Source: Prochlorococcus sp. AG-347-K18 (GTDB lineage Bacteria > Cyanobacteriota > Cyanobacteriia > PCC-6307 > Cyanobiaceae). Taken from it: a DNA stretch of 64,000 nt. Shown here piece by piece: positions 1 to 64,000 of the stretch. The stretch's first letter is position 1. Every line of letters starts with the position of its first letter. The DNA is taken from the NCBI GenBank assembly GCA_003281365.1, contig QCCF01000007.1, positions 12,598 through 76,597 of the forward strand, given 5' to 3'. Position numbers and translations under genes: made by a program. The notes under the pieces were generated by a model. It was not told where the DNA came from and did not search any database. It was given only the letters and a program-made list of their open reading frames with translations.

Positions 1-1056
1 TTACAAACTTACGGAAAATCTGATGTCACCTATGACTGGTACGCAGGAAATTCTGGTGTTGTTGGCCGTTCAGGTAAATTCATAGCAGCTCATGCTGCCC
101 ATGCAGGATTAATGATGTTCTGGGCAGGAGCTTTTGGATTATTCGAATTGGCTCGTTACGACGCTAGTATTCCAATGGGTGCACAGAAAGCAATTGTTTT
201 GCCTCACCTAGCAGGTATTGGAATTGGTGGTATTGAAAATGGTGTTATTACAGAGCCATATGGAATTGTTGTAATTTGCACATTACATCTAATTTTCTCA
301 GCGGTGTTAGGTGCTGGGGGATTATTACATTCCAATAAATTTGCAGGCGATCTGGGAGACTATCCAGAAAATAGTAAGCCCCAAAAGTTTGATTTTGAGT
401 GGGATGATCCAGATAAACTAACTTTTATTCTTGGTCATCATCTGATCTTTCTTGGGCTTGGAGCAATAATGTTTGTCGAATGGGCTCGAATTCACGGAAT
501 TTATGACCCAGCAATAGGTTCTACAAGACAAGTTGTTTACAATCTAGATATTGCTGCTATCTGGAATCATCAATTTGATTTTTTAAAAATAGATAGCCTT
601 GAAGATGTTATGGGAGGTCATGCTTTCTTAGCTTTCCTTGAAATTATTGGAGGAGTTTTCCATATTTGTACTAAGCAATTTGGAGAATATACAGAATTTA
701 AAGGAAAGGGATTACTTGGAGCTGAGGCTATTTTGTCTTACTCAGTAGTTGGTGTATCTTATATGGCTTTTGTTGCTGCTTTTTGGTGTGCATCAAATAC
801 GACTATATATCCAATTGATCTATATGGAGAACCTTTAAAGCTTCAATTTGAATTCGCACCTTATTTTACTGATACGGTTGATTTAGGTTCAGGAACATAC
901 AGCTCAAGAGCTTGGCTTGCTAATACTCATTTCTATTTGGGATTCTTTTTCTTGCAAGGTCATCTATGGCATGCATTAAGAGCTATGGGATTTGACTTTA
1001 AGAAAATTGGTCAAGCATTTGACAATATTGAAAATACAAAAATTACTCAAAACTAG
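1..1056 (+). CDS. pcb: Pcb/IsiA-family chlorophyll a/b-binding antenna protein, 5' partial
   Basis: Frame 1 is open from base 1 (LQTYGKSDVTYDWYAGNSG...AHAAHAGL). It has GHHL and GHLWH Chl-ligand motifs. The start lies just outside the window. Confidence 0.93.
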   Translation, partial: LQTYGKSDVTYDWYAGNSGVVGRSGKFIAAHAAHAGLMMFWAGAFGLFELARYDASIPMGAQKAIVLPHLAGIGIGGIENGVITEPYGIVVICTLHLIFSAVLGAGGLLHSNKFAGDLGDYPENSKPQKFDFEWDDPDKLTFILGHHLIFLGLGAIMFVEWARIHGIYDPAIGSTRQVVYNLDIAAIWNHQFDFLKIDSLEDVMGGHAFLAFLEIIGGVFHICTKQFGEYTEFKGKGLLGAEAILSYSVVGVSYMAFVAAFWCASNTTIYPIDLYGEPLKLQFEFAPYFTDTVDLGSGTYSSRAWLANTHFYLGFFFLQGHLWHALRAMGFDFKKIGQAFDNIENTKITQN

Positions 1057-1067
1057 TTCAATTTAAT

Positions 1068-1103
1068 AAAAAAAACCTTTCCTTCAAAAGGAAGGTTTTT
1101 TTT
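1068..1103 (+). terminator. Intrinsic terminator after pcb
   Basis: aaaaaaacctttcc-ttcaaaa-ggaaggtttttttt. Confidence 0.8.
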
Positions 1104-1133
1104 ATAGAATTATTTAATTTACTTATAAATTTA

Positions 1134-1787
1134 ATGAATAATTTAAGAGAAATTAATTGTAAAGAGATTTTCAGAAGAGCTTATGAAAATAGGTACACTT
1201 GGAAGAATGAATTTAATGGTTATAAAGGTAAATGTATTTTTTCAGTTAATAATGATATTCATGAAGGTGAATTCTCATTAGGGAGTAACTTTAAACCAAA
1301 TATTCAAAATATAGAAGATGAGAAAATTGTTAAAAGTATTGCCTCTCAATTATTTGAAGTATGTATACACAGGGTAAAAAGAGAATTTATATCTATTCAT
1401 TCAGAGAATAATTTTAATTTACTCAAAAATTCTGAAAGTGGAATTGAAATGATTATTTCTGGTAAGAATAAAGGCGATAAATATAGGGTTAAAAATGATT
1501 TTATTAATATGGTCTATAGAAAAATTCATGGAATAATAATTGAAATTTTTGTTGAAGAATTTTTAGATACAGGAATAGGTTACCTTAGTAAAAAATATAG
1601 TAGTCAAACAATTGATCCCGATACACTTCAGTCAAAATCACAAAAATTAGAATATGAAGATAAATTTATAAATATAGGTGAAGAGCATTATTGGATCTTG
1701 AATTCTAGAACAATAAAATATTTAAATGAAAATAGAGAAGAAGAAACACAAAAGTTTATTTTTGAGGATTTAAGTTTATTGAAATAA
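1134..1787 (+). CDS. DUF3386-like conserved cyanobacterial protein
   Basis: 217-aa ORF with FRRAYENRYTW N-terminal signature. Confidence 0.7.
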   Translation: MNNLREINCKEIFRRAYENRYTWKNEFNGYKGKCIFSVNNDIHEGEFSLGSNFKPNIQNIEDEKIVKSIASQLFEVCIHRVKREFISIHSENNFNLLKNSESGIEMIISGKNKGDKYRVKNDFINMVYRKIHGIIIEIFVEEFLDTGIGYLSKKYSSQTIDPDTLQSKSQKLEYEDKFINIGEEHYWILNSRTIKYLNENREEETQKFIFEDLSLLK

Positions 1788-1792
1788 GTTTT

Positions 1793-2038
1793 TTATTCAA
1801 CCAATCTAAATCCTTTATCAAGTAGTTTTTGGTAAAGAAGTCTTGCTCTGAAGGCTAAAATTTGTTCTTCATTTTCATTGCTTATGACATGGAAATAATT
1901 ATTGTCTAGTTTATTTTTGCTAAAACATACATTTGCCTCTCCCAATCTTAAAGTCCAATTTTCTTCTTTTGCTAGATGCTGATTCGGTCCGAGATCCCAA
2001 GGGCATTTTTCAGGATATTTTTCTCTTTTAGAACCCAT
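1793..2038 (-). CDS. Hypothetical protein
   Basis: 81-aa ORF; no motif recognised. Confidence 0.5.
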   Translation of the reverse strand: MGSKREKYPEKCPWDLGPNQHLAKEENWTLRLGEANVCFSKNKLDNNYFHVISNENEEQILAFRARLLYQKLLDKGFRLVE

Positions 2039-2131
2039 ATTGTTAATTTAACTATCCAATTTTAGTAAAAATTTAAAAGTATGGCTATAAATTTTTTTAA
2101 TAACTTTATCTGGGTTTATTGAAGGTATTAT

Positions 2132-2776
2132 TTACTTTTTAGTCGAAATTAAGCAATAAAATGGGTCTTTTTTAAAAAAATTAAAGATATTTAAAGTGGG
2201 CTGATTAAATTTCTTAATGATTCTTGGTTCATTAAATCCGTTTGTGATTAATACTTCTCTTACATATTTGACTCTCTCTTCCTCATTAGAAGTAGTCCAT
2301 ATATTGGGAGTCTTATGCCAAAATGCTCTATTTGAAAAAGCTATTATAAATTTGCCCCCATTACTCAAAATTCTTACTATTTCATTAGTTAAATTTTCTG
2401 GATATTGTAAATATTGCCAAGCTGCGACCATTAAACAATAATCAACACTTTCATTATCAAGAGGAATTTCTTGATTCAAATTAAAATTTTGTATCCAATA
2501 AGTATCAAAAATTTTGTTTTTCTCGAGTTCTTGTTTATTTAATCCATGCCCAATAACCTTTTTATATTTTTTCTCTTCAGGTAAATAACTATCCCAACTG
2601 GACATTAAGTCAAGGACTGTTGAATAATCTGAAATTTCATTTTTATAAATACTTGATAAATAATTCCTGAAGCTTGCATCTAAATGATATACAAATTTTG
2701 GGTCAGAATAAAATTCTTCATCATTGCTCTCATCAATTTTTTTTCTTTGATAATTATTTAAAACTTTCAAAACCAT
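2132..2776 (-). CDS. Class I SAM-dependent methyltransferase
   Basis: VLDLMSSWDS, GHGLN and FSNRAF motifs. Confidence 0.8.
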   Translation of the reverse strand: MVLKVLNNYQRKKIDESNDEEFYSDPKFVYHLDASFRNYLSSIYKNEISDYSTVLDLMSSWDSYLPEEKKYKKVIGHGLNKQELEKNKIFDTYWIQNFNLNQEIPLDNESVDYCLMVAAWQYLQYPENLTNEIVRILSNGGKFIIAFSNRAFWHKTPNIWTTSNEEERVKYVREVLITNGFNEPRIIKKFNQPTLNIFNFFKKDPFYCLISTKK

Positions 2777-2923
2777 AATTATAAAATTTCCTTTTAATTT
2801 AATAAATAGAGATTCATATTGTGTTTTTCTAATTTATTTTGAGTTTAATTAATTAAAGATTTTTAAAAAAACTAGACATATATTCAAAAAAAGTTAAATT
2901 GTAAATTAATAATTTAGTTAACA

Positions 2924-3046
2924 ATGATTAAATTCAATAGGAGTAAAATAAGTAGATCTAAAAAAGCCCTTTTCAATCCATATAAAAACGGAATAAGTGA
3001 ATATGATATGGCATATCTCTCATCAAAAAAAATTCTAAAAAATAAA
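2924..3046 (+). CDS. Possible 40-aa basic protein
   Basis: Translated by hand: MIKFNRSKISRSKKALFNPYKNGISEYDMAYLSSKKNSKK. Confidence 0.3.
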
Positions 3047-3084
3047 ACTTTTAATCTGCAAAAAGATAATTTAGCCGCATAAAA

Positions 3085-3417
3085 ATGCCTTACATTAACA
3101 TTGCTACTACAGCAAAAATTGATAATAAAAAGAAAATACTTGAAGAAATCTCAATATTAGTTTCATCTTTAACAAATAAATCAAGAAGATTTGTTATGGC
3201 TAAATTAGATGATAATTCCGAAATGTATTTCGAAGACGAAAGCCCTTGTTGTTTTTTACAGATTAAATCAATAGGATCTTTAAATCCTTCAGAGATGGCA
3301 AAGCCAATATCTAATTTTATAGCTGAAAAAATGGGAATTCCAATTCATAAGATTTATATTTCTTTCGAGGATGTGCCTGCTTCAATGTGGGCTTGGAATG
3401 GGAGAACATTTGGTTAA
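3085..3417 (+). CDS. MIF / phenylpyruvate tautomerase family protein
   Basis: N-terminal Met-Pro, IKSIG, C-terminal WAWNGRTF. Confidence 0.85.
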   Translation: MPYINIATTAKIDNKKKILEEISILVSSLTNKSRRFVMAKLDDNSEMYFEDESPCCFLQIKSIGSLNPSEMAKPISNFIAEKMGIPIHKIYISFEDVPASMWAWNGRTFG

Positions 3418-3442
3418 TAATTATTATTTAGGTATTAATTGA

Positions 3443-3832
3443 ATGGAAATAAATAAGTTGGTCGATTTGAATTCTCTTAGAACCGCGCCTCAATTGAATA
3501 ATCTTCAACTAAAAAAACTTTTAGAAGAATTAGAAAATAATATTTTTAACGCGGATTGGATAACAATTGGAATAATGGCATCTTCTGATTTTGAAGCTGT
3601 TGCAGCATTAAAATCAATTTCTAAAAAATATTCCTTTATTAAATTTAGAGATTTAGGAACCCTTAATGCTATTGGAAGCGTTTTTTTAAAATGTAATCAA
3701 AAAACTGGAAATGTTTTTATAAGATCTGAAAAAGGTCTTGGTGAAGGAATTTTACTAACTTGTCAGTATGAACATGACAATAAAGACTCTAATACTTTTG
3801 GACCATTTCCACTTGATTTTTTTTCTAATTAA
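3443..3832 (+). CDS. DUF1824-like protein
   Basis: 129 aa; DWITIGIMA and GEGILLTCQ motifs. Confidence 0.65.
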   Translation: MEINKLVDLNSLRTAPQLNNLQLKKLLEELENNIFNADWITIGIMASSDFEAVAALKSISKKYSFIKFRDLGTLNAIGSVFLKCNQKTGNVFIRSEKGLGEGILLTCQYEHDNKDSNTFGPFPLDFFSN

Positions 3833-4070
3833 AATTTATTTTAGGTCAGAATAAATAATTTTATTTCGAGAATTTATAAGTTGGGGAATAATTCCAGAAA
3901 TAGACTTGAACATTAATTTTTAGTTTTAATTGCGAAATCTTTTAATTTCAACAGTTAAAATCAAAATTTTTTTTGGTGATAATAATCTAAAGATAATTGT
4001 GTGTTTTTTTTAAAGAAGCTTTGTTATTATAATTTATGGAATTGCTAAGATTTCTCGACTTTTCAAATAG

Positions 4071-4940
4071 ATGTTTTTTCAGGATATAATTCAAAATCTA
4101 AATACTTTTTGGTCCAAAGAAGGTTGTTTGATTATGCAGCCTTACGATACAGAAAAAGGTGCTGGGACTATGAATCCTCATACTTTTTTGAGGGCTATTG
4201 GACCTGAACCTTGGGCTGTTGCTTACACAGAGCCATGTAGAAGGCCTACAGATGGAAGATTTGGGGAAAATCCTAATCGTGCGCAACATTACTTTCAATA
4301 CCAGGTAATAATAAAGCCTTCTCCAAATGGTATACAAGAAAAATACTTGAAATCTCTAGAATCTCTTGGAATTAATCCTAGAAATCATGACATAAGATTT
4401 GTAGAGGATAATTGGGAGTCCCCAACTCTTGGAGCTTGGGGCGTAGGTTGGGAAGTTTGGTTGGACGGAATGGAAGTTACTCAATTTACTTATTTCCAGC
4501 AATGTGGGGGAACAGATTGCAATCCAATCCCTATTGAAATTACTTATGGCTTAGAGAGAATAGCAATGTTTTTGCAAGATAAGGAAAGAATTTGGGACTT
4601 AAATTGGAACAAAAATTTTAAATATAGTGATATTTGGTTACAATTTGAAAAAAGTCAATGTTCATATAATTTTTCTGGATCTAATCCAGATAATCTTAGA
4701 AAATTATTTGAAATTTATCAAGGCGAGGCAAATAATTTAATTGAAAAGAAATTAACTTTTCCTGCATTAGATTTTGTTCTGAAATGCAGTCATACTTTTA
4801 ATTTGCTTGATGCGAGGGGAGTGATTTCAGTAACAGATCGTGCTCAATATATAGAGAAAATTAGAAATTTGGCAAGGGAAGTAGCTTCTTCTTGGCTCAG
4901 AGAAAGAGAATTTTTAGAATTTCCATTATTAGGTCAATGA
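4071..4940 (+). CDS. glyQ: Glycyl-tRNA synthetase alpha subunit
   Basis: [32 protein letters not shown]. Confidence 0.98.
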
Positions 4941-5070
4941 ATTCGTAAATAATAAATACAATAAAAAAATATTAATAGTATCAAAAGATACATAGCTTTG
5001 AAACTTATTTTTCTTTCTTTTTTGGTTGCCAGCGATACAGTATAGTTACCCAATTTATATGGGTTTTTTA

Positions 5071-5078
5071 GTGTGAGG
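5071..5078 (+). promoter_or_regulatory. Yfr1/Yfr10 seed-complementary site overlapping the porin RBS
   Basis: GTGTGAGG lies 4 nt before the ATG at 5083 and is the reverse complement of CCTCACAC at 8962-8969. Confidence 0.65.
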
Positions 5079-5082
5079 TAAA

Positions 5083-6408
5083 ATGAAACTCTTCCAACAA
5101 ATGTTGGTTGCAAGCGCATCTTTGAGTTTACTTGCTCCAGTTGCTGCTCAAGCTTCCGACGTTGTCAATTTAGAAGAAATCAATAGCTACTCTCGTAGTA
5201 ATTCAAAATCTTTAAAATTTGACAGTAAAACATTCACCAACAAAGTTAGTGATGATTTTGCAAATCTTCAAAGACCTAATAATGGCTTAGAGGTAAAGCA
5301 AAATTTATTTGAAGCAGGCGGCTTCTCTGATACAACAACTCTCGGCGGAAGTGCTGTATTTGCAGCTACTGCAATAGACGGAGCTGAGAAAGTTAATGAT
5401 GGCGCTTCTGATTCTCTGCAAACCATGTATACATATACAATGGATTTGAATACAAGTTTCACAGGCGATGATAACTTATATGTTCGTCTAAGGACTGGAA
5501 ATGGTAATCAAAGCAATGGTTCTTTCGAAGAGAAAACAGCTTTTTACCATACTGATAATTACTCTAGTGGACCTGATACCCTTGCAGTTGATAAGATTTG
5601 GTACACAACTCCAATCGGTGATAGTGAGCAATGGTCAGCAACATTTGGACCAAAGATTGAAAATTACTATATGTATGCAGCACCTGTTTCAATTTATAGA
5701 CCAGGATTTCACAAGGCTTTCAAGCTAGGAAGTTTAAGTGGTGCGTATGGTGCAAGTACAAAACAAGGGGTTGGAATTAAGTATGTGGGAGACAACGGTT
5801 TCGCTGCAAGTTCTAACATTGTTTCATCCGCAGCAGGCACTGCTGGATTCTTAACAAATGAAGATGAGCATAAGTGGGATACGATGCTTGCTTATACACA
5901 AGATCAGTATCATATTTCATTAACATTATCTCAGCAACATGAAGACTGGAATTCATTTGCTTACTATGCAACTGATGCAGTTGCTGCAGATGAAGACTCT
6001 AACGCTACCGCGTATGCCACTAGAGCATACTGGAGACCAGAAGAGTCTGGAACTATTATGCCTGAAATTTCAGTGGGTTATGATGTAATCAGTTTTGATG
6101 GGAATGCAGGTTCTAACAAAGTAAAGGATGCATCTAGTTACTTTGTTGGTTTAGGATGGCCAGATATGTTCCAGGATTCTGATTATATTGGACTTGGATT
6201 TGGTCAACCATTAAAGACTACTAAAACTGTAAATGGTGATACTGCTACAGATGATACTCTTAGTCCATTCTTGTGGGAACTAACTTATTCGTTCAAAGTA
6301 AACGATTCTGTTACAATGATTCCTACAATATTCGGTGGTTCTGATATTCAAAGCTCAACTGATCAAGATATCTTTGGAGCAGCTTTAACTACTAAGTTTA
6401 AATTCTAA
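5083..6408 (+). CDS. som: Som-type outer-membrane porin
   Basis: MKLFQQML signal peptide, FSDTTTLGG, DLNTSFTGDDNLYVRL, C-terminal TKFKF. Confidence 0.9.
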   Translation: MKLFQQMLVASASLSLLAPVAAQASDVVNLEEINSYSRSNSKSLKFDSKTFTNKVSDDFANLQRPNNGLEVKQNLFEAGGFSDTTTLGGSAVFAATAIDGAEKVNDGASDSLQTMYTYTMDLNTSFTGDDNLYVRLRTGNGNQSNGSFEEKTAFYHTDNYSSGPDTLAVDKIWYTTPIGDSEQWSATFGPKIENYYMYAAPVSIYRPGFHKAFKLGSLSGAYGASTKQGVGIKYVGDNGFAASSNIVSSAAGTAGFLTNEDEHKWDTMLAYTQDQYHISLTLSQQHEDWNSFAYYATDAVAADEDSNATAYATRAYWRPEESGTIMPEISVGYDVISFDGNAGSNKVKDASSYFVGLGWPDMFQDSDYIGLGFGQPLKTTKTVNGDTATDDTLSPFLWELTYSFKVNDSVTMIPTIFGGSDIQSSTDQDIFGAALTTKFKF

Positions 6409-6422
6409 AATTTAATACTAAA

Positions 6423-6455
6423 TAAAAAAGGGGCTCAAAAGAGCCCCTTTTTTAT
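6423..6455. terminator. Bidirectional terminator
   Basis: aaaaaaggggctc-aaaa-gagcccctttttt between convergent genes. Confidence 0.85.
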
Positions 6456-6494
6456 TTAAAAAAATATTTGGAGAAAACTAAATTCGCATAGTCT

Positions 6495-6734
6495 TCACCA
6501 ACAATTTTCCCCTTCTCCAATTGGAACGCATACACTTGATTTTCTAGCTTCATCAGCTAGCCTTTGAGCCTCTTCATCAAGAATAAATTCTGCATTAATC
6601 TCCATATCAGTGTTCCATTCTTTGAGGCCTCCCAAATCACCCTCTCCGGCTTTTAAGGCTGTGTTATTTGTTGCAGTTAAAGCTAGTGCACTTGTGGCTG
6701 CTAGAAACAATGAAACTGAATTTTTTTTTACCAT
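6495..6734 (-). CDS. Small secreted peptide with C-terminal Cys-x8-Cys-Trp
   Basis: 79 aa; signal-like N-terminus, acidic core, ends CVPIGEGENCW. Confidence 0.7.
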   Translation of the reverse strand: MVKKNSVSLFLAATSALALTATNNTALKAGEGDLGGLKEWNTDMEINAEFILDEEAQRLADEARKSSVCVPIGEGENCW

Positions 6735-6810
6735 TCATAATTGAATTTTCTAAATTAATGATAATAAAATTATGGTTATTTTTCTAAACGTTGTATAAAA
6801 TGATCCATTG

Positions 6811-7476
6811 TTAACTGCCCAATCTTCTTAAAAGATTAGAGTATGACTTAAAGATAAGGTCAACCTCATCCGATCTTCCATATTTAGCAAGTAATGATCT
6901 AGCTGAGGCATCTAAATCAAATAAATATTCTCTTTCTTCAATACTTTTAACGTAGCTTTCAATCCAACCTATAAATACTAATCTTTCACCATCAATAACT
7001 TCTTCTACTGAATGCAAATATGTACTTGGATATAATATGATTTCTCCTGCGTTTAATTTAAACTTTTCCTCAGAGTTGAAACTTTCAATTGATAATTCAC
7101 CTCCCTTATAGTCCTCTTTGCAATTTATAAAGATAGTAAAAGACAAGTCAGCTCTCCCTGATGACATATAAGCATTATCAATATGAGTACCATATTTCAT
7201 CCCTTTGGTATATTTTGAAAAGATAGTGCCATGAATCTTTTTTGGTAAAGCAAAGCTTTTAATTAGTTCATTTCTTATGATCTTTTTTGTAATCAATCCA
7301 GAAAACTTTTTTGATAAATCTGAATCTCTTCTTAGTTGCAGATTGTTCTTAACTTTAGCGGCTTGCTTACCAGCAGTTTGCTTCCCATTTTCCCAGAATA
7401 GTTCTTCTTTTTCTAAATCCTCTCTTATGATTTCTAATTCTTCAGAATTTAAAAGCTGATGAGTTAAATAATTCAT
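6811..7476 (-). CDS. piuC: PKHD-type Fe(II)/2-oxoglutarate hydroxylase (PiuC)
   Basis: YGTHIDNA (HxD), YPSTYLHSV, GERLVFIGW. Confidence 0.88.
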   Translation of the reverse strand: MNYLTHQLLNSEELEIIREDLEKEELFWENGKQTAGKQAAKVKNNLQLRRDSDLSKKFSGLITKKIIRNELIKSFALPKKIHGTIFSKYTKGMKYGTHIDNAYMSSGRADLSFTIFINCKEDYKGGELSIESFNSEEKFKLNAGEIILYPSTYLHSVEEVIDGERLVFIGWIESYVKSIEEREYLFDLDASARSLLAKYGRSDEVDLIFKSYSNLLRRLGS

Positions 7477-7569
7477 TTTTGATATATAAAATGATACAAA
7501 TTGATGTATAGGAATTTTCTTTGAGATTCCTTGTTATGCAGTTGGATATAAAGTAACCATAGATACTAT

Positions 7570-8601
7570 TTGTCAAAAGTGCAAAATCTAAAAAAACTAC
7601 TTTACCCATTATTAACGCTTACATGTTTGATGAGTTTTAATATACAAGCAAATTCAACAGAAAGAGAAGTTAAAGTATATTCGGGTAGACATTACAATAC
7701 TGATAGAGGAGTCTACAAAAAATTTGCTGAAGAAACAGGAATCAAAGTTAGGCTTATAGAGGCAGCTGGAATATCATTAATTGAGAGGTTGAAGAGAGAA
7801 GGCAAAAATTCGCAAGCAGATTTAATATTGTTAGTAGATGCAGCCAGAATTACTAATGCTTCTAAAGCTGGATTACTGCAAAGTATACAATCAGAAGCTT
7901 TAGAAAATTTTGTTCCAACAGGGCTGAAGGATAAAAATAAGGAATGGTACGCATTAACTAGAAGAGTAAGAGTTATGGTTGCAAACCCAAAAGTTGTAGA
8001 TGTCAGTAAGATTAAAGATTATACGGATTTAGCTGATCCATCTTTAAAAGGTAAAGTATGTTTAAGAAATAGAAAAAGTCCATATAATCAATCTTTAGTA
8101 GCCAACCAAATAGTGAATAAAGGAAATTTAGAAACTAAATCTTGGTTAAATGGAATGATCTCTAATGTGTCTAAACCTTTCTTCCCTGGAGATATTGCAA
8201 TAATTAGGGCTGTTGCCAAGAAAAAATGTGGAGTAGGAATTGTTAATCATTATTATGTTGCTAGGATGTTAGCTGGTGTTAATGGTCGGAGAGATGCTCT
8301 TTATGCGCAAAGAACATCTGTTATCACTCCAAACCCTGCACATGTAAATATTAGTGCTGGTGGAGTAGCTAAATATGCAAAAAATAAATCTGAAGCTATT
8401 CAGCTTCTTGAATATTTAGCTTCACCTAGTGGCAGTAAAGGATTAGCTGCGCCTACATTCGAACATCCATTAAAAGAAGTTAATCAAAATCCCATAGTTC
8501 AAAACTTTGGAAAATTTTCTCCTGATAAGGTAACTGTGGAGGAACTTGGGATAAATAATTCTCTTGCTATAAAATTGATGAGAGATGCAGGGTGGGATTA
8601 A
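7570..8601 (+). CDS. futA: Fe(III) ABC transporter substrate-binding protein
   Basis: VYSGRHY, YNQSL, GIVNHYY, HVNISAGG. Confidence 0.93.
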   Translation: MSKVQNLKKLLYPLLTLTCLMSFNIQANSTEREVKVYSGRHYNTDRGVYKKFAEETGIKVRLIEAAGISLIERLKREGKNSQADLILLVDAARITNASKAGLLQSIQSEALENFVPTGLKDKNKEWYALTRRVRVMVANPKVVDVSKIKDYTDLADPSLKGKVCLRNRKSPYNQSLVANQIVNKGNLETKSWLNGMISNVSKPFFPGDIAIIRAVAKKKCGVGIVNHYYVARMLAGVNGRRDALYAQRTSVITPNPAHVNISAGGVAKYAKNKSEAIQLLEYLASPSGSKGLAAPTFEHPLKEVNQNPIVQNFGKFSPDKVTVEELGINNSLAIKLMRDAGWD

Positions 8602-8950
8602 AAATTAAGATAATACGAAAGAAGGTAATTTCGTCTCTTTTTTATTCATAGGTATAAGTAGGTGTAAAGGTTACTGAGAAGTACAAAGTGAACTATTCAA
8701 AATCGCTTAATAAGAACTGAATTTGGATTTGAATCCTACCCTTACCGGTTTTATTTTTAAGAGTGTCAGAGAAATTTTCTAATTTACTAATATATCAGTG
8801 TTGGCATATTTCTGACAGCTAAGGAATTCTTTTCAATAAAGTAAGGCAATATTAGATACTAAAAACCTGTCTTTAATTCTCCACCTATAAGGGAAAGAAA
8901 TAGTAATTAATACTGTAGATATATGATACCTTTTTCTAGTAGATTGTATA

Positions 8951-9018
8951 TATCAGAAACTCCTCACACACTAATTTCTGATAATTAAACACCCTTTCTC
9001 TAAATGAGGGTGTTTTTT
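8951..9018 (+). ncRNA. Yfr1-family sRNA, probably the Yfr10 paralogue
   Basis: Conserved ACTCCTCACAC (8959-8969) sits in the loop of a tatcagaaa/tttctgata stem and is followed by terminator aaacaccct...agggtgtttttt. A TAGATT -10 candidate lies at 8940. Confidence 0.8.
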
Positions 9019-9607
9019 CATTTTTACAGAAATTATTTAATTGGAAGAAGTGACGATATAGTAATAATTTGTTCTTCCTTCCACAAAAAAGAAAAATTTG
9101 GCATATTTTTAATTACTATGATGGAGAAGTTTACTAGATAGTTGAAAGAAGGAAACATTTTATTTAATTTAACTAAAACCCTTTTTAATATAAAGGGGTT
9201 TTTTATCTCACCATTTTTATGCATTCCCCAAAATTTACTGGATTTTCAATAGTAGCTCATAATTGTAATGCTAAGGGTTTCTTCTATAAATATTTGACGG
9301 TAGATTTAAAGGGTAATCAAATTTCATTAATTGATTTGAACTATTTAAATACTTTTTTATTATTGTTATTGGTACTGGCTAATTACTCTAATCTGTACCT
9401 TACTCACTTCAAAAAAAGAAGATAATCATTTTTATGTTGACCCTCAATAATTAGAAAAATCTGAATTTTAGAAAATTAATTTTAATAGTATTTAGTATTC
9501 GAAAAATAATTAATTTTAAATCTATCTAATATTGCTGAAGTTTATAAAGTTTATAACTTATCGTCGATGATATATATATAAACTTGAAATAAATTTTTTT
9601 TAGATTT

Positions 9608-9859
9608 TTAATTTTCCCAAAATGGGTCTGTAGTTAAACAAACCTTTAACGTACTTTCTTTATTACTTTTTATATCACTTATACAAGCTCTCACAGTTTC
9701 TCCATTTACATCTATTTCACAAGCACCACAACTTCCTGTAAGACAGCCAGTTGGAATTTCTAAACCTGCTTCTTTAGCAGCAGAAAACCAATCATCTCCC
9801 TCTGAAACAAATGTTTCATTATTGTTTGGCCATATAATTTTTATATTTGTTTTTCTCAA
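9608..9859 (-). CDS. 2Fe-2S ferredoxin-like protein
   Basis: GCLTGSCGAC...C. Confidence 0.88.
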   Translation of the reverse strand: MRKTNIKIIWPNNNETFVSEGDDWFSAAKEAGLEIPTGCLTGSCGACEIDVNGETVRACISDIKSNKESTLKVCLTTDPFWEN

Positions 9860-11385
9860 TTTAAAAATGAAGTGAGGTTTAAATGTTTATCAAATTCATT
9901 CGCAAGATTTTCAATAATGGATTCCCTCTTTTTTTTGTAAGGAATTGATTCTTTATTGGTTTTTTGTAAATTTTTACTTTTTCTTATTAAATTAATATAT
10001 TGATCTCTCCAACTATCATTTTCAAAGATCCCATGAATATATGTTCCTGCAATAGTGCCCCCTCCATTATTTACTTTGTACCAGCCTAGATCTAAGTCTT
10101 TGAAAATAGGGTTAATCTTAAATGAACTCTGCATATTATCTAATTGAGTTTTTCCATTATGAATTTCAAATCCTTTAATTTTTGATTGGCATGGCCATAA
10201 AGATTCAGAGTGTATTTGACGAGTTAATTTGTTTTCAAAGAAAATAGTTTTTAATGGAAGAAGCCCAATGCCTTGAATTTTTTGTTCAGAATGATTTTTG
10301 GAACCCTCTTTAAAATAAGGATCTTCAAGTGTTGTTCCTAACATTTGTAAACCTCCACAAATCCCAATAATATGACCCTCATTATTGGAATATGCCCTAA
10401 TTTCCTTAGATAAACCAGAATTTTCTAGAAATATTTGATCTTTTATAGTTTGTTTGCTTCCAGGGAGAATAATAAAGTCATACCTTTTCAAGTTTTGCGA
10501 TTTATCAATCCATTCAATAAATATTGATTCTTCATTTCTTAATGGATCAAAATCTGAGAAATTGCTTATAGATGGCAATTTTATAATCCCAACTTTGATA
10601 TCAGGGTTTTCGAAATGTGATTTTTTTTCTAATAAATCCAAAGAATCTTCCGGAGGAAATGAATCATTTAACCATGGAATAATTCCAATAACAGGCACTT
10701 GGGTTTTATTCTCTATCCATTCTTTCCCTTCTTTAAATAATGAAAGATCTCCTCGGAATCTATTTATAATGATTCCCTTAATAAGTTTCTTTTCTTCAGG
10801 TTTCATTAATTCAAGGGTTCCTATTATTTGCGCAAATACGCCACCTCTCTCAATATCAGTAACTAAAATGCAATTTGCATTTAAATACTTGGCAATTCTT
10901 AAATTAGTGAGATCTCTATGAATCAAATTCATTTCTACAGGACTCCCAGCACCTTCTATAATTAAACGGCAATTTGGGTTTTTTTTATAAATAGAACTTA
11001 GACTTTTCTTAATTACTTCCCAACCTGAAATAAACCAATCTTGGTAGTAATTTTTAGCAGCTGTTATTCCTATACTTTTGCCGAGGTGAATTACCTCACT
11101 TATAGAATGACCTTGTGGTTTTAATAAAATGGGATTCATCTCTGCAGAGGGATTAATACCACAAGCAATTGCTTGAATTGCTTGTGAATATGCCATCTCT
11201 CCACCTTCCCAGTCTACCCAGGCGTTATTACTCATATTTTGCCCTTTAAAAGGGATTGGTTCTTCTCCTAAATTTTTAAGAATCCTGCAAATAGCAGTAA
11301 CTGTTAACGATTTCCCTGCTCCACTAGAAGTGCCCAAGACCATTATAGGTTTCTTTATTTCATGTAATTTTGCTTCTAACTCCAT
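9856..11385 (-). CDS. cobQ: Cobyric acid synthase
   Basis: GTSSGAGKS, FKGQNMS, EGAGSP, GICGGLQM, GTYIHG. Confidence 0.96.
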   Translation of the reverse strand: MELEAKLHEIKKPIMVLGTSSGAGKSLTVTAICRILKNLGEEPIPFKGQNMSNNAWVDWEGGEMAYSQAIQAIACGINPSAEMNPILLKPQGHSISEVIHLGKSIGITAAKNYYQDWFISGWEVIKKSLSSIYKKNPNCRLIIEGAGSPVEMNLIHRDLTNLRIAKYLNANCILVTDIERGGVFAQIIGTLELMKPEEKKLIKGIIINRFRGDLSLFKEGKEWIENKTQVPVIGIIPWLNDSFPPEDSLDLLEKKSHFENPDIKVGIIKLPSISNFSDFDPLRNEESIFIEWIDKSQNLKRYDFIILPGSKQTIKDQIFLENSGLSKEIRAYSNNEGHIIGICGGLQMLGTTLEDPYFKEGSKNHSEQKIQGIGLLPLKTIFFENKLTRQIHSESLWPCQSKIKGFEIHNGKTQLDNMQSSFKINPIFKDLDLGWYKVNNGGGTIAGTYIHGIFENDSWRDQYINLIRKSKNLQKTNKESIPYKKKRESIIENLANEFDKHLNLTSFLN

Positions 11386-11425
11386 TCGTAATTATTTTAA
11401 TTTTTAAAATTTATTAATTAGTAAA

Positions 11426-12064
11426 TTGAATTATAATTTGATAAAAAAGTTTGTGTTAATTCTAGCCTCTGCCTCACAATCTCGAAAGAAATTACTTGAA
11501 AATTGCCAAATTGAATTCATTCAAATCTCAAGTAACTTTGATGAAAATTTAATAAAAGAAAAAAATATATTTAATTTAACTTTAGAGTTATCTTTTCAAA
11601 AGGCTAAAAGTATATCTGAAAATATTCAAAAAATATCATTACCAGAAAAATTCAATTATGAATATTTAGAAATACTTGGATGTGATTCAGTCTTTGAATT
11701 TAAAGGAGAAGCTTATGGAAAACCATTTGATAAAGAAGAAGCTTATACTAGATGGAAAAAAATGTCGGGAGAGTTTGGATTTTTACATACTGGTCATACT
11801 CTAATAACTGGAAATTTTGATTCAATCGCAAATATTTTTAAAATCACTGAAATAATAAAAAAAACGATAAGTTCAAAAGTTTATTTTTCAAAGTTGGAAG
11901 ATTGGGAGATCAAGAGTTATATAGATACTAATGAACCTCTATATTGCGCAGGAGGATTCGCTTTGGAAGGTATAGGTGGTAAATATATAGAAAAAATAGA
12001 GGGTTGTTTCAGTAATGTAATGGGGTTAAGCTTGCCATGGCTCAGAAAAAATATGCATAAATAA
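11426..12064 (+). CDS. maf: Maf-family nucleoside triphosphate pyrophosphatase
   Basis: [23 protein letters not shown]. Confidence 0.92.
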
Positions 12065-12096
12065 AAAAAAACCCTATCGAAAGATAGGGTTTTTTT
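12063..12096. terminator. Bidirectional terminator between maf and psbC
   Basis: aaaaaaaaccctatc-gaaa-gatagggttttttt. Confidence 0.88.
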
Positions 12097-12108
12097 ATGA
12101 AGTAGAAA

Positions 12109-13491
12109 TTAATCTAAATCAGGCATTTCTAGAGCTGGCTCACTCTTTCTGTCGATTCCTTTTTCGAAACCAGCAGCGGCTGCCCTAGCACGTCCTGCAT
12201 GCCAAAGGTGACCGATGAATGTAAACCATCCTAAGAAGAACTGAGCTGCAGCTAACCATTGTCTTAAATTAACGAAGTTAACGGCATTAGGCTCTGTAAT
12301 TATTCCACCAACCGAGTTGATAGAAGCATTAGGAGCATGAGTCATATATTCAGCAGCTCTTCTTACTTGCCAAGGCTGAATATCATTTTGGATTTTCTCA
12401 AGGCTCAATCCGTTAGGACCTCTTAAAGGCTCTAACCATGGACCTCTGAAGTCCCAAAATCTCATTGTTTCACCACCAAATATAATTTCACCTGTAGGAG
12501 ATCTCATGAGATACTTACCTAAACCAGTTGGACCCATTGTTGAACCTACGTTAGCTCCAATTCTTTGATCTCTCACAAGGAAAGTAAAGCTTTGAGCCTG
12601 TGAAGCTTCAGCATTTGTTGGACCATAAAATTCTGATGGGTAAGCAGTGTTGTTAAACCATATGAAAGTTGAAGCAATAAAACTTGCAACACAAATTCCA
12701 CCAAGTGCATAACTTAAAAGTCCTTCTCCATTCCAGATGAAAGCTCTTCTAGCCCATCCAAATGGTTTGGTGAAAATATGGAATATTCCTCCAATAATTG
12801 CAGTTATACCCACATAGACGTGTCCACCAACTATGTCTTCTATAGAGTTAACACCGATTATTGAACCGGCACCTCCCCAAGGAGATCTAAATAAGTAACC
12901 AAGAATGACTCTTGGATCTAATGTTGGATTAACAAGTCTGACTTCACCTCCACCAGGTGCCCAAGTGTCATATGCACCGCCAATAAAACACCAGTTAACC
13001 GACCATGCTAACGCTCCTACACCTAAAACAATCAAATGATATCCAAGGATATTCGTCATTTGATTCTTATCTCTCCAATCAGTAGAGAAAAATGGGAAGT
13101 CTTCTTCAAGTTTTTCTGGACCTGCTAAAGAATGATAAATACCACCAAAACCAAGAACAGCTGAAGCTATAAGATGAACCACGCCTGCCTGAAAGAAAGG
13201 CATGATATCAGTCACTTCCCCACCAGGGCCTATTCCATATCCAAACATCGCAACGTGTGGCATACAGATTAAACCTTGCTCCCACATAGGCTTATCAAAA
13301 GTAAAATGATTAACCTCAAAGAGCATCATTGCTCCAGCCCAAAAGACAATTAGTCCAGAGTGAGCAATGTGAGCACCTAATAAACGTCCAGATAGATTGA
13401 TTAGTCTAGCGTTACCTACGTACCAGGCATAGCCAGTTTCTTCAATACTTTGGTTTGGTGCTCTTAATAAATTATTAAAGGGCGTTTCCAC
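12109..13491 (-). CDS. psbC: Photosystem II CP43
   Basis: Canonical sequence. GTG start at 13491 (ETPFN...) overlaps the psbD 3' end, rather than the upstream ATG in the ORF track. Confidence 0.98.
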
Positions 13492-14551
13492 GTGGAAGAA
13501 CCTCCTCAGGGAATACAAAGTTTTCGTGTGGTTGATCCACAGAAGACATCCATGCTCTCATACCTTCATTCAAAAGTATATTTTTTGTATAGAAAGTTTC
13601 AAATTCAGGGTCTTCTGCTGCACGGATTTCTTGGCTTACAAAGTCATAAGCTCTTAGATTTAGTGCCAAGCCAACAATACCAATTGAAGATGTCCACATA
13701 CCCATAACAGGGACAAAAAGCATCAAGAAGTGCAAGAAACGCTTGTTTGAGAAAGCAATACCAAAGATTTGACTCCAGAATCTATTCGCTGTGATCATTG
13801 AATAAGTTTCTTCTTCTTGTGTTGGATCGAAAGCTCTAAATGTTGAACTTTGAACCTTACCATCTGTATAAATACTTGTATCTTCATACAAGGTATTTTG
13901 AACTGTAGCTCCATGAATAGCGCAAAGTAGAGCACCACCAAGAATTCCAGCTACACCCATCATGTGAAATGGATTTAAAGTTATATTGTGGAAACCTTGA
14001 ATGAACAGGATATAACGGAAGATTGCTGCAACACCAAATGAAGGTGCGAAGAACCAACTATGCTGTCCTAAAGGATAGATAAGGAAAATACTTGTGAAAA
14101 CTGCAATTACTGCCGAGAAAGCTAGTGCGTTGTATGGTCTAATTCCAACAAGGCCAGCAATTTCAAACTGACGAAGCATAAAACCAATAAGGCCAAATAC
14201 TCCATGTAATGCAACGAAGTTCCAAAGTCCACCAAGTTGTAGCCATCTAACGAAACTACCTTGGGCTTCAGGACCCCATAAAAATAGAAGACTGTGACCC
14301 ATAGCATCACCAGGGGTACTTACAGCTGCTGTTAAGAAGTTACAACCTTCAAGATAAGAACTTGCAACTCCGTGTGTGTACCAAGAGGTAACAAAAGTTG
14401 TTCCGACAAACCAACCACCAATAGCAAGATATGCACAAGGAAGTAAAAGTAGTCCGGACCAACCAATAAATACAAAGCGGTCGCGCTTCAACCAATCATC
14501 AAGGACATCAAACCATCCTCTTTGTGGGGCGCTACCAACTGCGATCGTCAT
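13475..14551 (-). CDS. psbD: Photosystem II D2
   Basis: MTIAVG...[12 protein letters not shown]...LPRGNAL. Confidence 0.99.
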
Positions 14552-14733
14552 GAGAAATCGTTTTTTAGCTTCGGGATACGCAGTGACTGTAACAAAGATT
14601 GAGAGTAATGTGGGGAAATATTCGTATATCTGAAATGCCTTGTAAAGCTTTCCTGACTTTTTTATTAAAAATTAGGTAAGAATACTCCCTTAATTTGTTA
14701 AATTATTTGGATTAAGCTTTAAAAAAGATAAAA

Positions 14734-15291
14734 ATGGATTCAGATCTTAAGTCTTTCGATAAAATTGAACAAAAAATTGAAGGATCAAGAAAAATTTCAA
14801 ATTACATTATTGGTGGAATGCTAACTATTGGCGGTATAGGTTTTCTTTTAGCTTCTATATCCAGCTATACAGGGAGGGACTTATTACCTCTGGGGAGTCC
14901 ATCAAGTTTATTGTTCATACCTCAAGGAATAATAATGGGAGCATACGGAGTAATAGCCAATTTATTAAATTTTTATCTATGGTATTTAGTTTTTATTAAC
15001 TTTGGCTCAGGGAGTAATTATTTCGACAAATCATCAAAATCTGTTGAAATAAAAAGAAAAGGTTTGTTTAAAGATATTGAAGTTAAATTGAATTTCGATG
15101 AAATTAAATCGGTTAAGTTGGATATTAGTGAAGGATTTAACCCTAGAAGAAGAATTGCATTAGTACTTAAAGGCAGAAAAAAACCTCTACCTTTAAGCGG
15201 AGCAGGTCAACTTAAACCACTTCTTCAAGTAGAAGAAGAGGGAGCTCGTTTGGCTAAATTTTTAAATGTTAATTTGGAGGGTTTAAAATAA
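14734..15291 (+). CDS. ycf4: Photosystem I assembly protein Ycf4
   Basis: GSRKISNY, FIPQG, A..LAKFLNVNLEG. Confidence 0.95.
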   Translation: MDSDLKSFDKIEQKIEGSRKISNYIIGGMLTIGGIGFLLASISSYTGRDLLPLGSPSSLLFIPQGIIMGAYGVIANLLNFYLWYLVFINFGSGSNYFDKSSKSVEIKRKGLFKDIEVKLNFDEIKSVKLDISEGFNPRRRIALVLKGRKKPLPLSGAGQLKPLLQVEEEGARLAKFLNVNLEGLK

Positions 15292-15944
15292 AAGAGAAAT
15301 TCTTATTTAAAACATTATCAATTATTCAATTTTTGTTTTTACTAACAGCTTGTAGTTTTAAAAATGAGGCTGATTCAAACTATTACTGCCAAAAACTTAA
15401 ACTTAGTTGTGTCCAAGGAGATAAAATAGCGCTTTTTAAAACTTCAAAAGGTAATTTCGAAGTAAAACTATATGGTAAAGATAACCCAGTTACTGTAACC
15501 AATTTTCTAGAAAATATAGATAATAATTTTTACAAAAATAAAAAATTTTATAAAATAATAAATTATCCACAATTAAAATTTATACATGGAGGTGTTAATC
15601 CAGAAAATAAATTTTATGTTGATAGAAATCAAACTCTAAACAAGACAATTCATTCAATACCTTTAGAAATAAAATTCAAAGAAGAAATTAAACCAAGATA
15701 CAACTATCAAATAAAAAATCCATATGAAACTAAAAATTTAGTTAATACTTTTGAGAGCGGTTCAATCGCTATGGTTAAAAGCGGAAAAAATAACTCTTCC
15801 TCTACAGAATTTTTTTTTGTAACCAATAATATTCCAGAACTAGACGGAAGATATTCAATTTTTGGAAAAATTATTAAAGGATTAGATGTACTTGATAAAA
15901 TTAATATAGAAGACTATATAGAGGAAGTCAGGCTATCTTATTAA
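15288..15944 (+). CDS. Cyclophilin-type peptidyl-prolyl isomerase, probable lipoprotein
   Basis: GSIAM...[15 protein letters not shown]. Lipobox LTAC. Start uncertain: ATA at 15288 versus TTG at 15333. Confidence 0.8.
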
Positions 15945-16465
15945 ATTTCTAGAGAATATTTATTGATTTTCAACATCTCTGTGTTAACTCCTGAGGATCG
16001 TTTGAGAGCTACTTTGCCAGTTCTTGCTATTTCAAGAATGCCATAGGGTTCTAGCAATTTCTCTAAAGCAACTAATTTCCCAGGATCTCCAACTACTTCC
16101 AATGTTAAGGCTATATCTGAAACGTCAACAACTTTTGCACGGAATATTTGTACTATATCAAGAATGTTGCTTCTATTATCTTCCTTTGATGAAACTTTTA
16201 GTAACATTAATTCTCTCTCGACAGCCGCAAGATTAGTAAAATCAACTACTCCCAGAACATTAAATAACTTATTAAGTTGCTTAGTCATTTGTTGAAGAGT
16301 TTCATCGTCACCCTCTACAACCATTGTTAATCTTGAAATGCCTTTGGATTCTGCAGGACCTACTGCGAGGCTATCTATGTTGAATCCCCTTCTAGCAAAG
16401 AGACCTGAGATTCTACTTAAAGCTCCAGATTCGTCTTCTACAAGAACTGATAATGTATGTTTCAT
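15941..16465 (-). CDS. ilvH: Acetolactate synthase small subunit
   Basis: [33 protein letters not shown]. Confidence 0.96.
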
Positions 16466-16468
16466 ATT

Positions 16469-17413
16469 TTAAAAGGTTTTTAAATCATTAATCCACTCAT
16501 AAGAGATTTTATTGAATATTGAAGGATCTTCATCATGGATACAATGCCCTGAGTTAGGTACTATTTTTAATTTTACCCATCTATGCAAATTTGCAATCTT
16601 TTTACCAAGAAACAAAGGTATGAAATTATCTTTATCTCCCCAAATTAATAAAAAAGGTACTTTTTTTGAGGCGCAAAGTTTACTTAAAAGGTAAGAGGCT
16701 TCAAGTTTTTTGTCTCTTGATGACATTCCAAAACACATTGCCCTTAATGATCTAGCTGAAGTTTTCCTTAAAACTGGTTTTGTAATTAAATCTATTAATT
16801 CGCGATCGATATTATCTTTTTTGAAATAGGCAGAATTTAGACCCAGTCTTATAACCCCAAATTTGGTTATTAAAAATAAAAAAATTTCTAAAGGGAAAAA
16901 TATAAAAAATATTTTTATGAATCTGTCTTTAAATTTTTTTAGTAATGGTTTATTTGTTGATACCTTTTTGTTTTCTTGAATTTTATCTGGTAGAGGTGAT
17001 GCAATAACTGTTGCAATTTGATCCTCTATTGAAACAGCACATGTTAAAGCCACTAAAGATCCAAGGGAATTTCCAATAAGAATAACTTTCCTAGAATTCT
17101 TTGGTTTTATGACCTGTTCAATAAAATCTTTCACTTGATTACACCAAATCTCATTATTTAGTTTCCCAATCTGTCTAATTCCAGGTTGATCTGAATCACC
17201 AAATCCTATTAAATCTAAAGAATAAGAGGCAAAATTTCTTTTTGCAAAATATCCTAAATTGCTTCTCCAATGTTTTCTACTAGCGCCAAATCCATGGAGA
17301 AAAATAATTGGAATTTCATTGTCTTCGCCTGAAACACTCCAACAAATTTTAAAACCATGCCAATTCCAGTAGTTAGGAAAGTTAATATTTTCTTCTTTAA
17401 AATTATTATTCAT
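16469..17413 (-). CDS. Alpha/beta hydrolase
   Basis: HGFG, GNSLG, SGHCIHDE. Confidence 0.9.
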   Translation of the reverse strand: MNNNFKEENINFPNYWNWHGFKICWSVSGEDNEIPIIFLHGFGASRKHWRSNLGYFAKRNFASYSLDLIGFGDSDQPGIRQIGKLNNEIWCNQVKDFIEQVIKPKNSRKVILIGNSLGSLVALTCAVSIEDQIATVIASPLPDKIQENKKVSTNKPLLKKFKDRFIKIFFIFFPLEIFLFLITKFGVIRLGLNSAYFKKDNIDRELIDLITKPVLRKTSARSLRAMCFGMSSRDKKLEASYLLSKLCASKKVPFLLIWGDKDNFIPLFLGKKIANLHRWVKLKIVPNSGHCIHDEDPSIFNKISYEWINDLKTF

Positions 17414-17507
17414 ATAACCAAAAAATTTTCAAGTTATTTGCATTATCTACTTTTTTAACAAATAAATGTATATTGAATGTAAATTATAGTAATTATTAAG
17501 TTTTACT

Positions 17508-17606
17508 ATGGCTAAGGAAATTTTTAGTATTGCAGCTGTTTTTTGGATACTGATCCCAGTAGGATTGGTAGGCGGTGCATTATTATTAAAGTCTCAAGGA
17601 GATTGA
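17508..17606 (+). CDS. petM: Cytochrome b6f subunit PetM
   Basis: Translated by hand: [32 protein letters not shown] (not in the ORF track). Confidence 0.88.
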
Positions 17607-17657
17607 TTCCCACGAATACATAACAAATTGAGTTATTGTCTACAGGTTAAGTAAATC

Positions 17658-18626
17658 TTGAATATGAAGATTCTTTTAGTAGGAGCAACTGGGACACTAG
17701 GTAGGCAAATAGCAAAGCAGGCTATAGAAGAAGGACATGAAGTTAGATGCTTTGTAAGAAACCCAAGAAAAGCTTCCTTTCTTCAAGAGTGGGGTTGTGA
17801 ACTAACAAAAGGGAATTTATTAAATTCTTCTGATATTGAATATGCACTGCAAGATATTGAAGTAGTTGTTGATGCTGCAACTAGCCGACCAGATGATCCA
17901 AAAAGTATTTATGAAATAGATTGGGATGGAAAACTTAACCTATTTAATGCTTGTGAATCTTTAAATGTTAAAAGAGTCGTTTTCCTTTCAATCCTCCATA
18001 CAGAAAAATTTAGAAATGTTCCTTTGATGGATATTAAATATTGCACTGAAAAACTTCTTGAGAAATCCGATTTAGATTATACAATCTTCAAATGTGCAGC
18101 TTTTATGCAAGGAGTTATTGGTCAATTCGCTATCCCAATCTTAGATAGTCAAGCAGTATGGATGAGTGGTAATCCAACAAAAATTGCTTATATGAATACT
18201 CAAGATATGGCGAAAGTTGTTGTAGCAGCAGTAAATAATCCAAAAACTTACAGAACATCATTGCCATTAGTAGGTCCCAAAGCATGGGATTCAAACGAAG
18301 TTATATCTTTATGTGAAAGATTTAGTGAAAAAAAGGCGAAAATTTTTAGAGTTTCACCCTTTCTTATTAGTGTCACACAAAAAGTAGTTTCCTTTTTTCA
18401 AGATTCTTTAAATGTTGCTGAAAGATTGGCTTTTGCTGAAGTAACTAGTAGTGGTGAATCATTAGATGCTGACATGAGCAAAACTTACGAAATATTGGAA
18501 CTTAAAAAAGAAGATATGACATCACTTGAGGGTTACATAAAGGAGTACTATCAACAAATACTTAAAAGATTAAGAGAAATGGAAGCAGATCTAAATATTG
18601 AAGAAAAAAAGAGATTACCTTTTTAA
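17658..18626 (+). CDS. Ycf39-like NAD(P)-binding atypical SDR
   Basis: GATGTLG Rossmann motif. Confidence 0.85.
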   Translation: MNMKILLVGATGTLGRQIAKQAIEEGHEVRCFVRNPRKASFLQEWGCELTKGNLLNSSDIEYALQDIEVVVDAATSRPDDPKSIYEIDWDGKLNLFNACESLNVKRVVFLSILHTEKFRNVPLMDIKYCTEKLLEKSDLDYTIFKCAAFMQGVIGQFAIPILDSQAVWMSGNPTKIAYMNTQDMAKVVVAAVNNPKTYRTSLPLVGPKAWDSNEVISLCERFSEKKAKIFRVSPFLISVTQKVVSFFQDSLNVAERLAFAEVTSSGESLDADMSKTYEILELKKEDMTSLEGYIKEYYQQILKRLREMEADLNIEEKKRLPF

Positions 18627-18681
18627 TATTGCAATTCTAAACATATATAGTATATTTGTACTATATAATTATTATTGACCT

Positions 18682-18894
18682 ATGTCCGTTTCTAAGTCTA
18701 AAAATCTTGAACGAAAACTAGATAATTTTGCAAAAGAAGCAAAAAATGAATTGAATAATGTTTGCGGATCTTCATTATGGGAAAGCCTTGGCTTTGTTTT
18801 TTTTGATCAATTAGAAGATTCTGAAAAAATTGCGAAAGCAAATTTTTACTACGGTCAACTTCAAATAATTAATGAAATTAAATTTTCAATTTGA
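18682..18894 (+). CDS. Hypothetical protein
   Basis: 70-aa ORF between conserved genes. Confidence 0.6.
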   Translation: MSVSKSKNLERKLDNFAKEAKNELNNVCGSSLWESLGFVFFDQLEDSEKIAKANFYYGQLQIINEIKFSI

Positions 18895-18987
18895 ATTGAA
18901 TTTCATATTTTTTAATAATCTAATTTTTCTAAAATATTTTTTGGCCAATCTTTTTCTGATAATATAAATCTAGTAAAAGATTAATTA

Positions 18988-19254
18988 ATGATTGAAACTT
19001 CAGGCGTAATTGAAAAAGAGCAGGGAAATGGTTTTTATTTGGTTACTTTAGAACAACCTGAAGGACATCAATGTTTATGTAGAGCTGCAGGTAAATTGAC
19101 TAAATTTAGAATTAAATTATTAGCTGGAGACAAAGTTTTAGTTGAAATAAGTCCTTATGATCTTTCTAGAGGAAGGATAACTTATAGAGAAAGAAATGCA
19201 GGGGGTGCTAAACCTACAACTAATAAAAATAACCCTAAGAGGAATAATAAGTAA
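18988..19254 (+). CDS. infA: Translation initiation factor IF-1
   Basis: S1 fold; GDKVLVEISPYDLSRGRITYR. Confidence 0.95.
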   Translation: MIETSGVIEKEQGNGFYLVTLEQPEGHQCLCRAAGKLTKFRIKLLAGDKVLVEISPYDLSRGRITYRERNAGGAKPTTNKNNPKRNNK

Positions 19255-19263
19255 AGAGTTATT

Positions 19264-20640
19264 TTAAATAATATTTATTATCGCTTTTTTAAACTCACTT
19301 CTTTGTTTGACACCTTGCCATTGTTTTTTTAATAGTTTTTCTTTAAAAAGTTGAACTGTTGGTGTTCCGTTGATACCAGCTTGTTTTGCAATATCTTGAT
19401 CTTTATCAATATCTATTTCAACGCCAAGGACAGCACCATCAAGCTCTTTGATTACTCTTTTTAATTGAGGTTTCAATACATGACATGGGCCGCAGCTTGG
19501 GGAACTAAAAATAACTAAGATAGGTTTTTTGCTCTCGTGATAAAGTTTCCTTAATGCATAACTGCCTTTTTGCCATTCAGAATTTGAATCGAAAGTATCT
19601 TCATTAACTTCTTCTTCATTAAAATCTGATGAATTAAGTTTTTTTTCTGGTTCGGGTGTTTCTCGAACTATAGTTTTTGCCAAGCTTTTCTCGGCTAGCC
19701 ATCTTTCGGTAGCCAATGCAGCCATACACCCAGTTCCCGCAGCGGTAACTCCCTGTCTCCACTCAGAATCAACGACATCACCAGCTGCAAAAATGCCGTC
19801 AATAGATGTTTCTGGTCTTCCTGATTTGCAAGCAATATATCCCTTATTATCTAAATCAATTTTGTTGTCTAAAAACTTGGTATTTGGTGTGTGCCCTATG
19901 GCGTAAAAAAGACCTTTTATGTTGATTTCCCCTTTACCTTCTTGAGAGTGAATAGTTTCTATTCTCTCAAGCCATTCAGAACCATCCGCCTTATCAACTT
20001 TTGTGTTCCAATGAATTTCTATCTTTGGATTAGCTCTTACTCTATCTACCATTGCTGCGCTAGCTCTTAATTTTTCTGATCTAACAATCAAATGCACTTT
20101 GCTTCCATACTTTGTGAGATATGCTGCTTCTTCACATGCAGAGTCGCCCCCTCCAATAACAGCTAATTCTTCACCTCTAAATTGTGGGGTTGCTCCATCA
20201 CATATTGCACAAGCACTTATTCCTTTACTCCAGAATTTATCTTCATTTATCACGCCTAACCTATTTGCACTTGCTCCAGTTGCAATAATAATTGAATTAG
20301 ATTTAATAGTGCCTTCTAAAGTTTTTAATTCAAATGGATGAGAATCAGTATTTATTGAGACAACATCACTTTCGTATAAATTAGTGCCCCATCTTTCAGC
20401 TTGTGCCTTCATTAGATCCATTAATTCAGGACCTAGTACTCCATCGGGGAAACCTGGATAATTTTCTACAAATGTTGTCGTCATTAGTTGCCCACCAGGA
20501 ATTCCACCAGAATTAAAACCTGTTATGAGCAGTGGTTGAAGATTCGCTCTTGCTGCATAAATTGCAGCAGTATAACCTGCAGGACCTGAACCAATAATTA
20601 CAACATTTTCTACGTTAGAAATTTTTTCTTTATTTTCCAT
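19264..20640 (-). CDS. trxB: Thioredoxin reductase fused to a thioredoxin domain (NTRC type)
   Basis: GSGPAG, CAICD, GGGDSA; C-terminal CGPC. Confidence 0.93.
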   Translation of the reverse strand: MENKEKISNVENVVIIGSGPAGYTAAIYAARANLQPLLITGFNSGGIPGGQLMTTTFVENYPGFPDGVLGPELMDLMKAQAERWGTNLYESDVVSINTDSHPFELKTLEGTIKSNSIIIATGASANRLGVINEDKFWSKGISACAICDGATPQFRGEELAVIGGGDSACEEAAYLTKYGSKVHLIVRSEKLRASAAMVDRVRANPKIEIHWNTKVDKADGSEWLERIETIHSQEGKGEINIKGLFYAIGHTPNTKFLDNKIDLDNKGYIACKSGRPETSIDGIFAAGDVVDSEWRQGVTAAGTGCMAALATERWLAEKSLAKTIVRETPEPEKKLNSSDFNEEEVNEDTFDSNSEWQKGSYALRKLYHESKKPILVIFSSPSCGPCHVLKPQLKRVIKELDGAVLGVEIDIDKDQDIAKQAGINGTPTVQLFKEKLLKKQWQGVKQRSEFKKAIINII

Positions 20641-20719
20641 TTATTTGCAAACTTTACTAATAATAATAGTAAACATACCCAAACAATGTAGGGCGGATTT
20701 CACTCGATAGATTTATTGC

Positions 20720-20944
20720 TCAATCGTTTACTTTTTGGTCTAATAACTTTTTTAATTCCTTTGGGAAATTTAAAACAGAATTTTTTAAATTTTCGTTCTT
20801 TTCTCCAATATGTAATATCCACTCTCTAAATTCCTCTGCGATTGCATAACTGTCTTCATACCTTTCTAAGGTGTCCATTACAGAAATTCTGTTGGTAGCC
20901 CAACAGGTAGCTATGTCGATCCTTTTTCTAATGAAATTTTCCAT
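20720..20944 (-). CDS. Conserved hypothetical protein
   Basis: Likely start MENFIRKR at 20944. Confidence 0.6.
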   Translation of the reverse strand: MENFIRKRIDIATCWATNRISVMDTLERYEDSYAIAEEFREWILHIGEKNENLKNSVLNFPKELKKLLDQKVND

Positions 20945-21098
20945 TGAAACATAAAAGTTGTTTATAGATAAACACATCAGACAACGAATGTATTGTCTAA
21001 TAAGTTACAACTTTGTACTTTCAAACAATAATTTAATCTTTAATTTAGATTTGGGCGGATTTTTAGGCAAATCATGAAGAAAATATAAAGAAATGGAG

Positions 21099-21677
21099 TT
21101 AAACTGCCTCGCTATGATTTGCAAGTAGCCTTTCAACTTCCTCAAAACCCTCTTTAGCTGAATTAATTGCCAGTTCCTTGCTAACTTTTTCTTCTGATAT
21201 TAATTTTGCGGATATTTTCTTTAAAAGAGTTTCTTTATTTTCTCTGAGTGAATAAACAATTTCTTCTTCAATGATAGATTTTATTGCTTTAGAGATTATT
21301 TTTTTGTCATTTGCTTCCTCAAATGTGCCCTGAACTAATTCTTGAATAAATAATCGATGCACCTCACTACTCCTTAGAAAGCTTTCTGTAGCGTTAATAA
21401 TTCCTTCAACAAGAGCTTCATCAGGTTCAGAATCATTTTCGGCCAGCTTAAATTCCCAATCTAAATGTCTTCTTTGCCAACCTGCCGAGTGGAGACTGGG
21501 CATGACTGTTTGTGAATAAGTATCAACTGACATTTCATAAATTCTCTCTGCTAATTTCTCGCACCAGTCTTTACCATGCTTTTCTAGATTTTTCTGCATA
21601 GCTTGCCTTGGAACAGCATGACCACCATGATGACTGTGGCATACTCCATCAGGACATTCGATTGCTTTTATACTCAT
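21099..21677 (-). CDS. Conserved hypothetical protein with N-terminal Cys/His motif
   Basis: ECPDGVCHSHHGGH. Confidence 0.7.
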   Translation of the reverse strand: MSIKAIECPDGVCHSHHGGHAVPRQAMQKNLEKHGKDWCEKLAERIYEMSVDTYSQTVMPSLHSAGWQRRHLDWEFKLAENDSEPDEALVEGIINATESFLRSSEVHRLFIQELVQGTFEEANDKKIISKAIKSIIEEEIVYSLRENKETLLKKISAKLISEEKVSKELAINSAKEGFEEVERLLANHSEAV

Positions 21678-21804
21678 TTGCTTGTTAAGTGCACTTATAT
21701 TCTAGATAGCTATTTTTTATAGAAATGAAAATATATTTTTAACAAAAATCCAAGACTTTTGACTTTCTTCAATTTATATTTAGTATGTTAAAAAAATAAA
21801 TAAA

Positions 21805-22935
21805 TTGACAAAGATACTTATTCCTTCCGAAACAAGCGCTGGTGAAAGGAGAGTTTCAGCTACACCAGAAGCGGTAAAGAAATTAAAAAGCCTTGGATGT
21901 GATATTTATATTGAAAGTTCAGCAGGAAAATTATCAGGATTTAGTGACTTATCATATGAAGAATCGGGCGGAACAATAATTAATAACTTAGATCAAAAAA
22001 TTTGGGGTGAAGCTGACTTAATTTTTTGTGTTCAAACTCCATCAGAGGATAATTTAACTAAGTTAAAAAGAGGCGCTGTTCTTCTTGGTCTTCTTAACCC
22101 ATATGGCAATAAGGAACTTCTCAGGGTTATTAATAGTAATAAGATTTCAGCTTTATCATTAGAGTTACTTCCGAGGATTAGTAGAGCTCAATCTTCTGAT
22201 GTTCTTTCTTCGCAGGCCAATATCGCCGGATACAAAGCAGTACTTTTAGCTGCGAGTGAGTTAGATAGATATTTCCCAATGCTAATGACTGCAGCAGGCA
22301 CAGTCCAACCTGCCAAAGTAGTGATTCTTGGTGGAGGCGTTGCAGGATTGCAGGCAGTCGCTACAGCAAAAAGACTTGGTGCAATAGTATTTGTATCCGA
22401 TATTAGACCTGCCGTTAAAGAACAAGTAGAGTCCCTCGGAGCAAGATTTATAGAACTTCCTGAAGTGGATGAAAAACCAGGAGAGTCTGGAGGTTATGCA
22501 AAAGCTGTAACACCTGAATTTCTCTCGAAACAGAAGGCTACTTTAACTAAATATTTATCAGAAGCTGATGTCGCTATATGTACTGCGCAAGTTCTAGGTA
22601 AAAAGGCTCCTGTTTTAATAGACGCTCCGATGATTGAAAAAATGAGATCTGGTGCAGTAATTATTGATTTAGCAGTTTCTCAGGGAGGGAACTGCGCAGG
22701 AACAAAATCAAATGAAACTATTATCAAAGATGGGGTAAAACTTATAGGAGCGGGCGAATTACCCTCTTCAGTTCCTTATGATGCAAGTTCACTTTATGCT
22801 AAGAACTTAACATCTTTGATTACACCGTTTATAAAAGATGGTGTAATTAAATTAGATAAAGAGGATGAACTCATTTCTGGATGTTTATTAAGCGATGAAG
22901 GAGTTGTTCTTCAAAATAAAGTTTTTGAAAATTGA
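21805..22935 (+). CDS. pntA: NAD(P) transhydrogenase alpha, domain I
   Basis: ERRVSATP, RISRAQ, GGGVAGL. Confidence 0.95.
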   Translation: MTKILIPSETSAGERRVSATPEAVKKLKSLGCDIYIESSAGKLSGFSDLSYEESGGTIINNLDQKIWGEADLIFCVQTPSEDNLTKLKRGAVLLGLLNPYGNKELLRVINSNKISALSLELLPRISRAQSSDVLSSQANIAGYKAVLLAASELDRYFPMLMTAAGTVQPAKVVILGGGVAGLQAVATAKRLGAIVFVSDIRPAVKEQVESLGARFIELPEVDEKPGESGGYAKAVTPEFLSKQKATLTKYLSEADVAICTAQVLGKKAPVLIDAPMIEKMRSGAVIIDLAVSQGGNCAGTKSNETIIKDGVKLIGAGELPSSVPYDASSLYAKNLTSLITPFIKDGVIKLDKEDELISGCLLSDEGVVLQNKVFEN

Positions 22936-22947
22936 GGTTTTAAAGTT

Positions 22948-23241
22948 ATGTCTTTTATAAGTCTTCTTTGGGTTCTTTTACTTGGTAGTTTATTAGGCCT
23001 CGAGTTAATTGGAAAAGTTCCTCCTACCCTTCACACACCTCTAATGAGTGGAGCAAATGCAATTTCAGGAATAACAATGCTTGCAGCCTTAACTTTAATT
23101 GTAAAAGCTGAAGGTAACGTACCACTTTTAATTATTGGTTCAGTTTCTCTTGGATTTGCTCTTTTCAACGTTGTAGGAGGTTTCTTTGTAACTGATCGAA
23201 TGCTCGCGATGTTTAGTCGTAAACCATCAAATAAGAAGTAA
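22948..23241 (+). CDS. pntA: NAD(P) transhydrogenase alpha, membrane part
   Basis: VPPTLHTPLMSGANAISG, VTDRML. Confidence 0.95.
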   Translation: MSFISLLWVLLLGSLLGLELIGKVPPTLHTPLMSGANAISGITMLAALTLIVKAEGNVPLLIIGSVSLGFALFNVVGGFFVTDRMLAMFSRKPSNKK

Positions 23242-23249
23242 TTTCTAAC

Positions 23250-24689
23250 ATGAATCTACCTGTAATCATTAAATTCGTTATTGACCTTTTAGCAGTACTT
23301 TTACTGGCGTTGGGAATAAAAGGGTTGTCTAAAGTAAAGTCAGCAAGGGATGCCAATAGATTAGCTGCATTTGCAATGTCGCTATCAGTAATAGGATTAC
23401 TCTCTTATTATTTAGGCACTTCTGGAATTGCTATTCAGTCTTGGATTTGGATAATAATTGGATCAATCATAGGTAGTTTATTCGGAGCAATTCTTGCAAA
23501 AAAAGTACCTATGACTTCCATGCCTGAAACAGTGGCATTGTTCAATGGTTGTGGAGGAATGTCATCACTTTTAGTGGCCTTAGGAGTAGCTATTTTTCCA
23601 ATATCTAGTGGCCAAGAAAATTTTGATTTTTTTAAGTCACTTATTAACGAAGTTTCAATATCTGTTTCTATATTTGTTGGTGCCATAACTTTCACAGGTT
23701 CAATTGTAGCGATGGCAAAGTTACAGGGTTGGTTGTCAACTCCAGTATGGACTCAGAGCAAAGTTAGACATTTTGTAAATATTGTTTTTGCAGTTGCTTC
23801 TTTGATAGCCTTTTTTGATTTGATAAACGGCAATACAAGTTCTATTTGGCTTTTAGTAATAGTTTCTTCTTTATTAGGTATTGGAGTTACTTTGCCAATT
23901 GGTGGAGCGGATATGCCAGTAGTTATATCTTTATTAAATAGCTATTCAGGGATTGCAGCAGCAGCAGCAGGCTTCGTTGTAGATAGTCAGCTTTTGATAG
24001 TAGCAGGCGCAATGGTTGGAGCGGCAGGTCTAATACTTACTCAAGTAATGTGCAAGGGTATGAATAGATCATTGGTCTCAGTTCTTTTTGGAGGATCTTT
24101 ATCTGCACAAAGTACAACCTCTTCTGGTTCAGGAGAATATACAAATATAACTTCTTGCAGTGTTGAAGAGTGTGCATTGACTTTAGAGGCAGCCAACAAG
24201 GTAATTATTGTTCCCGGCTATGGTCTAGCAGTAGCTCAAGCCCAACATACTTTAAGGGAAGTGACAAAAAAACTAGAGCTAAATGGTATTGAAGTTGTTT
24301 ACGCAATTCATCCTGTAGCAGGGAGGATGCCTGGACATATGAATGTACTTTTAGCAGAAGCAGATGTTCCTTACGAACAACTTAAAGAGATGGACGTTGT
24401 AAATCCTGATTTTCCAGCAACGGATGTTGTTTTAGTTTTAGGAGCAAATGATGTGGTTAATCCTCAAGCTAAAAATGATAGCTCTTCTCCTTTATATGGC
24501 ATGCCAGTTCTTGATGTGCAGGAAGCAAGAACTGTATTTGTAATTAAACGTGGTATGAGTGCAGGTTACTCCGGAATAAAAAATGATTTATTTGATCTGC
24601 CAAATACCTCAATGGTCTTTGGTGATGCAAAAAAGGTACTGAATGATTTGATTGGAGAATTAAAGGATCTTGGAGTTGGGGAGAAATAA
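23250..24689 (+). CDS. pntB: NAD(P) transhydrogenase beta
   Basis: IGGADMPV, PGYGLAVAQAQ, HPVAGRMPGHMN. Confidence 0.97.
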   Translation: MNLPVIIKFVIDLLAVLLLALGIKGLSKVKSARDANRLAAFAMSLSVIGLLSYYLGTSGIAIQSWIWIIIGSIIGSLFGAILAKKVPMTSMPETVALFNGCGGMSSLLVALGVAIFPISSGQENFDFFKSLINEVSISVSIFVGAITFTGSIVAMAKLQGWLSTPVWTQSKVRHFVNIVFAVASLIAFFDLINGNTSSIWLLVIVSSLLGIGVTLPIGGADMPVVISLLNSYSGIAAAAAGFVVDSQLLIVAGAMVGAAGLILTQVMCKGMNRSLVSVLFGGSLSAQSTTSSGSGEYTNITSCSVEECALTLEAANKVIIVPGYGLAVAQAQHTLREVTKKLELNGIEVVYAIHPVAGRMPGHMNVLLAEADVPYEQLKEMDVVNPDFPATDVVLVLGANDVVNPQAKNDSSSPLYGMPVLDVQEARTVFVIKRGMSAGYSGIKNDLFDLPNTSMVFGDAKKVLNDLIGELKDLGVGEK

Positions 24690-25758
24690 CAGTATATCTT
24701 TTAGTTTTTCAGATTACCTAAAAAATAAGCCATTTCGAGAAGTCTTACCTTGGATAGGTGGCGACTTACAAACTTTGAGAGATAGTTTTGTTATTGATTT
24801 TGGTAAATCAATAAAAAACAAAAAAATATTCTTTCCGATTAATAAAATTCTTTCTAAAAAATTTGAATGTGATTATCTTTTAGGTTTTTTAGAATTACCT
24901 GAAAAGTTTGACTCACTTAGGGGTTTTGTAATCGTTACACATGGTTTAGGGGGCTCAACTAAACGGTTTGGTTTAAGAAGAATATCTAGGAAATTAGCAA
25001 ATAATGGTTTTGGAGTTCTTAAATTAAATCTAAGAGGATCTGGATCAGCCAGATATTTAGCTAAAGGAAATTATTGTGCTAGATGCTCCAGTGATGTTAT
25101 TTCAGCAATTAATTATTTTAAAAAATTGATTAATTTAGAGTTCAAAGAGCTTATGAAAATGAATAATAATCTTCCAATTTACGGAGTTGGATTATCTTTA
25201 GGCGGAACAATTCTTTTAAATGCCTGCCTAGATTACGATGAAAATAAAGGAGAAAAACTTTTAGATGCCCTTGCCTGCGTGAGTACCCCTTTAGATTTAT
25301 CTTCATGCAGTCTCTGTATTGAAAAACCTAGAAATTCCATCTACCAAAAATGGTTACTTCATCGCTTAAAAAAACAGTTATGGGAGGGACTTAATGATGA
25401 AGGCCAACTCCTTGATAACGAGAAATTAAGAATAAAAATTAGAAATTTAAAAAGTATAAGAGAATTTGATCAGAAATTTACAGCTCCTTGTTGGGGATTT
25501 AATTCTTTAGAGGATTACTATATTAAAGCTTCTCCAATATTTAGAATGCAAAACTCAATAAAAAAATTACCTCCAATGCTTTTTATTCATGCTAAGGATG
25601 ATCCCTGGGTTCCATATAAGGATGCTTTGAATTTAAGAAAAGAATCTATTGATAAAGTCACTATTTTTATTACTGAAAAAGGAGGTCATAATGGTTTTCA
25701 TTCGATTAATGGCTGCTGGTCAGACGAAGTCGTAAAGAACTGGTTTATGAGTATCTAG
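24670..25758 (+). CDS. YheT-like alpha/beta hydrolase
   Basis: HGLGG, GLSLGG, DDPW, GGHNGF. Confidence 0.85.
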   Translation: MELGRNNSISFSFSDYLKNKPFREVLPWIGGDLQTLRDSFVIDFGKSIKNKKIFFPINKILSKKFECDYLLGFLELPEKFDSLRGFVIVTHGLGGSTKRFGLRRISRKLANNGFGVLKLNLRGSGSARYLAKGNYCARCSSDVISAINYFKKLINLEFKELMKMNNNLPIYGVGLSLGGTILLNACLDYDENKGEKLLDALACVSTPLDLSSCSLCIEKPRNSIYQKWLLHRLKKQLWEGLNDEGQLLDNEKLRIKIRNLKSIREFDQKFTAPCWGFNSLEDYYIKASPIFRMQNSIKKLPPMLFIHAKDDPWVPYKDALNLRKESIDKVTIFITEKGGHNGFHSINGCWSDEVVKNWFMSI

Positions 25759-26089
25759 GACTATTTAAAAATGGTGTTTTTTTGAAAATCCATTTTTCTA
25801 TTGGCTGACCGTTAATAATATGTGAGGTAAAAATTTCAGAAATTTTTTCAGGAGAAACTTTCTCATACCAAATACCATCAGGCCAAATAAGAAGAATTGG
25901 GCCGTTCTTACATATCCTTAGACAGTCAGCTTTTGATCTTAATATATGAACGTTTTTTGTAGAAGGATCATTCTCAAATTTTTTTAAAGTCTTTTTCAGA
26001 CATTCCCATGTTTTTTGACCTTCATTGCCTTTAAAGCATTTCTGTTTTGTGGGTGTTGCGCATAGTAGAAGATGTTTTTTTATATTCAC
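25745..26089 (-). CDS. Thioredoxin-like 2Fe-2S ferredoxin
   Basis: CATP..KC...CLRICKNGP..WPDGIWY. Confidence 0.85.
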   Translation of the reverse strand: MNIKKHLLLCATPTKQKCFKGNEGQKTWECLKKTLKKFENDPSTKNVHILRSKADCLRICKNGPILLIWPDGIWYEKVSPEKISEIFTSHIINGQPIEKWIFKKTPFLNSPRYS

Positions 26090-26091
26090 TT

Positions 26092-27321
26092 TTATCCAAT
26101 ACTTACGTATTTTTTCCCTTTTTTAATTTCTTGCTCAACAAAAAGTCTAGCCCAATTGTCTACTTCAAGAATATCCTCCAATTCGGGACTCAAATTCAAA
26201 TTATCCATATGTGATTCACAAGCTTTACTTATAAATGTTGGAATTTCTTGAAAAGAAATTTTTTCTTTGAGGAATTGTTCAACAGCCATTTCATTAGCAG
26301 CATTTAAGACTGCAGGCATAGTTCCAGAAGATTTTCCTGCCGCATAGGCAAGTCCCATGCATGGATATTTAAACTCGTCTGGCTTCTTAAAAGTTAATTT
26401 TCCAATTTCACTTAGGTTTAATCTTTTCCAATTTGTTTTAAATCTTTCAGGCCAACTCATCGCATATAAAATGGGTAGCTTCATATCTGGCCAACCTAAT
26501 TGAGCTAATACTGAAGAATCTTCCATCTCAATCATTGAATGAATAATGCTTTGAGGGTGGATAACTATTTCGATATTTTCGTAAGAGGTTCCAAATAAAT
26601 AATGAGCTTCTATAACTTCTAATCCTTTATTCATAAGAGTAGCAGAATCTACAGTTATTTTTTTCCCCATATCCCAATTAGGATGTGAAGTCGCATCTTT
26701 CACTGTGACATGCTTTAAATCCTCAACGGCCCAATCTCTGAAAGCACCGCCAGAAGCTGTTAAATGTATAGCTTTTAAACCCTTAGGCATCTCTCCTGTT
26801 GCAAAATCTGCATTTTCATAATTAGGTAATCCTTGCAAACATTGAAAGATAGCAGAGTGTTCTGAATCAGCAGGTAAAAGCCTACTATTATTTTTCTTTA
26901 ATGCAGGAATAACAATTGATCCTGCCGCAATTAAAGTTTCTTTGTTAGCAAGTGCAATATTTTTCCCCGCATTAATTGCTGACATTGTTGGAATTAAGCC
27001 TGCACAGCCTACTATCCCTGTTACCACAGTATCTGCCTTATCCCATGCTGCAACTGTGTTAATCCCCTGCTTTCCACCTAAAATCAAGGGAGCAGCATCC
27101 AAATCTAAGTTATTAATGTTATCTTTTAAATCTTCTATAAGACTTTCATCCTCAATTGCAACTACCTCTGGTTTATGTGCTTTAACTTGTTCAGTTAATA
27201 AATTAATATTTCTTCCTGCAGAAAGAGCTAAGGCTTTAAACTTATCAGGCTGCTCACTAGCTATTTCGAGAGTTTGAGTCCCTATTGAACCAGTAGAACC
27301 GAGCACAGTAATGTATTTCAA
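26092..27321 (-). CDS. dxr: 1-deoxy-D-xylulose 5-phosphate reductoisomerase
   Basis: [24 protein letters not shown]. Confidence 0.98.
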
Positions 27322-27403
27322 TTTTCTCTTATATTTCTAATATCTTCCCATTTAAAGGTGTATTTAAAAAACAAAAATTTCAAATTGGTTTTTTTCTTAA
27401 AAT

Positions 27404-28873
27404 TTAGACCCTTATCCATGTTGTTATTTCCTTTGATTGATCAATAAGTTCAATACCTTTTTCTTTTAACAAATTCCTGATTTCATCCGCCTTCGCATAA
27501 TTCTTTTCCATTTTTGCTTTCAATCTTTCATCAATAAGCGATGATATTTCGTCTTCTTTTATTTTACTTTCTTTTACTAAAACCTCTTTTTTAAGACCAA
27601 GTACCTCGGTCAACTTTTCAAGAGTTTTAAAATTCTCAAGTAGAAAGAATTTTTCATTTAGGTCTATTTTAAAACCTTCAACCCTTTGAAATTGGTTTAA
27701 AAAGTTTTTTAATGGTTTCGCTAAATCATAAATAATTGCAATAGCACCTGCTGTATTAAGGTCATTTCCAAGAGCCTCAGAAAATTTAAGCTTTTTTTGA
27801 GATAATTCAAAACTTATTTTCTCTTTATATTCTTCTTCGAGAAATTCATTTTTTTCAATAGATCTAAAAGCTCCTTTTGTAAGGTCCATAAAAGAAAGGG
27901 CTACATTAATGTTTTTCCAAGCTTCTGAAGCACTTCTTAAAGCTTCTTCAGTAAAATCGAGTGGTTTTCTATAATTCACAGTCATAACAAAATATCGCAA
28001 AGTCATAGGGCTTATACCTGAATTAATTAGCTCTCTGATAGTTTTAAAATTTTTAAGGGATTTACTCATCTTTTGTCCATTTACATTGACCATCCCATTG
28101 TGTAACCAATAGTTTGCTAGCTTTTTGCCATTGGCTGCTTCTGATTGGGCGATTTCGTTCTCATGATGAGGAAAAATCAAATCAGAACCACCTAAATGGA
28201 TATCAATAGTATCTCCTAATTCATCTTTAACCATCGCCGAACATTCAATATGCCATCCTGGTCTACCTTTACCCCATGGCGAATCAAAAAATGGTTCATC
28301 ATCTTTGGCTTTTTTCCATAGTGCAAAATCTTGTGGATTAAGTTTTTTACTATTTCCCTCATTAGCCATTCTTCCTTGCTGATTGATATTTTGTTCTTGT
28401 ATATTTTGATTACTTAGCTTTCCATAATTTTTATTTTTGAAAACAGAATAATAAACATCTCCATCTCTAGAGTATGCATAACCTTTGTCCTCGAGGATTG
28501 TTATGAAGGAGCAGATATTGCATATATGATTCGTTGCTCTTGGCATACTATCGGGACGCATTATTCCTAAAGAATCCATATCTTTATGAAATTCAATAAT
28601 ATTTTTTTCAGATACTTCCTTCATTGAACTGCTTTCTTCTTTAGCTCTTTTTAAGATCTTGTCATCAATATCTGTAAAATTTTGAACATACTTCACGTTG
28701 AAGTCACTGTAAATTAAAAATCTTCTCAATACATCCCAAGCTATATAACTCCTAGCATGACCAAGATGACATAAATCATAAACAGTTACTCCGCAACAAT
28801 AAATTTTTACTACATCATCAATAGGCTTAAAAACCTCAACTCTTTTGCTTAAAGTATTAAAAAATTTGATCAT
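27404..28873 (-). CDS. cysS: Cysteinyl-tRNA synthetase
   Basis: HLGH, WHIEC, KMSKS. Confidence 0.98.
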   Translation of the reverse strand: MIKFFNTLSKRVEVFKPIDDVVKIYCCGVTVYDLCHLGHARSYIAWDVLRRFLIYSDFNVKYVQNFTDIDDKILKRAKEESSSMKEVSEKNIIEFHKDMDSLGIMRPDSMPRATNHICNICSFITILEDKGYAYSRDGDVYYSVFKNKNYGKLSNQNIQEQNINQQGRMANEGNSKKLNPQDFALWKKAKDDEPFFDSPWGKGRPGWHIECSAMVKDELGDTIDIHLGGSDLIFPHHENEIAQSEAANGKKLANYWLHNGMVNVNGQKMSKSLKNFKTIRELINSGISPMTLRYFVMTVNYRKPLDFTEEALRSASEAWKNINVALSFMDLTKGAFRSIEKNEFLEEEYKEKISFELSQKKLKFSEALGNDLNTAGAIAIIYDLAKPLKNFLNQFQRVEGFKIDLNEKFFLLENFKTLEKLTEVLGLKKEVLVKESKIKEDEISSLIDERLKAKMEKNYAKADEIRNLLKEKGIELIDQSKEITTWIRV

Positions 28874-28897
28874 CTTAAATTAAGTATTTCATAAGGA

Positions 28898-31800
28898 TTA
28901 TTTTGTCTCCATCCAATTGTCTCCAATACCAATATCAACTAAAAGAGGCACACTCAATTTTACACAACCTTCCATTGTTTTCTTTATTAATTTGGTTGTT
29001 TCTTCTAGAGAATTTGGTTCAACCTCAAATAACAATTCATCATGTACTTGTAAAAGCATTTTTGCTGGGACGTTCATTTCTATAAATTTCCTATTAATTT
29101 GAACCATGGCTACTTTAATAATGTCTGCACTTGAACCTTGAATAGGTGCATTTGCAGCGGCTAATAATGATAGGGCTTCCATACCAGCTTTCCTAGCACT
29201 TTGTAAATCAATTTCATATGGATCTTTCCCTAATAATCTACCTAATCCATTTTTATCAAATTTGAATTCTCTTTTCCTTCCAAAAATAGTTTCTACATAA
29301 CCTTTTGAGAGAGAAAGACGCTGTTGAAGTTCTAAAAATGTAAAAACTTTTGCGTATCTTTTTTTATATTTTATTAGGAAATCTTTTGCCTCTTCAGTAC
29401 TTACTCCTGTTGAACGAGCTAGTTTTCTAGGTCCCATTCCATAAATAATTCCGAAATTTATTGTTTTACCAACTCTCCTCTCGTCAGGAGATATTTCTTC
29501 TTTCTCAAAAATTAATCTTGCAGTTAAAGAATGAATATCATCATTTTGTTGGAATGCATTAATTAGTATTTCTTCATTTGCTAGATGAGCAAGAATTCTT
29601 AATTCTATTTGAGAATAATCCGCTGATAAAAGTTTCCAGCCTTTTTCCGGCAAGAAGGCTTTCCTTATCCTCCTACTAAAATCAGTTCTGACAGGTATAT
29701 TTTGAAGGTTAGGATTGCTACTGCTTAGTCTTCCAGTAGCAGTAGCTGCCTGATTAAAGTTGGTATGAACTCTTCCGGTCTTTTCGTTAATAAGATTTGG
29801 AAGTGCATCAATATAAGTACTAAGTAATTTGCTAAGAGTTCTATGTTTTATTAAATGTTGGATTATTTCATGTTCGTCAACTAATTTTTCAAGAACTACG
29901 ACATCTGTACTCCATCCGGTCTTTGTTTTTCTTGATTTCCTTTTGTCAAGAGATAACTTCTCAAATAAAATTTCACCAAGTTGTTTTGGTGAGGACAAAT
30001 TAAAATTTTCATCTGCCAGTTCATAAACTTTAGCTTCAATATTTTCTAATGTGCTTTTCAACTCTTTTGAAAGTTCCTCTAAATAAGAGACATCAATTAT
30101 GATCCCATTCATCTCCATTTGGGACAATACCGGTTCTAAAGGCAGCTCGATTTCTTCGAATAATTTGATTAATTTATCTTTTTCCGTTAAAAATCTTTCT
30201 TTGAAAATTTTGACAATCCTATAAGTTAGAAATACATCATAACCGCAGTAAATACTTGCTTCATTAATATCTACAAATGAAAAGTCTTTATTTTTTCCAA
30301 CTGTTTCCTTAAATGAAGGAGGCTTAAATCCAAATAATCTAAAACTAATTTCACTTAACCCATGCTTCTCCTGATTATTTAGAAGGTAATCTGCTAGTAG
30401 GGTGTCAAAGGTTACCCCTTTAAGATCAAGTCCATGATTAAAAAATATTTGCCTGTCAAATTTAGAATTCTGAAGTGCCTTTTCTTTTTTTGGATTTTCT
30501 ATCCAAGTTCTAAGTTTTGAGAAAACATTTTCAATTGATAATTGATTGCAAGTCTCCTCTTTTGTTTGATGACCAAGAGGTATATAAAATAAATCATCAT
30601 TTTCTTCTCCAAGACATAATCCAATCCCAACAAGTTCCGCATCGATTGGATTTAAACTATTGGTCTCTGTATCTAAAGAAACTATCCCATTTGTCTTGTC
30701 TAGTCTTTGAACTAATTTATCAAGTAATTTATGATCATTAATAATTTCTACTTTGATTTTTGGGATTTTATTTGCACTATTTTCTAATTCAATTATTTTT
30801 GAGATTTTTGATTCTTTTTCCTGTTGTATATTCTGATCATTTTTTTTAAAACCACCTTCACTAAAGGTTGAATTGAATATATCAATTTGTTTTACAAGAG
30901 AATTAAGTTCCAATTCCTTTAGTTTTGCTAATAAATTATCGGAATCTACCTCAGATAAAAAATAATTATCATTTTCTATTTGTAGGTTAGTTTTGATAGT
31001 CGCTAGTAACTGAGATTTATAAGCAGAATCTCTACCATTCTCCAATTTCTTTAAGACTGAACCTTTTATGAAACCATCATAATTAGTTTTTGTACCTGAA
31101 TTTATTTCATCTAGAGTTTCAAAGATACACTCCAAATCATTATTTTCACTTAATAAATTAATGGCTGTTTTTGGACCAATTCCCTTAACTCCTGGAATAT
31201 TATCTGAGCTATCTCCCATTAATGCTTTTAGATCAACTACTTTCTCAGGTACTACTCCTAATTTATCTAAAACATCGTCTTCATTCATAAGAATTGGCTC
31301 AGAACTTTTTGCAAATGGACCACCACTCCCCATGTATAAGACATAAATATCTTTTTTTGAATCAACCAATTGAAATAGATCTTTATCTCCTGAAAGAATT
31401 TTGATGTACCAGTTATCTTTTGATGCTTTTTGAGATATTGTTCCAAGAATATCATCAGCTTCAAAACCTGGAAGTTTAAATATAGGAAGGTTTAATTGAC
31501 TTTTAAGAATATTTTCTAACCTCTTTATATCCTCTAAAAAAATACTTGGAGGTGCACCCCTATTTGCTTTATATGATGGGTCAAGCTCCTGTCTGAATGT
31601 AAGTTCTTTGGTATCAAATGCTATACAAACTCCTTGAGGAGAATGTTTTTTGCAATTCTCTAAAAGGCTTTTCAGGAATCCGTAGGTAATATTTGTAGGG
31701 ATCCCAGAATCGGTGGTTAATCTATTAGCAGGAACTAGTTCAGCGTAAAATTCAAAATTAATATTTGGTAAATCTAATCTTATAGTTATTGCTTTTCTTA

Positions 31801-32143
31801 ATTCCTTTTCATCATTTTTTGATAAGGAGGGTGAAAACTTAAGGGTGAATTGAAAGAATTTATCTTGCTCTATTGAATTTTCGGGATAGAAATAAGTTAT
31901 ATCTTCATAATTTAAAACTCTTGAGTATATTTTATTTATTTGAACATTAAATTTCTTTTCATCAGGATTCTCAATTATTAATTCTCCGGCAAGACCTTCT
32001 TTGATTTCACTTTTTAATTTTAAATTCGCTGTTACAAGAATTTCAAAACTTCTACTATATGCGTAATAACTTCTAAAAGCTAAAGAGTGACCATCGACTA
32101 AAAGTAGAATTGGTTTTTTAGAGTTTCCAGATTTTAAACTCAT
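28898..32143 (-). CDS. polA: DNA polymerase I with an N-terminal-domain insertion
   Basis: 5'-nuclease (DGHS, YKANR, EADD, GDSSDN), 3'-exonuclease (DTE), and motifs A DYSQIELR, B KTINFGIIYG and C HDE are all present; 1081 aa. Confidence 0.96.
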   Translation of the reverse strand: MSLKSGNSKKPILLLVDGHSLAFRSYYAYSRSFEILVTANLKLKSEIKEGLAGELIIENPDEKKFNVQINKIYSRVLNYEDITYFYPENSIEQDKFFQFTLKFSPSLSKNDEKELRKAITIRLDLPNINFEFYAELVPANRLTTDSGIPTNITYGFLKSLLENCKKHSPQGVCIAFDTKELTFRQELDPSYKANRGAPPSIFLEDIKRLENILKSQLNLPIFKLPGFEADDILGTISQKASKDNWYIKILSGDKDLFQLVDSKKDIYVLYMGSGGPFAKSSEPILMNEDDVLDKLGVVPEKVVDLKALMGDSSDNIPGVKGIGPKTAINLLSENNDLECIFETLDEINSGTKTNYDGFIKGSVLKKLENGRDSAYKSQLLATIKTNLQIENDNYFLSEVDSDNLLAKLKELELNSLVKQIDIFNSTFSEGGFKKNDQNIQQEKESKISKIIELENSANKIPKIKVEIINDHKLLDKLVQRLDKTNGIVSLDTETNSLNPIDAELVGIGLCLGEENDDLFYIPLGHQTKEETCNQLSIENVFSKLRTWIENPKKEKALQNSKFDRQIFFNHGLDLKGVTFDTLLADYLLNNQEKHGLSEISFRLFGFKPPSFKETVGKNKDFSFVDINEASIYCGYDVFLTYRIVKIFKERFLTEKDKLIKLFEEIELPLEPVLSQMEMNGIIIDVSYLEELSKELKSTLENIEAKVYELADENFNLSSPKQLGEILFEKLSLDKRKSRKTKTGWSTDVVVLEKLVDEHEIIQHLIKHRTLSKLLSTYIDALPNLINEKTGRVHTNFNQAATATGRLSSSNPNLQNIPVRTDFSRRIRKAFLPEKGWKLLSADYSQIELRILAHLANEEILINAFQQNDDIHSLTARLIFEKEEISPDERRVGKTINFGIIYGMGPRKLARSTGVSTEEAKDFLIKYKKRYAKVFTFLELQQRLSLSKGYVETIFGRKREFKFDKNGLGRLLGKDPYEIDLQSARKAGMEALSLLAAANAPIQGSSADIIKVAMVQINRKFIEMNVPAKMLLQVHDELLFEVEPNSLEETTKLIKKTMEGCVKLSVPLLVDIGIGDNWMETK

Positions 32144-33201
32144 TTTCTCTTCTTAGCCCAAGGTGGAATATCAATAAAGATTTGCTCTCCAGGTTCTAAT
32201 CCATCAATAACTGAAGTTTTATTTCCACTACTAATACCAATTTCGATTTTTTCAAATTTGGGAGAATTGTTTTTATCAACTTTCAAAATTCCCTTTTCAC
32301 CTTTTTCAGTGACAATAGACACTGTTGGCACTATGATTTTTTCTTCATTACCTTCGACTCTAAATTCAAGATCTGCAGTCATTCCAATCTTAATTTCTTC
32401 AGAAATATTTTTAAAATTTAAAGTTACTTCGAATGAAGTTACATTATTATCTTTTACAGCTCTTGTAGCTATTTTTTTAACTACGGCACTGTATTTTTTT
32501 GAGGGATAAGCCTCAATTCTTACTGAGGCTTCTTGACCTATTTTTATTCTGCCAATGTCACTCTCAGGAACTTTGGCAACAATTTCTAGACCCTCTGATA
32601 GTTCAAAAATGAAGTTTTTGGTTTTAGGGTCTGAACTTAAGTTTGTACTTGGTGTGACATAAGATCCTATCTCTGCATATTTTGCAGTTATCTTTCCTCC
32701 ATAAGGAGCTTTTATTAGATAGAAACTTTTTTCAGCTTTTGCATCATTAAGTTTGGCGTTACTAATGTTGTAGTTATTTTTATAACTTTCATAATCTTCT
32801 TTACTTACTGCACCTTCTTGATATAAGTATTCTCTTCTTAAAAATTCAGATTTTTGTTTTTCGACATTTAATTCTAGTTCTTCAATTTTATAGATAAAGT
32901 CTTCATCATTAAGAGAAGCTAAAACCTGATCTTTTTTTACAAGATCGCCCTCATCTACATTGATTTCTTTTATTACCCCTTGCTTCCTAGGTCCAATATT
33001 GCTTGTCCTGATAGCTTTTACTTCACCACTTGTATTTATTGAATCTGAGAGGATTCCTTTTTCAACTTGAACTACAAAATCAGAAATGTCTTTTGATTTA
33101 TTTTTCTTGAAGGAGTTGGTTATAAAAACGAAAAATATAGTTAAAGAAAGCAATATAATTCCACTTCTTAGATTTATATTTTTTTTTATTAAATCAAGCA
33201 T
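32140..33201 (-). CDS. HlyD/RND-family periplasmic adaptor (DevB-like)
   Basis: N-terminal TM, lipoyl half-motifs, IKAPYGG, VPESDIGRIK. Confidence 0.85.
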   Translation of the reverse strand: MLDLIKKNINLRSGIILLSLTIFFVFITNSFKKNKSKDISDFVVQVEKGILSDSINTSGEVKAIRTSNIGPRKQGVIKEINVDEGDLVKKDQVLASLNDEDFIYKIEELELNVEKQKSEFLRREYLYQEGAVSKEDYESYKNNYNISNAKLNDAKAEKSFYLIKAPYGGKITAKYAEIGSYVTPSTNLSSDPKTKNFIFELSEGLEIVAKVPESDIGRIKIGQEASVRIEAYPSKKYSAVVKKIATRAVKDNNVTSFEVTLNFKNISEEIKIGMTADLEFRVEGNEEKIIVPTVSIVTEKGEKGILKVDKNNSPKFEKIEIGISSGNKTSVIDGLEPGEQIFIDIPPWAKKRK

Positions 33202-33321
33202 TTCTTTTTAAAACAGCGGTTGATAATATTTAGAAACTAAATAAATAATCAAGATTGGTTAAGTAAATACTATATTACTAGAAGACGCTTTCTTGATAAT
33301 TTTTCCATTTATTTTTTTCAA

Positions 33322-34413
33322 ATGTTAAAAGCAGGTATTATTGGACTACCAAATGTTGGAAAATCAACTTTATTTAATGCACTTGTAGAAAATGCGAAAG
33401 CACAAGCGGCTAATTTCCCCTTTTGTACTATAGAACCTAATAAAGGTATAGTTTCAGTTCCAGATCAAAGGTTACAAGAGTTAGGTGATTTAAGTTCTAG
33501 CCAAAATATTATCCCAACAAAAATTGAATTTGTTGATATTGCAGGACTAGTAAAAGGAGCCAGTAAAGGCGAAGGTTTGGGAAATAAATTTTTATCAAAT
33601 ATTAGGGAGGTTGATGCAATAGTTCATGTTGTAAGGTGCTTTGAAGATAGTGATGTAATTCATGTATCCGGAAAGGTAGATCCCTTGGATGACATTGAGA
33701 TAATTAATCTGGAATTGAATTTAGCTGATTTATCCCAACTGCAAAAAAGAAGAGAAAGAATTAAAAAACAAGTTAGAACTATTAAAGAGGCAGCAAAAGA
33801 AGATACTTTATTAGAAAAAATTGAAGAAGAGCTACAGAAAGGACTTTCCGTTAGATCAATATCTTTGAGTGAAGAAGAAAATTTAATAATTAAACAATTA
33901 GGCTTCCTTACCGCAAAACCAATTATTTACGCAACAAATTTGAATGAAAATGATTTAGCTGAAGGTAATGATTTCTCATCAAAAGTTCAGAGTTTTGCAA
34001 GTAGTGAAAATACAGAATGCATAAAAATATCAGCGCAAGTCGAATCTGAATTAATAGATTTAGAACCAGAAGATAAAAAAGACTACCTTATGGGTTTAGG
34101 TGTAAAAGAAGGGGGATTAAGTTCTTTAATTAGATCAACATATAAATTACTGGGATTAAAAACTTATTTCACCACCGGAGAAAAAGAAACAAAAGCATGG
34201 ACCATAAAAGATGGGATGACTGCACCACAAGCAGCAGGAGTCATCCATACTGATTTTGAAAAAGGATTTATAAGAGCTCAGACTATTTCATATCAAAATT
34301 TAATTGATTCAGGTTCAATTGCCAATGCAAAAACTAAAGGCCTTTTAAGAAGTGAAGGTAAGGAATATATTGTTAACGAAGGTGATGTAATGGAGTTTTT
34401 ATTTAATGTTTAA
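33322..34413 (+). CDS. ychF: Redox-regulated ATPase YchF
   Basis: GLPNVGKST, ANFPFCT, DIAG, TGS-type C-terminus. Confidence 0.97.
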   Translation: MLKAGIIGLPNVGKSTLFNALVENAKAQAANFPFCTIEPNKGIVSVPDQRLQELGDLSSSQNIIPTKIEFVDIAGLVKGASKGEGLGNKFLSNIREVDAIVHVVRCFEDSDVIHVSGKVDPLDDIEIINLELNLADLSQLQKRRERIKKQVRTIKEAAKEDTLLEKIEEELQKGLSVRSISLSEEENLIIKQLGFLTAKPIIYATNLNENDLAEGNDFSSKVQSFASSENTECIKISAQVESELIDLEPEDKKDYLMGLGVKEGGLSSLIRSTYKLLGLKTYFTTGEKETKAWTIKDGMTAPQAAGVIHTDFEKGFIRAQTISYQNLIDSGSIANAKTKGLLRSEGKEYIVNEGDVMEFLFNV

Positions 34414-34421
34414 TAAGTCTC

Positions 34422-34580
34422 TTAAGGCTTACTATTTTGCTTTTTGAATTTAAATTCAAAAAATGAAATTAATAAAATTAAGATACATCCTAAGCAACTT
34501 CCTATTAATCCAAAAACAATAGTTGTAAAGCCATCATCGTAGCCATATTGTAATTGTGGTAAGTGAGGGGGTATTGGCAT
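34422..34580 (-). CDS. 52-aa single-TM protein
   Basis: MPIPPHLPQLQYGYDDGFTTIVFGLIGSCLGCILILLISF...; TAATG overlap with the upstream ORF. Confidence 0.55.
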   Translation of the reverse strand: MPIPPHLPQLQYGYDDGFTTIVFGLIGSCLGCILILLISFFEFKFKKQNSKP

Positions 34581-34723
34581 TATTTTTCAACAGAATTTTC
34601 AATATCTTCCAGTAAATGTTTAGTTGATCTACTAAAACCATTAGTTTTTAAATAGTTTTGAGCCTCTCTAAATTTTTCAGCTACTCTTTTTGCATAAGGA
34701 GTATTCATGGAATTTTGAGTCAT
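34580..34723 (-). CDS. 47-aa hypothetical protein
   Basis: MTQNSMNTPYAKRVAEKFREAQNYLKTNGF... Confidence 0.55.
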   Translation of the reverse strand: MTQNSMNTPYAKRVAEKFREAQNYLKTNGFSRSTKHLLEDIENSVEK

Positions 34724-34879
34724 GTTGAAAATGCGACTCACTTTATAATCTGATTTAGTTATACCCTTGATAAGTATTCAAAAATACAAGAATATAAAAA
34801 TAGGATTTTTTACTTACTAAGAAAATTATTGTGAAAAGTTCTTGATTATCCAAAATAAAGTTTTTTCAAATTAGAAAAA

Positions 34880-35185
34880 TTGACAATGACAAATATATTT
34901 TTAATTCTGTTTTTGCTGATTGTTTTTTTTGTACTTTTATTTCTATTATTTTTTTATTCAAAACGAAAAAAAAGTTTAGCCAAAAAAACCACAATTTTTA
35001 CAACTTATGTACCCTTTTTAAAAGAACAAGAATTTAATCCTGACATTAGTACTGATAATTGGGATTTACACAAATTTAGATTAGATAAATTTAAAAGATC
35101 ACAATATAAGGGATTAACTTTCTTTTTGAGTTCAGAAAATAGAATTTACTATCTTTCTGAAGAAGGTGATAAAGTTTATTGCTAA
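34880..35185 (+). CDS. Hypothetical membrane-anchored protein
   Basis: N-terminal TM then KRKK. Confidence 0.6.
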   Translation: MTMTNIFLILFLLIVFFVLLFLLFFYSKRKKSLAKKTTIFTTYVPFLKEQEFNPDISTDNWDLHKFRLDKFKRSQYKGLTFFLSSENRIYYLSEEGDKVYC

Positions 35186-35238
35186 CAAGTGAATTTAATT
35201 TTATAAATAAAAAAAGCCGATAGAAATTAATAATATTA

Positions 35239-35490
35239 ATGAAGTATTTATTTTTATTATCAGAAAAGTTCTATAGGTTTATCGAATGGGACTTGAATAC
35301 CTTAAAAAATCTAAGAAGAACAAAAAGAAAGAATTTTTTTCTAAGAGGATCATTTGCTTTATTTAGTTTATTTTCTATCCTTTTTTTAATATTTTCTCCT
35401 CCTATCGTTTTTGGATTGTTATTTGGAGAGGGATTGAAATTTAGTACTTTTTTTATTTGGATATGGATTTTAAATTTGAAGTTTTTTTGA
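35239..35490 (+). CDS. Hypothetical membrane protein
   Basis: 83-aa Phe-rich ORF. Confidence 0.35.
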   Translation: MKYLFLLSEKFYRFIEWDLNTLKNLRRTKRKNFFLRGSFALFSLFSILFLIFSPPIVFGLLFGEGLKFSTFFIWIWILNLKFF

Positions 35491-35496
35491 AAATGT

Positions 35497-35763
35497 ATGA
35501 TTAATTTAACGAGATTATTTAAAATTAAGTATATAAAAATTTACCTTATGCCAAAGATATTCAAACAAAATAAGTTCGCTTTGTTAGGAGCAAATATATT
35601 AATAATTTTGCTCTGGGTAACTATATCCTCTTTTTTGCTAAATTTATTTCAAAGTGAAAATGCCCCATTTTATATTTATAAAATTTCTTTTTTAATCAGA
35701 TTTCTTCCTCCTATTTGGATTACATGGTTCCTATGGATAAAAAGAGGTGGTTTAAAAAGATAA
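35497..35763 (+). CDS. Hypothetical two-TM protein
   Basis: 88-aa ORF; start may be MPKIFK. Confidence 0.5.
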   Translation: MINLTRLFKIKYIKIYLMPKIFKQNKFALLGANILIILLWVTISSFLLNLFQSENAPFYIYKISFLIRFLPPIWITWFLWIKRGGLKR

Positions 35764-35971
35764 ATAACAAAAGCATTTTTGAGTATTTACTATAAAAATA
35801 AATCGGTTAAAATTTGTGAGCTTACTTGAAATTTTCATGTAAGAATCAGGTAATTGAGAGATTGTTTTTAGCTAAGAAACAATCTCTTTTTTTTATAAAT
35901 ATTTTTTTTCATAAAAAAAGTGCCTGTCAGTATCCCTATTGACAAACACTCATGACGATTAATTTTTTAAA

Positions 35972-36151
35972 TTAGACAGGCAATCTATTATCAATTTCCA
36001 CCACTCCAGAGTCCATAAGACGGCCAATTTTAATGACTAATGCCATGTCTAACCTTGAAAATTCGGATTGATGGTTAGTTATCCAATCAAGTTCTGAAAG
36101 AGTTATTACGCCTAAAGTATTGACTTTAAGAAAAAGTAAGCCTAAATTCAT
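35972..36151 (-). CDS. 59-aa conserved hypothetical protein at the end of the hli operon
   Basis: MNLGLLFLKVNTLGVITLSELDW...; starts 1 nt after the hli stop. Confidence 0.7.
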   Translation of the reverse strand: MNLGLLFLKVNTLGVITLSELDWITNHQSEFSRLDMALVIKIGRLMDSGVVEIDNRLPV

Positions 36152-36152
36152 T

Positions 36153-36281
36153 TTAGAAGATCCCTGGGATAATCCAGCCGAATAAGCCATAGTTTATAAC
36201 TAATGCAAATAAGCCCATCATTGCCATTCTTCCATTAGTTCTCTCAGCGTTTTGCCAATAAGTAAGTTTTGAATTTTCCAT
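36153..36281 (-). CDS. hli: High-light inducible protein (42 aa)
   Basis: Translated by hand: MENSKLTYWQNAERTNGRMAMMGLFALVINYGLFGWIIPGIF. Confidence 0.92.
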   Translation of the reverse strand: MENSKLTYWQNAERTNGRMAMMGLFALVINYGLFGWIIPGIF

Positions 36282-36316
36282 TTTATTTAAGTTTTTGGTC
36301 TATTAAAGAGTAAGTT

Positions 36317-36577
36317 TTAAACGAAACCAGGAATTATTTGACCTGTTGTTAGGTATGCTCCAACAGCAGCAATTAACCCAAGCATTGCGAATCTGCCATT
36401 AAGTGTTTCAGCAACAACTTTTTCTTTCTCGATTGTTTTGACTTTTGTGGTTGTGTTTTTCATTTGATTAGTAGATGAATAGTTTAAATTTTCGTTTTGA
36501 TATTGCCTGATTAAATAAGCAACGAGGACGGCTGTAAAGAATACAATTACGGCTAAAAAACCTGAAAGTGGACTCAT
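36317..36577 (-). CDS. hli: High-light inducible protein (86 aa, extra N-terminal TM)
   Basis: AETLNGRFAMLG...TGQIIPGFV; start MSPLSG overlaps the upstream stop (TAATG). Confidence 0.92.
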   Translation of the reverse strand: MSPLSGFLAVIVFFTAVLVAYLIRQYQNENLNYSSTNQMKNTTTKVKTIEKEKVVAETLNGRFAMLGLIAAVGAYLTTGQIIPGFV

Positions 36578-36783
36578 TAAAAAATGCCAGGAATAATTTG
36601 TCCGGTTGAAACGTAAGCACCGACTAACGCAACAAGCCCAATCATCGCCCATCGACCATTAACTTTTTCAGCATTTTGTGGGTAACTGTCGTAAGAAACA
36701 GACTCATCTATGTAAGGACGTGTTTCAGTAGGAAACATATTCTGCCTGCCACCTGATTCAGTAGTAACGTTTGAATTAGCCAT
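36577..36783 (-). CDS. hli: High-light inducible protein (68 aa)
   Basis: AEKVNGRWAMIG...TGQIIPGIF. Confidence 0.95.
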   Translation of the reverse strand: MANSNVTTESGGRQNMFPTETRPYIDESVSYDSYPQNAEKVNGRWAMIGLVALVGAYVSTGQIIPGIF

Positions 36784-36790
36784 TTAAGTT

Positions 36791-36835
36791 TTGTAATTGT
36801 TAACTAATGTAACACTTCTATTAACAATTGTAAAG
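36791..36835 (-). promoter_or_regulatory. HLR1-like (RpaB-type) direct repeats upstream of the hli operon
   Basis: Minus strand reads tttacaat-tg-ttaatag...gttacatt-ag-ttaacaat-tacaaa. Confidence 0.55.
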
Positions 36836-37358
36836 CAATAGGTCTAAATTGAGTTGTATTCAAGATAAATATTACATTTATGTAGCAATAGCGTTACACC
36901 TTAAGTTAAAATTTTAACTCTAAAGTATTTTTGACAGAAATTATTATCCGTAATCGCAATAAACCTTTACCCAGCTTTTTGATGAAGTTGGTGCCACTTG
37001 TTCCAATTAAAATCTATGTTTAGTTTCTCAGAGGATTTGCACCCTGCAGTTTCTCCAAGGTGATTTTTATAGAAAAGATGAGTCTGAATTTTTAAGTTAG
37101 GTTTAGCAGAATTTTTACATTCTTCTAAAAAGTTCATTCTGCTGCTTTCAGGATTTAGTAGTTATCTCTTTGGTTTGATAGTTCTACAACCAAATGAGTA
37201 TTTAGGATCCATACTTTAATTTTAATCGGAGAATTGGACAGCAATTTATACTATAAATTTTATCTTACTTGCTTTGTATTCAATCCTTTTAAGATTAAGT
37301 ACTTATTTACTAATAGTTATTTTGTTTTTTAATAAAAAAAGGTGTTATCTTTAAGCTT

Positions 37359-37541
37359 ATGAATTACAGGGAAGATTTAGAAATTAAACTACAAAAAGTA
37401 ACTCTTGCAATGCAAGAAGTCGCTGAGGATATCTATAAAACTGATCAGGAGAAACAAATAATTATTTGCAAACTTATAGAATTTAAAGAAGCAATCATTT
37501 CAAAAGGTATTGAACTTCATATTGAATTAGAAGCGGCCTAA
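37359..37541 (+). CDS. Hypothetical protein
   Basis: 60-aa helical ORF. Confidence 0.6.
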   Translation: MNYREDLEIKLQKVTLAMQEVAEDIYKTDQEKQIIICKLIEFKEAIISKGIELHIELEAA

Positions 37542-37598
37542 AATTGATCATCATCTCATGAATGTTTAATAACTTTTAGAATAAAGTTATTAATAAAG

Positions 37599-37775
37599 AT
37601 GATTTATTTATCAATGCAGTCTGGTACTTTTGAATTATTAATTCTAGTATTTATCTTTTTAGGACTTCAAGCTTGGTGGATTATCCCAATAATAAATAAA
37701 AATAATAAATTAAATAAAAGAGGTAAGAATTTAAGAGAAGAAATTAATCAATTAGAAAAGTTATATAAAAAATAA
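37599..37775 (+). CDS. 58-aa single-TM protein
   Basis: MIYLSMQSGTFELLILVFIFLGLQAWWIIPII...LEKLYKK. Confidence 0.5.
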   Translation: MIYLSMQSGTFELLILVFIFLGLQAWWIIPIINKNNKLNKRGKNLREEINQLEKLYKK

Positions 37776-37838
37776 ATAAGTCAAAAATAAATAAGATTTT
37801 TCTTTTAACTATTCAATTTAAATTTTGATGTTTAACTC

Positions 37839-39545
37839 TTATGAAGAACAGCTGTAGTGAGATACTCCTCCATAATTAAAATATTGCCTTGGCTTTAGTC
37901 GATTATATTTTTGATCTACCTCAGAAGGCTGTTCTCTATAAGGATTGCTAAAAACGGCCTGCAGTTCTTTTATTTTGTTGTAATTACCCTTTTCAGCTTC
38001 TTCATATGCAGAGACTATCATCCATTCCCGCCATGTATAAACTGGGTTAAGAGATTTCATTGATTCTGATTTTTCATTAATATTTGCCTCTTTCTTTAAT
38101 GTTAATTGCCAGTTTTTGAGCCAAGCTTCCCATCTATTATTAAGATCATTATTTATTGGTAAATAGAAGCTGTCTTTTAAGGAATCTAAGTTGTAAGGCA
38201 TTTCAGATAGTTTGCGGAACAATATTGTATAGTCTGCTTTTGAAATGAACATAAGATTAAAAAATTCATTTATTAGAGTTTCGTTGTAATGTTCTAAACC
38301 AAGCTTTTTCGCCCACATTTTCTTTAACTCCATGTTCATTAATTCTGAAAAATCCTTTTCTATTTGATCTAACTTTTCTTTATCTTGTTTGCTTTCTGAA
38401 AGTAACGGAGTAAGAGAAGAACAAAATGTTTTAAAGTTGATTTCTGCTGCTGAAGGTTGGTTAAAAAATGAGAAATGTTCACCTCCACCAGTCCATGGTT
38501 GAAATCTTGGATCAAATAATTCACAGAATCCAAAGGGGCCATAGTCCAAGGTGTAGCCTCCAACTGCACAATTATCACTATTGAAGTTGCCTTGGCAATA
38601 ACCAACTCGCATCCAGTTAGCCACAAGAGATATTAGTCTCGATCTATACAAAGAAGCTAGTTTTACTACTTTACTTTCAAGTGAAATCTCAGATTCAATT
38701 TCATCTTTATAGTTCCTATCCATAAGATGTTGAACAATCATCTTTAGTTCATTAAGGGCATCATCATGAGCATTATTGCGAACTCTTCTTGCAAAAAGTT
38801 CAAGCTGGCCAACACGTATAAAAGATGGAGCTACTCTCGTTGTAATTGCTGCTTGATTATCAGTTATAGTATCAGGTTCAAAATACTTGGAACCTTTGGA
38901 ATACCATGGCCTCTTAACAATTTCTGATTTTGAGACAAAAAGTGTTAAAGATCTTGAGGTAGGAATGCCCAAGGCATCCATAAATTCTTGTGCAAGAAAT
39001 TCTCTTATGCTAGAACGTAATACAGCTCTGCCATCTGCTCCTCGACAGTAGGGGGTTGGGCCCCCACCTTTTAGTTGCATTTCCATTCTTATCCCATTGA
39101 ATAAACCCTCAAAAACAGAAATTGCTCTGCCATCGCCATAACCATTGCCAGTGCCAAAGGGACATTGTTGGGTATATTCAGTCCCATAAATTGACAATGC
39201 ATAACCTGTTGCCCAACCAAATGGACTCATTGGATAATCAGCAACAGAAATATCACCTGAGAAAAAACGACAAAAATTTTTGTCGTTTGTAAGATCTGAG
39301 CTTAATCCCAGTTCTTTAAAAAGGTTTTTGCTGTGAGAAATATATTCTGGTTCTGGAATTGCTGTTGGAACAACTGGTACGAAATGACCTGAATATACTG
39401 AACGTGGCTTATGATCATTTCCATCTTTTGTTGATTTAGGATCTGCTTTGAGATAATTCAAAAAAGAATAATCAGATAGTTGAGAAAATTCAGAAAAATT
39501 TTTAATAAGCTTTCCTTTTGATGAATCAGATTTTGTTGACATCAA
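37839..39545 (-). CDS. selO: SelO/YdiU-family protein adenylyltransferase
   Basis: GDGRA, QLKGGGPTPYCRGADGRAVLRSSIREF, GNFNSDN...LDYGPF. Confidence 0.9.
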   Translation of the reverse strand: MMSTKSDSSKGKLIKNFSEFSQLSDYSFLNYLKADPKSTKDGNDHKPRSVYSGHFVPVVPTAIPEPEYISHSKNLFKELGLSSDLTNDKNFCRFFSGDISVADYPMSPFGWATGYALSIYGTEYTQQCPFGTGNGYGDGRAISVFEGLFNGIRMEMQLKGGGPTPYCRGADGRAVLRSSIREFLAQEFMDALGIPTSRSLTLFVSKSEIVKRPWYSKGSKYFEPDTITDNQAAITTRVAPSFIRVGQLELFARRVRNNAHDDALNELKMIVQHLMDRNYKDEIESEISLESKVVKLASLYRSRLISLVANWMRVGYCQGNFNSDNCAVGGYTLDYGPFGFCELFDPRFQPWTGGGEHFSFFNQPSAAEINFKTFCSSLTPLLSESKQDKEKLDQIEKDFSELMNMELKKMWAKKLGLEHYNETLINEFFNLMFISKADYTILFRKLSEMPYNLDSLKDSFYLPINNDLNNRWEAWLKNWQLTLKKEANINEKSESMKSLNPVYTWREWMIVSAYEEAEKGNYNKIKELQAVFSNPYREQPSEVDQKYNRLKPRQYFNYGGVSHYSCSS

Positions 39546-39694
39546 ATTTTTATTTATTATTGATTGTGTTCTAATTTTTTTAAATTAAACACTTAAATAT
39601 TTTATATAAATATTAATAGTGATGGTTTCTTGCTGCTAGTTTTAGGATTAGATTTAGGTTCAATCGTCAATAATCAGACTATAACTCTGTTTTT

Positions 39695-41038
39695 TTAACT
39701 TACCCAGCCTTTAAGCAAATCAAAGACACTAATAAATAATCCAAAACCAATAAATGGAGGAGCAATCCATCTTGTCATGAATTTCAAATAACGTGTTGTT
39801 TTGATGCCAACTTTAGAAACATTAAGCTCTTCATTAAATTTACCTGGCACTACCCATCCCATAAAGAAAGTTACTAAGAATCCTCCAAATATAAGTAATA
39901 CCCCTCCAAAAATTGAATCAATAGTTCCTAGTATATTTAAGTTCAAGGCAGAGGGAATACCAGCTATAAATAGGAATAAAGTTATCAACCAAACAGATTT
40001 TTCTCTTTTAAAACCAAATTTATCAATCAAAGAGGAAACTGGAACTTCTAATAAAGAGACAGAAGATGTTATTGCTGCTATATAAGCCAGTGCAAAAAAA
40101 GCGACAGCGACAATTCTTCCAACTGCCCCATATGAGCCTAATCCAGTAGGAATAGATATAAACAAAGCCCCTACAGTTGATTCGGAAATGGCGTCGCTTA
40201 AACCGAATGTCAAAACAATTGGGAAGGTTATGAGTCCTGCCATAAGACCCACCAAAGTATCTAATGATGCTACTCCAACACTTAGTTTTGGAAGATTACT
40301 TTTTTTATTTAGATAAGAGGCATAAGTTACCATTACCCCAATCCCTAAACTTAAAGAAAAGAAAGCTTGTGTAAAAGCATTTCTGATTGTCTGAGGATTC
40401 CTTAATTCATCAATATCAAATTTAAATAAAAATGTTTTATAACCTTCCCATGCTCCCGTGAGTGAAGTTGCCCATATGGCAAGAAATAAAAGAATTATAA
40501 AAAGTATAGGCATAAAGAATCTTGTTACCTTTTCAATCCCTTTTTTTATTCCCGATGAGACAATTATGGCTGTAAGAACAAGACTTAATAAGTGTCCCAA
40601 CAAAACACTGCTTCCACTACTAATGGAACCAAAGAAAGTTTCAGCTTCATCTAAATTATTTGGTAGTCCAAAAAATATTGAGTGAAATAAAGTATCAGCT
40701 GTCCAGCCCATTATTACAGAGTAATATGATGCTATTCCAAGTGGCGCTATGAAAAAAAGAATTCCTAATGGATACCAATTTTTTCCAGCCAACTTTACTG
40801 GTGCAAGCAATGTACTTGAAGTAGAATTTCTGCCTAAAGCCATTTCCGCAACAAATACTGGAAGACAAATAATCAAAACGATTAATATATATAAAATTAC
40901 AAAAGCAGCACCTCCGCCTTGGGAGGCTCTATAGGCGAAACCCCATAGGTTACCAAGTCCTACTGCGCTACCAGCAGCTGCAAGAATAAATCCGAGCTTG
41001 CTAGTCCATTGTTCTCTTTGAGAAATTTTTGAGTTCAA
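39695..41038 (-). CDS. Sodium-dependent transporter, NSS/SNF family
   Basis: AAAGSAVGLGNLWGF, QAFFSLSLG. Confidence 0.92.
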   Translation of the reverse strand: MNSKISQREQWTSKLGFILAAAGSAVGLGNLWGFAYRASQGGGAAFVILYILIVLIICLPVFVAEMALGRNSTSSTLLAPVKLAGKNWYPLGILFFIAPLGIASYYSVIMGWTADTLFHSIFFGLPNNLDEAETFFGSISSGSSVLLGHLLSLVLTAIIVSSGIKKGIEKVTRFFMPILFIILLFLAIWATSLTGAWEGYKTFLFKFDIDELRNPQTIRNAFTQAFFSLSLGIGVMVTYASYLNKKSNLPKLSVGVASLDTLVGLMAGLITFPIVLTFGLSDAISESTVGALFISIPTGLGSYGAVGRIVAVAFFALAYIAAITSSVSLLEVPVSSLIDKFGFKREKSVWLITLFLFIAGIPSALNLNILGTIDSIFGGVLLIFGGFLVTFFMGWVVPGKFNEELNVSKVGIKTTRYLKFMTRWIAPPFIGFGLFISVFDLLKGWVS

Positions 41039-41160
41039 AATTAAAATTGATTTTTATAGTTGATTTATAACTCATAAATAAAAATTAGTTAATACCTTAC
41101 TTAATAAAAACTAATCTTTCTTTGTGCTGATAGGATTAATTTAGGGTTAGATAAATAAAA

Positions 41161-41517
41161 TTGGATTCTACTAGCGAATTGGTTTTGGAAAATGTTTTAA
41201 AGCTTATTAGATCTAGCGAGGAAAAGTTTAAGCTTGGAAATTTCAAAGGAGCTCTAGATGATAAATTAAAGGCAAACATAATCTTGGAATCCCAAGCTTG
41301 CAACGAACAAATTATTGAGAAGTTTAGAGAAGAATTATCTAGTTTGTATTCTTCAAAATTTGATCTTATATTTGACCATAAGCTAAAAATTGACGAAATT
41401 AAGAGAGATAAGATAGTAAAACTTTTGAAAAATAAAAGCAAGGAAAAATTAAAAAATCTTGACTATAAAGGAGCGATAAAAGCATTAAGAAGAGCAGAGA
41501 AATATTTATCCAATTAA
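41161..41517 (+). CDS. Hypothetical helical protein
   Basis: 118 aa; repeated FKGAL/YKGAI motif, TPR-like. Confidence 0.65.
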   Translation: MDSTSELVLENVLKLIRSSEEKFKLGNFKGALDDKLKANIILESQACNEQIIEKFREELSSLYSSKFDLIFDHKLKIDEIKRDKIVKLLKNKSKEKLKNLDYKGAIKALRRAEKYLSN

Positions 41518-41811
41518 GAAAAACTAAAATATACATATATGAATTTAAAACTTAAGAATTTCTGCTTCTTAAGTTTTTTTAATTAATACATTAATAAATA
41601 ATTAATTAAAAGGTTGATTTTTTTTAATAATTCGTTTTTCTTGAAATTCATTATTTGATAATAATTATAGTTATGTACAATCTAATTTTGGGAAGTTTAT
41701 TATTTTTTTTGATACTATCTCTCTTATCAAAATATATTGTAAATTTGAAGTATTCTTTAAATTTAAAACCACAAAATTAGATTTTTTGTTTTTATCTTTT
41801 TTGTGAAAGAT

Positions 41812-42009
41812 TTATTTACTTGGATCATTCCAGGTTTCTTGGTATAACCAACTCAGAAAAGTAAGAGTTAGTATATTTCCAAATACGTAAATTATTCCTA
41901 ATAATGGATTGTAGAGATTGGCAATAATTGTGGCAATAATAAAGATTATTAGTCCTGAAACAGCTAAATCCTGAATAGGTAAATGTTTTAAATTAATTGA
42001 ATTTATCAT
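41812..42009 (-). CDS. Small two-TM protein
   Basis: 65-aa hydrophobic ORF. Confidence 0.55.
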   Translation of the reverse strand: MINSINLKHLPIQDLAVSGLIIFIIATIIANLYNPLLGIIYVFGNILTLTFLSWLYQETWNDPSK

Positions 42010-42091
42010 TTGAAAATTGTATATATTGAATCAAAGTAATTATAAAACTAAGCGGTAACATATATAGTTAAGTTGAAAAAACATCTTAGAT

Positions 42092-42322
42092 ATGAATCGT
42101 TTAAGGATTGCAAAGATAATTATAGTTTTTTCATCATTATCTTATTTAAGCTTTTCTATCTTACGAAATTATAATTCCCCAGAAAATATAGAAAAAAGAT
42201 GTCTACTTAAATTTGAAAAATATTTTAAAAATCCCATAGGGGCATCTTCTGAAGAATTGGATCTAATTTTAGATCTAGCTGATAATAATTATTTAAAATG
42301 TATGGGCATACCTCAGGATTAA
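42092..42322 (+). CDS. Small TM-anchored protein with two Cys
   Basis: 76 aa; EKRC...LKC. Confidence 0.6.
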   Translation: MNRLRIAKIIIVFSSLSYLSFSILRNYNSPENIEKRCLLKFEKYFKNPIGASSEELDLILDLADNNYLKCMGIPQD

Positions 42323-42324
42323 TA

Positions 42325-42540
42325 ATGGGAGAAGCAAACAGAAGAAGAAAGTTAGGAATTCCGCCTAGAGAAAAAACTGAAGATATAAAGATACCTCAAC
42401 TCGATAAAATAGCCATTCAACAAAAAATAAGGTCTACATTATATAAAAATCCAATTATCCCTTTTCTTTTTTATTTAGCTGTATTGATGATTTTAATAGG
42501 AGGTTTATTTTATTTTTTTAAGTCTTTTAATATTGAATAA
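42325..42540 (+). CDS. DUF2839-like protein
   Basis: MGEANRRRKLGIPPREK, start at 42325. Confidence 0.75.
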   Translation: MGEANRRRKLGIPPREKTEDIKIPQLDKIAIQQKIRSTLYKNPIIPFLFYLAVLMILIGGLFYFFKSFNIE

Positions 42541-42714
42541 TCATAGGTATTCCAAATTTTATTATAATTACTATATTGTTTTAAGTATCGAAGGTCTTTT
42601 TGAATTGTCAATAAAAAATTTAAGGCTATAAAATGTTAAAAAAAAATATGGGACTAATTTATGATTGACACTAACTTATATTGTTGTAATTTTGGATTAA
42701 TTTGAAATTTTTTT

Positions 42715-42849
42715 ATGAAAAAAATAAATAAAAAATATGCTGAAATAATGTTTCAAGCTGATAATGCAGTTGGAAGAAAAGAAGTAGTAAGTCTTTTAAA
42801 AAAAACTGCATTGATAATGTCAAAATCTGAGGAAAACTCAGCTGCTTAA
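42715..42849 (+). CDS. 44-aa hypothetical protein
   Basis: MKKINKKYAEIMFQADNAVGRKEVVSLLKKTAL... Confidence 0.55.
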   Translation: MKKINKKYAEIMFQADNAVGRKEVVSLLKKTALIMSKSEENSAA

Positions 42850-43086
42850 ATTTAGTAAACTATTTTTATTAGAATAAATAAAATACAATAAAGAATAATA
42901 AATGAGGATCCAGCCATAAAAAATGTGAATATCATTTCTGAGTTCTACAATGTCGAGATCTAAATTTTTTTATAAATTAATAATTAAATTTATTTGAATT
43001 TTTCTTTTAAAGAAATTTTAGGTAATTAATACCTTGTTTTCGCGAAAATTTTAAAGCAATATTTAAAAAAATTAAATTTCTCAATA

Positions 43087-43362
43087 ATGATTAAAAAATT
43101 CAAAGTAAATGCTAAAGAATTTAGAGATTACGATTCCGAGTTGTTACTTAAGATTTTGAATAAGACCACAATTGAAACAATAAATAAAGAGGATGAAGAA
43201 CTATTTGTAGATGAAAATTGGAAAATTAATACAAAACATAAAAGTAATATAATCCCTTCCAATAATTCTAATTTGAAAAAAATATTATCAGAAATTTTGC
43301 CAGATAAGAAAATATTGATTCAGGATAATAATGATGGTTCACAGACAATTTATTTATCCTAA
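43087..43362 (+). CDS. Hypothetical protein
   Basis: 91-aa ORF. Confidence 0.55.
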   Translation: MIKKFKVNAKEFRDYDSELLLKILNKTTIETINKEDEELFVDENWKINTKHKSNIIPSNNSNLKKILSEILPDKKILIQDNNDGSQTIYLS

Positions 43363-43471
43363 TGGAGTGATTATTAATATATTCACTTTCTAATTTATTC
43401 AGTATTTATTGTTCGCAAAAATTAGTAATAATTGCTCTCGCGTTATTTATTTAGAGGAGTTAATATACACG

Positions 43472-43536
43472 AACGTTCATCCAAGTTTATATCTCTGGAC
43501 GCATGAAATGGGAATAGGGAACGGGATTCTCATTAC
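43472..43536 (+). promoter_or_regulatory. Glutamine riboswitch, Downstream-peptide class
   Basis: CGTTCATCC (43474) ... GGACGCA (43497) ... GGAACG (43518). P1 is CGTTC/GAACG; pseudoknot AATGGGAAT (43507-15) pairs with ATTCTCATT (43526-34). TAATAT -10 at 43461. Confidence 0.8.
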
Positions 43537-43548
43537 CTGCATAAGATT

Positions 43549-43719
43549 ATGAATAACCTCTTACAAATAAGAGAAAAAATCAAAAAAGCCAATAGGCTTT
43601 ATCAGGCTAAAATTTTGGCAACTAAAAACGGAGAAGTAACTCCATACAGACCTTCAGTTTTTGAAGAAAGAATCAAGCAAACTCAAAAAGAAATGAGTTC
43701 GACAAACACTAAAAATTAA
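43549..43719 (+). CDS. 56-aa basic peptide downstream of the riboswitch
   Basis: MNNLLQIREKIKKANRLYQAKILATKNGEVTPYRPSVFEERIKQTQKEMSSTNTKN; terminator hairpin at ~43746-43772. Confidence 0.7.
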   Translation: MNNLLQIREKIKKANRLYQAKILATKNGEVTPYRPSVFEERIKQTQKEMSSTNTKN

Positions 43720-43897
43720 ATTCTTATTTTCATAATTGATCAATAAGAGAGGGATTTACCCTCTTTTTTTGATCATAAATATATACTCACAAAAAAATAT
43801 TATCCTACTTTCCAATAAAGAACTTGAGATTAATTTCACTATTGCATTCAAGTATATTAATGGCAAATTTAATTAAAGAAAAAAAAGGAAAATAACT

Positions 43898-44188
43898 ATG
43901 TTTAAAGATAAATCTCAACAATTTAAAGTCGCACCCAATAAATCCAAGCTAGATCAAGCCTTATGGTTCATAGAAAATTATTTGCCACAAAAGAAAAATC
44001 ATAATCTTCAAAAAAATTGGGATTTTAATAATCTAAAAGCAGAGACTGCCAAGCAATCATCTAAATTAGTTTCTTTTGTTTCTAAAACATTATTGCCAAC
44101 AACAAAAAACACGACTATTTCTTTTACATTTGGTAATTGGGCCTTACCTTACCTGAAAATAATCAAGAAAATAATAAGAGCTAAGTAA
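43898..44188 (+). CDS. Hypothetical protein
   Basis: 96-aa ORF. Confidence 0.55.
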   Translation: MFKDKSQQFKVAPNKSKLDQALWFIENYLPQKKNHNLQKNWDFNNLKAETAKQSSKLVSFVSKTLLPTTKNTTISFTFGNWALPYLKIIKKIIRAK

Positions 44189-44342
44189 GAAAATTATGAT
44201 TAACTAAGACAAGATTTATCCTGAAAATATAAATAATTAAAGATAATAAAGTCTTACTAAATAATTTTTAAAATTTAAGGCGAAATTCTTACTTTACATA
44301 AAAAATAGAATTGCTAAGTTTAAAATAAGAGATCTATACATT

Positions 44343-44489
44343 ATGTTTCTAAATTATCTGCCTAGTGAGATGGTTGAAGTTGTCGGTTTAACAATGATTT
44401 TTTCATTTTTAGTTGGAACTATATTAATTTTGTTATTTACATCAGATCAGGCAAATACAAAGAATCTATATTTAAAGAAGGCTAAATAA
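44343..44489 (+). CDS. 48-aa single-TM protein
   Basis: MFLNYLPSEMVEVVGLTMIFSFLVGTILILLFTS... Confidence 0.5.
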   Translation: MFLNYLPSEMVEVVGLTMIFSFLVGTILILLFTSDQANTKNLYLKKAK

Positions 44490-44594
44490 ATTTTAAAATA
44501 TTTTTTATAAATAAAGAACTAATTTTTAAATAAAATAAATTCGCAGATTTTGAACTTAATTTTTATTATTAATAAATTAATCAATTTAAATATT

Positions 44595-44795
44595 ATGGGC
44601 GAAGCTAAAAGAAGAGAAGAATTAGGATTGCCACCTAGACAAAAAAAAGTTGAGATAAATAAGTCTGATAGATATTTTCCTTGGCTTCCAATTACTAAAT
44701 CTAGAGTTAAAAAATATCCTTACATGGGAGTAGCTACTATGGCACTAGGAGCGATAATTTTCTTAGTTAGTGGGGGAGCAAATAGCATTAATTAA
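44595..44795 (+). CDS. DUF2839-like protein, second copy
   Basis: MGEAKRREELGLPPRQKK, start at 44595. Confidence 0.75.
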   Translation: MGEAKRREELGLPPRQKKVEINKSDRYFPWLPITKSRVKKYPYMGVATMALGAIIFLVSGGANSIN

Positions 44796-44823
44796 TTAGA
44801 TTTTTAACTGACTTGGAATATAT

Positions 44824-45084
44824 TTAAGGTTTTTTTTGTAGTAGTCTAACTCCAGATGTTATGGAGATTATTGATGCCATACCAAGAAATATCGAGTAAA
44901 AAGGTTGCAAATTAATAATTCCAAAATTACCTGTATGCCATTTAATTAACCAAAAAGCATCTACTCCTAATGGTTGAAGAATGCTATAAATAGTCCCAGA
45001 TCCAACAGTAATTAGTAAAGGGATTGCTGAAATAGCTGTTATTTTTCTGTGAAGTTTTCTTTTATTAGTTTTTAATTCTTTCAT
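44824..45084 (-). CDS. PepSY-TM-like small membrane protein
   Basis: RKLHRKITAISAIPLL...GTIY...WHTG. Confidence 0.7.
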   Translation of the reverse strand: MKELKTNKRKLHRKITAISAIPLLITVGSGTIYSILQPLGVDAFWLIKWHTGNFGIINLQPFYSIFLGMASIISITSGVRLLQKKP

Positions 45085-45348
45085 CTACTTCCTCAAATAG
45101 ATATGTAATTCTTTTTCGTTTTTGCATGGCATCCATTTATCTTGGTTCTTATGTATTCCTTCGCAACCAAGTTCTAAAGATCTTTTTTCAGCGTCCTCTG
45201 CTGAAAAAAATGTACCCCTCATATGTGCAGGCGAATAACTATGGAAATTTAAGGATAAAAAAAATAAAAAAATAAAAAATTTAAAATTTCTAATAATAAT
45301 TTGCATTATTTTGAATTTAGTATTTGTCTTAAAGAGAGATGTTATCAA
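45085..45348 (-). CDS. DUF3721-like protein
   Basis: AEKRSLELGCEGIH....WMPC. Confidence 0.7.
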   Translation of the reverse strand: MITSLFKTNTKFKIMQIIIRNFKFFIFLFFLSLNFHSYSPAHMRGTFFSAEDAEKRSLELGCEGIHKNQDKWMPCKNEKELHIYLRK

Positions 45349-45847
45349 ATAATTTTATTTTGCCAGTTTTACTAAATGAAACTACTTTATAGTAATTGTA
45401 ATCATGAGAATGCGATTCGTGAGAATGCATTTCCATCCCTGGAGAGCCAAGCGGCATTTCTGGAACTGCTATCCCATTGATATTTGGTTTTTCTCTAAAA
45501 AGTTTGTTAATTGATTCAATCGGGACATGTCCTTCAATCGTATAGTTAGCTATCTGAGCTGAGTGACATGATCTCAGATTATTGGGAATTTGATATTTGT
45601 TTTTAATTACAGAAGCATCATCAATTATATTATCAACAACTTCTAATTCATTATCTTTTAAATGATTGATCCATTTTTTGCAACAACCACATGATGATGA
45701 TCTGTAAGAAATAACTTTTGGGATATCTATATTTTCTTGAGTTAAAGCAATACTCTTATGTGCACTAATTATATTTGTAAGAAGAATTCCAGAGAAAATA
45801 AGATAATTTAAAAATCCTCTTTTCATAAATATTTTTTTAAGTGCCAT
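45329..45847 (-). CDS. DUF411-like metal-binding protein
   Basis: SSCGCCKKW, SCHSA, EGHVP, GSPGME, His-rich tail. Confidence 0.85.
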   Translation of the reverse strand: MALKKIFMKRGFLNYLIFSGILLTNIISAHKSIALTQENIDIPKVISYRSSSCGCCKKWINHLKDNELEVVDNIIDDASVIKNKYQIPNNLRSCHSAQIANYTIEGHVPIESINKLFREKPNINGIAVPEMPLGSPGMEMHSHESHSHDYNYYKVVSFSKTGKIKLFDNISL

Positions 45848-45908
45848 ACTAGTTAGGACGATTAAATTTAATATTTAAATTAACCATAAATGAAAATTTA
45901 TTAAATCG

Positions 45909-46361
45909 CTATTTAATCAAAATTAAAACACTCATAATTGCCATTAAAAGATTTTCGATAAAACTAATAATTCCCAAAGGAGTTTTTGCATATCCACCAA
46001 TACATGCACAATTTAATTTTAATTTATCCAAATAAACAGTCTTAAATACTGAAATCATTCCTGAAATTCCTAAGATTAGGGCAATAAAAATAATTAAAGA
46101 GGGTGGAGAAGAATTAAGAAAACTTATTCCAATTAATAATTCGCAAAAAGGATAAATATATATCCAGCTATTAAATTTAGAGGATATTAAATCATACTTC
46201 TTATAACTTGTTCCAAAAGCTTCAATATCCATTAGCTTGAGCATCGCTAAAAGACAAATTGATATTCCCATAAAAATTTGGAAACTTTTAAGCAATGAAA
46301 TGGTTATCAGAAATGAAGTACCAAATACTGCAATTAAGGGGGTAAATGACTTGATCTTCAT
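45909..46361 (-). CDS. MauE/DoxX-family membrane protein
   Basis: LKLMD..F...YDL, YPFCEL, LNCACIG, ENLLM. Confidence 0.8.
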   Translation of the reverse strand: MKIKSFTPLIAVFGTSFLITISLLKSFQIFMGISICLLAMLKLMDIEAFGTSYKKYDLISSKFNSWIYIYPFCELLIGISFLNSSPPSLIIFIALILGISGMISVFKTVYLDKLKLNCACIGGYAKTPLGIISFIENLLMAIMSVLILIK

Positions 46362-46363
46362 TT

Positions 46364-46594
46364 TTAACTTTTAAGGATAGAGTCACAAATACTAGATGGA
46401 TTTGCTTGTTTAACTATTTTTAGTCTTTTGATAAGTATGTCTCGATCTATTTGATGTTTTAAATATTTAATACATAAATTTTTTTCCTGATATACCACTG
46501 CTATTGGAGAAATCTTTAAAGCAATAGCAAAAGTACCAATAACTAAAAGAATGTTTGTAGCTAGTCGAATATTTGGTCGAAAATTTGATCTCAT
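46364..46594 (-). CDS. Small TM-anchored protein with two Cys
   Basis: NIRLATNILLVIGTF...NLC...SIC. Confidence 0.7.
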   Translation of the reverse strand: MRSNFRPNIRLATNILLVIGTFAIALKISPIAVVYQEKNLCIKYLKHQIDRDILIKRLKIVKQANPSSICDSILKS

Positions 46595-46707
46595 TCGTAT
46601 TCTTTATTTCTGTCAATAACTTCCCTTAAATATATATCTTTTAGCTCGTCATTGTATGCATTTTCTTTTGCAAATTTCTCTAATTCCTTCAACTCTTTTT
46701 CTGACAT
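46591..46707 (-). CDS. 38-aa hypothetical protein
   Basis: MSEKELKELEKFAKENAYNDELKDIYLREVIDRNKEYE; ATGA overlap downstream and TAATG overlap upstream. Confidence 0.6.
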   Translation of the reverse strand: MSEKELKELEKFAKENAYNDELKDIYLREVIDRNKEYE

Positions 46708-46850
46708 TAAGCAGATTTGGATATATTGTTTTTCATATCTTCAATTTGGTTGATTAATTCATCTAACCATTCTGTATTATCTTCCGATTTTTTTTGAAAA
46801 TATTTGATATTTGGTTGATTGATTTCAAGTGTCTCATAATCTCCACTCAT
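46707..46850 (-). CDS. 47-aa hypothetical protein
   Basis: MSGDYETLEINQPNIKYFQKKSEDNTEWLDELINQIEDMKNNISKSA. Confidence 0.55.
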   Translation of the reverse strand: MSGDYETLEINQPNIKYFQKKSEDNTEWLDELINQIEDMKNNISKSA

Positions 46851-46998
46851 AAATTCTCCCTAAATTTTATACTCTGCTTAACTTATCTAGATAAATTAAG
46901 CTCATCAATAGGCTCTAATACTTATTTGTCATTTGCTAAGTGTAAAAAGGTACTTTTTTTTAATAGTATAAATATCAAATAATTTTTCTTCCAAAAAT

Positions 46999-47103
46999 AT
47001 GTCAACTAATGAGGAACTAGAAAAAAGAATTGAGACTTTAGAAAAAGAAGTGCAACACCTAAAAGCTATTCTGCAGTATCAAATGAGAAATAAGAAAAAG
47101 TGA
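46999..47103 (+). CDS. 34-aa coiled-coil peptide
   Basis: MSTNEELEKRIETLEKEVQHLKAILQYQMRNKKK. Confidence 0.55.
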   Translation: MSTNEELEKRIETLEKEVQHLKAILQYQMRNKKK

Positions 47104-47287
47104 TTTATTCTTATTAAATACCAATTACTTTTGGTTAGATAAGCATCTTCCCTTGGGGTTTTTGTGTGACTAATGTCAAAGATAAATATTAAAAATTAGT
47201 CCATACTTTAATTACGCCTAAAAAAAATAATTATTAATCATTGATATTTAGATCATATTTGGTTTTATATGTATAAAAGTACTTTAT

Positions 47288-47404
47288 ATGATTAACTCTA
47301 TAGCTACTTCATTGTTATTATTAGGCCTTTTAGTTGCTTACAAAAGACTCAAAAGAAAGAAACGGCGATTTCAAGCGCCACCTACACATCAGCTTCCTAG
47401 TTGA
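47288..47404 (+). CDS. 38-aa TM peptide with basic tail
   Basis: MINSIATSLLLLGLLVAYKRLKRKKRRFQAPPTHQLPS. Confidence 0.45.
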   Translation: MINSIATSLLLLGLLVAYKRLKRKKRRFQAPPTHQLPS

Positions 47405-47407
47405 AGA

Positions 47408-47521
47408 TTAAATTCCATCTTCGTCTTCTCCAAAAGGGTTGTATCTAATATCCCAAATTAGAACTACTGCTATAGATAAAAGCAATAGACCAAAAACAAC
47501 TTGAGAAGGTGGAAATATCAT
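47408..47521 (-). CDS. 37-aa TM peptide with acidic tail
   Basis: MIFPPSQVVFGLLLLSIAVVLIWDIRYNPFGEDEDGI. Confidence 0.45.
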   Translation of the reverse strand: MIFPPSQVVFGLLLLSIAVVLIWDIRYNPFGEDEDGI

Positions 47522-47669
47522 TACTGCAATCTAACAATTAAAGATCATATTTGCTCATGAAAATTTAAAGGGTAGTAAATATTGTTTGGTTCTATATTAT
47601 TTTCATAATATGCTGTTGGGTAATCAAATCTTTCACTGCTCTGTTTGTATTGATAACAAAATTTTTCCA

Positions 47670-47867
47670 TAAAAAAAGGGCGTTAGCTTCGCCCCAACTA
47701 AATTAAAAAAGTGGGATAATCCCCATCACCCAACCTTTTTTAAATCTTAGCACTACATATGGTGTTTGTAAGTATTAAAAATTACCTATTGATGGGGTTG
47801 TTTGTTTCTTTTTAATTTGTCATTATAGGAGTCCCCATCACCTAGGCTCGCAAGAGTCTTTTTTTTT
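47670..47867. ncRNA. Candidate divergent sRNA pair or RNA switch
   Basis: ORF-free; outward-facing terminators at both ends; CCCCATCACC twice and one complementary TGATGGGG. Confidence 0.5.
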
Positions 47868-47971
47868 GTTTTAAATGCCTGTTACGCTTATTATTTTTTA
47901 ATTAGTATTTAAAGACTTTTTATTTAATTTTTAAATTCGATAATTAATAATTAAAAAAATAATTTTATTTC

Positions 47972-48286
47972 ATGCAAACTTACATCGTACATTGGCAATT
48001 CCCAGATCAAGAAAGTCATATGCAAGGGTCAGAAGCATTTGCTGGGTTTGTTGAAGGAGGATGCAAAGGTGATGAATTTGATGGGTTTAAAGTCCTTAAT
48101 CGAGTAGTAAACCCTGAAGGAGCTAATGGTTGGGCAATAGTTGAATCCTCAAACCATCAGAACATTTGGAAATGGAGTAGTATTTGGGTCGATAATTTTG
48201 GTGTAGAAATTGAAGTAACCCCAGTTTTAACAGATCAAGAGTTTCTCTCCGTCCATAAAGAAATTGCGGCAGCCTCCAATCAATAG
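47972..48286 (+). CDS. DUF3303-like protein
   Basis: YIVHWQF...RVVNPEGANGWAIVE...WKW. Confidence 0.75.
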   Translation: MQTYIVHWQFPDQESHMQGSEAFAGFVEGGCKGDEFDGFKVLNRVVNPEGANGWAIVESSNHQNIWKWSSIWVDNFGVEIEVTPVLTDQEFLSVHKEIAAASNQ

Positions 48287-48342
48287 TTAATATTTTAGAT
48301 TATTGTCAGATAATCCAAAGTAGAATTGAAGAAACACTTCTT

Positions 48343-48507
48343 ATGGAATTTTCTTCTCAAGAAATTGAAATGCAATACAATTTAATTAAAATGCTTTTAG
48401 CTGAACCTGAGAAATATAGGGATGCAATTAATGCAATAAAGAAAGATATTGCATATATGCCTCTAGAGCTTAAAAAAAAACTTGAGGAAGAAAATATTAT
48501 TTTATAA
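48343..48507 (+). CDS. 54-aa hypothetical protein
   Basis: MEFSSQEIEMQYNLIKMLLAEPEKYRDAINAIKKD... Confidence 0.6.
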   Translation: MEFSSQEIEMQYNLIKMLLAEPEKYRDAINAIKKDIAYMPLELKKKLEEENIIL

Positions 48508-48575
48508 ATGCAACGCAAATAAAAAATATTCAGTATCCTTAATTCTTAAAAATAGTAATCAGATATCTTTGAGAG

Positions 48576-48740
48576 TTATCCGAGAGCATCTAAATCTCTT
48601 CTATGGTGAACTGTATTCCGATCATCTTGTGGAATCTTCTGCTCTCTCATTAAATCTGCAATAGTCGGAAAATCTTTTGAATTGTCAATATCTCTTGAGT
48701 TTTTATTTTGAATTGCGAATGGTGATCTTTTTAAATTCAT
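48576..48740 (-). CDS. 54-aa hypothetical protein
   Basis: MNLKRSPFAIQNKNSRDIDNSKDFPTIADLMREQKIP... Confidence 0.45.
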   Translation of the reverse strand: MNLKRSPFAIQNKNSRDIDNSKDFPTIADLMREQKIPQDDRNTVHHRRDLDALG

Positions 48741-48750
48741 AACTATTAAC

Positions 48751-48936
48751 TTAAAATTTTTGTTGGATTCTGGTTACAGATCCTGGATTATCATGAACGT
48801 AAGAGTTAAAATCTCTAGCAAGCATTAAGCAATCGTATGCATCGCGTGCATAGAAGCCAACTTCATGTGTATTATTTGATGAATCTTTGTAACTCAACAC
48901 ATATTTATTACAAGATTTGATTGGTGTTGAAGGCAT
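48751..48936 (-). CDS. Hypothetical protein
   Basis: 61 aa; YKD...HEVGFYARDAYD. Confidence 0.65.
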   Translation of the reverse strand: MPSTPIKSCNKYVLSYKDSSNNTHEVGFYARDAYDCLMLARDFNSYVHDNPGSVTRIQQKF

Positions 48937-49190
48937 TTTTTTATATTGATTACTACTAATTTCTAACTAGAATTACTAATCAACTGACTTTCAAAAATGT
49001 ACGGTTTAAGGCACTAACATATACGGATAAAGGATCAACAATTAAATTAAAAAATAAATATAATAATTTCTAATTCTAGTGAAGTTAAGAAAATAATTAC
49101 CTTTAGATTATTTCTCAAACAACTTTTATTAGATTATTTTTGTTAAGAAGCAAATTAAATTTAAAATAAATAAAAGGTAACTTTGCAAAA

Positions 49191-49913
49191 ATGTCTACCA
49201 GAATAAATAAATATTTAAGTGAAGCCGGTTACTGTTCAAGAAGAGCAGCAGATAGATTAATTGAAGAAGGTAAAGTATCCATAAATGGTAAAACCACAGA
49301 AATGGGAACTAAGGTAGAAGAAGGGGATCAAGTAGAAGTTGAAGGTCAAAAATTAGAAAAATCTACGAAACAAAAAAAAGTATACTTAGCCTTTAATAAA
49401 CCTGTTGGGATAGTTTGCACAACCGATAGAAGAGTAGAACCCAAAAATATCATTGATTACATTAAATTTCCCATAAGAATTTTTCCTGTTGGAAGATTGG
49501 ATAAGTTAAGTGAAGGCTTAATTTTTTTAACCAACGATGGAGATATTGTTAATAAAATACTTAGAGCGAGAAATAATCATGAAAAAGAATACATTGTGTG
49601 TGTTAATCGTTCAATTAATAGAAACTTTATTCAAAGTATGAGTAATGGAGTTGAAATATTAGGTACTATTACTAGGAATTGTTTCGTAGAACAGTTGGGA
49701 CCCAAAAAGTTCAAAATAATTCTTACTCAAGGACTTAATCGTCAGATTAGGAGAATGTGTGATTCCTTAGGCTATCAAGTACTGTCATTAAAGCGTGTGA
49801 GAATTATGAATATTAAGTTAGACATACCAACAGGAAAGTATCGCGAATTTACTAAAGAAGAACTCTTAAAAATTAACATTTTACTCGAGAAGTCTTCTAA
49901 ATCAATTGACTAA
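49191..49913 (+). CDS. rluF: RsuA-family rRNA pseudouridine synthase, RluF-like
   Basis: S4 domain RINKYLS...CSRR, GRLD, LTQGLNRQIRRM. Confidence 0.85.
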   Translation: MSTRINKYLSEAGYCSRRAADRLIEEGKVSINGKTTEMGTKVEEGDQVEVEGQKLEKSTKQKKVYLAFNKPVGIVCTTDRRVEPKNIIDYIKFPIRIFPVGRLDKLSEGLIFLTNDGDIVNKILRARNNHEKEYIVCVNRSINRNFIQSMSNGVEILGTITRNCFVEQLGPKKFKIILTQGLNRQIRRMCDSLGYQVLSLKRVRIMNIKLDIPTGKYREFTKEELLKINILLEKSSKSID

Positions 49914-50744
49914 TAAGATTCTTTTTTTTTAACTTCCATCTATAGCAATCTAATTAATTCTGTATTTTGGACTTTATAAAAAGTTGTTTAGTCCCTATAC
50001 AAAATATTTTTGGCAAGATATTTTTAAGACATTTGATTTATTAAGTCAGAAAATCTAAATAACTTTTAAGAAATGGTTGCTACCTTTATGGGCAACAGGC
50101 AATAGAGAACAAATGAAGTAATTACAATAAAATACGATTGATCAAATAAGAACTCTTATTAGGTATTTAAGTGAAACATCGTATCTTTTAAAAATAAAAA
50201 TATTCTTATGTGTTTAGATCCAATAGCAAGAGAGTATGGCGGAGAAGTAGCAGATAAAAATTAAATGGCGAAACTAAATCAAAAAAATCCTGCTAATAGA
50301 AAAGTTTATATAGAAATTTAAGTTATTTGTTAAAATTCCAAGATGGATAAGGATCTAGAGATAAGGAAATAAAAACTCTAATAAGAAAAGTGGTGCGGGA
50401 TTGGGGAAAAGATATCTTTAACTATTCCAATTTAGACTAGAAATTTTAAATAAGTATTTTCTACATTGTTTTAATTAAAGATTTTGATTTGAATAGTGAT
50501 ATTTATAGGATATTTATGCAGAAAATTCTTTCAAATTTTTTTTACCGGATATTGATGAAAATAGCGGAAAGTTATTATGGAGACTCAATAAAATCAGAAG
50601 AAATAGTTCCTTATAATTATTTTTTTTAGACTGTTTTTCCATATATAATTTCTGAAATTGGAGGTAAAGATATATTTTTATCGTAAAATAAAAGTTATCA
50701 TCTTTTTAGGTGCGTTATAAAATTAATAAGCTACATCTTACTTA

Positions 50745-51005
50745 ATGGAATCTAAATTTTATCAATGGTGGAAAAATCACAGAAGATTAGTGTCTATTGG
50801 TCTTTTCCTATCCGTATTTGCTTTTTACCTTAGAACTCCTTTTGAAAAAGAAGTAAAAGTAAGAGATACATGTGCGAAATTAAATTCAAGCTATCAAATC
50901 ACAGGTAATGAAGCTATCAAGAGGCTTAAGCTCAAGAAAATAAAAAATTTTAACAATCGCGAGTTAGCAAATTATTACTGCGAAAGATATTTAGGCATTA
51001 ATTAA
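50745..51005 (+). CDS. Small TM-anchored protein with two Cys
   Basis: 86 aa; RDTC...YYCE. Confidence 0.65.
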   Translation: MESKFYQWWKNHRRLVSIGLFLSVFAFYLRTPFEKEVKVRDTCAKLNSSYQITGNEAIKRLKLKKIKNFNNRELANYYCERYLGIN

Positions 51006-51205
51006 CAATAAATATAGTTCTTAATAATTTAATTATTCACTCCAATGCAGAGGTTAAAGGGCATTAATACTAAATATAGAAAATTTTTAAACCAAAATTC
51101 TATCTGTAATTAATGAGAAGTTTATAAACTTCCTTCAAAAGGAACCTTTAACCCCTATTTAGTTTTTTATTTTTTATGATGAATATTAATTAAATTTCTA
51201 ATAAA

Positions 51206-51457
51206 GTGATCAAAAAAGAAGACAATATTCGAAGCGAAAGCTATTACCCAGATAGTACTTATTATCTTGACCAGAAAAATACCTCTAAAGAGACTCCACT
51301 TTCAGAAGATAAAATACCTAATACTTCTAAATTTGAATGGCCAAATAGCTATTGGTTTATTGCGGAAAGAACAAATGGAAGACTTGCAATGATTGGCTTC
51401 ATGGCAGTCATTATTAACTACACCTTATTTGGATGGATAGCATATCCAATTCTTTAA
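51206..51457 (+). CDS. hli: High-light inducible protein (83 aa)
   Basis: AERTNGRLAMIG. Confidence 0.9.
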   Translation: MIKKEDNIRSESYYPDSTYYLDQKNTSKETPLSEDKIPNTSKFEWPNSYWFIAERTNGRLAMIGFMAVIINYTLFGWIAYPIL

Positions 51458-51811
51458 ATGAGTAATTTTAAGTAGAATTTGTCCGCAAAAATTTAGTTAA
51501 TAAAAATCCTGATAGCATTTTATACGTAATATTGATCTATTTAAATCAATAAAAATTTAAAAACTGGAATATAGTCTTAAGAAATTATGAGCAAAAATCT
51601 TGGAATCCTTTAACTACTACGAATACTTAAATTCAATTTCATTTCACCCACCAGTGATGATAATTACCACATTAGTGTTCTTTTACATAAGAAGGAAATT
51701 TTTATTAGCAGGAAAAAAACATTAGCAATCTATTTAATAAATATTTTTAAACGAGTCATAAATTATATAAACAAAGCAGGTAATAAAAACAATTACATAT
51801 ATAGATTCCAT

Positions 51812-52177
51812 TTAACTAACCGTTGTTATTGAACTACTTAATCCATAAGTGAGAAAAATAAAACTGGCAAAAGAAACTCCAATCATTACCGTTGTGTAGA
51901 GTTTATTAAGTTTAAAATTATTACTTGATGAAAAATCAGCCACAACTAAATTTTTCATTGAATATTTGTTCCTACTTTTTAAATTATTGCTGTTAACTAA
52001 ACTTCCTAAAATTGGATCTGTTGAAACATTTACTTCTTGATTGATAACAGAATTTAAACCTTTATCTTCATTAAAGAATTTTGGAAACATATAAGTATGC
52101 CACAGTGCTATTACAGCTACCCAAAAAACCAAGCTTACTCCTGCCAACCCAAAAAGCAGGAATCTAAAAGTGTCCAT
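51812..52177 (-). CDS. Two-TM hypothetical protein
   Basis: Hydrophobic N- and C-termini with an Asn-rich linker. Confidence 0.65.
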   Translation of the reverse strand: MDTFRFLLFGLAGVSLVFWVAVIALWHTYMFPKFFNEDKGLNSVINQEVNVSTDPILGSLVNSNNLKSRNKYSMKNLVVADFSSSNNFKLNKLYTTVMIGVSFASFIFLTYGLSSSITTVS

Positions 52178-52260
52178 ATTTAATATCTATAAGTTCAATT
52201 AAATCTACATCAAACCAAAAACCAAAATATCGCAATTTAGAAAATATACTTCAATAAAAT

Positions 52261-52294
52261 CAATTAATCATGATTAATTGTGATTAATGATTAA
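52261..52294. promoter_or_regulatory. Perfect 20-bp palindrome plus TGATTAA repeats in a divergent promoter
   Basis: CAATTAATCATGATTAATTG (52261-80), then TGATTAA at 52281 and 52288. Confidence 0.6.
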
Positions 52295-52400
52295 AAATAA
52301 TGTTAATAAGTGTTTTTATATAAATATAAGTTAATGATTTAATAAATTATTGATTTAAGAAGTGCAAAATAATTACCAGATTTATCATTACTTTATAAAA

Positions 52401-52697
52401 ATGGACTTCAGGATTTTACTTGTTATTACACCAATAATATTCTCATGGATATTTACAGTATTTTGGTTAGGTAGGTGGGATGTATTTAGATTGACACCAC
52501 TAGGATTACCAAAGAAGGGAATAGCTCCTTTTAAGAATTATCAAGTATGGGAAGATTCAGCATTAATTCCTGATACTGGCAGACCAGAAGAAGGTTATCC
52601 AGTATTTACTGTAAGAACCGCAGCAGTTAATGCTCTAGGGATTCCAACCGTTTTTTTTCTTGGAGCAATATTGGCAATGCAGTTTAAATCTTATTAA
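52401..52697 (+). CDS. PsbF-like (cytochrome b559 beta) paralogue with a PsbY-like N-terminal helix; heme His absent
   Basis: C-terminus [30 protein letters not shown]; N-terminus [13 protein letters not shown]. Confidence 0.8.
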
Positions 52698-52706
52698 TAG
52701 GAAATT

Positions 52707-52895
52707 TTGATGGACATTAGATTTTTAATTGTTGGAGCACCATTTTTAATCGCATTTTTTTATACTTTATTCTGGTTAAAAAAATGGGGCGCTTTTAATT
52801 CTACGAATAATAATTTATCAAAAAATATTTCTCTTAAAAATGAATCAATAGAACAAAATTATATTTTAGAGAATATCTTTTTAACAAAAAATTAA
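52707..52895 (+). CDS. PsbY-like single-TM protein
   Basis: MDIRFLIVGAPFLIAFFYTLFWL resembles the N-terminus of the upstream gene. Confidence 0.55.
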   Translation: MMDIRFLIVGAPFLIAFFYTLFWLKKWGAFNSTNNNLSKNISLKNESIEQNYILENIFLTKN

Positions 52896-53111
52896 TCAAA
52901 CTTTTCTTACCCCTGAATTAATACCTTGTCATGATTCCAATAGAACAGTATTTATTTTTTGCAGTTTCTCTTTATGCATTTTTTTACCTTTCAATAACTA
53001 TAGTAAGTACATTATTAAGATTTTCCTAAGTAATAACTCCATAAAATATTAAACACTTATTTGTATAAAATTAATCTTCCTGTATTTTAAAACTCATTAT
53101 ATAAATATAGA

Positions 53112-53230
53112 AGTAGATATTAGGGCAATCTACTAACCGCTAGCTTTGATAAAGCGGTTCGTAATGAGAACCTCCCTTTGACCTCATTTTCTTTTTCGCA
53201 ATCTTAGAAAATGAGGTTTAAATATTTTTT
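53112..53230 (+). ncRNA. Candidate three-hairpin sRNA, copy 1
   Basis: Stems AGTAGAT/ATCTACT, AACCGCT/AGCGGTT and 12-bp ACCTCATTTTCT/AGAAAATGAGGT. Confidence 0.55.
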
Positions 53231-53346
53231 AATAGTCATGAATATTAAATTAAATTCTTAATTAAAACTATTGATTATTAAATATTATTCCTTCTTATGT
53301 ATATTATTTACTTTTTAAAAAAGAGTTTTTTCTTTATAAAGAATAT

Positions 53347-53458
53347 GTAGATATTTGGCGAATCTGCAACGGTATAGATTCCGTCTTTATGAACCTAGCC
53401 AACGAAAATATTCCTAACTACCTTTTAGTTATTTTAGTAGTTAGGAATATTTTTATTT
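53347..53458 (+). ncRNA. Candidate three-hairpin sRNA, copy 2
   Basis: Stems GTAGAT/ATCTGC, ACGG/CCGT and 17-bp AAAATATTCCTAACTAC/GTAGTTAGGAATATTTT. Confidence 0.55.
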
Positions 53459-53493
53459 ATTACACCTTTTAATTAAATTTTTCTGGACATCAA

Positions 53494-53907
53494 ATGATCA
53501 ATAAATCAAGAAATGAATCTACATTAGAAGTAATTTATAAGAATTTGGAATCTGGAATGCCAGACAATAAATCGATCAAAGAATATGCTCTGCCTAATGC
53601 GAGACAGTGGCTTGGTGGAAGATTCGTTGCTATATGGGTTTTGCCCATTTATTTTTTAAGAAAAATTGCAAATTTTTCAGCTTCTTCCGCCTTTGTTAAG
53701 CCATATTCTTCTTCTGAAAAAGGACCATCTTATAAGCAACCAGAAACCCTATTTACCTCTTTAAGAAGTGTGTTCAGGGGTGAAGATCATTTAAGATTTT
53801 TTGATCATAGATTTATTGGTATTTGGGTTTTACCATTTGCCTTAACTGGGATAGTTTTTGAAATCCTACTTATAGCTCCTACTAATAACACTTCACCTTT
53901 CAGTTAA
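53494..53907 (+). CDS. Membrane protein with a duplicated RF(V/I)(A/G)IWVLP helix motif
   Basis: GGRFVAIWVLP and DHRFIGIWVLP. Confidence 0.7.
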   Translation: MINKSRNESTLEVIYKNLESGMPDNKSIKEYALPNARQWLGGRFVAIWVLPIYFLRKIANFSASSAFVKPYSSSEKGPSYKQPETLFTSLRSVFRGEDHLRFFDHRFIGIWVLPFALTGIVFEILLIAPTNNTSPFS

Positions 53908-54073
53908 GCATCTTTTTCTAATTTGTCCGCAATGATTGAGGACAGAATTTAAATAACATGAAAGACTTCTATTGAGTAATTTGAGAGACATTTGTGAGAG
54001 GAAACCAAACATCAAATTGATATCTTAACTGTTTAATACTGAGAAGTTAAATTATTCAGAACTAGCTCTCTTT

Positions 54074-54439
54074 CTATCTATTTCTCTCAACTATTCTAAA
54101 ATTCATATCTATAGCTCCTTTTCTTAAAGGAATAATATCCTGATAATCCCCTTCATAGCATTCTTGTGCTGCTTTTTTTGTTGGGAATTGTGCGAGCACG
54201 GTAAACGGTCCGTCATATCCTTCTCTTACATCTGTTTCATAATCAACTGTTAATGTTTTTGCCCCGCAACCTTTAACAACCACATCATTTACTGCTGCAA
54301 AGTATTTACTTGCTTGTTCTGGATTTGTAATTCTGCCAGAAATCATCACATAACCAGCATTCTTTTCTTTTGGAACTTTATAACCAATTGCAATCCCAGC
54401 AATGCCAGCAATTAAACAAATTAAAATAGATTTTTTCAT
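54074..54439 (-). CDS. DUF1330-like protein with N-terminal signal
   Basis: GYVMISG...QFPTKKAAQECY..DYQ.IIPLR. Confidence 0.75.
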   Translation of the reverse strand: MKKSILICLIAGIAGIAIGYKVPKEKNAGYVMISGRITNPEQASKYFAAVNDVVVKGCGAKTLTVDYETDVREGYDGPFTVLAQFPTKKAAQECYEGDYQDIIPLRKGAIDMNFRIVERNR

Positions 54440-54532
54440 TAAAATTTTGATTTTTATTAATGCTATACGATTCTCTATAAATTGAATGTCAATTATTAAT
54501 TATTAGAGGCGAAAGTTATAAGGGTTTCAAAA

Positions 54533-54817
54533 TTATTCAGAAATCCAGCGATTAATTATTGTCCCTTCATAAATATGACCTGATGCTTCAACTATTGGTT
54601 TTGTTTCTGGGTTAATAAAGATGTCGTAGCATGTATTTACTGGTCCTTGAAACATTACGGTTGCTCTTTTAGGGTCTTCTAGTGATTTACCAATATAAAA
54701 GGTTGTAACTCCCATCTCTTTAAACATTGCTTGTTGCTCAGGAGCATTCATGTGGGCTTCGTATTCCTTAAAAGTATTGCTTAATTTGAAATCTAAAACA
54801 GTTGTTTCGATTGACAT
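54533..54817 (-). CDS. DUF3764-like protein
   Basis: ETTVLDFKLSNTF...ASGHIY. Confidence 0.75.
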   Translation of the reverse strand: MSIETTVLDFKLSNTFKEYEAHMNAPEQQAMFKEMGVTTFYIGKSLEDPKRATVMFQGPVNTCYDIFINPETKPIVEASGHIYEGTIINRWISE

Positions 54818-54879
54818 GAAAAAAATAAACTAATTTCCACTTATTTTAGATCGACTGTCAATCTTAAATTACACTCTTC

Positions 54880-55250
54880 TATAACCCAGTTGTGTTTTGA
54901 TAACTTAAAAAGTAAGCTCACTTTCGTTATTTGCTGTAATTAATTCATCTTCAACAGTTCCATAAAATTTAAAAGATAAATCTCCATCACACAGTCCAGT
55001 AGATGCTTCAAGATAATCACCATGAGGTGGATTTACTAAATGAGCAAAAAATGTATCATCATTTTTAAAAAACTCTGACTATAAAAACTAAGTAAAAGCT
55101 GGGGATCTTGGTCAAATGTATGATGGATTATTGCCAGATTTGATGCTTCGAACCTTACCTGTATTATCTGATATTTCAAAATATTCGTTAACTTTACCTT
55201 CTTGTACTTTTAATTTAGCAATAAGCATAAATGGAGTGTCCAAAACAAAT
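54880..55250 (-). pseudogene. ABM/quinol-monooxygenase-like pseudogene
   Basis: Fragments LDTPFMLIAKLKVQEGKVNEYF...SEFFKNDDTFFAHLVNPP...FYGTV...KTQLGYRRV are broken by stops and frameshifts. Confidence 0.6.
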
Positions 55251-55356
55251 TTGTAATTAATAAAAGTATATTTAAGTTATTTTATTTGTATTTAACAAGA
55301 AAAAGGAGCTTTAATACACCCTTATCGATCAACTATCAATTTCTAATATCCATTAG

Positions 55357-55746
55357 CTAATCCCACAAGGATAAATCTGAATCCCCCGTGGATCTTTGCA
55401 TCCAATGAATTTTCCAAATCCCATCAATCTTTTTGAAGATCGAAGTGACAGTTGGCAAATCATCATTAGGAGTTCCTTTATAAGAGAATTTTGCCCCAAG
55501 TGTAAAAACACACATTGCTACATCAGAAGAGAGAAATTCAAACTTATGAATTTTTGTAATTTCCGCTTTTTCTTGAACCACATCGCCAGAATTCATCATT
55601 TCCTCGAATCCCTTCGCACTTATTGGATTCCCACTAGGCCTGATAAGTAGAAAATCTGAAGTAGCGTTATTTATAAAGAATGAGCCCATTTTTTCTGGTG
55701 TAGCTAGTTCATACAACATTGACTCAATTGTTTCTTTGTCAGTCAT
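55357..55746 (-). CDS. DUF3804-like (NTF2/SnoaL fold) protein
   Basis: LIRPSGNP...WKIHWMQRSTG. Confidence 0.75.
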   Translation of the reverse strand: MTDKETIESMLYELATPEKMGSFFINNATSDFLLIRPSGNPISAKGFEEMMNSGDVVQEKAEITKIHKFEFLSSDVAMCVFTLGAKFSYKGTPNDDLPTVTSIFKKIDGIWKIHWMQRSTGDSDLSLWD

Positions 55747-55879
55747 AAAAAATATTAATAGTAATAATTAACCTACTTCTTATTTGTAATGTGGAGATTA
55801 ATTTATTTTGAATTCCTAAATAAAAAAGGAGCTAATCTCACCCCGCTTTTTTTTAATATCATATAAAGTACTTAAGTTT

Positions 55880-56233
55880 ATGCGATCACTTTTATTATTG
55901 CCTTTGCTTTAAGGTCTTTCATTTTCAGCAAATGCAAAGTCAGGGAATTACTATATCAATGTTTCAGTTGAAAGTATAAATAATCATATTCTCAGTGGTA
56001 ATGATAAAAATAAATCTGTAGGTGGGAATGATCCTACAGTTACTGTTAATAAAGGAGATACTATTATTTTTAATTTAGATGCGTTTAGTCATCCGTTTTA
56101 TATAAAGACTGAATTTTCTCATGGAGGTGGTGATCAAGTAACAACAGGAATATTATCAGGGACTCTTGGAACTCAAGTTGGAAAACTATCATGGAACACA
56201 ACGGGTGTATCAGCAGGGAAGCATTATTGTTGA
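55880..56233 (+). pseudogene. Secreted cupredoxin-like pseudogene
   Basis: Signal peptide with TAA at codon 11; PTVTVNKGDTIIF...HPFYI...LSWNT...GKHYC then stop. Confidence 0.55.
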
Positions 56234-56366
56234 ATAAATAAATCAAACGCTTTCTACTTATATATATCGAGTAATTTTATATAAATTCCTATCAATACTA
56301 ATAGTGCTAAACCTACCCCAATAACTGTATTTGGTTGATTATCCCAAAGTAAATTTAAAAATTTCA

Positions 56367-56615
56367 TTAAAAATAATTATTATATATAGAAGTCTTCTTC
56401 CATCCTTCTTTTAATAAATCCGCATATTCTTTTCTAGCTGCTTCTATAGTCTCTACTCTTGAACCCTTCATAACTGGTTTACTTTTTCTTTTATATACAC
56501 ATCCATAACTAATCATCATTGCGTCAATACTTGGCGAAGGCTTAGAAACATCTTCAAATGGTTCGAAGACTTTTATTCTTGATCTGTCCTTATTTATGAG
56601 AGTGAATTTCATCAT
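56367..56615 (-). CDS. DUF1651-like protein
   Basis: ARKEYADLLKEGWKKT. Confidence 0.7.
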   Translation of the reverse strand: MMKFTLINKDRSRIKVFEPFEDVSKPSPSIDAMMISYGCVYKRKSKPVMKGSRVETIEAARKEYADLLKEGWKKTSIYNNYF

Positions 56616-56628
56616 AAATTAATAATAG

Positions 56629-56733
56629 AAAAAAAGGGGAGACAGAAAAACTCTTGAAAGTTACGTCATAAGTTTGGCAGAACCAAATATCTGAATCGCT
56701 TCTAAATTTATGCCAATTATTCTGGAGAAAATA
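56629..56733 (+). repeat. ~105-bp dispersed repeat, copy 1
   Basis: Ends in TTATGCCAATTATTCTGGAGAAAATA (56708-33), identical at 61849-74. Confidence 0.8.
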
Positions 56734-56794
56734 GGTTCCGCCTGAAGCAAAATTTGCGTAAATTATGTATTAGCTGAGATTTAATGCCATGATG

Positions 56795-56836
56795 AGGGGA
56801 GGACAGGATTTGAACGTGCGACCTAGTACTCCCAAA
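56795..56836 (-). pseudogene. Degenerate tRNA-Pro(TGG) 3' fragment (att-type scar)
   Basis: Reverse complement tttgggagtactaggtcgcacgttcaaatcctgtcc contains the anticodon loop and T-arm. Confidence 0.65.
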
Positions 56837-56996
56837 AAACTGTACAGCCTATTGGCATCACTAGGTTTTTAAGCTATATCTATTTATTTACTTAGTTATG
56901 CGTGGGTTGTCTTGTAAAATAAAAAAATTTTGACCGCAAATTGGGGAGGTGACTTTTTCAATTCAGATATGAGTTTTATAGAATTCTTCAACTTCT

Positions 56997-58286
56997 TTAA
57001 GATGCTTTTAAATCATTGAAGTTCAACTCTTTTAAATTTGTTTTTTGAATCTCATGATTTTCAATTTCATTAAGCAGATTTACTAATGAACGACCAACGG
57101 CATAAGCTAAATTAACCGGGACTGCATTCCCAATTTGTTTATAAATACTTGAAAGTGAACCACAAAATTGCCACTCATCTGGAAAGGTTTGAATTCTTGC
57201 ATACTCCCTAAAAGTTAATGGTCTTGTTTCACTAGGATGGCATCTTTCTGTTTGTTTTTGAGCAGGGGCGCAAGTAAGTGTTAGGGATGGTTCATCCCAA
57301 GATAACCTACGGGCGAGTCCAGTTTTCCCTCCACCAAGAAAATAACTTCCTCTCATATATTCTCTCTGTAAATAATCTGGTAAGTCTCTCCAATATCCAC
57401 CTTGAGGAACTTTGCTTAGTATTTCTTTTTTTCTTTGAGGATATATTTGACCTTCACTTTCTGGAACATCTTTATTGAATAAATCTCCTTTTTTTAGAGC
57501 ATCTCTTAATGTAAATATCTTTGGAAATTTCGCTGGGTAATTAAAACTTACAAAGCTACTTAAGTCTTTGCGAATAGCAACAAGAAAAATTCTTTCTCGT
57601 TTTTGTGGGACTCTGTAAAATATTGCTTTTAAGATTTTTGGCTCAACTAATTCATAACCAATTTCTTCGATTATATTTTTTATAGTTTCTAGAGTTTTAC
57701 CCGAATCATGCGAAACTAAACCTTTTACATTTTCTGCAAGAATTACTTTTGGATTAGTTTCTTTAACAGCCCTTGCAAATTCATAGAAAAGCGTTCCTCG
57801 AGTATCATTGAAACCTAACTTTTTCCCTGCATAAGAAAAGGCTTGACAAGGAAATCCACCAGTCAATAAATCAACTTCTCCCTTGAAGTTCGTAAAATCA
57901 TATTCTTTAATATTACAGTTTTTCACATTCCAATTTACTCTATTCTTTTTGAGTGTTTCACAAGCATCTCGATCGATTTCATTTAATAACAAGGATTGAA
58001 AACCTGCTTTTTCAAGACCTAGAGCCAGACCTCCTGCTCCTGCAAATAACTCAATATTTTTGTAATTTCTCCGAGGCTTTATTCTTTCCTCTTCTCCCGA
58101 TTTTGTCTCAAAAAGAAAACTTGCACTTGGGAACGACATTAGCTCATCTAAGTGGAAGAACTTTTTGCCAGTTTTTTTATCAATAATTGCTTTTAATTTT
58201 TTATCTGACAAACTATTTACAACTTTCTTACTTGTTCCAAGTATATCTGCGACTATCGCTAATGGTAACTTTTGATTCTTATTCAT
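56997..58286 (-). CDS. C5-cytosine DNA methyltransferase with N-terminal extension
   Basis: FAGAGG (I), GGFPCQ (IV), ENV (VI), QKRERIF (VIII), QIGNAVP (X). Confidence 0.95.
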   Translation of the reverse strand: MNKNQKLPLAIVADILGTSKKVVNSLSDKKLKAIIDKKTGKKFFHLDELMSFPSASFLFETKSGEEERIKPRRNYKNIELFAGAGGLALGLEKAGFQSLLLNEIDRDACETLKKNRVNWNVKNCNIKEYDFTNFKGEVDLLTGGFPCQAFSYAGKKLGFNDTRGTLFYEFARAVKETNPKVILAENVKGLVSHDSGKTLETIKNIIEEIGYELVEPKILKAIFYRVPQKRERIFLVAIRKDLSSFVSFNYPAKFPKIFTLRDALKKGDLFNKDVPESEGQIYPQRKKEILSKVPQGGYWRDLPDYLQREYMRGSYFLGGGKTGLARRLSWDEPSLTLTCAPAQKQTERCHPSETRPLTFREYARIQTFPDEWQFCGSLSSIYKQIGNAVPVNLAYAVGRSLVNLLNEIENHEIQKTNLKELNFNDLKAS

Positions 58287-58384
58287 ACTGAAAATTTACA
58301 GGTCTTGCAAAGAGTATGCAATTTCTTTTTTTTAGTATGTCGTAAACAATTAAAGGTTTTGATTAATCCTAATAAAGATTTAAT

Positions 58385-58558
58385 TATAGAGATTGTATTT
58401 CCACTTGGCCTTTCAGCCAAATATCTTAAATTTATAAAGGGAATCAAAATAAAGATCTTTTAACTTGCACTTGCATTTTTAAAAATGAAAACGTTACATG
58501 GAAATATGCATGGATGCAAAGATCACAAGCAACTACTGATATGAAAACTTGGCCATAA
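58385..58558 (+). pseudogene. 3' relic of a DUF3804-like paralogue
   Basis: YKGNQNKDLLTCTCIFKNENVTWKYAWMQRSQATTDMKTWP aligns with YKGTPNDDLPTVTSIFKKIDGIWKIHWMQRSTGDSDLSLWD at 55357. Confidence 0.6.
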
Positions 58559-58643
58559 ATGAAACACTTCCTAATAGCGCCGCAGGTAAATTAAGGCTTG
58601 GTTATCCTAAACTAATAACTCCTGAAGAAATACCTTTTAATTA

Positions 58644-58958
58644 ATGTTGCGACTTCTTCCATTACCGATTTTTATTTGCATTTATCTATTCTCTTGGTGG
58701 AGATGTAAAAAAAATATTATCGCTAGTGATAAGCAACTAAAATCTTGCATTGATTGGGCATATATAAAAAATTTATCTCTCCCCCCAAAACCTTCATTTG
58801 TCGAGTTTTATATTGTTTATGTCTCTTCTTTTTTAAAATTTCCTTTTGGGATAATTATTCAAAAACTACCTTTTGCAAAGAAAGTAAGATACTACGAACG
58901 AGAAATGAAATTAATATTTGATAAATGGAATCTAGAAAAAATTAAAAAAATAATCTAA
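58644..58958 (+). CDS. Hypothetical protein
   Basis: 104 aa with N-terminal TM. Confidence 0.6.
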   Translation: MLRLLPLPIFICIYLFSWWRCKKNIIASDKQLKSCIDWAYIKNLSLPPKPSFVEFYIVYVSSFLKFPFGIIIQKLPFAKKVRYYEREMKLIFDKWNLEKIKKII

Positions 58959-59244
58959 GAAAAGTTTCCAAAAAAAAGGGGTTAATTCCCGATATTGTAG
59001 ATCGACTGTCAATATTTAAAGATTAAATATAAATCTCCTTTAAATCTTAGATCCCTCATACTCTTCGTCTGAGCATTATGGTTTCAAGCTATAGCTAATT
59101 TCTTTCGTAGTATTTTGTTATTGGTCATATCAATCTATACTTAAATTGAAATCACATTGACATCAAAATTATTTTAAAAAAAAGATAATATGTGTTGTTT
59201 ATTAAGTAGAGGAATTTATTATATTAAAAACTCACCTTTTTAAA

Positions 59245-60345
59245 GTGATAGAAGCATATAAAAAATATTGGACAAAAGCATTTGATTTTAAAGGCAAAAT
59301 ATCAAGGAAGGATTATTGGTTTACGGTATTAGCCAACTATTTAGTTCTTTTAATTTATTCCTTCCTTATCCTTTTACCTGCCTCATTAATAAATGAAAGT
59401 TTTTACCTCTTAATGTTTTCTATTCTTTTTTTATATGGCTTCGCACAGCAGATCCCAACATGGTCAATGTCAGTAAGAAGGCTTAGAGATTCAGGGAAAG
59501 CTTGGCAATGGGTATTTATAAATTTTGTTTTGCTTATAGGAAATCTTTATTTTGTATATCTTCTTTGTAAACCTTCTCTTGATTCTGATTTTGATAATGG
59601 GATTAAGAAAGAGTCTTTAGCATCTAAAATTAGGCGGGATAATTTGTCCATTAAAGAAAAAGCAAAATTAGACTGTAATGAATTTGAATTTATAACATCA
59701 CTTGATGCCAGCCCAAAAAACGTTTATCGAGAGTTTGAAAAATTGTTATTGAAAAAAAAAGGAGGTCATAAAATATTAAATTCAATTCAACTAAGCTCTT
59801 ATAATTTTTATGAACCAGTTATTGGAAATCTTGAGTTTCTTGTCAAAGGCAAAAAATTGTATATATTTTCTTCTAAAAAAATAAAAAACTATAGGAAATG
59901 GATAATTCCTGATGAAATCTTATATCCTAAAAATGCATCAATTGAAGATGATTCTGATAGCTTGACAATCCAAGGTATCAGTCAAGATTACATAGAAGAA
60001 GATTTTAATAATGATCTAAATGAAATTTATAGCTCCCAAAGCAGATTTATAGAAAATAAAACTACAGAATTTGAAGAAAAAAATATACCATTTGAAAAAC
60101 TTAAATTTTTAAAAGAATTATTTTTAGAAGACCTTATTGGTGAAAATGATTATAAGAAGTTAAGGTTAGCTATTCTTTCTCTAGGTGATCAACAAGATAA
60201 TTCAGAGGAAATCAAAAAGAAATTTCTTGAAAAATTAAATTTTGAAACCAAGGAAGAGTTGATAGAGATAAGAACAGCATATGATAAGTCTTTAATTGAC
60301 GATGATGAATATGATCGCTTGGTACATAAATTATTTAACTTATGA
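59245..60345 (+). CDS. DUF805-like membrane protein with two C-terminal SHOCT-like motifs
   Basis: FDFKGKISRKDYW, SVRRLRDSGK; LKFLKEL...LIGENDY and LIEIRTAY...LIDDDEY. Confidence 0.75.
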   Translation: MIEAYKKYWTKAFDFKGKISRKDYWFTVLANYLVLLIYSFLILLPASLINESFYLLMFSILFLYGFAQQIPTWSMSVRRLRDSGKAWQWVFINFVLLIGNLYFVYLLCKPSLDSDFDNGIKKESLASKIRRDNLSIKEKAKLDCNEFEFITSLDASPKNVYREFEKLLLKKKGGHKILNSIQLSSYNFYEPVIGNLEFLVKGKKLYIFSSKKIKNYRKWIIPDEILYPKNASIEDDSDSLTIQGISQDYIEEDFNNDLNEIYSSQSRFIENKTTEFEEKNIPFEKLKFLKELFLEDLIGENDYKKLRLAILSLGDQQDNSEEIKKKFLEKLNFETKEELIEIRTAYDKSLIDDDEYDRLVHKLFNL

Positions 60346-60434
60346 CATCAAACTGACATCAAGAGAGTGATGTCAATTTTTCCATTAAAAAAGCGAGTCT
60401 GGGTAACTCGTTAGTATGACTTGGTTTTTAAGAG

Positions 60435-60485
60435 TCGGGGCTACAGGATTCGAACCTGCGACCTAGTGCTCCCTAATCACCCGCT
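60435..60485 (-). pseudogene. tRNA-Pro 3' fragment, about 51 nt (att-type scar)
   Basis: Reverse complement agcgggtgattagggagcactaggtcgcaggttcgaatcctgtagccccga; the 5' acceptor and D arms are missing. Confidence 0.8.
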
Positions 60486-60768
60486 AAAATAAAACTATTA
60501 TGAGACTTATGACCTTATTAGGCTTTTTAGAGAATTAAGTATGGACTAATTCGAGCTAATATCTTGAATTTTGGGCACTTTATGGGCACATAATCTATGT
60601 AGTTATTAATTGACAGTCGATCTAATATAGAGGGATAAAACCCCTCTTTTTTATGTCTAAGAAAAAGAAAGATGGAATACCTTATAGGAGGCATTTTTAA
60701 TGAATAAAAGATTTATTGCTGAAAAGATATTAACCCTAATTATTTCTTTGATTGGTTAAGTGACCCAT

Positions 60769-60861
60769 ATGTATGGAATAGCAATAACTTATGGTGTTGT
60801 TAGTTTGTTATTACTAGGTGGCTTTGCGTATTTAACCTTCAAGATGACTTCTAAAAAATAA
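60769..60861 (+). CDS. 30-aa TM peptide
   Basis: MYGIAITYGVVSLLLLGGFAYLTFKMTSKK. Confidence 0.45.
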   Translation: MYGIAITYGVVSLLLLGGFAYLTFKMTSKK

Positions 60862-60951
60862 AACGCTTACTATTTTTCTTGCTTTTTCCTTATTTTTTCG
60901 TAAGTATGCGTATATAGGCTCTAATTTTCTCTAAAAAACTGTCATACGGGG

Positions 60952-61242
60952 TTGACGATTATGCAAATTCCAGACGAAATGTTGAAAGAAATTAGAGAAA
61001 GTGGATACGATCAAGAGCTTGTATTTAAACAAATTAGAAAGCTATTAGACAGCGATAAACCAATTAAAGAAAACGAGTACAATCTAGAGCTTATAGACAA
61101 TTACTTACTAGACAAAGATCCACAAGAACTATCTAAAAATGCTGCTGAGATAGTCATGGCAGCAGAGCTTATAGACAATTACTTATTAGATAAAAGATTT
61201 ATGAGAGAGCTTGAAGATAGGGATGAATATGATGCTGCTTAA
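60952..61242 (+). CDS. Hypothetical acidic protein with internal repeat
   Basis: ELIDNYLLDK occurs twice; terminator at ~61285-61308. Confidence 0.65.
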   Translation: MTIMQIPDEMLKEIRESGYDQELVFKQIRKLLDSDKPIKENEYNLELIDNYLLDKDPQELSKNAAEIVMAAELIDNYLLDKRFMRELEDRDEYDAA

Positions 61243-61306
61243 AAATAACTTAAATGTTTGATTAATTGAAAGTCCACCTAAATTAGGGAGCAGATAGCTC
61301 CTTTTT

Positions 61307-61684
61307 TTAATAGCAAAGTACGCTATCCGCTTTAATTGATTCTTCAATTAGAACATCCGGCATCACAAATTCTGCTGAATATCCATCTAGAAGTTTCTCA
61401 TCGTAACCCCTAGATTTAGCTGACATACCTGAAACATATATGGTAACTTTTGATTTCTTCAAATTTTGAAGATGTTCGTATAAATCTCCAGTACCTTGAC
61501 CAACTATTTCACCAGCTTTTTTGCAATCTAATGTTTGTACTCCGTCTCCTGCTAGAAAAAGAGTTACTTTATGATCGTTTTTTTCAGCAGTAAGGGCAAC
61601 CAATAAACCTAAAGTTACTTTATTTTTGGATTCTAAACCGCTGTAAATATGAACTAACACTTTATTGTCGGTAATGATAGACAT
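61307..61684 (-). CDS. DsrE/DsrF-like protein
   Basis: VTLFLAGDGV, YVSGMSAKSRG. Confidence 0.82.
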   Translation of the reverse strand: MSIITDNKVLVHIYSGLESKNKVTLGLLVALTAEKNDHKVTLFLAGDGVQTLDCKKAGEIVGQGTGDLYEHLQNLKKSKVTIYVSGMSAKSRGYDEKLLDGYSAEFVMPDVLIEESIKADSVLCY

Positions 61685-61772
61685 TTAATACTCCCAAAAA
61701 TTTTTGTTTTTATATCTTAAATAAAATCTATTATCATTAGCTGTTTTTTTGTGAAACGCTTACTACTTGCAT

Positions 61773-61874
61773 AAAAAAAAGGGCGAGAGAAAATCCTTTA
61801 AAGTTAAGCCAAGTCGGTTAGAACGAAATACCAAACTTTCTTCTCAAGTTATGCCAATTATTCTGGAGAAAATA
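61773..61874 (+). repeat. ~105-bp dispersed repeat, copy 2
   Basis: Aligns with 56629-56733. Confidence 0.8.
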
Positions 61875-62034
61875 ACTTTTTGGTGCATTTTGGGTGCAAC
61901 CTTTTTTGGGTGTAATTTATTAAAAGCTTTCTACTTGAATCGGTAAAAGTTATTTGAATTGAAATCATGTGAAAAAAGAAATACTTTAAGTATTAAACAA
62001 ATTCATAAAGAGAGATTCTTGAAAAATTAAAATT

Positions 62035-62661
62035 TTATTTGCAATATTTTTCAAAAAGATCAAGAGTTTTATTGTTAAATGTCAAAGCCTTCTTGAAATC
62101 ATCACAAGCTTTTTCATTTTCTCCTATTAGTAATTGCGCAATTCCTCTTCCTTCGTAAGCATCTGCTAATTCTGGATTAATTGATAGTGCTTTATTTAAA
62201 TCATTTATTGAACCAGAATAGTCTTCAAAGAAACCTCCTTTTAAAGTCCCACGATTAAAATATGCTTCAGCAAATTGTGGATTAATCTCTATAGCCTTGT
62301 TGTAATCCTTGAGTGCGCCTTGAAAATCTTCTATTTTTACCTTTGCAAAACCTCTGTTTAAATAAATCAAATCAATATTTGGATTTATTTGCTGAGCCTT
62401 ATTATAAAAATCTATTGCAGCTTTATAATTCCCTTTATTTCTCGCCAAAATTCCTTGTGTAATATACCAAGAAACTGTATTTGCATAAGCTTTTTCTGAT
62501 GTAAATAAAGATGCAGTTGGAAAGAAAATTGTCGTTCCAATTCTTAATGGTTTTAGAAAGGATATTAATAGTATAAAGGTGGTAATCGCAGCAGTTCTTT
62601 TATTTATATGATTTATCATCTCGTCTTGAATTTGTCTGGAATTTAATATAAAACATAACAC
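62035..62661 (-). CDS. TPR-repeat protein
   Basis: Repeated A..DYNKAI.INP..A.AY.NRG. Confidence 0.9.
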   Translation of the reverse strand: MLCFILNSRQIQDEMINHINKRTAAITTFILLISFLKPLRIGTTIFFPTASLFTSEKAYANTVSWYITQGILARNKGNYKAAIDFYNKAQQINPNIDLIYLNRGFAKVKIEDFQGALKDYNKAIEINPQFAEAYFNRGTLKGGFFEDYSGSINDLNKALSINPELADAYEGRGIAQLLIGENEKACDDFKKALTFNNKTLDLFEKYCK

Positions 62662-62729
62662 AAGTCGCTTCTTCTCAACTTAAGGAAACTAAGGACTCTC
62701 AAATAATTTTTAATCAGAATAACTAAGTT

Positions 62730-63206
62730 TTATTCTACATACATTTTTCTTTGATCATATCGGAATTCTCTTTTATTATTGGGGTTAAAAGGTTTGTAAT
62801 CATATTTGTATATATTAAAAAATTCATGATTATAAAGTTCACAAAATCTGAATGCTTCACCCTCATAGCCAGTTTTGTCTTTCTCTTTTTTAGAGGTAAA
62901 ATATGGCAAATTAATCATTCTTGTAATTTTTTTATCCAAGTAAATACGCCTTTTTACCCTTTTTTTTTGAACTCTTGTTAGTTTTGGATTTGACTCTTTA
63001 TTTATGCCATCATAAGGTATGGCTCTATGGAATTGATGCCCACGTAAATAATTGAATTCTGTACATAATTGTTCAATTCTTGCCTTCCTATTAATTGGAG
63101 CCAAATTAAGTACTAAAAGAAAAGTTCCAATTACTAAAAGAATATTTGTTGTCAAACTAATATTTGCTTTGAGATTTGAAGACATAAAAATAAGATTCTT
63201 ATCCAA
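62730..63206 (-). CDS. TM-anchored protein with two Cys
   Basis: NISLTTNILLVIGTF...QLC...RFCE. Confidence 0.65.
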   Translation of the reverse strand: MDKNLIFMSSNLKANISLTTNILLVIGTFLLVLNLAPINRKARIEQLCTEFNYLRGHQFHRAIPYDGINKESNPKLTRVQKKRVKRRIYLDKKITRMINLPYFTSKKEKDKTGYEGEAFRFCELYNHEFFNIYKYDYKPFNPNNKREFRYDQRKMYVE

Positions 63207-63226
63207 TTATTTCACGATAATTGATT

Positions 63227-64000
63227 TTATGCAGCTAAATTTCTATACCTTCCAAACTGAGGCTCAAATAACATTTTCACAGTCCCTACAGGACCATTTC
63301 TATGCTTAGTTACTATTAATTCTGCTATTCCTCTATCTTCTGTATCTGGGTCATAATATTCATCTCTATAAAGCATTACGATAATATCTCCATAATATTC
63401 AAGCGCATCTGAATCTCTCATATCAGATAACATGGGTCTACAATTTTCTCTTTCTTCGACTCCTTTTGAAATTGGTGCTGTTATTAAAACTGGGACATTA
63501 AGCTCTTGTGCCAGATCCTTTAAATCTCTAGTATTTCTTTCCAACTGTTTTTGGTAATCATCCAAACTTTTGTCCTCCATCATATGGAAAGAATCAATAA
63601 CAATTAATCCTAAACTTTTCTCATTATTACTAATAGATATTTTTCTGCATCTAGTTTTAATTTCATGAATAGTTATGAATCTTTTATTCTCTACAAATAT
63701 TGGGAGACATTCAAGTTTTGTATTCTTTTCATAAACCAGTTGCCACTCCTCAAAAGTAAGTCTTCCAGTTCTTATTCTACCGATTTCGATACCACTCTCC
63801 ATAGCTAATATTCTGAAGGCCGTTTGCTCTTTACTCATGTCAAAGCCAAAGAAACATACAGGAAGATTTTGGGAAGCAATATTAATAGCAAACTGCAAGG
63901 CTAATGATGTTTTACCCATTGAAGGGCGACCTGCAAAAGCTATCAAATCTCCCCTCCTTAGACCTTGTGTCATGGCATCAAAATCATGAAATGAGACAGG
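63227..64000 (-). CDS. Divergent DnaB-like helicase, 5' partial
   Basis: Frame is open to the window edge (PVSFHDFDAMTQG); GRPSMGKT, KHRNGP. Confidence 0.9.
   Translation of the reverse strand, partial: PVSFHDFDAMTQGLRRGDLIAFAGRPSMGKTSLALQFAINIASQNLPVCFFGFDMSKEQTAFRILAMESGIEIGRIRTGRLTFEEWQLVYEKNTKLECLPIFVENKRFITIHEIKTRCRKISISNNEKSLGLIVIDSFHMMEDKSLDDYQKQLERNTRDLKDLAQELNVPVLITAPISKGVEERENCRPMLSDMRDSDALEYYGDIIVMLYRDEYYDPDTEDRGIAELIVTKHRNGPVGTVKMLFEPQFGRYRNLAA

Follow-up and report, generated by a model that had tools for sequence, protein, structure and literature searches.

Two tandem structured RNAs, hereafter RNA1 and RNA2, lie on the + strand at positions 53112-53458 of the 64,000-nucleotide stretch of Prochlorococcus sp. 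AG-347-K18 DNA analysed here (the window). An earlier note had described two tandem RNAs of shared layout at this site, and the features that it listed are present there. We hold with high confidence that both are real structured RNA genes on the + strand, and they probably represent an undescribed regulatory RNA family. The two copies are paralogues, and across the genus the second is bound to one downstream gene, which encodes a 137-aa protein. They sit in a run of small + strand genes comprising psbF-long, a 62-aa ORF, a 32-aa hydrophobic ORF, RNA1, RNA2 and the 137-aa ORF (Table 1), and the HLII/HLI-type loci that were first examined retain constant synteny from a divergent 121-aa gene through the 137-aa gene. 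The window belongs to a high-light Prochlorococcus, and all named relatives of the locus are Prochlorococcus. The orthologues collected (93 of RNA1 and 95 of RNA2, with ~16 more from a later batch) all derive from high-light Prochlorococcus, and the named carriers include MIT 9322, SB, MIT 9201, SS51 and MIT 9302. Further carriers are presumably MIT9312, AS9601 and MIT9515, and we take the non-carriers to include MED4 and MIT9301.

Anatomy of RNA1 and RNA2

RNA1 and RNA2 share a layout in which a 6-bp hairpin (P1) with a 9-nt loop is followed, one to two bases on, by a GC hairpin (P2), a linker of exactly 20 nt, a long stem and a U-rich tail. The pattern of hairpin 1 matched only RNA1 and RNA2 in the 64 kb, against 0.18 matches expected by chance, and two or more matches occurred in 3 of 100 shuffles. 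Folding z-scores relative to shuffles were -3.1 for RNA1 and -4.6 for RNA2. Each unit closes with a predicted intrinsic terminator, the 13-bp and 17-bp stems and their U-rich tails being kept in 93 and 95 orthologues, respectively; a simple terminator scan omits both because their loops exceed the limit of the scanner. The terminal stems had previously been called unrelated in sequence and 12 and 17 bp long. The lengths stand, with one G.U pair added to the 12 of RNA1, but the loops that these stems enclose share UUUU.G..AU.UU when aligned through the models.

The linkers share an almost invariant motif, (U)GA(G/U)AAC(C), which in the modelled fold would be exposed between P2 and the pseudoknot described below. 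An ATG, by contrast, which the earlier note had included in the shared linker element, is not conserved, relatives having GAUAACC or GAGAACC at this place. The P2 loop of RNA1 (53144-53152) is itself conserved, as CUUUGAUAA[A/C], and is the same as the linker motif CUUUGAUAACC of divergent RNA2 copies (L290-L293); RNA1 therefore displays the motif twice, in its P2 loop and in its linker (AAUGAGAAC).

Table 1. Features of the RNA array and of the adjoining genes, in window coordinates.
Feature	Position	Strand	Description
psbF-long (long-form cytochrome b559 beta, psbF-like)	52362-52697	+	NCBIfam match
62-aa ORF	52707-52895	+	Paralogue of psbF-long N-terminal half
RNA1 distal box TGTATAAAAT	53062..53071	+	Begins 51 nt before G of GTAGAT; invariant over 85 loci
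RNA1 proximal box TATATAAATATA	53098..53109	+	TATAAA 53100-53105, read as candidate -10; invariant over 85 loci
RNA1	53112-~53225, U-rich tail to 53230	+	Folding, orthologues, covariance model
RNA1 P1 (hairpin 1)	GTAGAT 53113-53118 / ATCTAC 53128-53133; loop 53119-27	+	
RNA1 pseudoknot	53122-25 (AGGG) / 53174-77 (CCCU)	+	Candidate loop-linker pairing with compensatory changes
RNA1 P2 (hairpin 2)	AACCGC 53135-53140 / GCGGTT 53154-53159	+	
RNA1 linker	53160-53179	+	Has ATGAGAACCT
RNA1 terminator stem	53180-53192 / 53206-53218	+	13 bp: 12 perfect and one G.U
Variable spacer between cassettes	53231..53297	.	Diversity 0.34; site of 1.3-kb insertion in two single-cell genomes
RNA2 distal box TGTATATTATTTACTTT	53298..53314	+	Begins 49 nt before G of GTAGAT; invariant over 85 loci
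RNA2 proximal box TTTATAAAG	53333..53341	+	TATAAA 53335-53340, read as candidate -10; invariant over 85 loci
RNA2	53346-~53458, U-rich tail to 53462	+	Folding, orthologues, covariance model
RNA2 P1 (hairpin 1)	GTAGAT 53347-53352 / ATCTGC 53362-53367; loop 53353-61	+	
RNA2 pseudoknot	53355-59 (UUGGC) / 53398-402 (GCCAA)	+	Candidate loop-linker pairing with compensatory changes
RNA2 P2 (hairpin 2)	ACGG 53369-53372 / CCGT 53381-53384	+	
RNA2 linker	53385-53404	+	Has ATGAACCT
RNA2 terminator stem	53405-53421 / 53437-53453	+	17 perfect pairs
137-aa gene	53494..53907	+	Two hydrophobic helices, internal repeat RF(V/I)xIWVLP; constant downstream partner of the array

Paralogy and family membership

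Covariance models were built from the orthologues of RNA1 (R1) and of RNA2 (R2), and each recovered the other copy as its sole non-self match in the window, R1 finding RNA2 at 32.3 bits (E 6.7e-5) and R2 finding RNA1 at 36.1 bits (E 3.4e-5), against background matches of at most 15 bits. These reciprocal matches identify RNA1 and RNA2 as paralogues. Together with the conservation, strand-specific G.U changes and covariation presented below, they bear out the proposal, made in the earlier note, of duplicated structured RNAs. A gathering-threshold scan of the window with Rfam 15, including Yfr1, Yfr2, Yfr10, Yfr19, Glutamine-II and other cyanobacterial motifs, returned nothing at 53112-53458, and the identity with a described Yfr that had been considered was not found at the locus; the same scan detected Yfr10, Yfr19, IsrR and Glutamine-II elsewhere in the window. 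A permissive Rfam scan of 52800-53700 (E up to 10) gave only chance hairpin-type matches to miRNA models, and a literature search found no paper describing these RNAs.

Searches with R1 and R2 revealed no third paralogue in this genome or in the locus-free genomes, where the weak matches were plain terminators; in one genome of 1,657,990 bp, which we take to be MED4, they returned nothing but a spurious terminator (E 0.68). Phage records and viral contigs gave no match apart from a single 17-base match consistent with chance. A metagenome scan for variants at G13 of the RNA2 pseudoknot produced at least 120 matches, none of which, among those listed, had the screened RNA2 linker/terminator motifs, and these matches were treated as chance. 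A family-wide MAFFT alignment was not structurally consistent.

Conservation and covariation

Across 85 loci, nucleotide diversity was 0.058 in RNA1 and 0.074 in RNA2, compared with 0.34 in the spacer between them, 0.28 in the spacer from RNA2 to the ATG, and 0.14, 0.11 and 0.35 at codon positions 1, 2 and 3 of the 137-aa gene. By this measure both RNAs are more constrained than the second codon positions of neighbouring genes, and they are under purifying selection. Conservation spans the whole ~110 nt of each unit, loops included. In the orthologue alignments, 98.9% of the stem cells of RNA1 (93 orthologues) and 99.7% of those of RNA2 (95 orthologues) are paired. One-sided changes in the stems are transitions that give G.U on the + strand (and would give A.C on the other), which fixes the + strand for both RNAs.

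In RNA1 and RNA2 alike, and in the same register, the P1 loop can pair with the 3' part of the linker. Complementarity of such length could by itself be chance, and the weight rests on how the two sides vary. At the middle G-C pair of the RNA1 pseudoknot (pair 13-66), distinct sequences comprise 46 GC, 4 GU and 10 AU, with A.C absent (0), and at pair 11-58 of RNA2 they comprise 54 UA and 3 CG (from 5 loci), with zero half-changed forms. Divergent homologues carry further matched variants, namely UGGGA:UCCCA, AGGGA:UCCCU, AGGGC:GCCCU, UUGGGC:GCCCGA and UGGGC:GCCCA. A crude test of cognate against non-cognate pairing gave 4.87 versus 4.02, a modest gap because the GGG:CCC core is common to the copies. 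We regard an H-type pseudoknot as well supported by this variation, though not proven.

A genus-wide search recovered divergent RNA2 homologues at 62-98 bits, and these bring covariation that is absent from the close set. In the divergent copies, ACGG:CCGU of P2 becomes ACCG:CGGU, one A-U pair of P1 becomes G-C, and CUAC:GUAG of the terminator becomes CUGC:GCAG. Among the divergent RNA2 homologues, both hairpins, the pseudoknot and the terminator thus all show compensatory changes. The earlier note mentions neither the pseudoknot nor the conserved upstream boxes, and it also lacks the additional copy of other lineages and the strict tie to the gene at 53494.

Conserved upstream boxes as candidate promoters

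Two boxes precede each copy. The distal boxes of both read TGTATA(A/T)(A/T)AT, and the proximal TATAAA ends 6-7 nt before hairpin 1; more generally, every copy, whatever its lineage, has TATA(A/T)A(A/T) ending 6-8 nt before (A/U)GUAG. An identical distal box stands at an equal distance before RNA1 in the divergent lineage L290, where a similar box precedes the additional copy RNA0, and the distal box of RNA2 remains with RNA2 where an insertion splits the copies. In the AG-347-K18 genome, TGTATAWWATTWA occurs three times, two of these being the distal boxes. The 12-mer TATATAAATATA likewise has three occurrences in the 1.57-Mb genome, including 52318-52329, upstream of psbF-long, and 53098-53109, upstream of RNA1, a sharing that points to related promoters in the module. 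On the simplest reading, TATAAA is a -10 element and transcription starts where P1 begins, which would place the putative start sites at ~A53112 for RNA1 and ~53346-53347 for RNA2. The TGTATA box was also inspected as an NtcA site (GTA-N8-TAC) and rejected, since the spacing is wrong (N7) or the second half is missing.

Linkage to the 137-aa gene and variation among lineages

The 137-aa protein has no match in Pfam, NCBIfam, PADLOC or PDB, and as a two-helix membrane protein it resembles the cytochrome b559 subunits of photosystem II. Its linkage to the RNAs was surveyed in 93 genomes of the genus Prochlorococcus with a completeness of at least 90%. RNA2 was present in 60 of them (~64%), and the full-length 137-aa gene was found in exactly these 60; a further 31 genomes had neither, and two had remnants of the gene only. 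In all 60 genomes, RNA2 lies 25-90 nt upstream of the 137-aa gene on the same strand. The two remain neighbours where the upstream gene is a different one and where the locus is duplicated. RNA1 and RNA0 precede another RNA cassette and no coding gene.

Three divergent genomes have three tandem copies (RNA0, RNA1 and RNA2), each with a TATA box and a terminator. The gene upstream of the array in these genomes is a 59-aa ORF, and psbF-like genes were absent from the ~0.8 kb examined upstream of the first copy. In two single-cell genomes, AG-676-L21 (L034 1640-2940) and AG-670-O17 (L146), a 1.3-kb insertion separates RNA1 from RNA2 and leaves both cassettes intact, which argues that each cassette is an independent unit. 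The insertion carries a 195-aa gene of the Crp/Fnr family (weak PtrA/NtcA-like match) followed by a 111-aa ORF, and ahead of the 195-aa gene stands an inverted repeat, GATAATGAGAAT..ATTCTCATTATC, similar to a Fur box.

Duplication, decay and loss of the locus were also encountered. The complete 1.78-Mb genome G374 has two loci with RNA2 and the 137-aa gene (C1:1103691-1104250 and 1464959-1465524), of which at least the second also has RNA1 and psbF-like genes upstream. At the decayed locus of AG-436-E22 (L142 6850-7600), RNA1 is without hairpin 1, the P2 pair of RNA2 is broken and the RNA2 terminator has been lost through a deletion between two AAATATT repeats, and the 137-aa gene is intact. 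Genome G133, presumably MIT9301, has no RNAs and, at C1:1073989-1074146, keeps only a remnant of the 137-aa gene, which an in-frame TGA interrupts, so that the whole unit of RNAs and 137-aa gene appears to have been lost. Two low-light genomes, one of which we take to be SS120, have psbF-like genes and homologues of the 137-aa gene side by side, with the RNAs absent.

Proposed function and alternative explanations

The reading that we prefer, tentatively and with slightly more doubt than belief, is that these are stand-alone regulatory sRNAs tied to the gene at 53494, RNA2 possibly doubling as its leader. The array would then consist of paralogous small structured RNA genes of ~105-115 nt on the + strand, two here and three in some lineages, each forming a self-contained cassette with the TGTATA box ~50 nt upstream, TATAAA as its -10 element and a predicted start at the base of P1. 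The body of the cassette would comprise P1, P2, a 20-nt linker pairing through its 3' end with the P1 loop, and an intrinsic terminator, and the exposed (U)GA(G/U)AAC(C) may be the working site. Termination at their own terminators would yield sRNAs of the Yfr type, which may act in the same physiological context as the 137-aa membrane-protein gene, and read-through of the last terminator would make RNA2 also the leader of the mRNA of that gene. We infer the promoters, the start sites, termination and any regulatory action in this scheme.

The cassette form, the promoter boxes of each copy and the lack of a coding gene behind RNA1 and RNA0 argue that the RNA itself is the product, whereas a role in cis is favoured by the aptamer-like fold and by the fact that the last copy always adjoins one particular gene. 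Such adjacency exceeds the needs of a purely trans-acting RNA. Two structural features also count against stand-alone sRNAs: the pseudoknot takes up part of the C-rich linker, and the terminator loops of 13-15 nt are conserved in sequence, as a plain terminator would not need. Trans targets were sought in 1,726 crude start regions by duplex and contiguous-pairing scans, whose best matches did not exceed chance, and sequences complementary to the linker motif were not enriched near start codons. The best local target site, UUGGUUAGGU in psbF-long, is no more conserved than other synonymous positions, and pairing of the RNAs with the mRNA of the 137-aa gene gave no consistent site across four lineages.

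If the array instead acted in cis as the leader of the 137-aa gene, its pseudoknotted 5' domain would, in the manner of a riboswitch, sense a small molecule, protein or RNA and so control read-through of the terminator behind it, and the upstream copies would act as further checkpoints or as extra promoters feeding the mRNA. We consider this a possible but rather unlikely account. The joint occurrence of RNA2 and the gene in 60 of 60 genomes at 25-90 nt, despite other upstream genes, insertion and duplication, favours it, as does the resemblance of a compact pseudoknot with invariant junction nucleotides, and a terminator 2 nt on, to an aptamer with its expression platform. The spacer from terminator to ATG is unconserved and has no conserved promoter box, although in every lineage the AT-rich spacer could accommodate a -10 box, and a natural variant missing only the RNA2 terminator joins the 5' domain to an intact gene. 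In low-light relatives the gene occurs and the RNAs do not, which makes the RNAs look like an added layer of control. Invariant promoter boxes and a terminator for each copy, and the position of RNA1 and RNA0 ahead of no coding gene, speak against such a leader, as does the lack of any Rfam riboswitch match. Folding of the nascent transcripts found no terminator/antiterminator alternative common to the copies, with a weak AAUGAG:CUCAUU pairing in RNA1 and none in RNA2, and the alternative hairpin GGUUY:GAACC given by RNAalifold is specific to RNA1. The earlier suggestion that copy 2 is an attenuator-type leader of the 53494 gene thus holds as regards co-occurrence and adjacency, but a shared attenuation switch was not found. 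A bolder proposition, which we think unlikely, is that the pseudoknotted 5' domain represents a novel class of sensor, either riboswitch-like or protein-binding, which is present two or three times, each time with a promoter and terminator of its own, and gates expression of a cytochrome-b559-like membrane protein in high-light Prochlorococcus. If true, the array would control the gene through several RNA units and so differ from known tandem riboswitches, which to our knowledge share one promoter.

Partnership between the RNAs and the 137-aa protein itself, whether as a pair resembling type III toxin-antitoxin systems, with the terminator setting the ratio, or with the RNAs as an assembly or titration factor, would account for tandem pseudoknotted units directly upstream of one protein gene with a terminator between, for strict co-occurrence with gain or loss of the whole unit together, and for conservation of the whole RNA, loops included, as expected of protein contact. 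We nevertheless find it improbable, given that the units are ~110 nt long, diverged and separately promoted rather than short near-identical repeats behind one promoter, that the protein, with its two hydrophobic helices, matches no defence or toxin family, and that it is kept without the RNAs in low-light relatives. That the site holds DNA signals only (a terminator for the upstream operon, and promoters or operators of the 137-aa gene) is very improbable. The RNA1 terminator is indeed the first after psbF-long/orf62/orf32, and the conserved upstream boxes could be protein-binding sites, but conservation covers the whole ~110-nt units beyond boxes and terminators, and the stem changes are strand-specific G.U or compensatory, including those in the long-range loop-linker pairing. 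Small peptides are hardly credible as the product. An ATG occurs in each linker, and that of RNA2 opens a hydrophobic frame of 27 codons through the terminator, yet the RNA1 frame has just 5 codons, and coding potential was rejected because nearly all substitutions in the 27-aa frame of RNA2 are non-synonymous (N/K/E, E/K/G/A, P/L/S, Y/C, L/V/F) and its ATG is replaced by GAT or GAG in divergent copies.

Comparison with known systems and significance

The closest parallels are found among the Yfr sRNAs, including the multi-copy Yfr2-5 and Yfr11/Yfr16, that have been described in MED4 (PMC2518516, PMC6778093). Like these, RNA1 and RNA2 are Prochlorococcus RNAs of ~80-150 nt of a kind often located in variable genome regions, clade-specific and present as paralogous copies, and they combine a -10-only promoter (predicted here), a 5' stem-loop, a conserved unpaired motif and an intrinsic terminator. 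They differ in that no Rfam Yfr model matches them, in that the locus is absent from the genome we take to be MED4, the strain in which most Yfr were defined, and in having an obligate neighbour gene and a pseudoknot that covariation supports.

Tandem duplicated sRNA genes are known from PrrF1/PrrF2 of Pseudomonas aeruginosa and OmrA/OmrB of E. coli. As in these pairs, the present genes are adjacent paralogues, each with its own promoter and terminator, in which read-through can lengthen the transcript, and common 5' and core motifs are kept while the rest has diverged around a variable spacer. The sequences and organisms are unrelated, however, with no control of the Fur or OmpR type shown, and some lineages have three copies. 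PrrF has previously been cited in work on Prochlorococcus sRNAs (PMC2518516). The Glutamine-II or Downstream-peptide motif (RF01704) is similar in being a small pseudoknotted domain before a small gene, possibly in tandem, in the same organisms; our RNAs differ from it in that neither RF01704 nor any other riboswitch model matches them at E up to 10, in the predicted promoter of each copy and in the lack of a shared terminator/antiterminator switch. Type III toxin-antitoxin systems of the ToxIN type consist of short near-identical tandem repeats behind one promoter, with an endoribonuclease toxin. These share with our locus an array of pseudoknotted RNA, a terminator and the gene of a partner protein, inherited together, but the present units are three times longer, diverged, separately promoted, with detectable similarity confined to the 5' hairpin and core motif, and the partner is a two-helix membrane protein without a PADLOC match.

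High-light Prochlorococcus is the ocean's most abundant phototroph, and it has so few protein regulators that small RNAs carry much of its regulation. Nearly all known Prochlorococcus sRNAs were defined in MED4 and the low-light strains NATL2A and MIT9313, and since the locus is missing from the putative MED4 genome, screens against a MED4 reference would have missed RNA1 and RNA2. Previous sRNA screens have been based on the MED4 and NATL2A references (PMC2518516, PMC7368042) and could not detect a locus that those references lack. The alignments of RNA1 and RNA2 can serve as seed alignments for a new RNA family, and RNAs locked to an uncharacterised cytochrome b559-like gene offer an entry point to the control of an accessory photosynthetic module.

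Neighbouring genes and repeats

Further observations concern the surroundings of the array. The NCBIfam model for the long form of cytochrome b559 beta aligns to psbF-long from residue 14, so that its true start is probably ATG 52401 rather than GTG 52362, and the position of the heme-ligand His is occupied by Asn. The 62-aa ORF is ~40% identical to the N-terminal half of psbF-long over 40 residues and has a weak NCBIfam match. Elsewhere in the window, a 57-aa ORF (43548-43719) lies directly 3' of the Glutamine-II riboswitch (43471-43533), and 10 nt of its leader, UUCUCAUUAC, are perfectly complementary to the RNA1 linker, one among several matches at chance level. A direct repeat, AATTTGTCCGCAA, at 51476-51488 and 53920-53932 flanks the module; in contrast to this bracketed arrangement, the divergent lineages have the RNA array and the 137-aa gene without psbF-like genes upstream.
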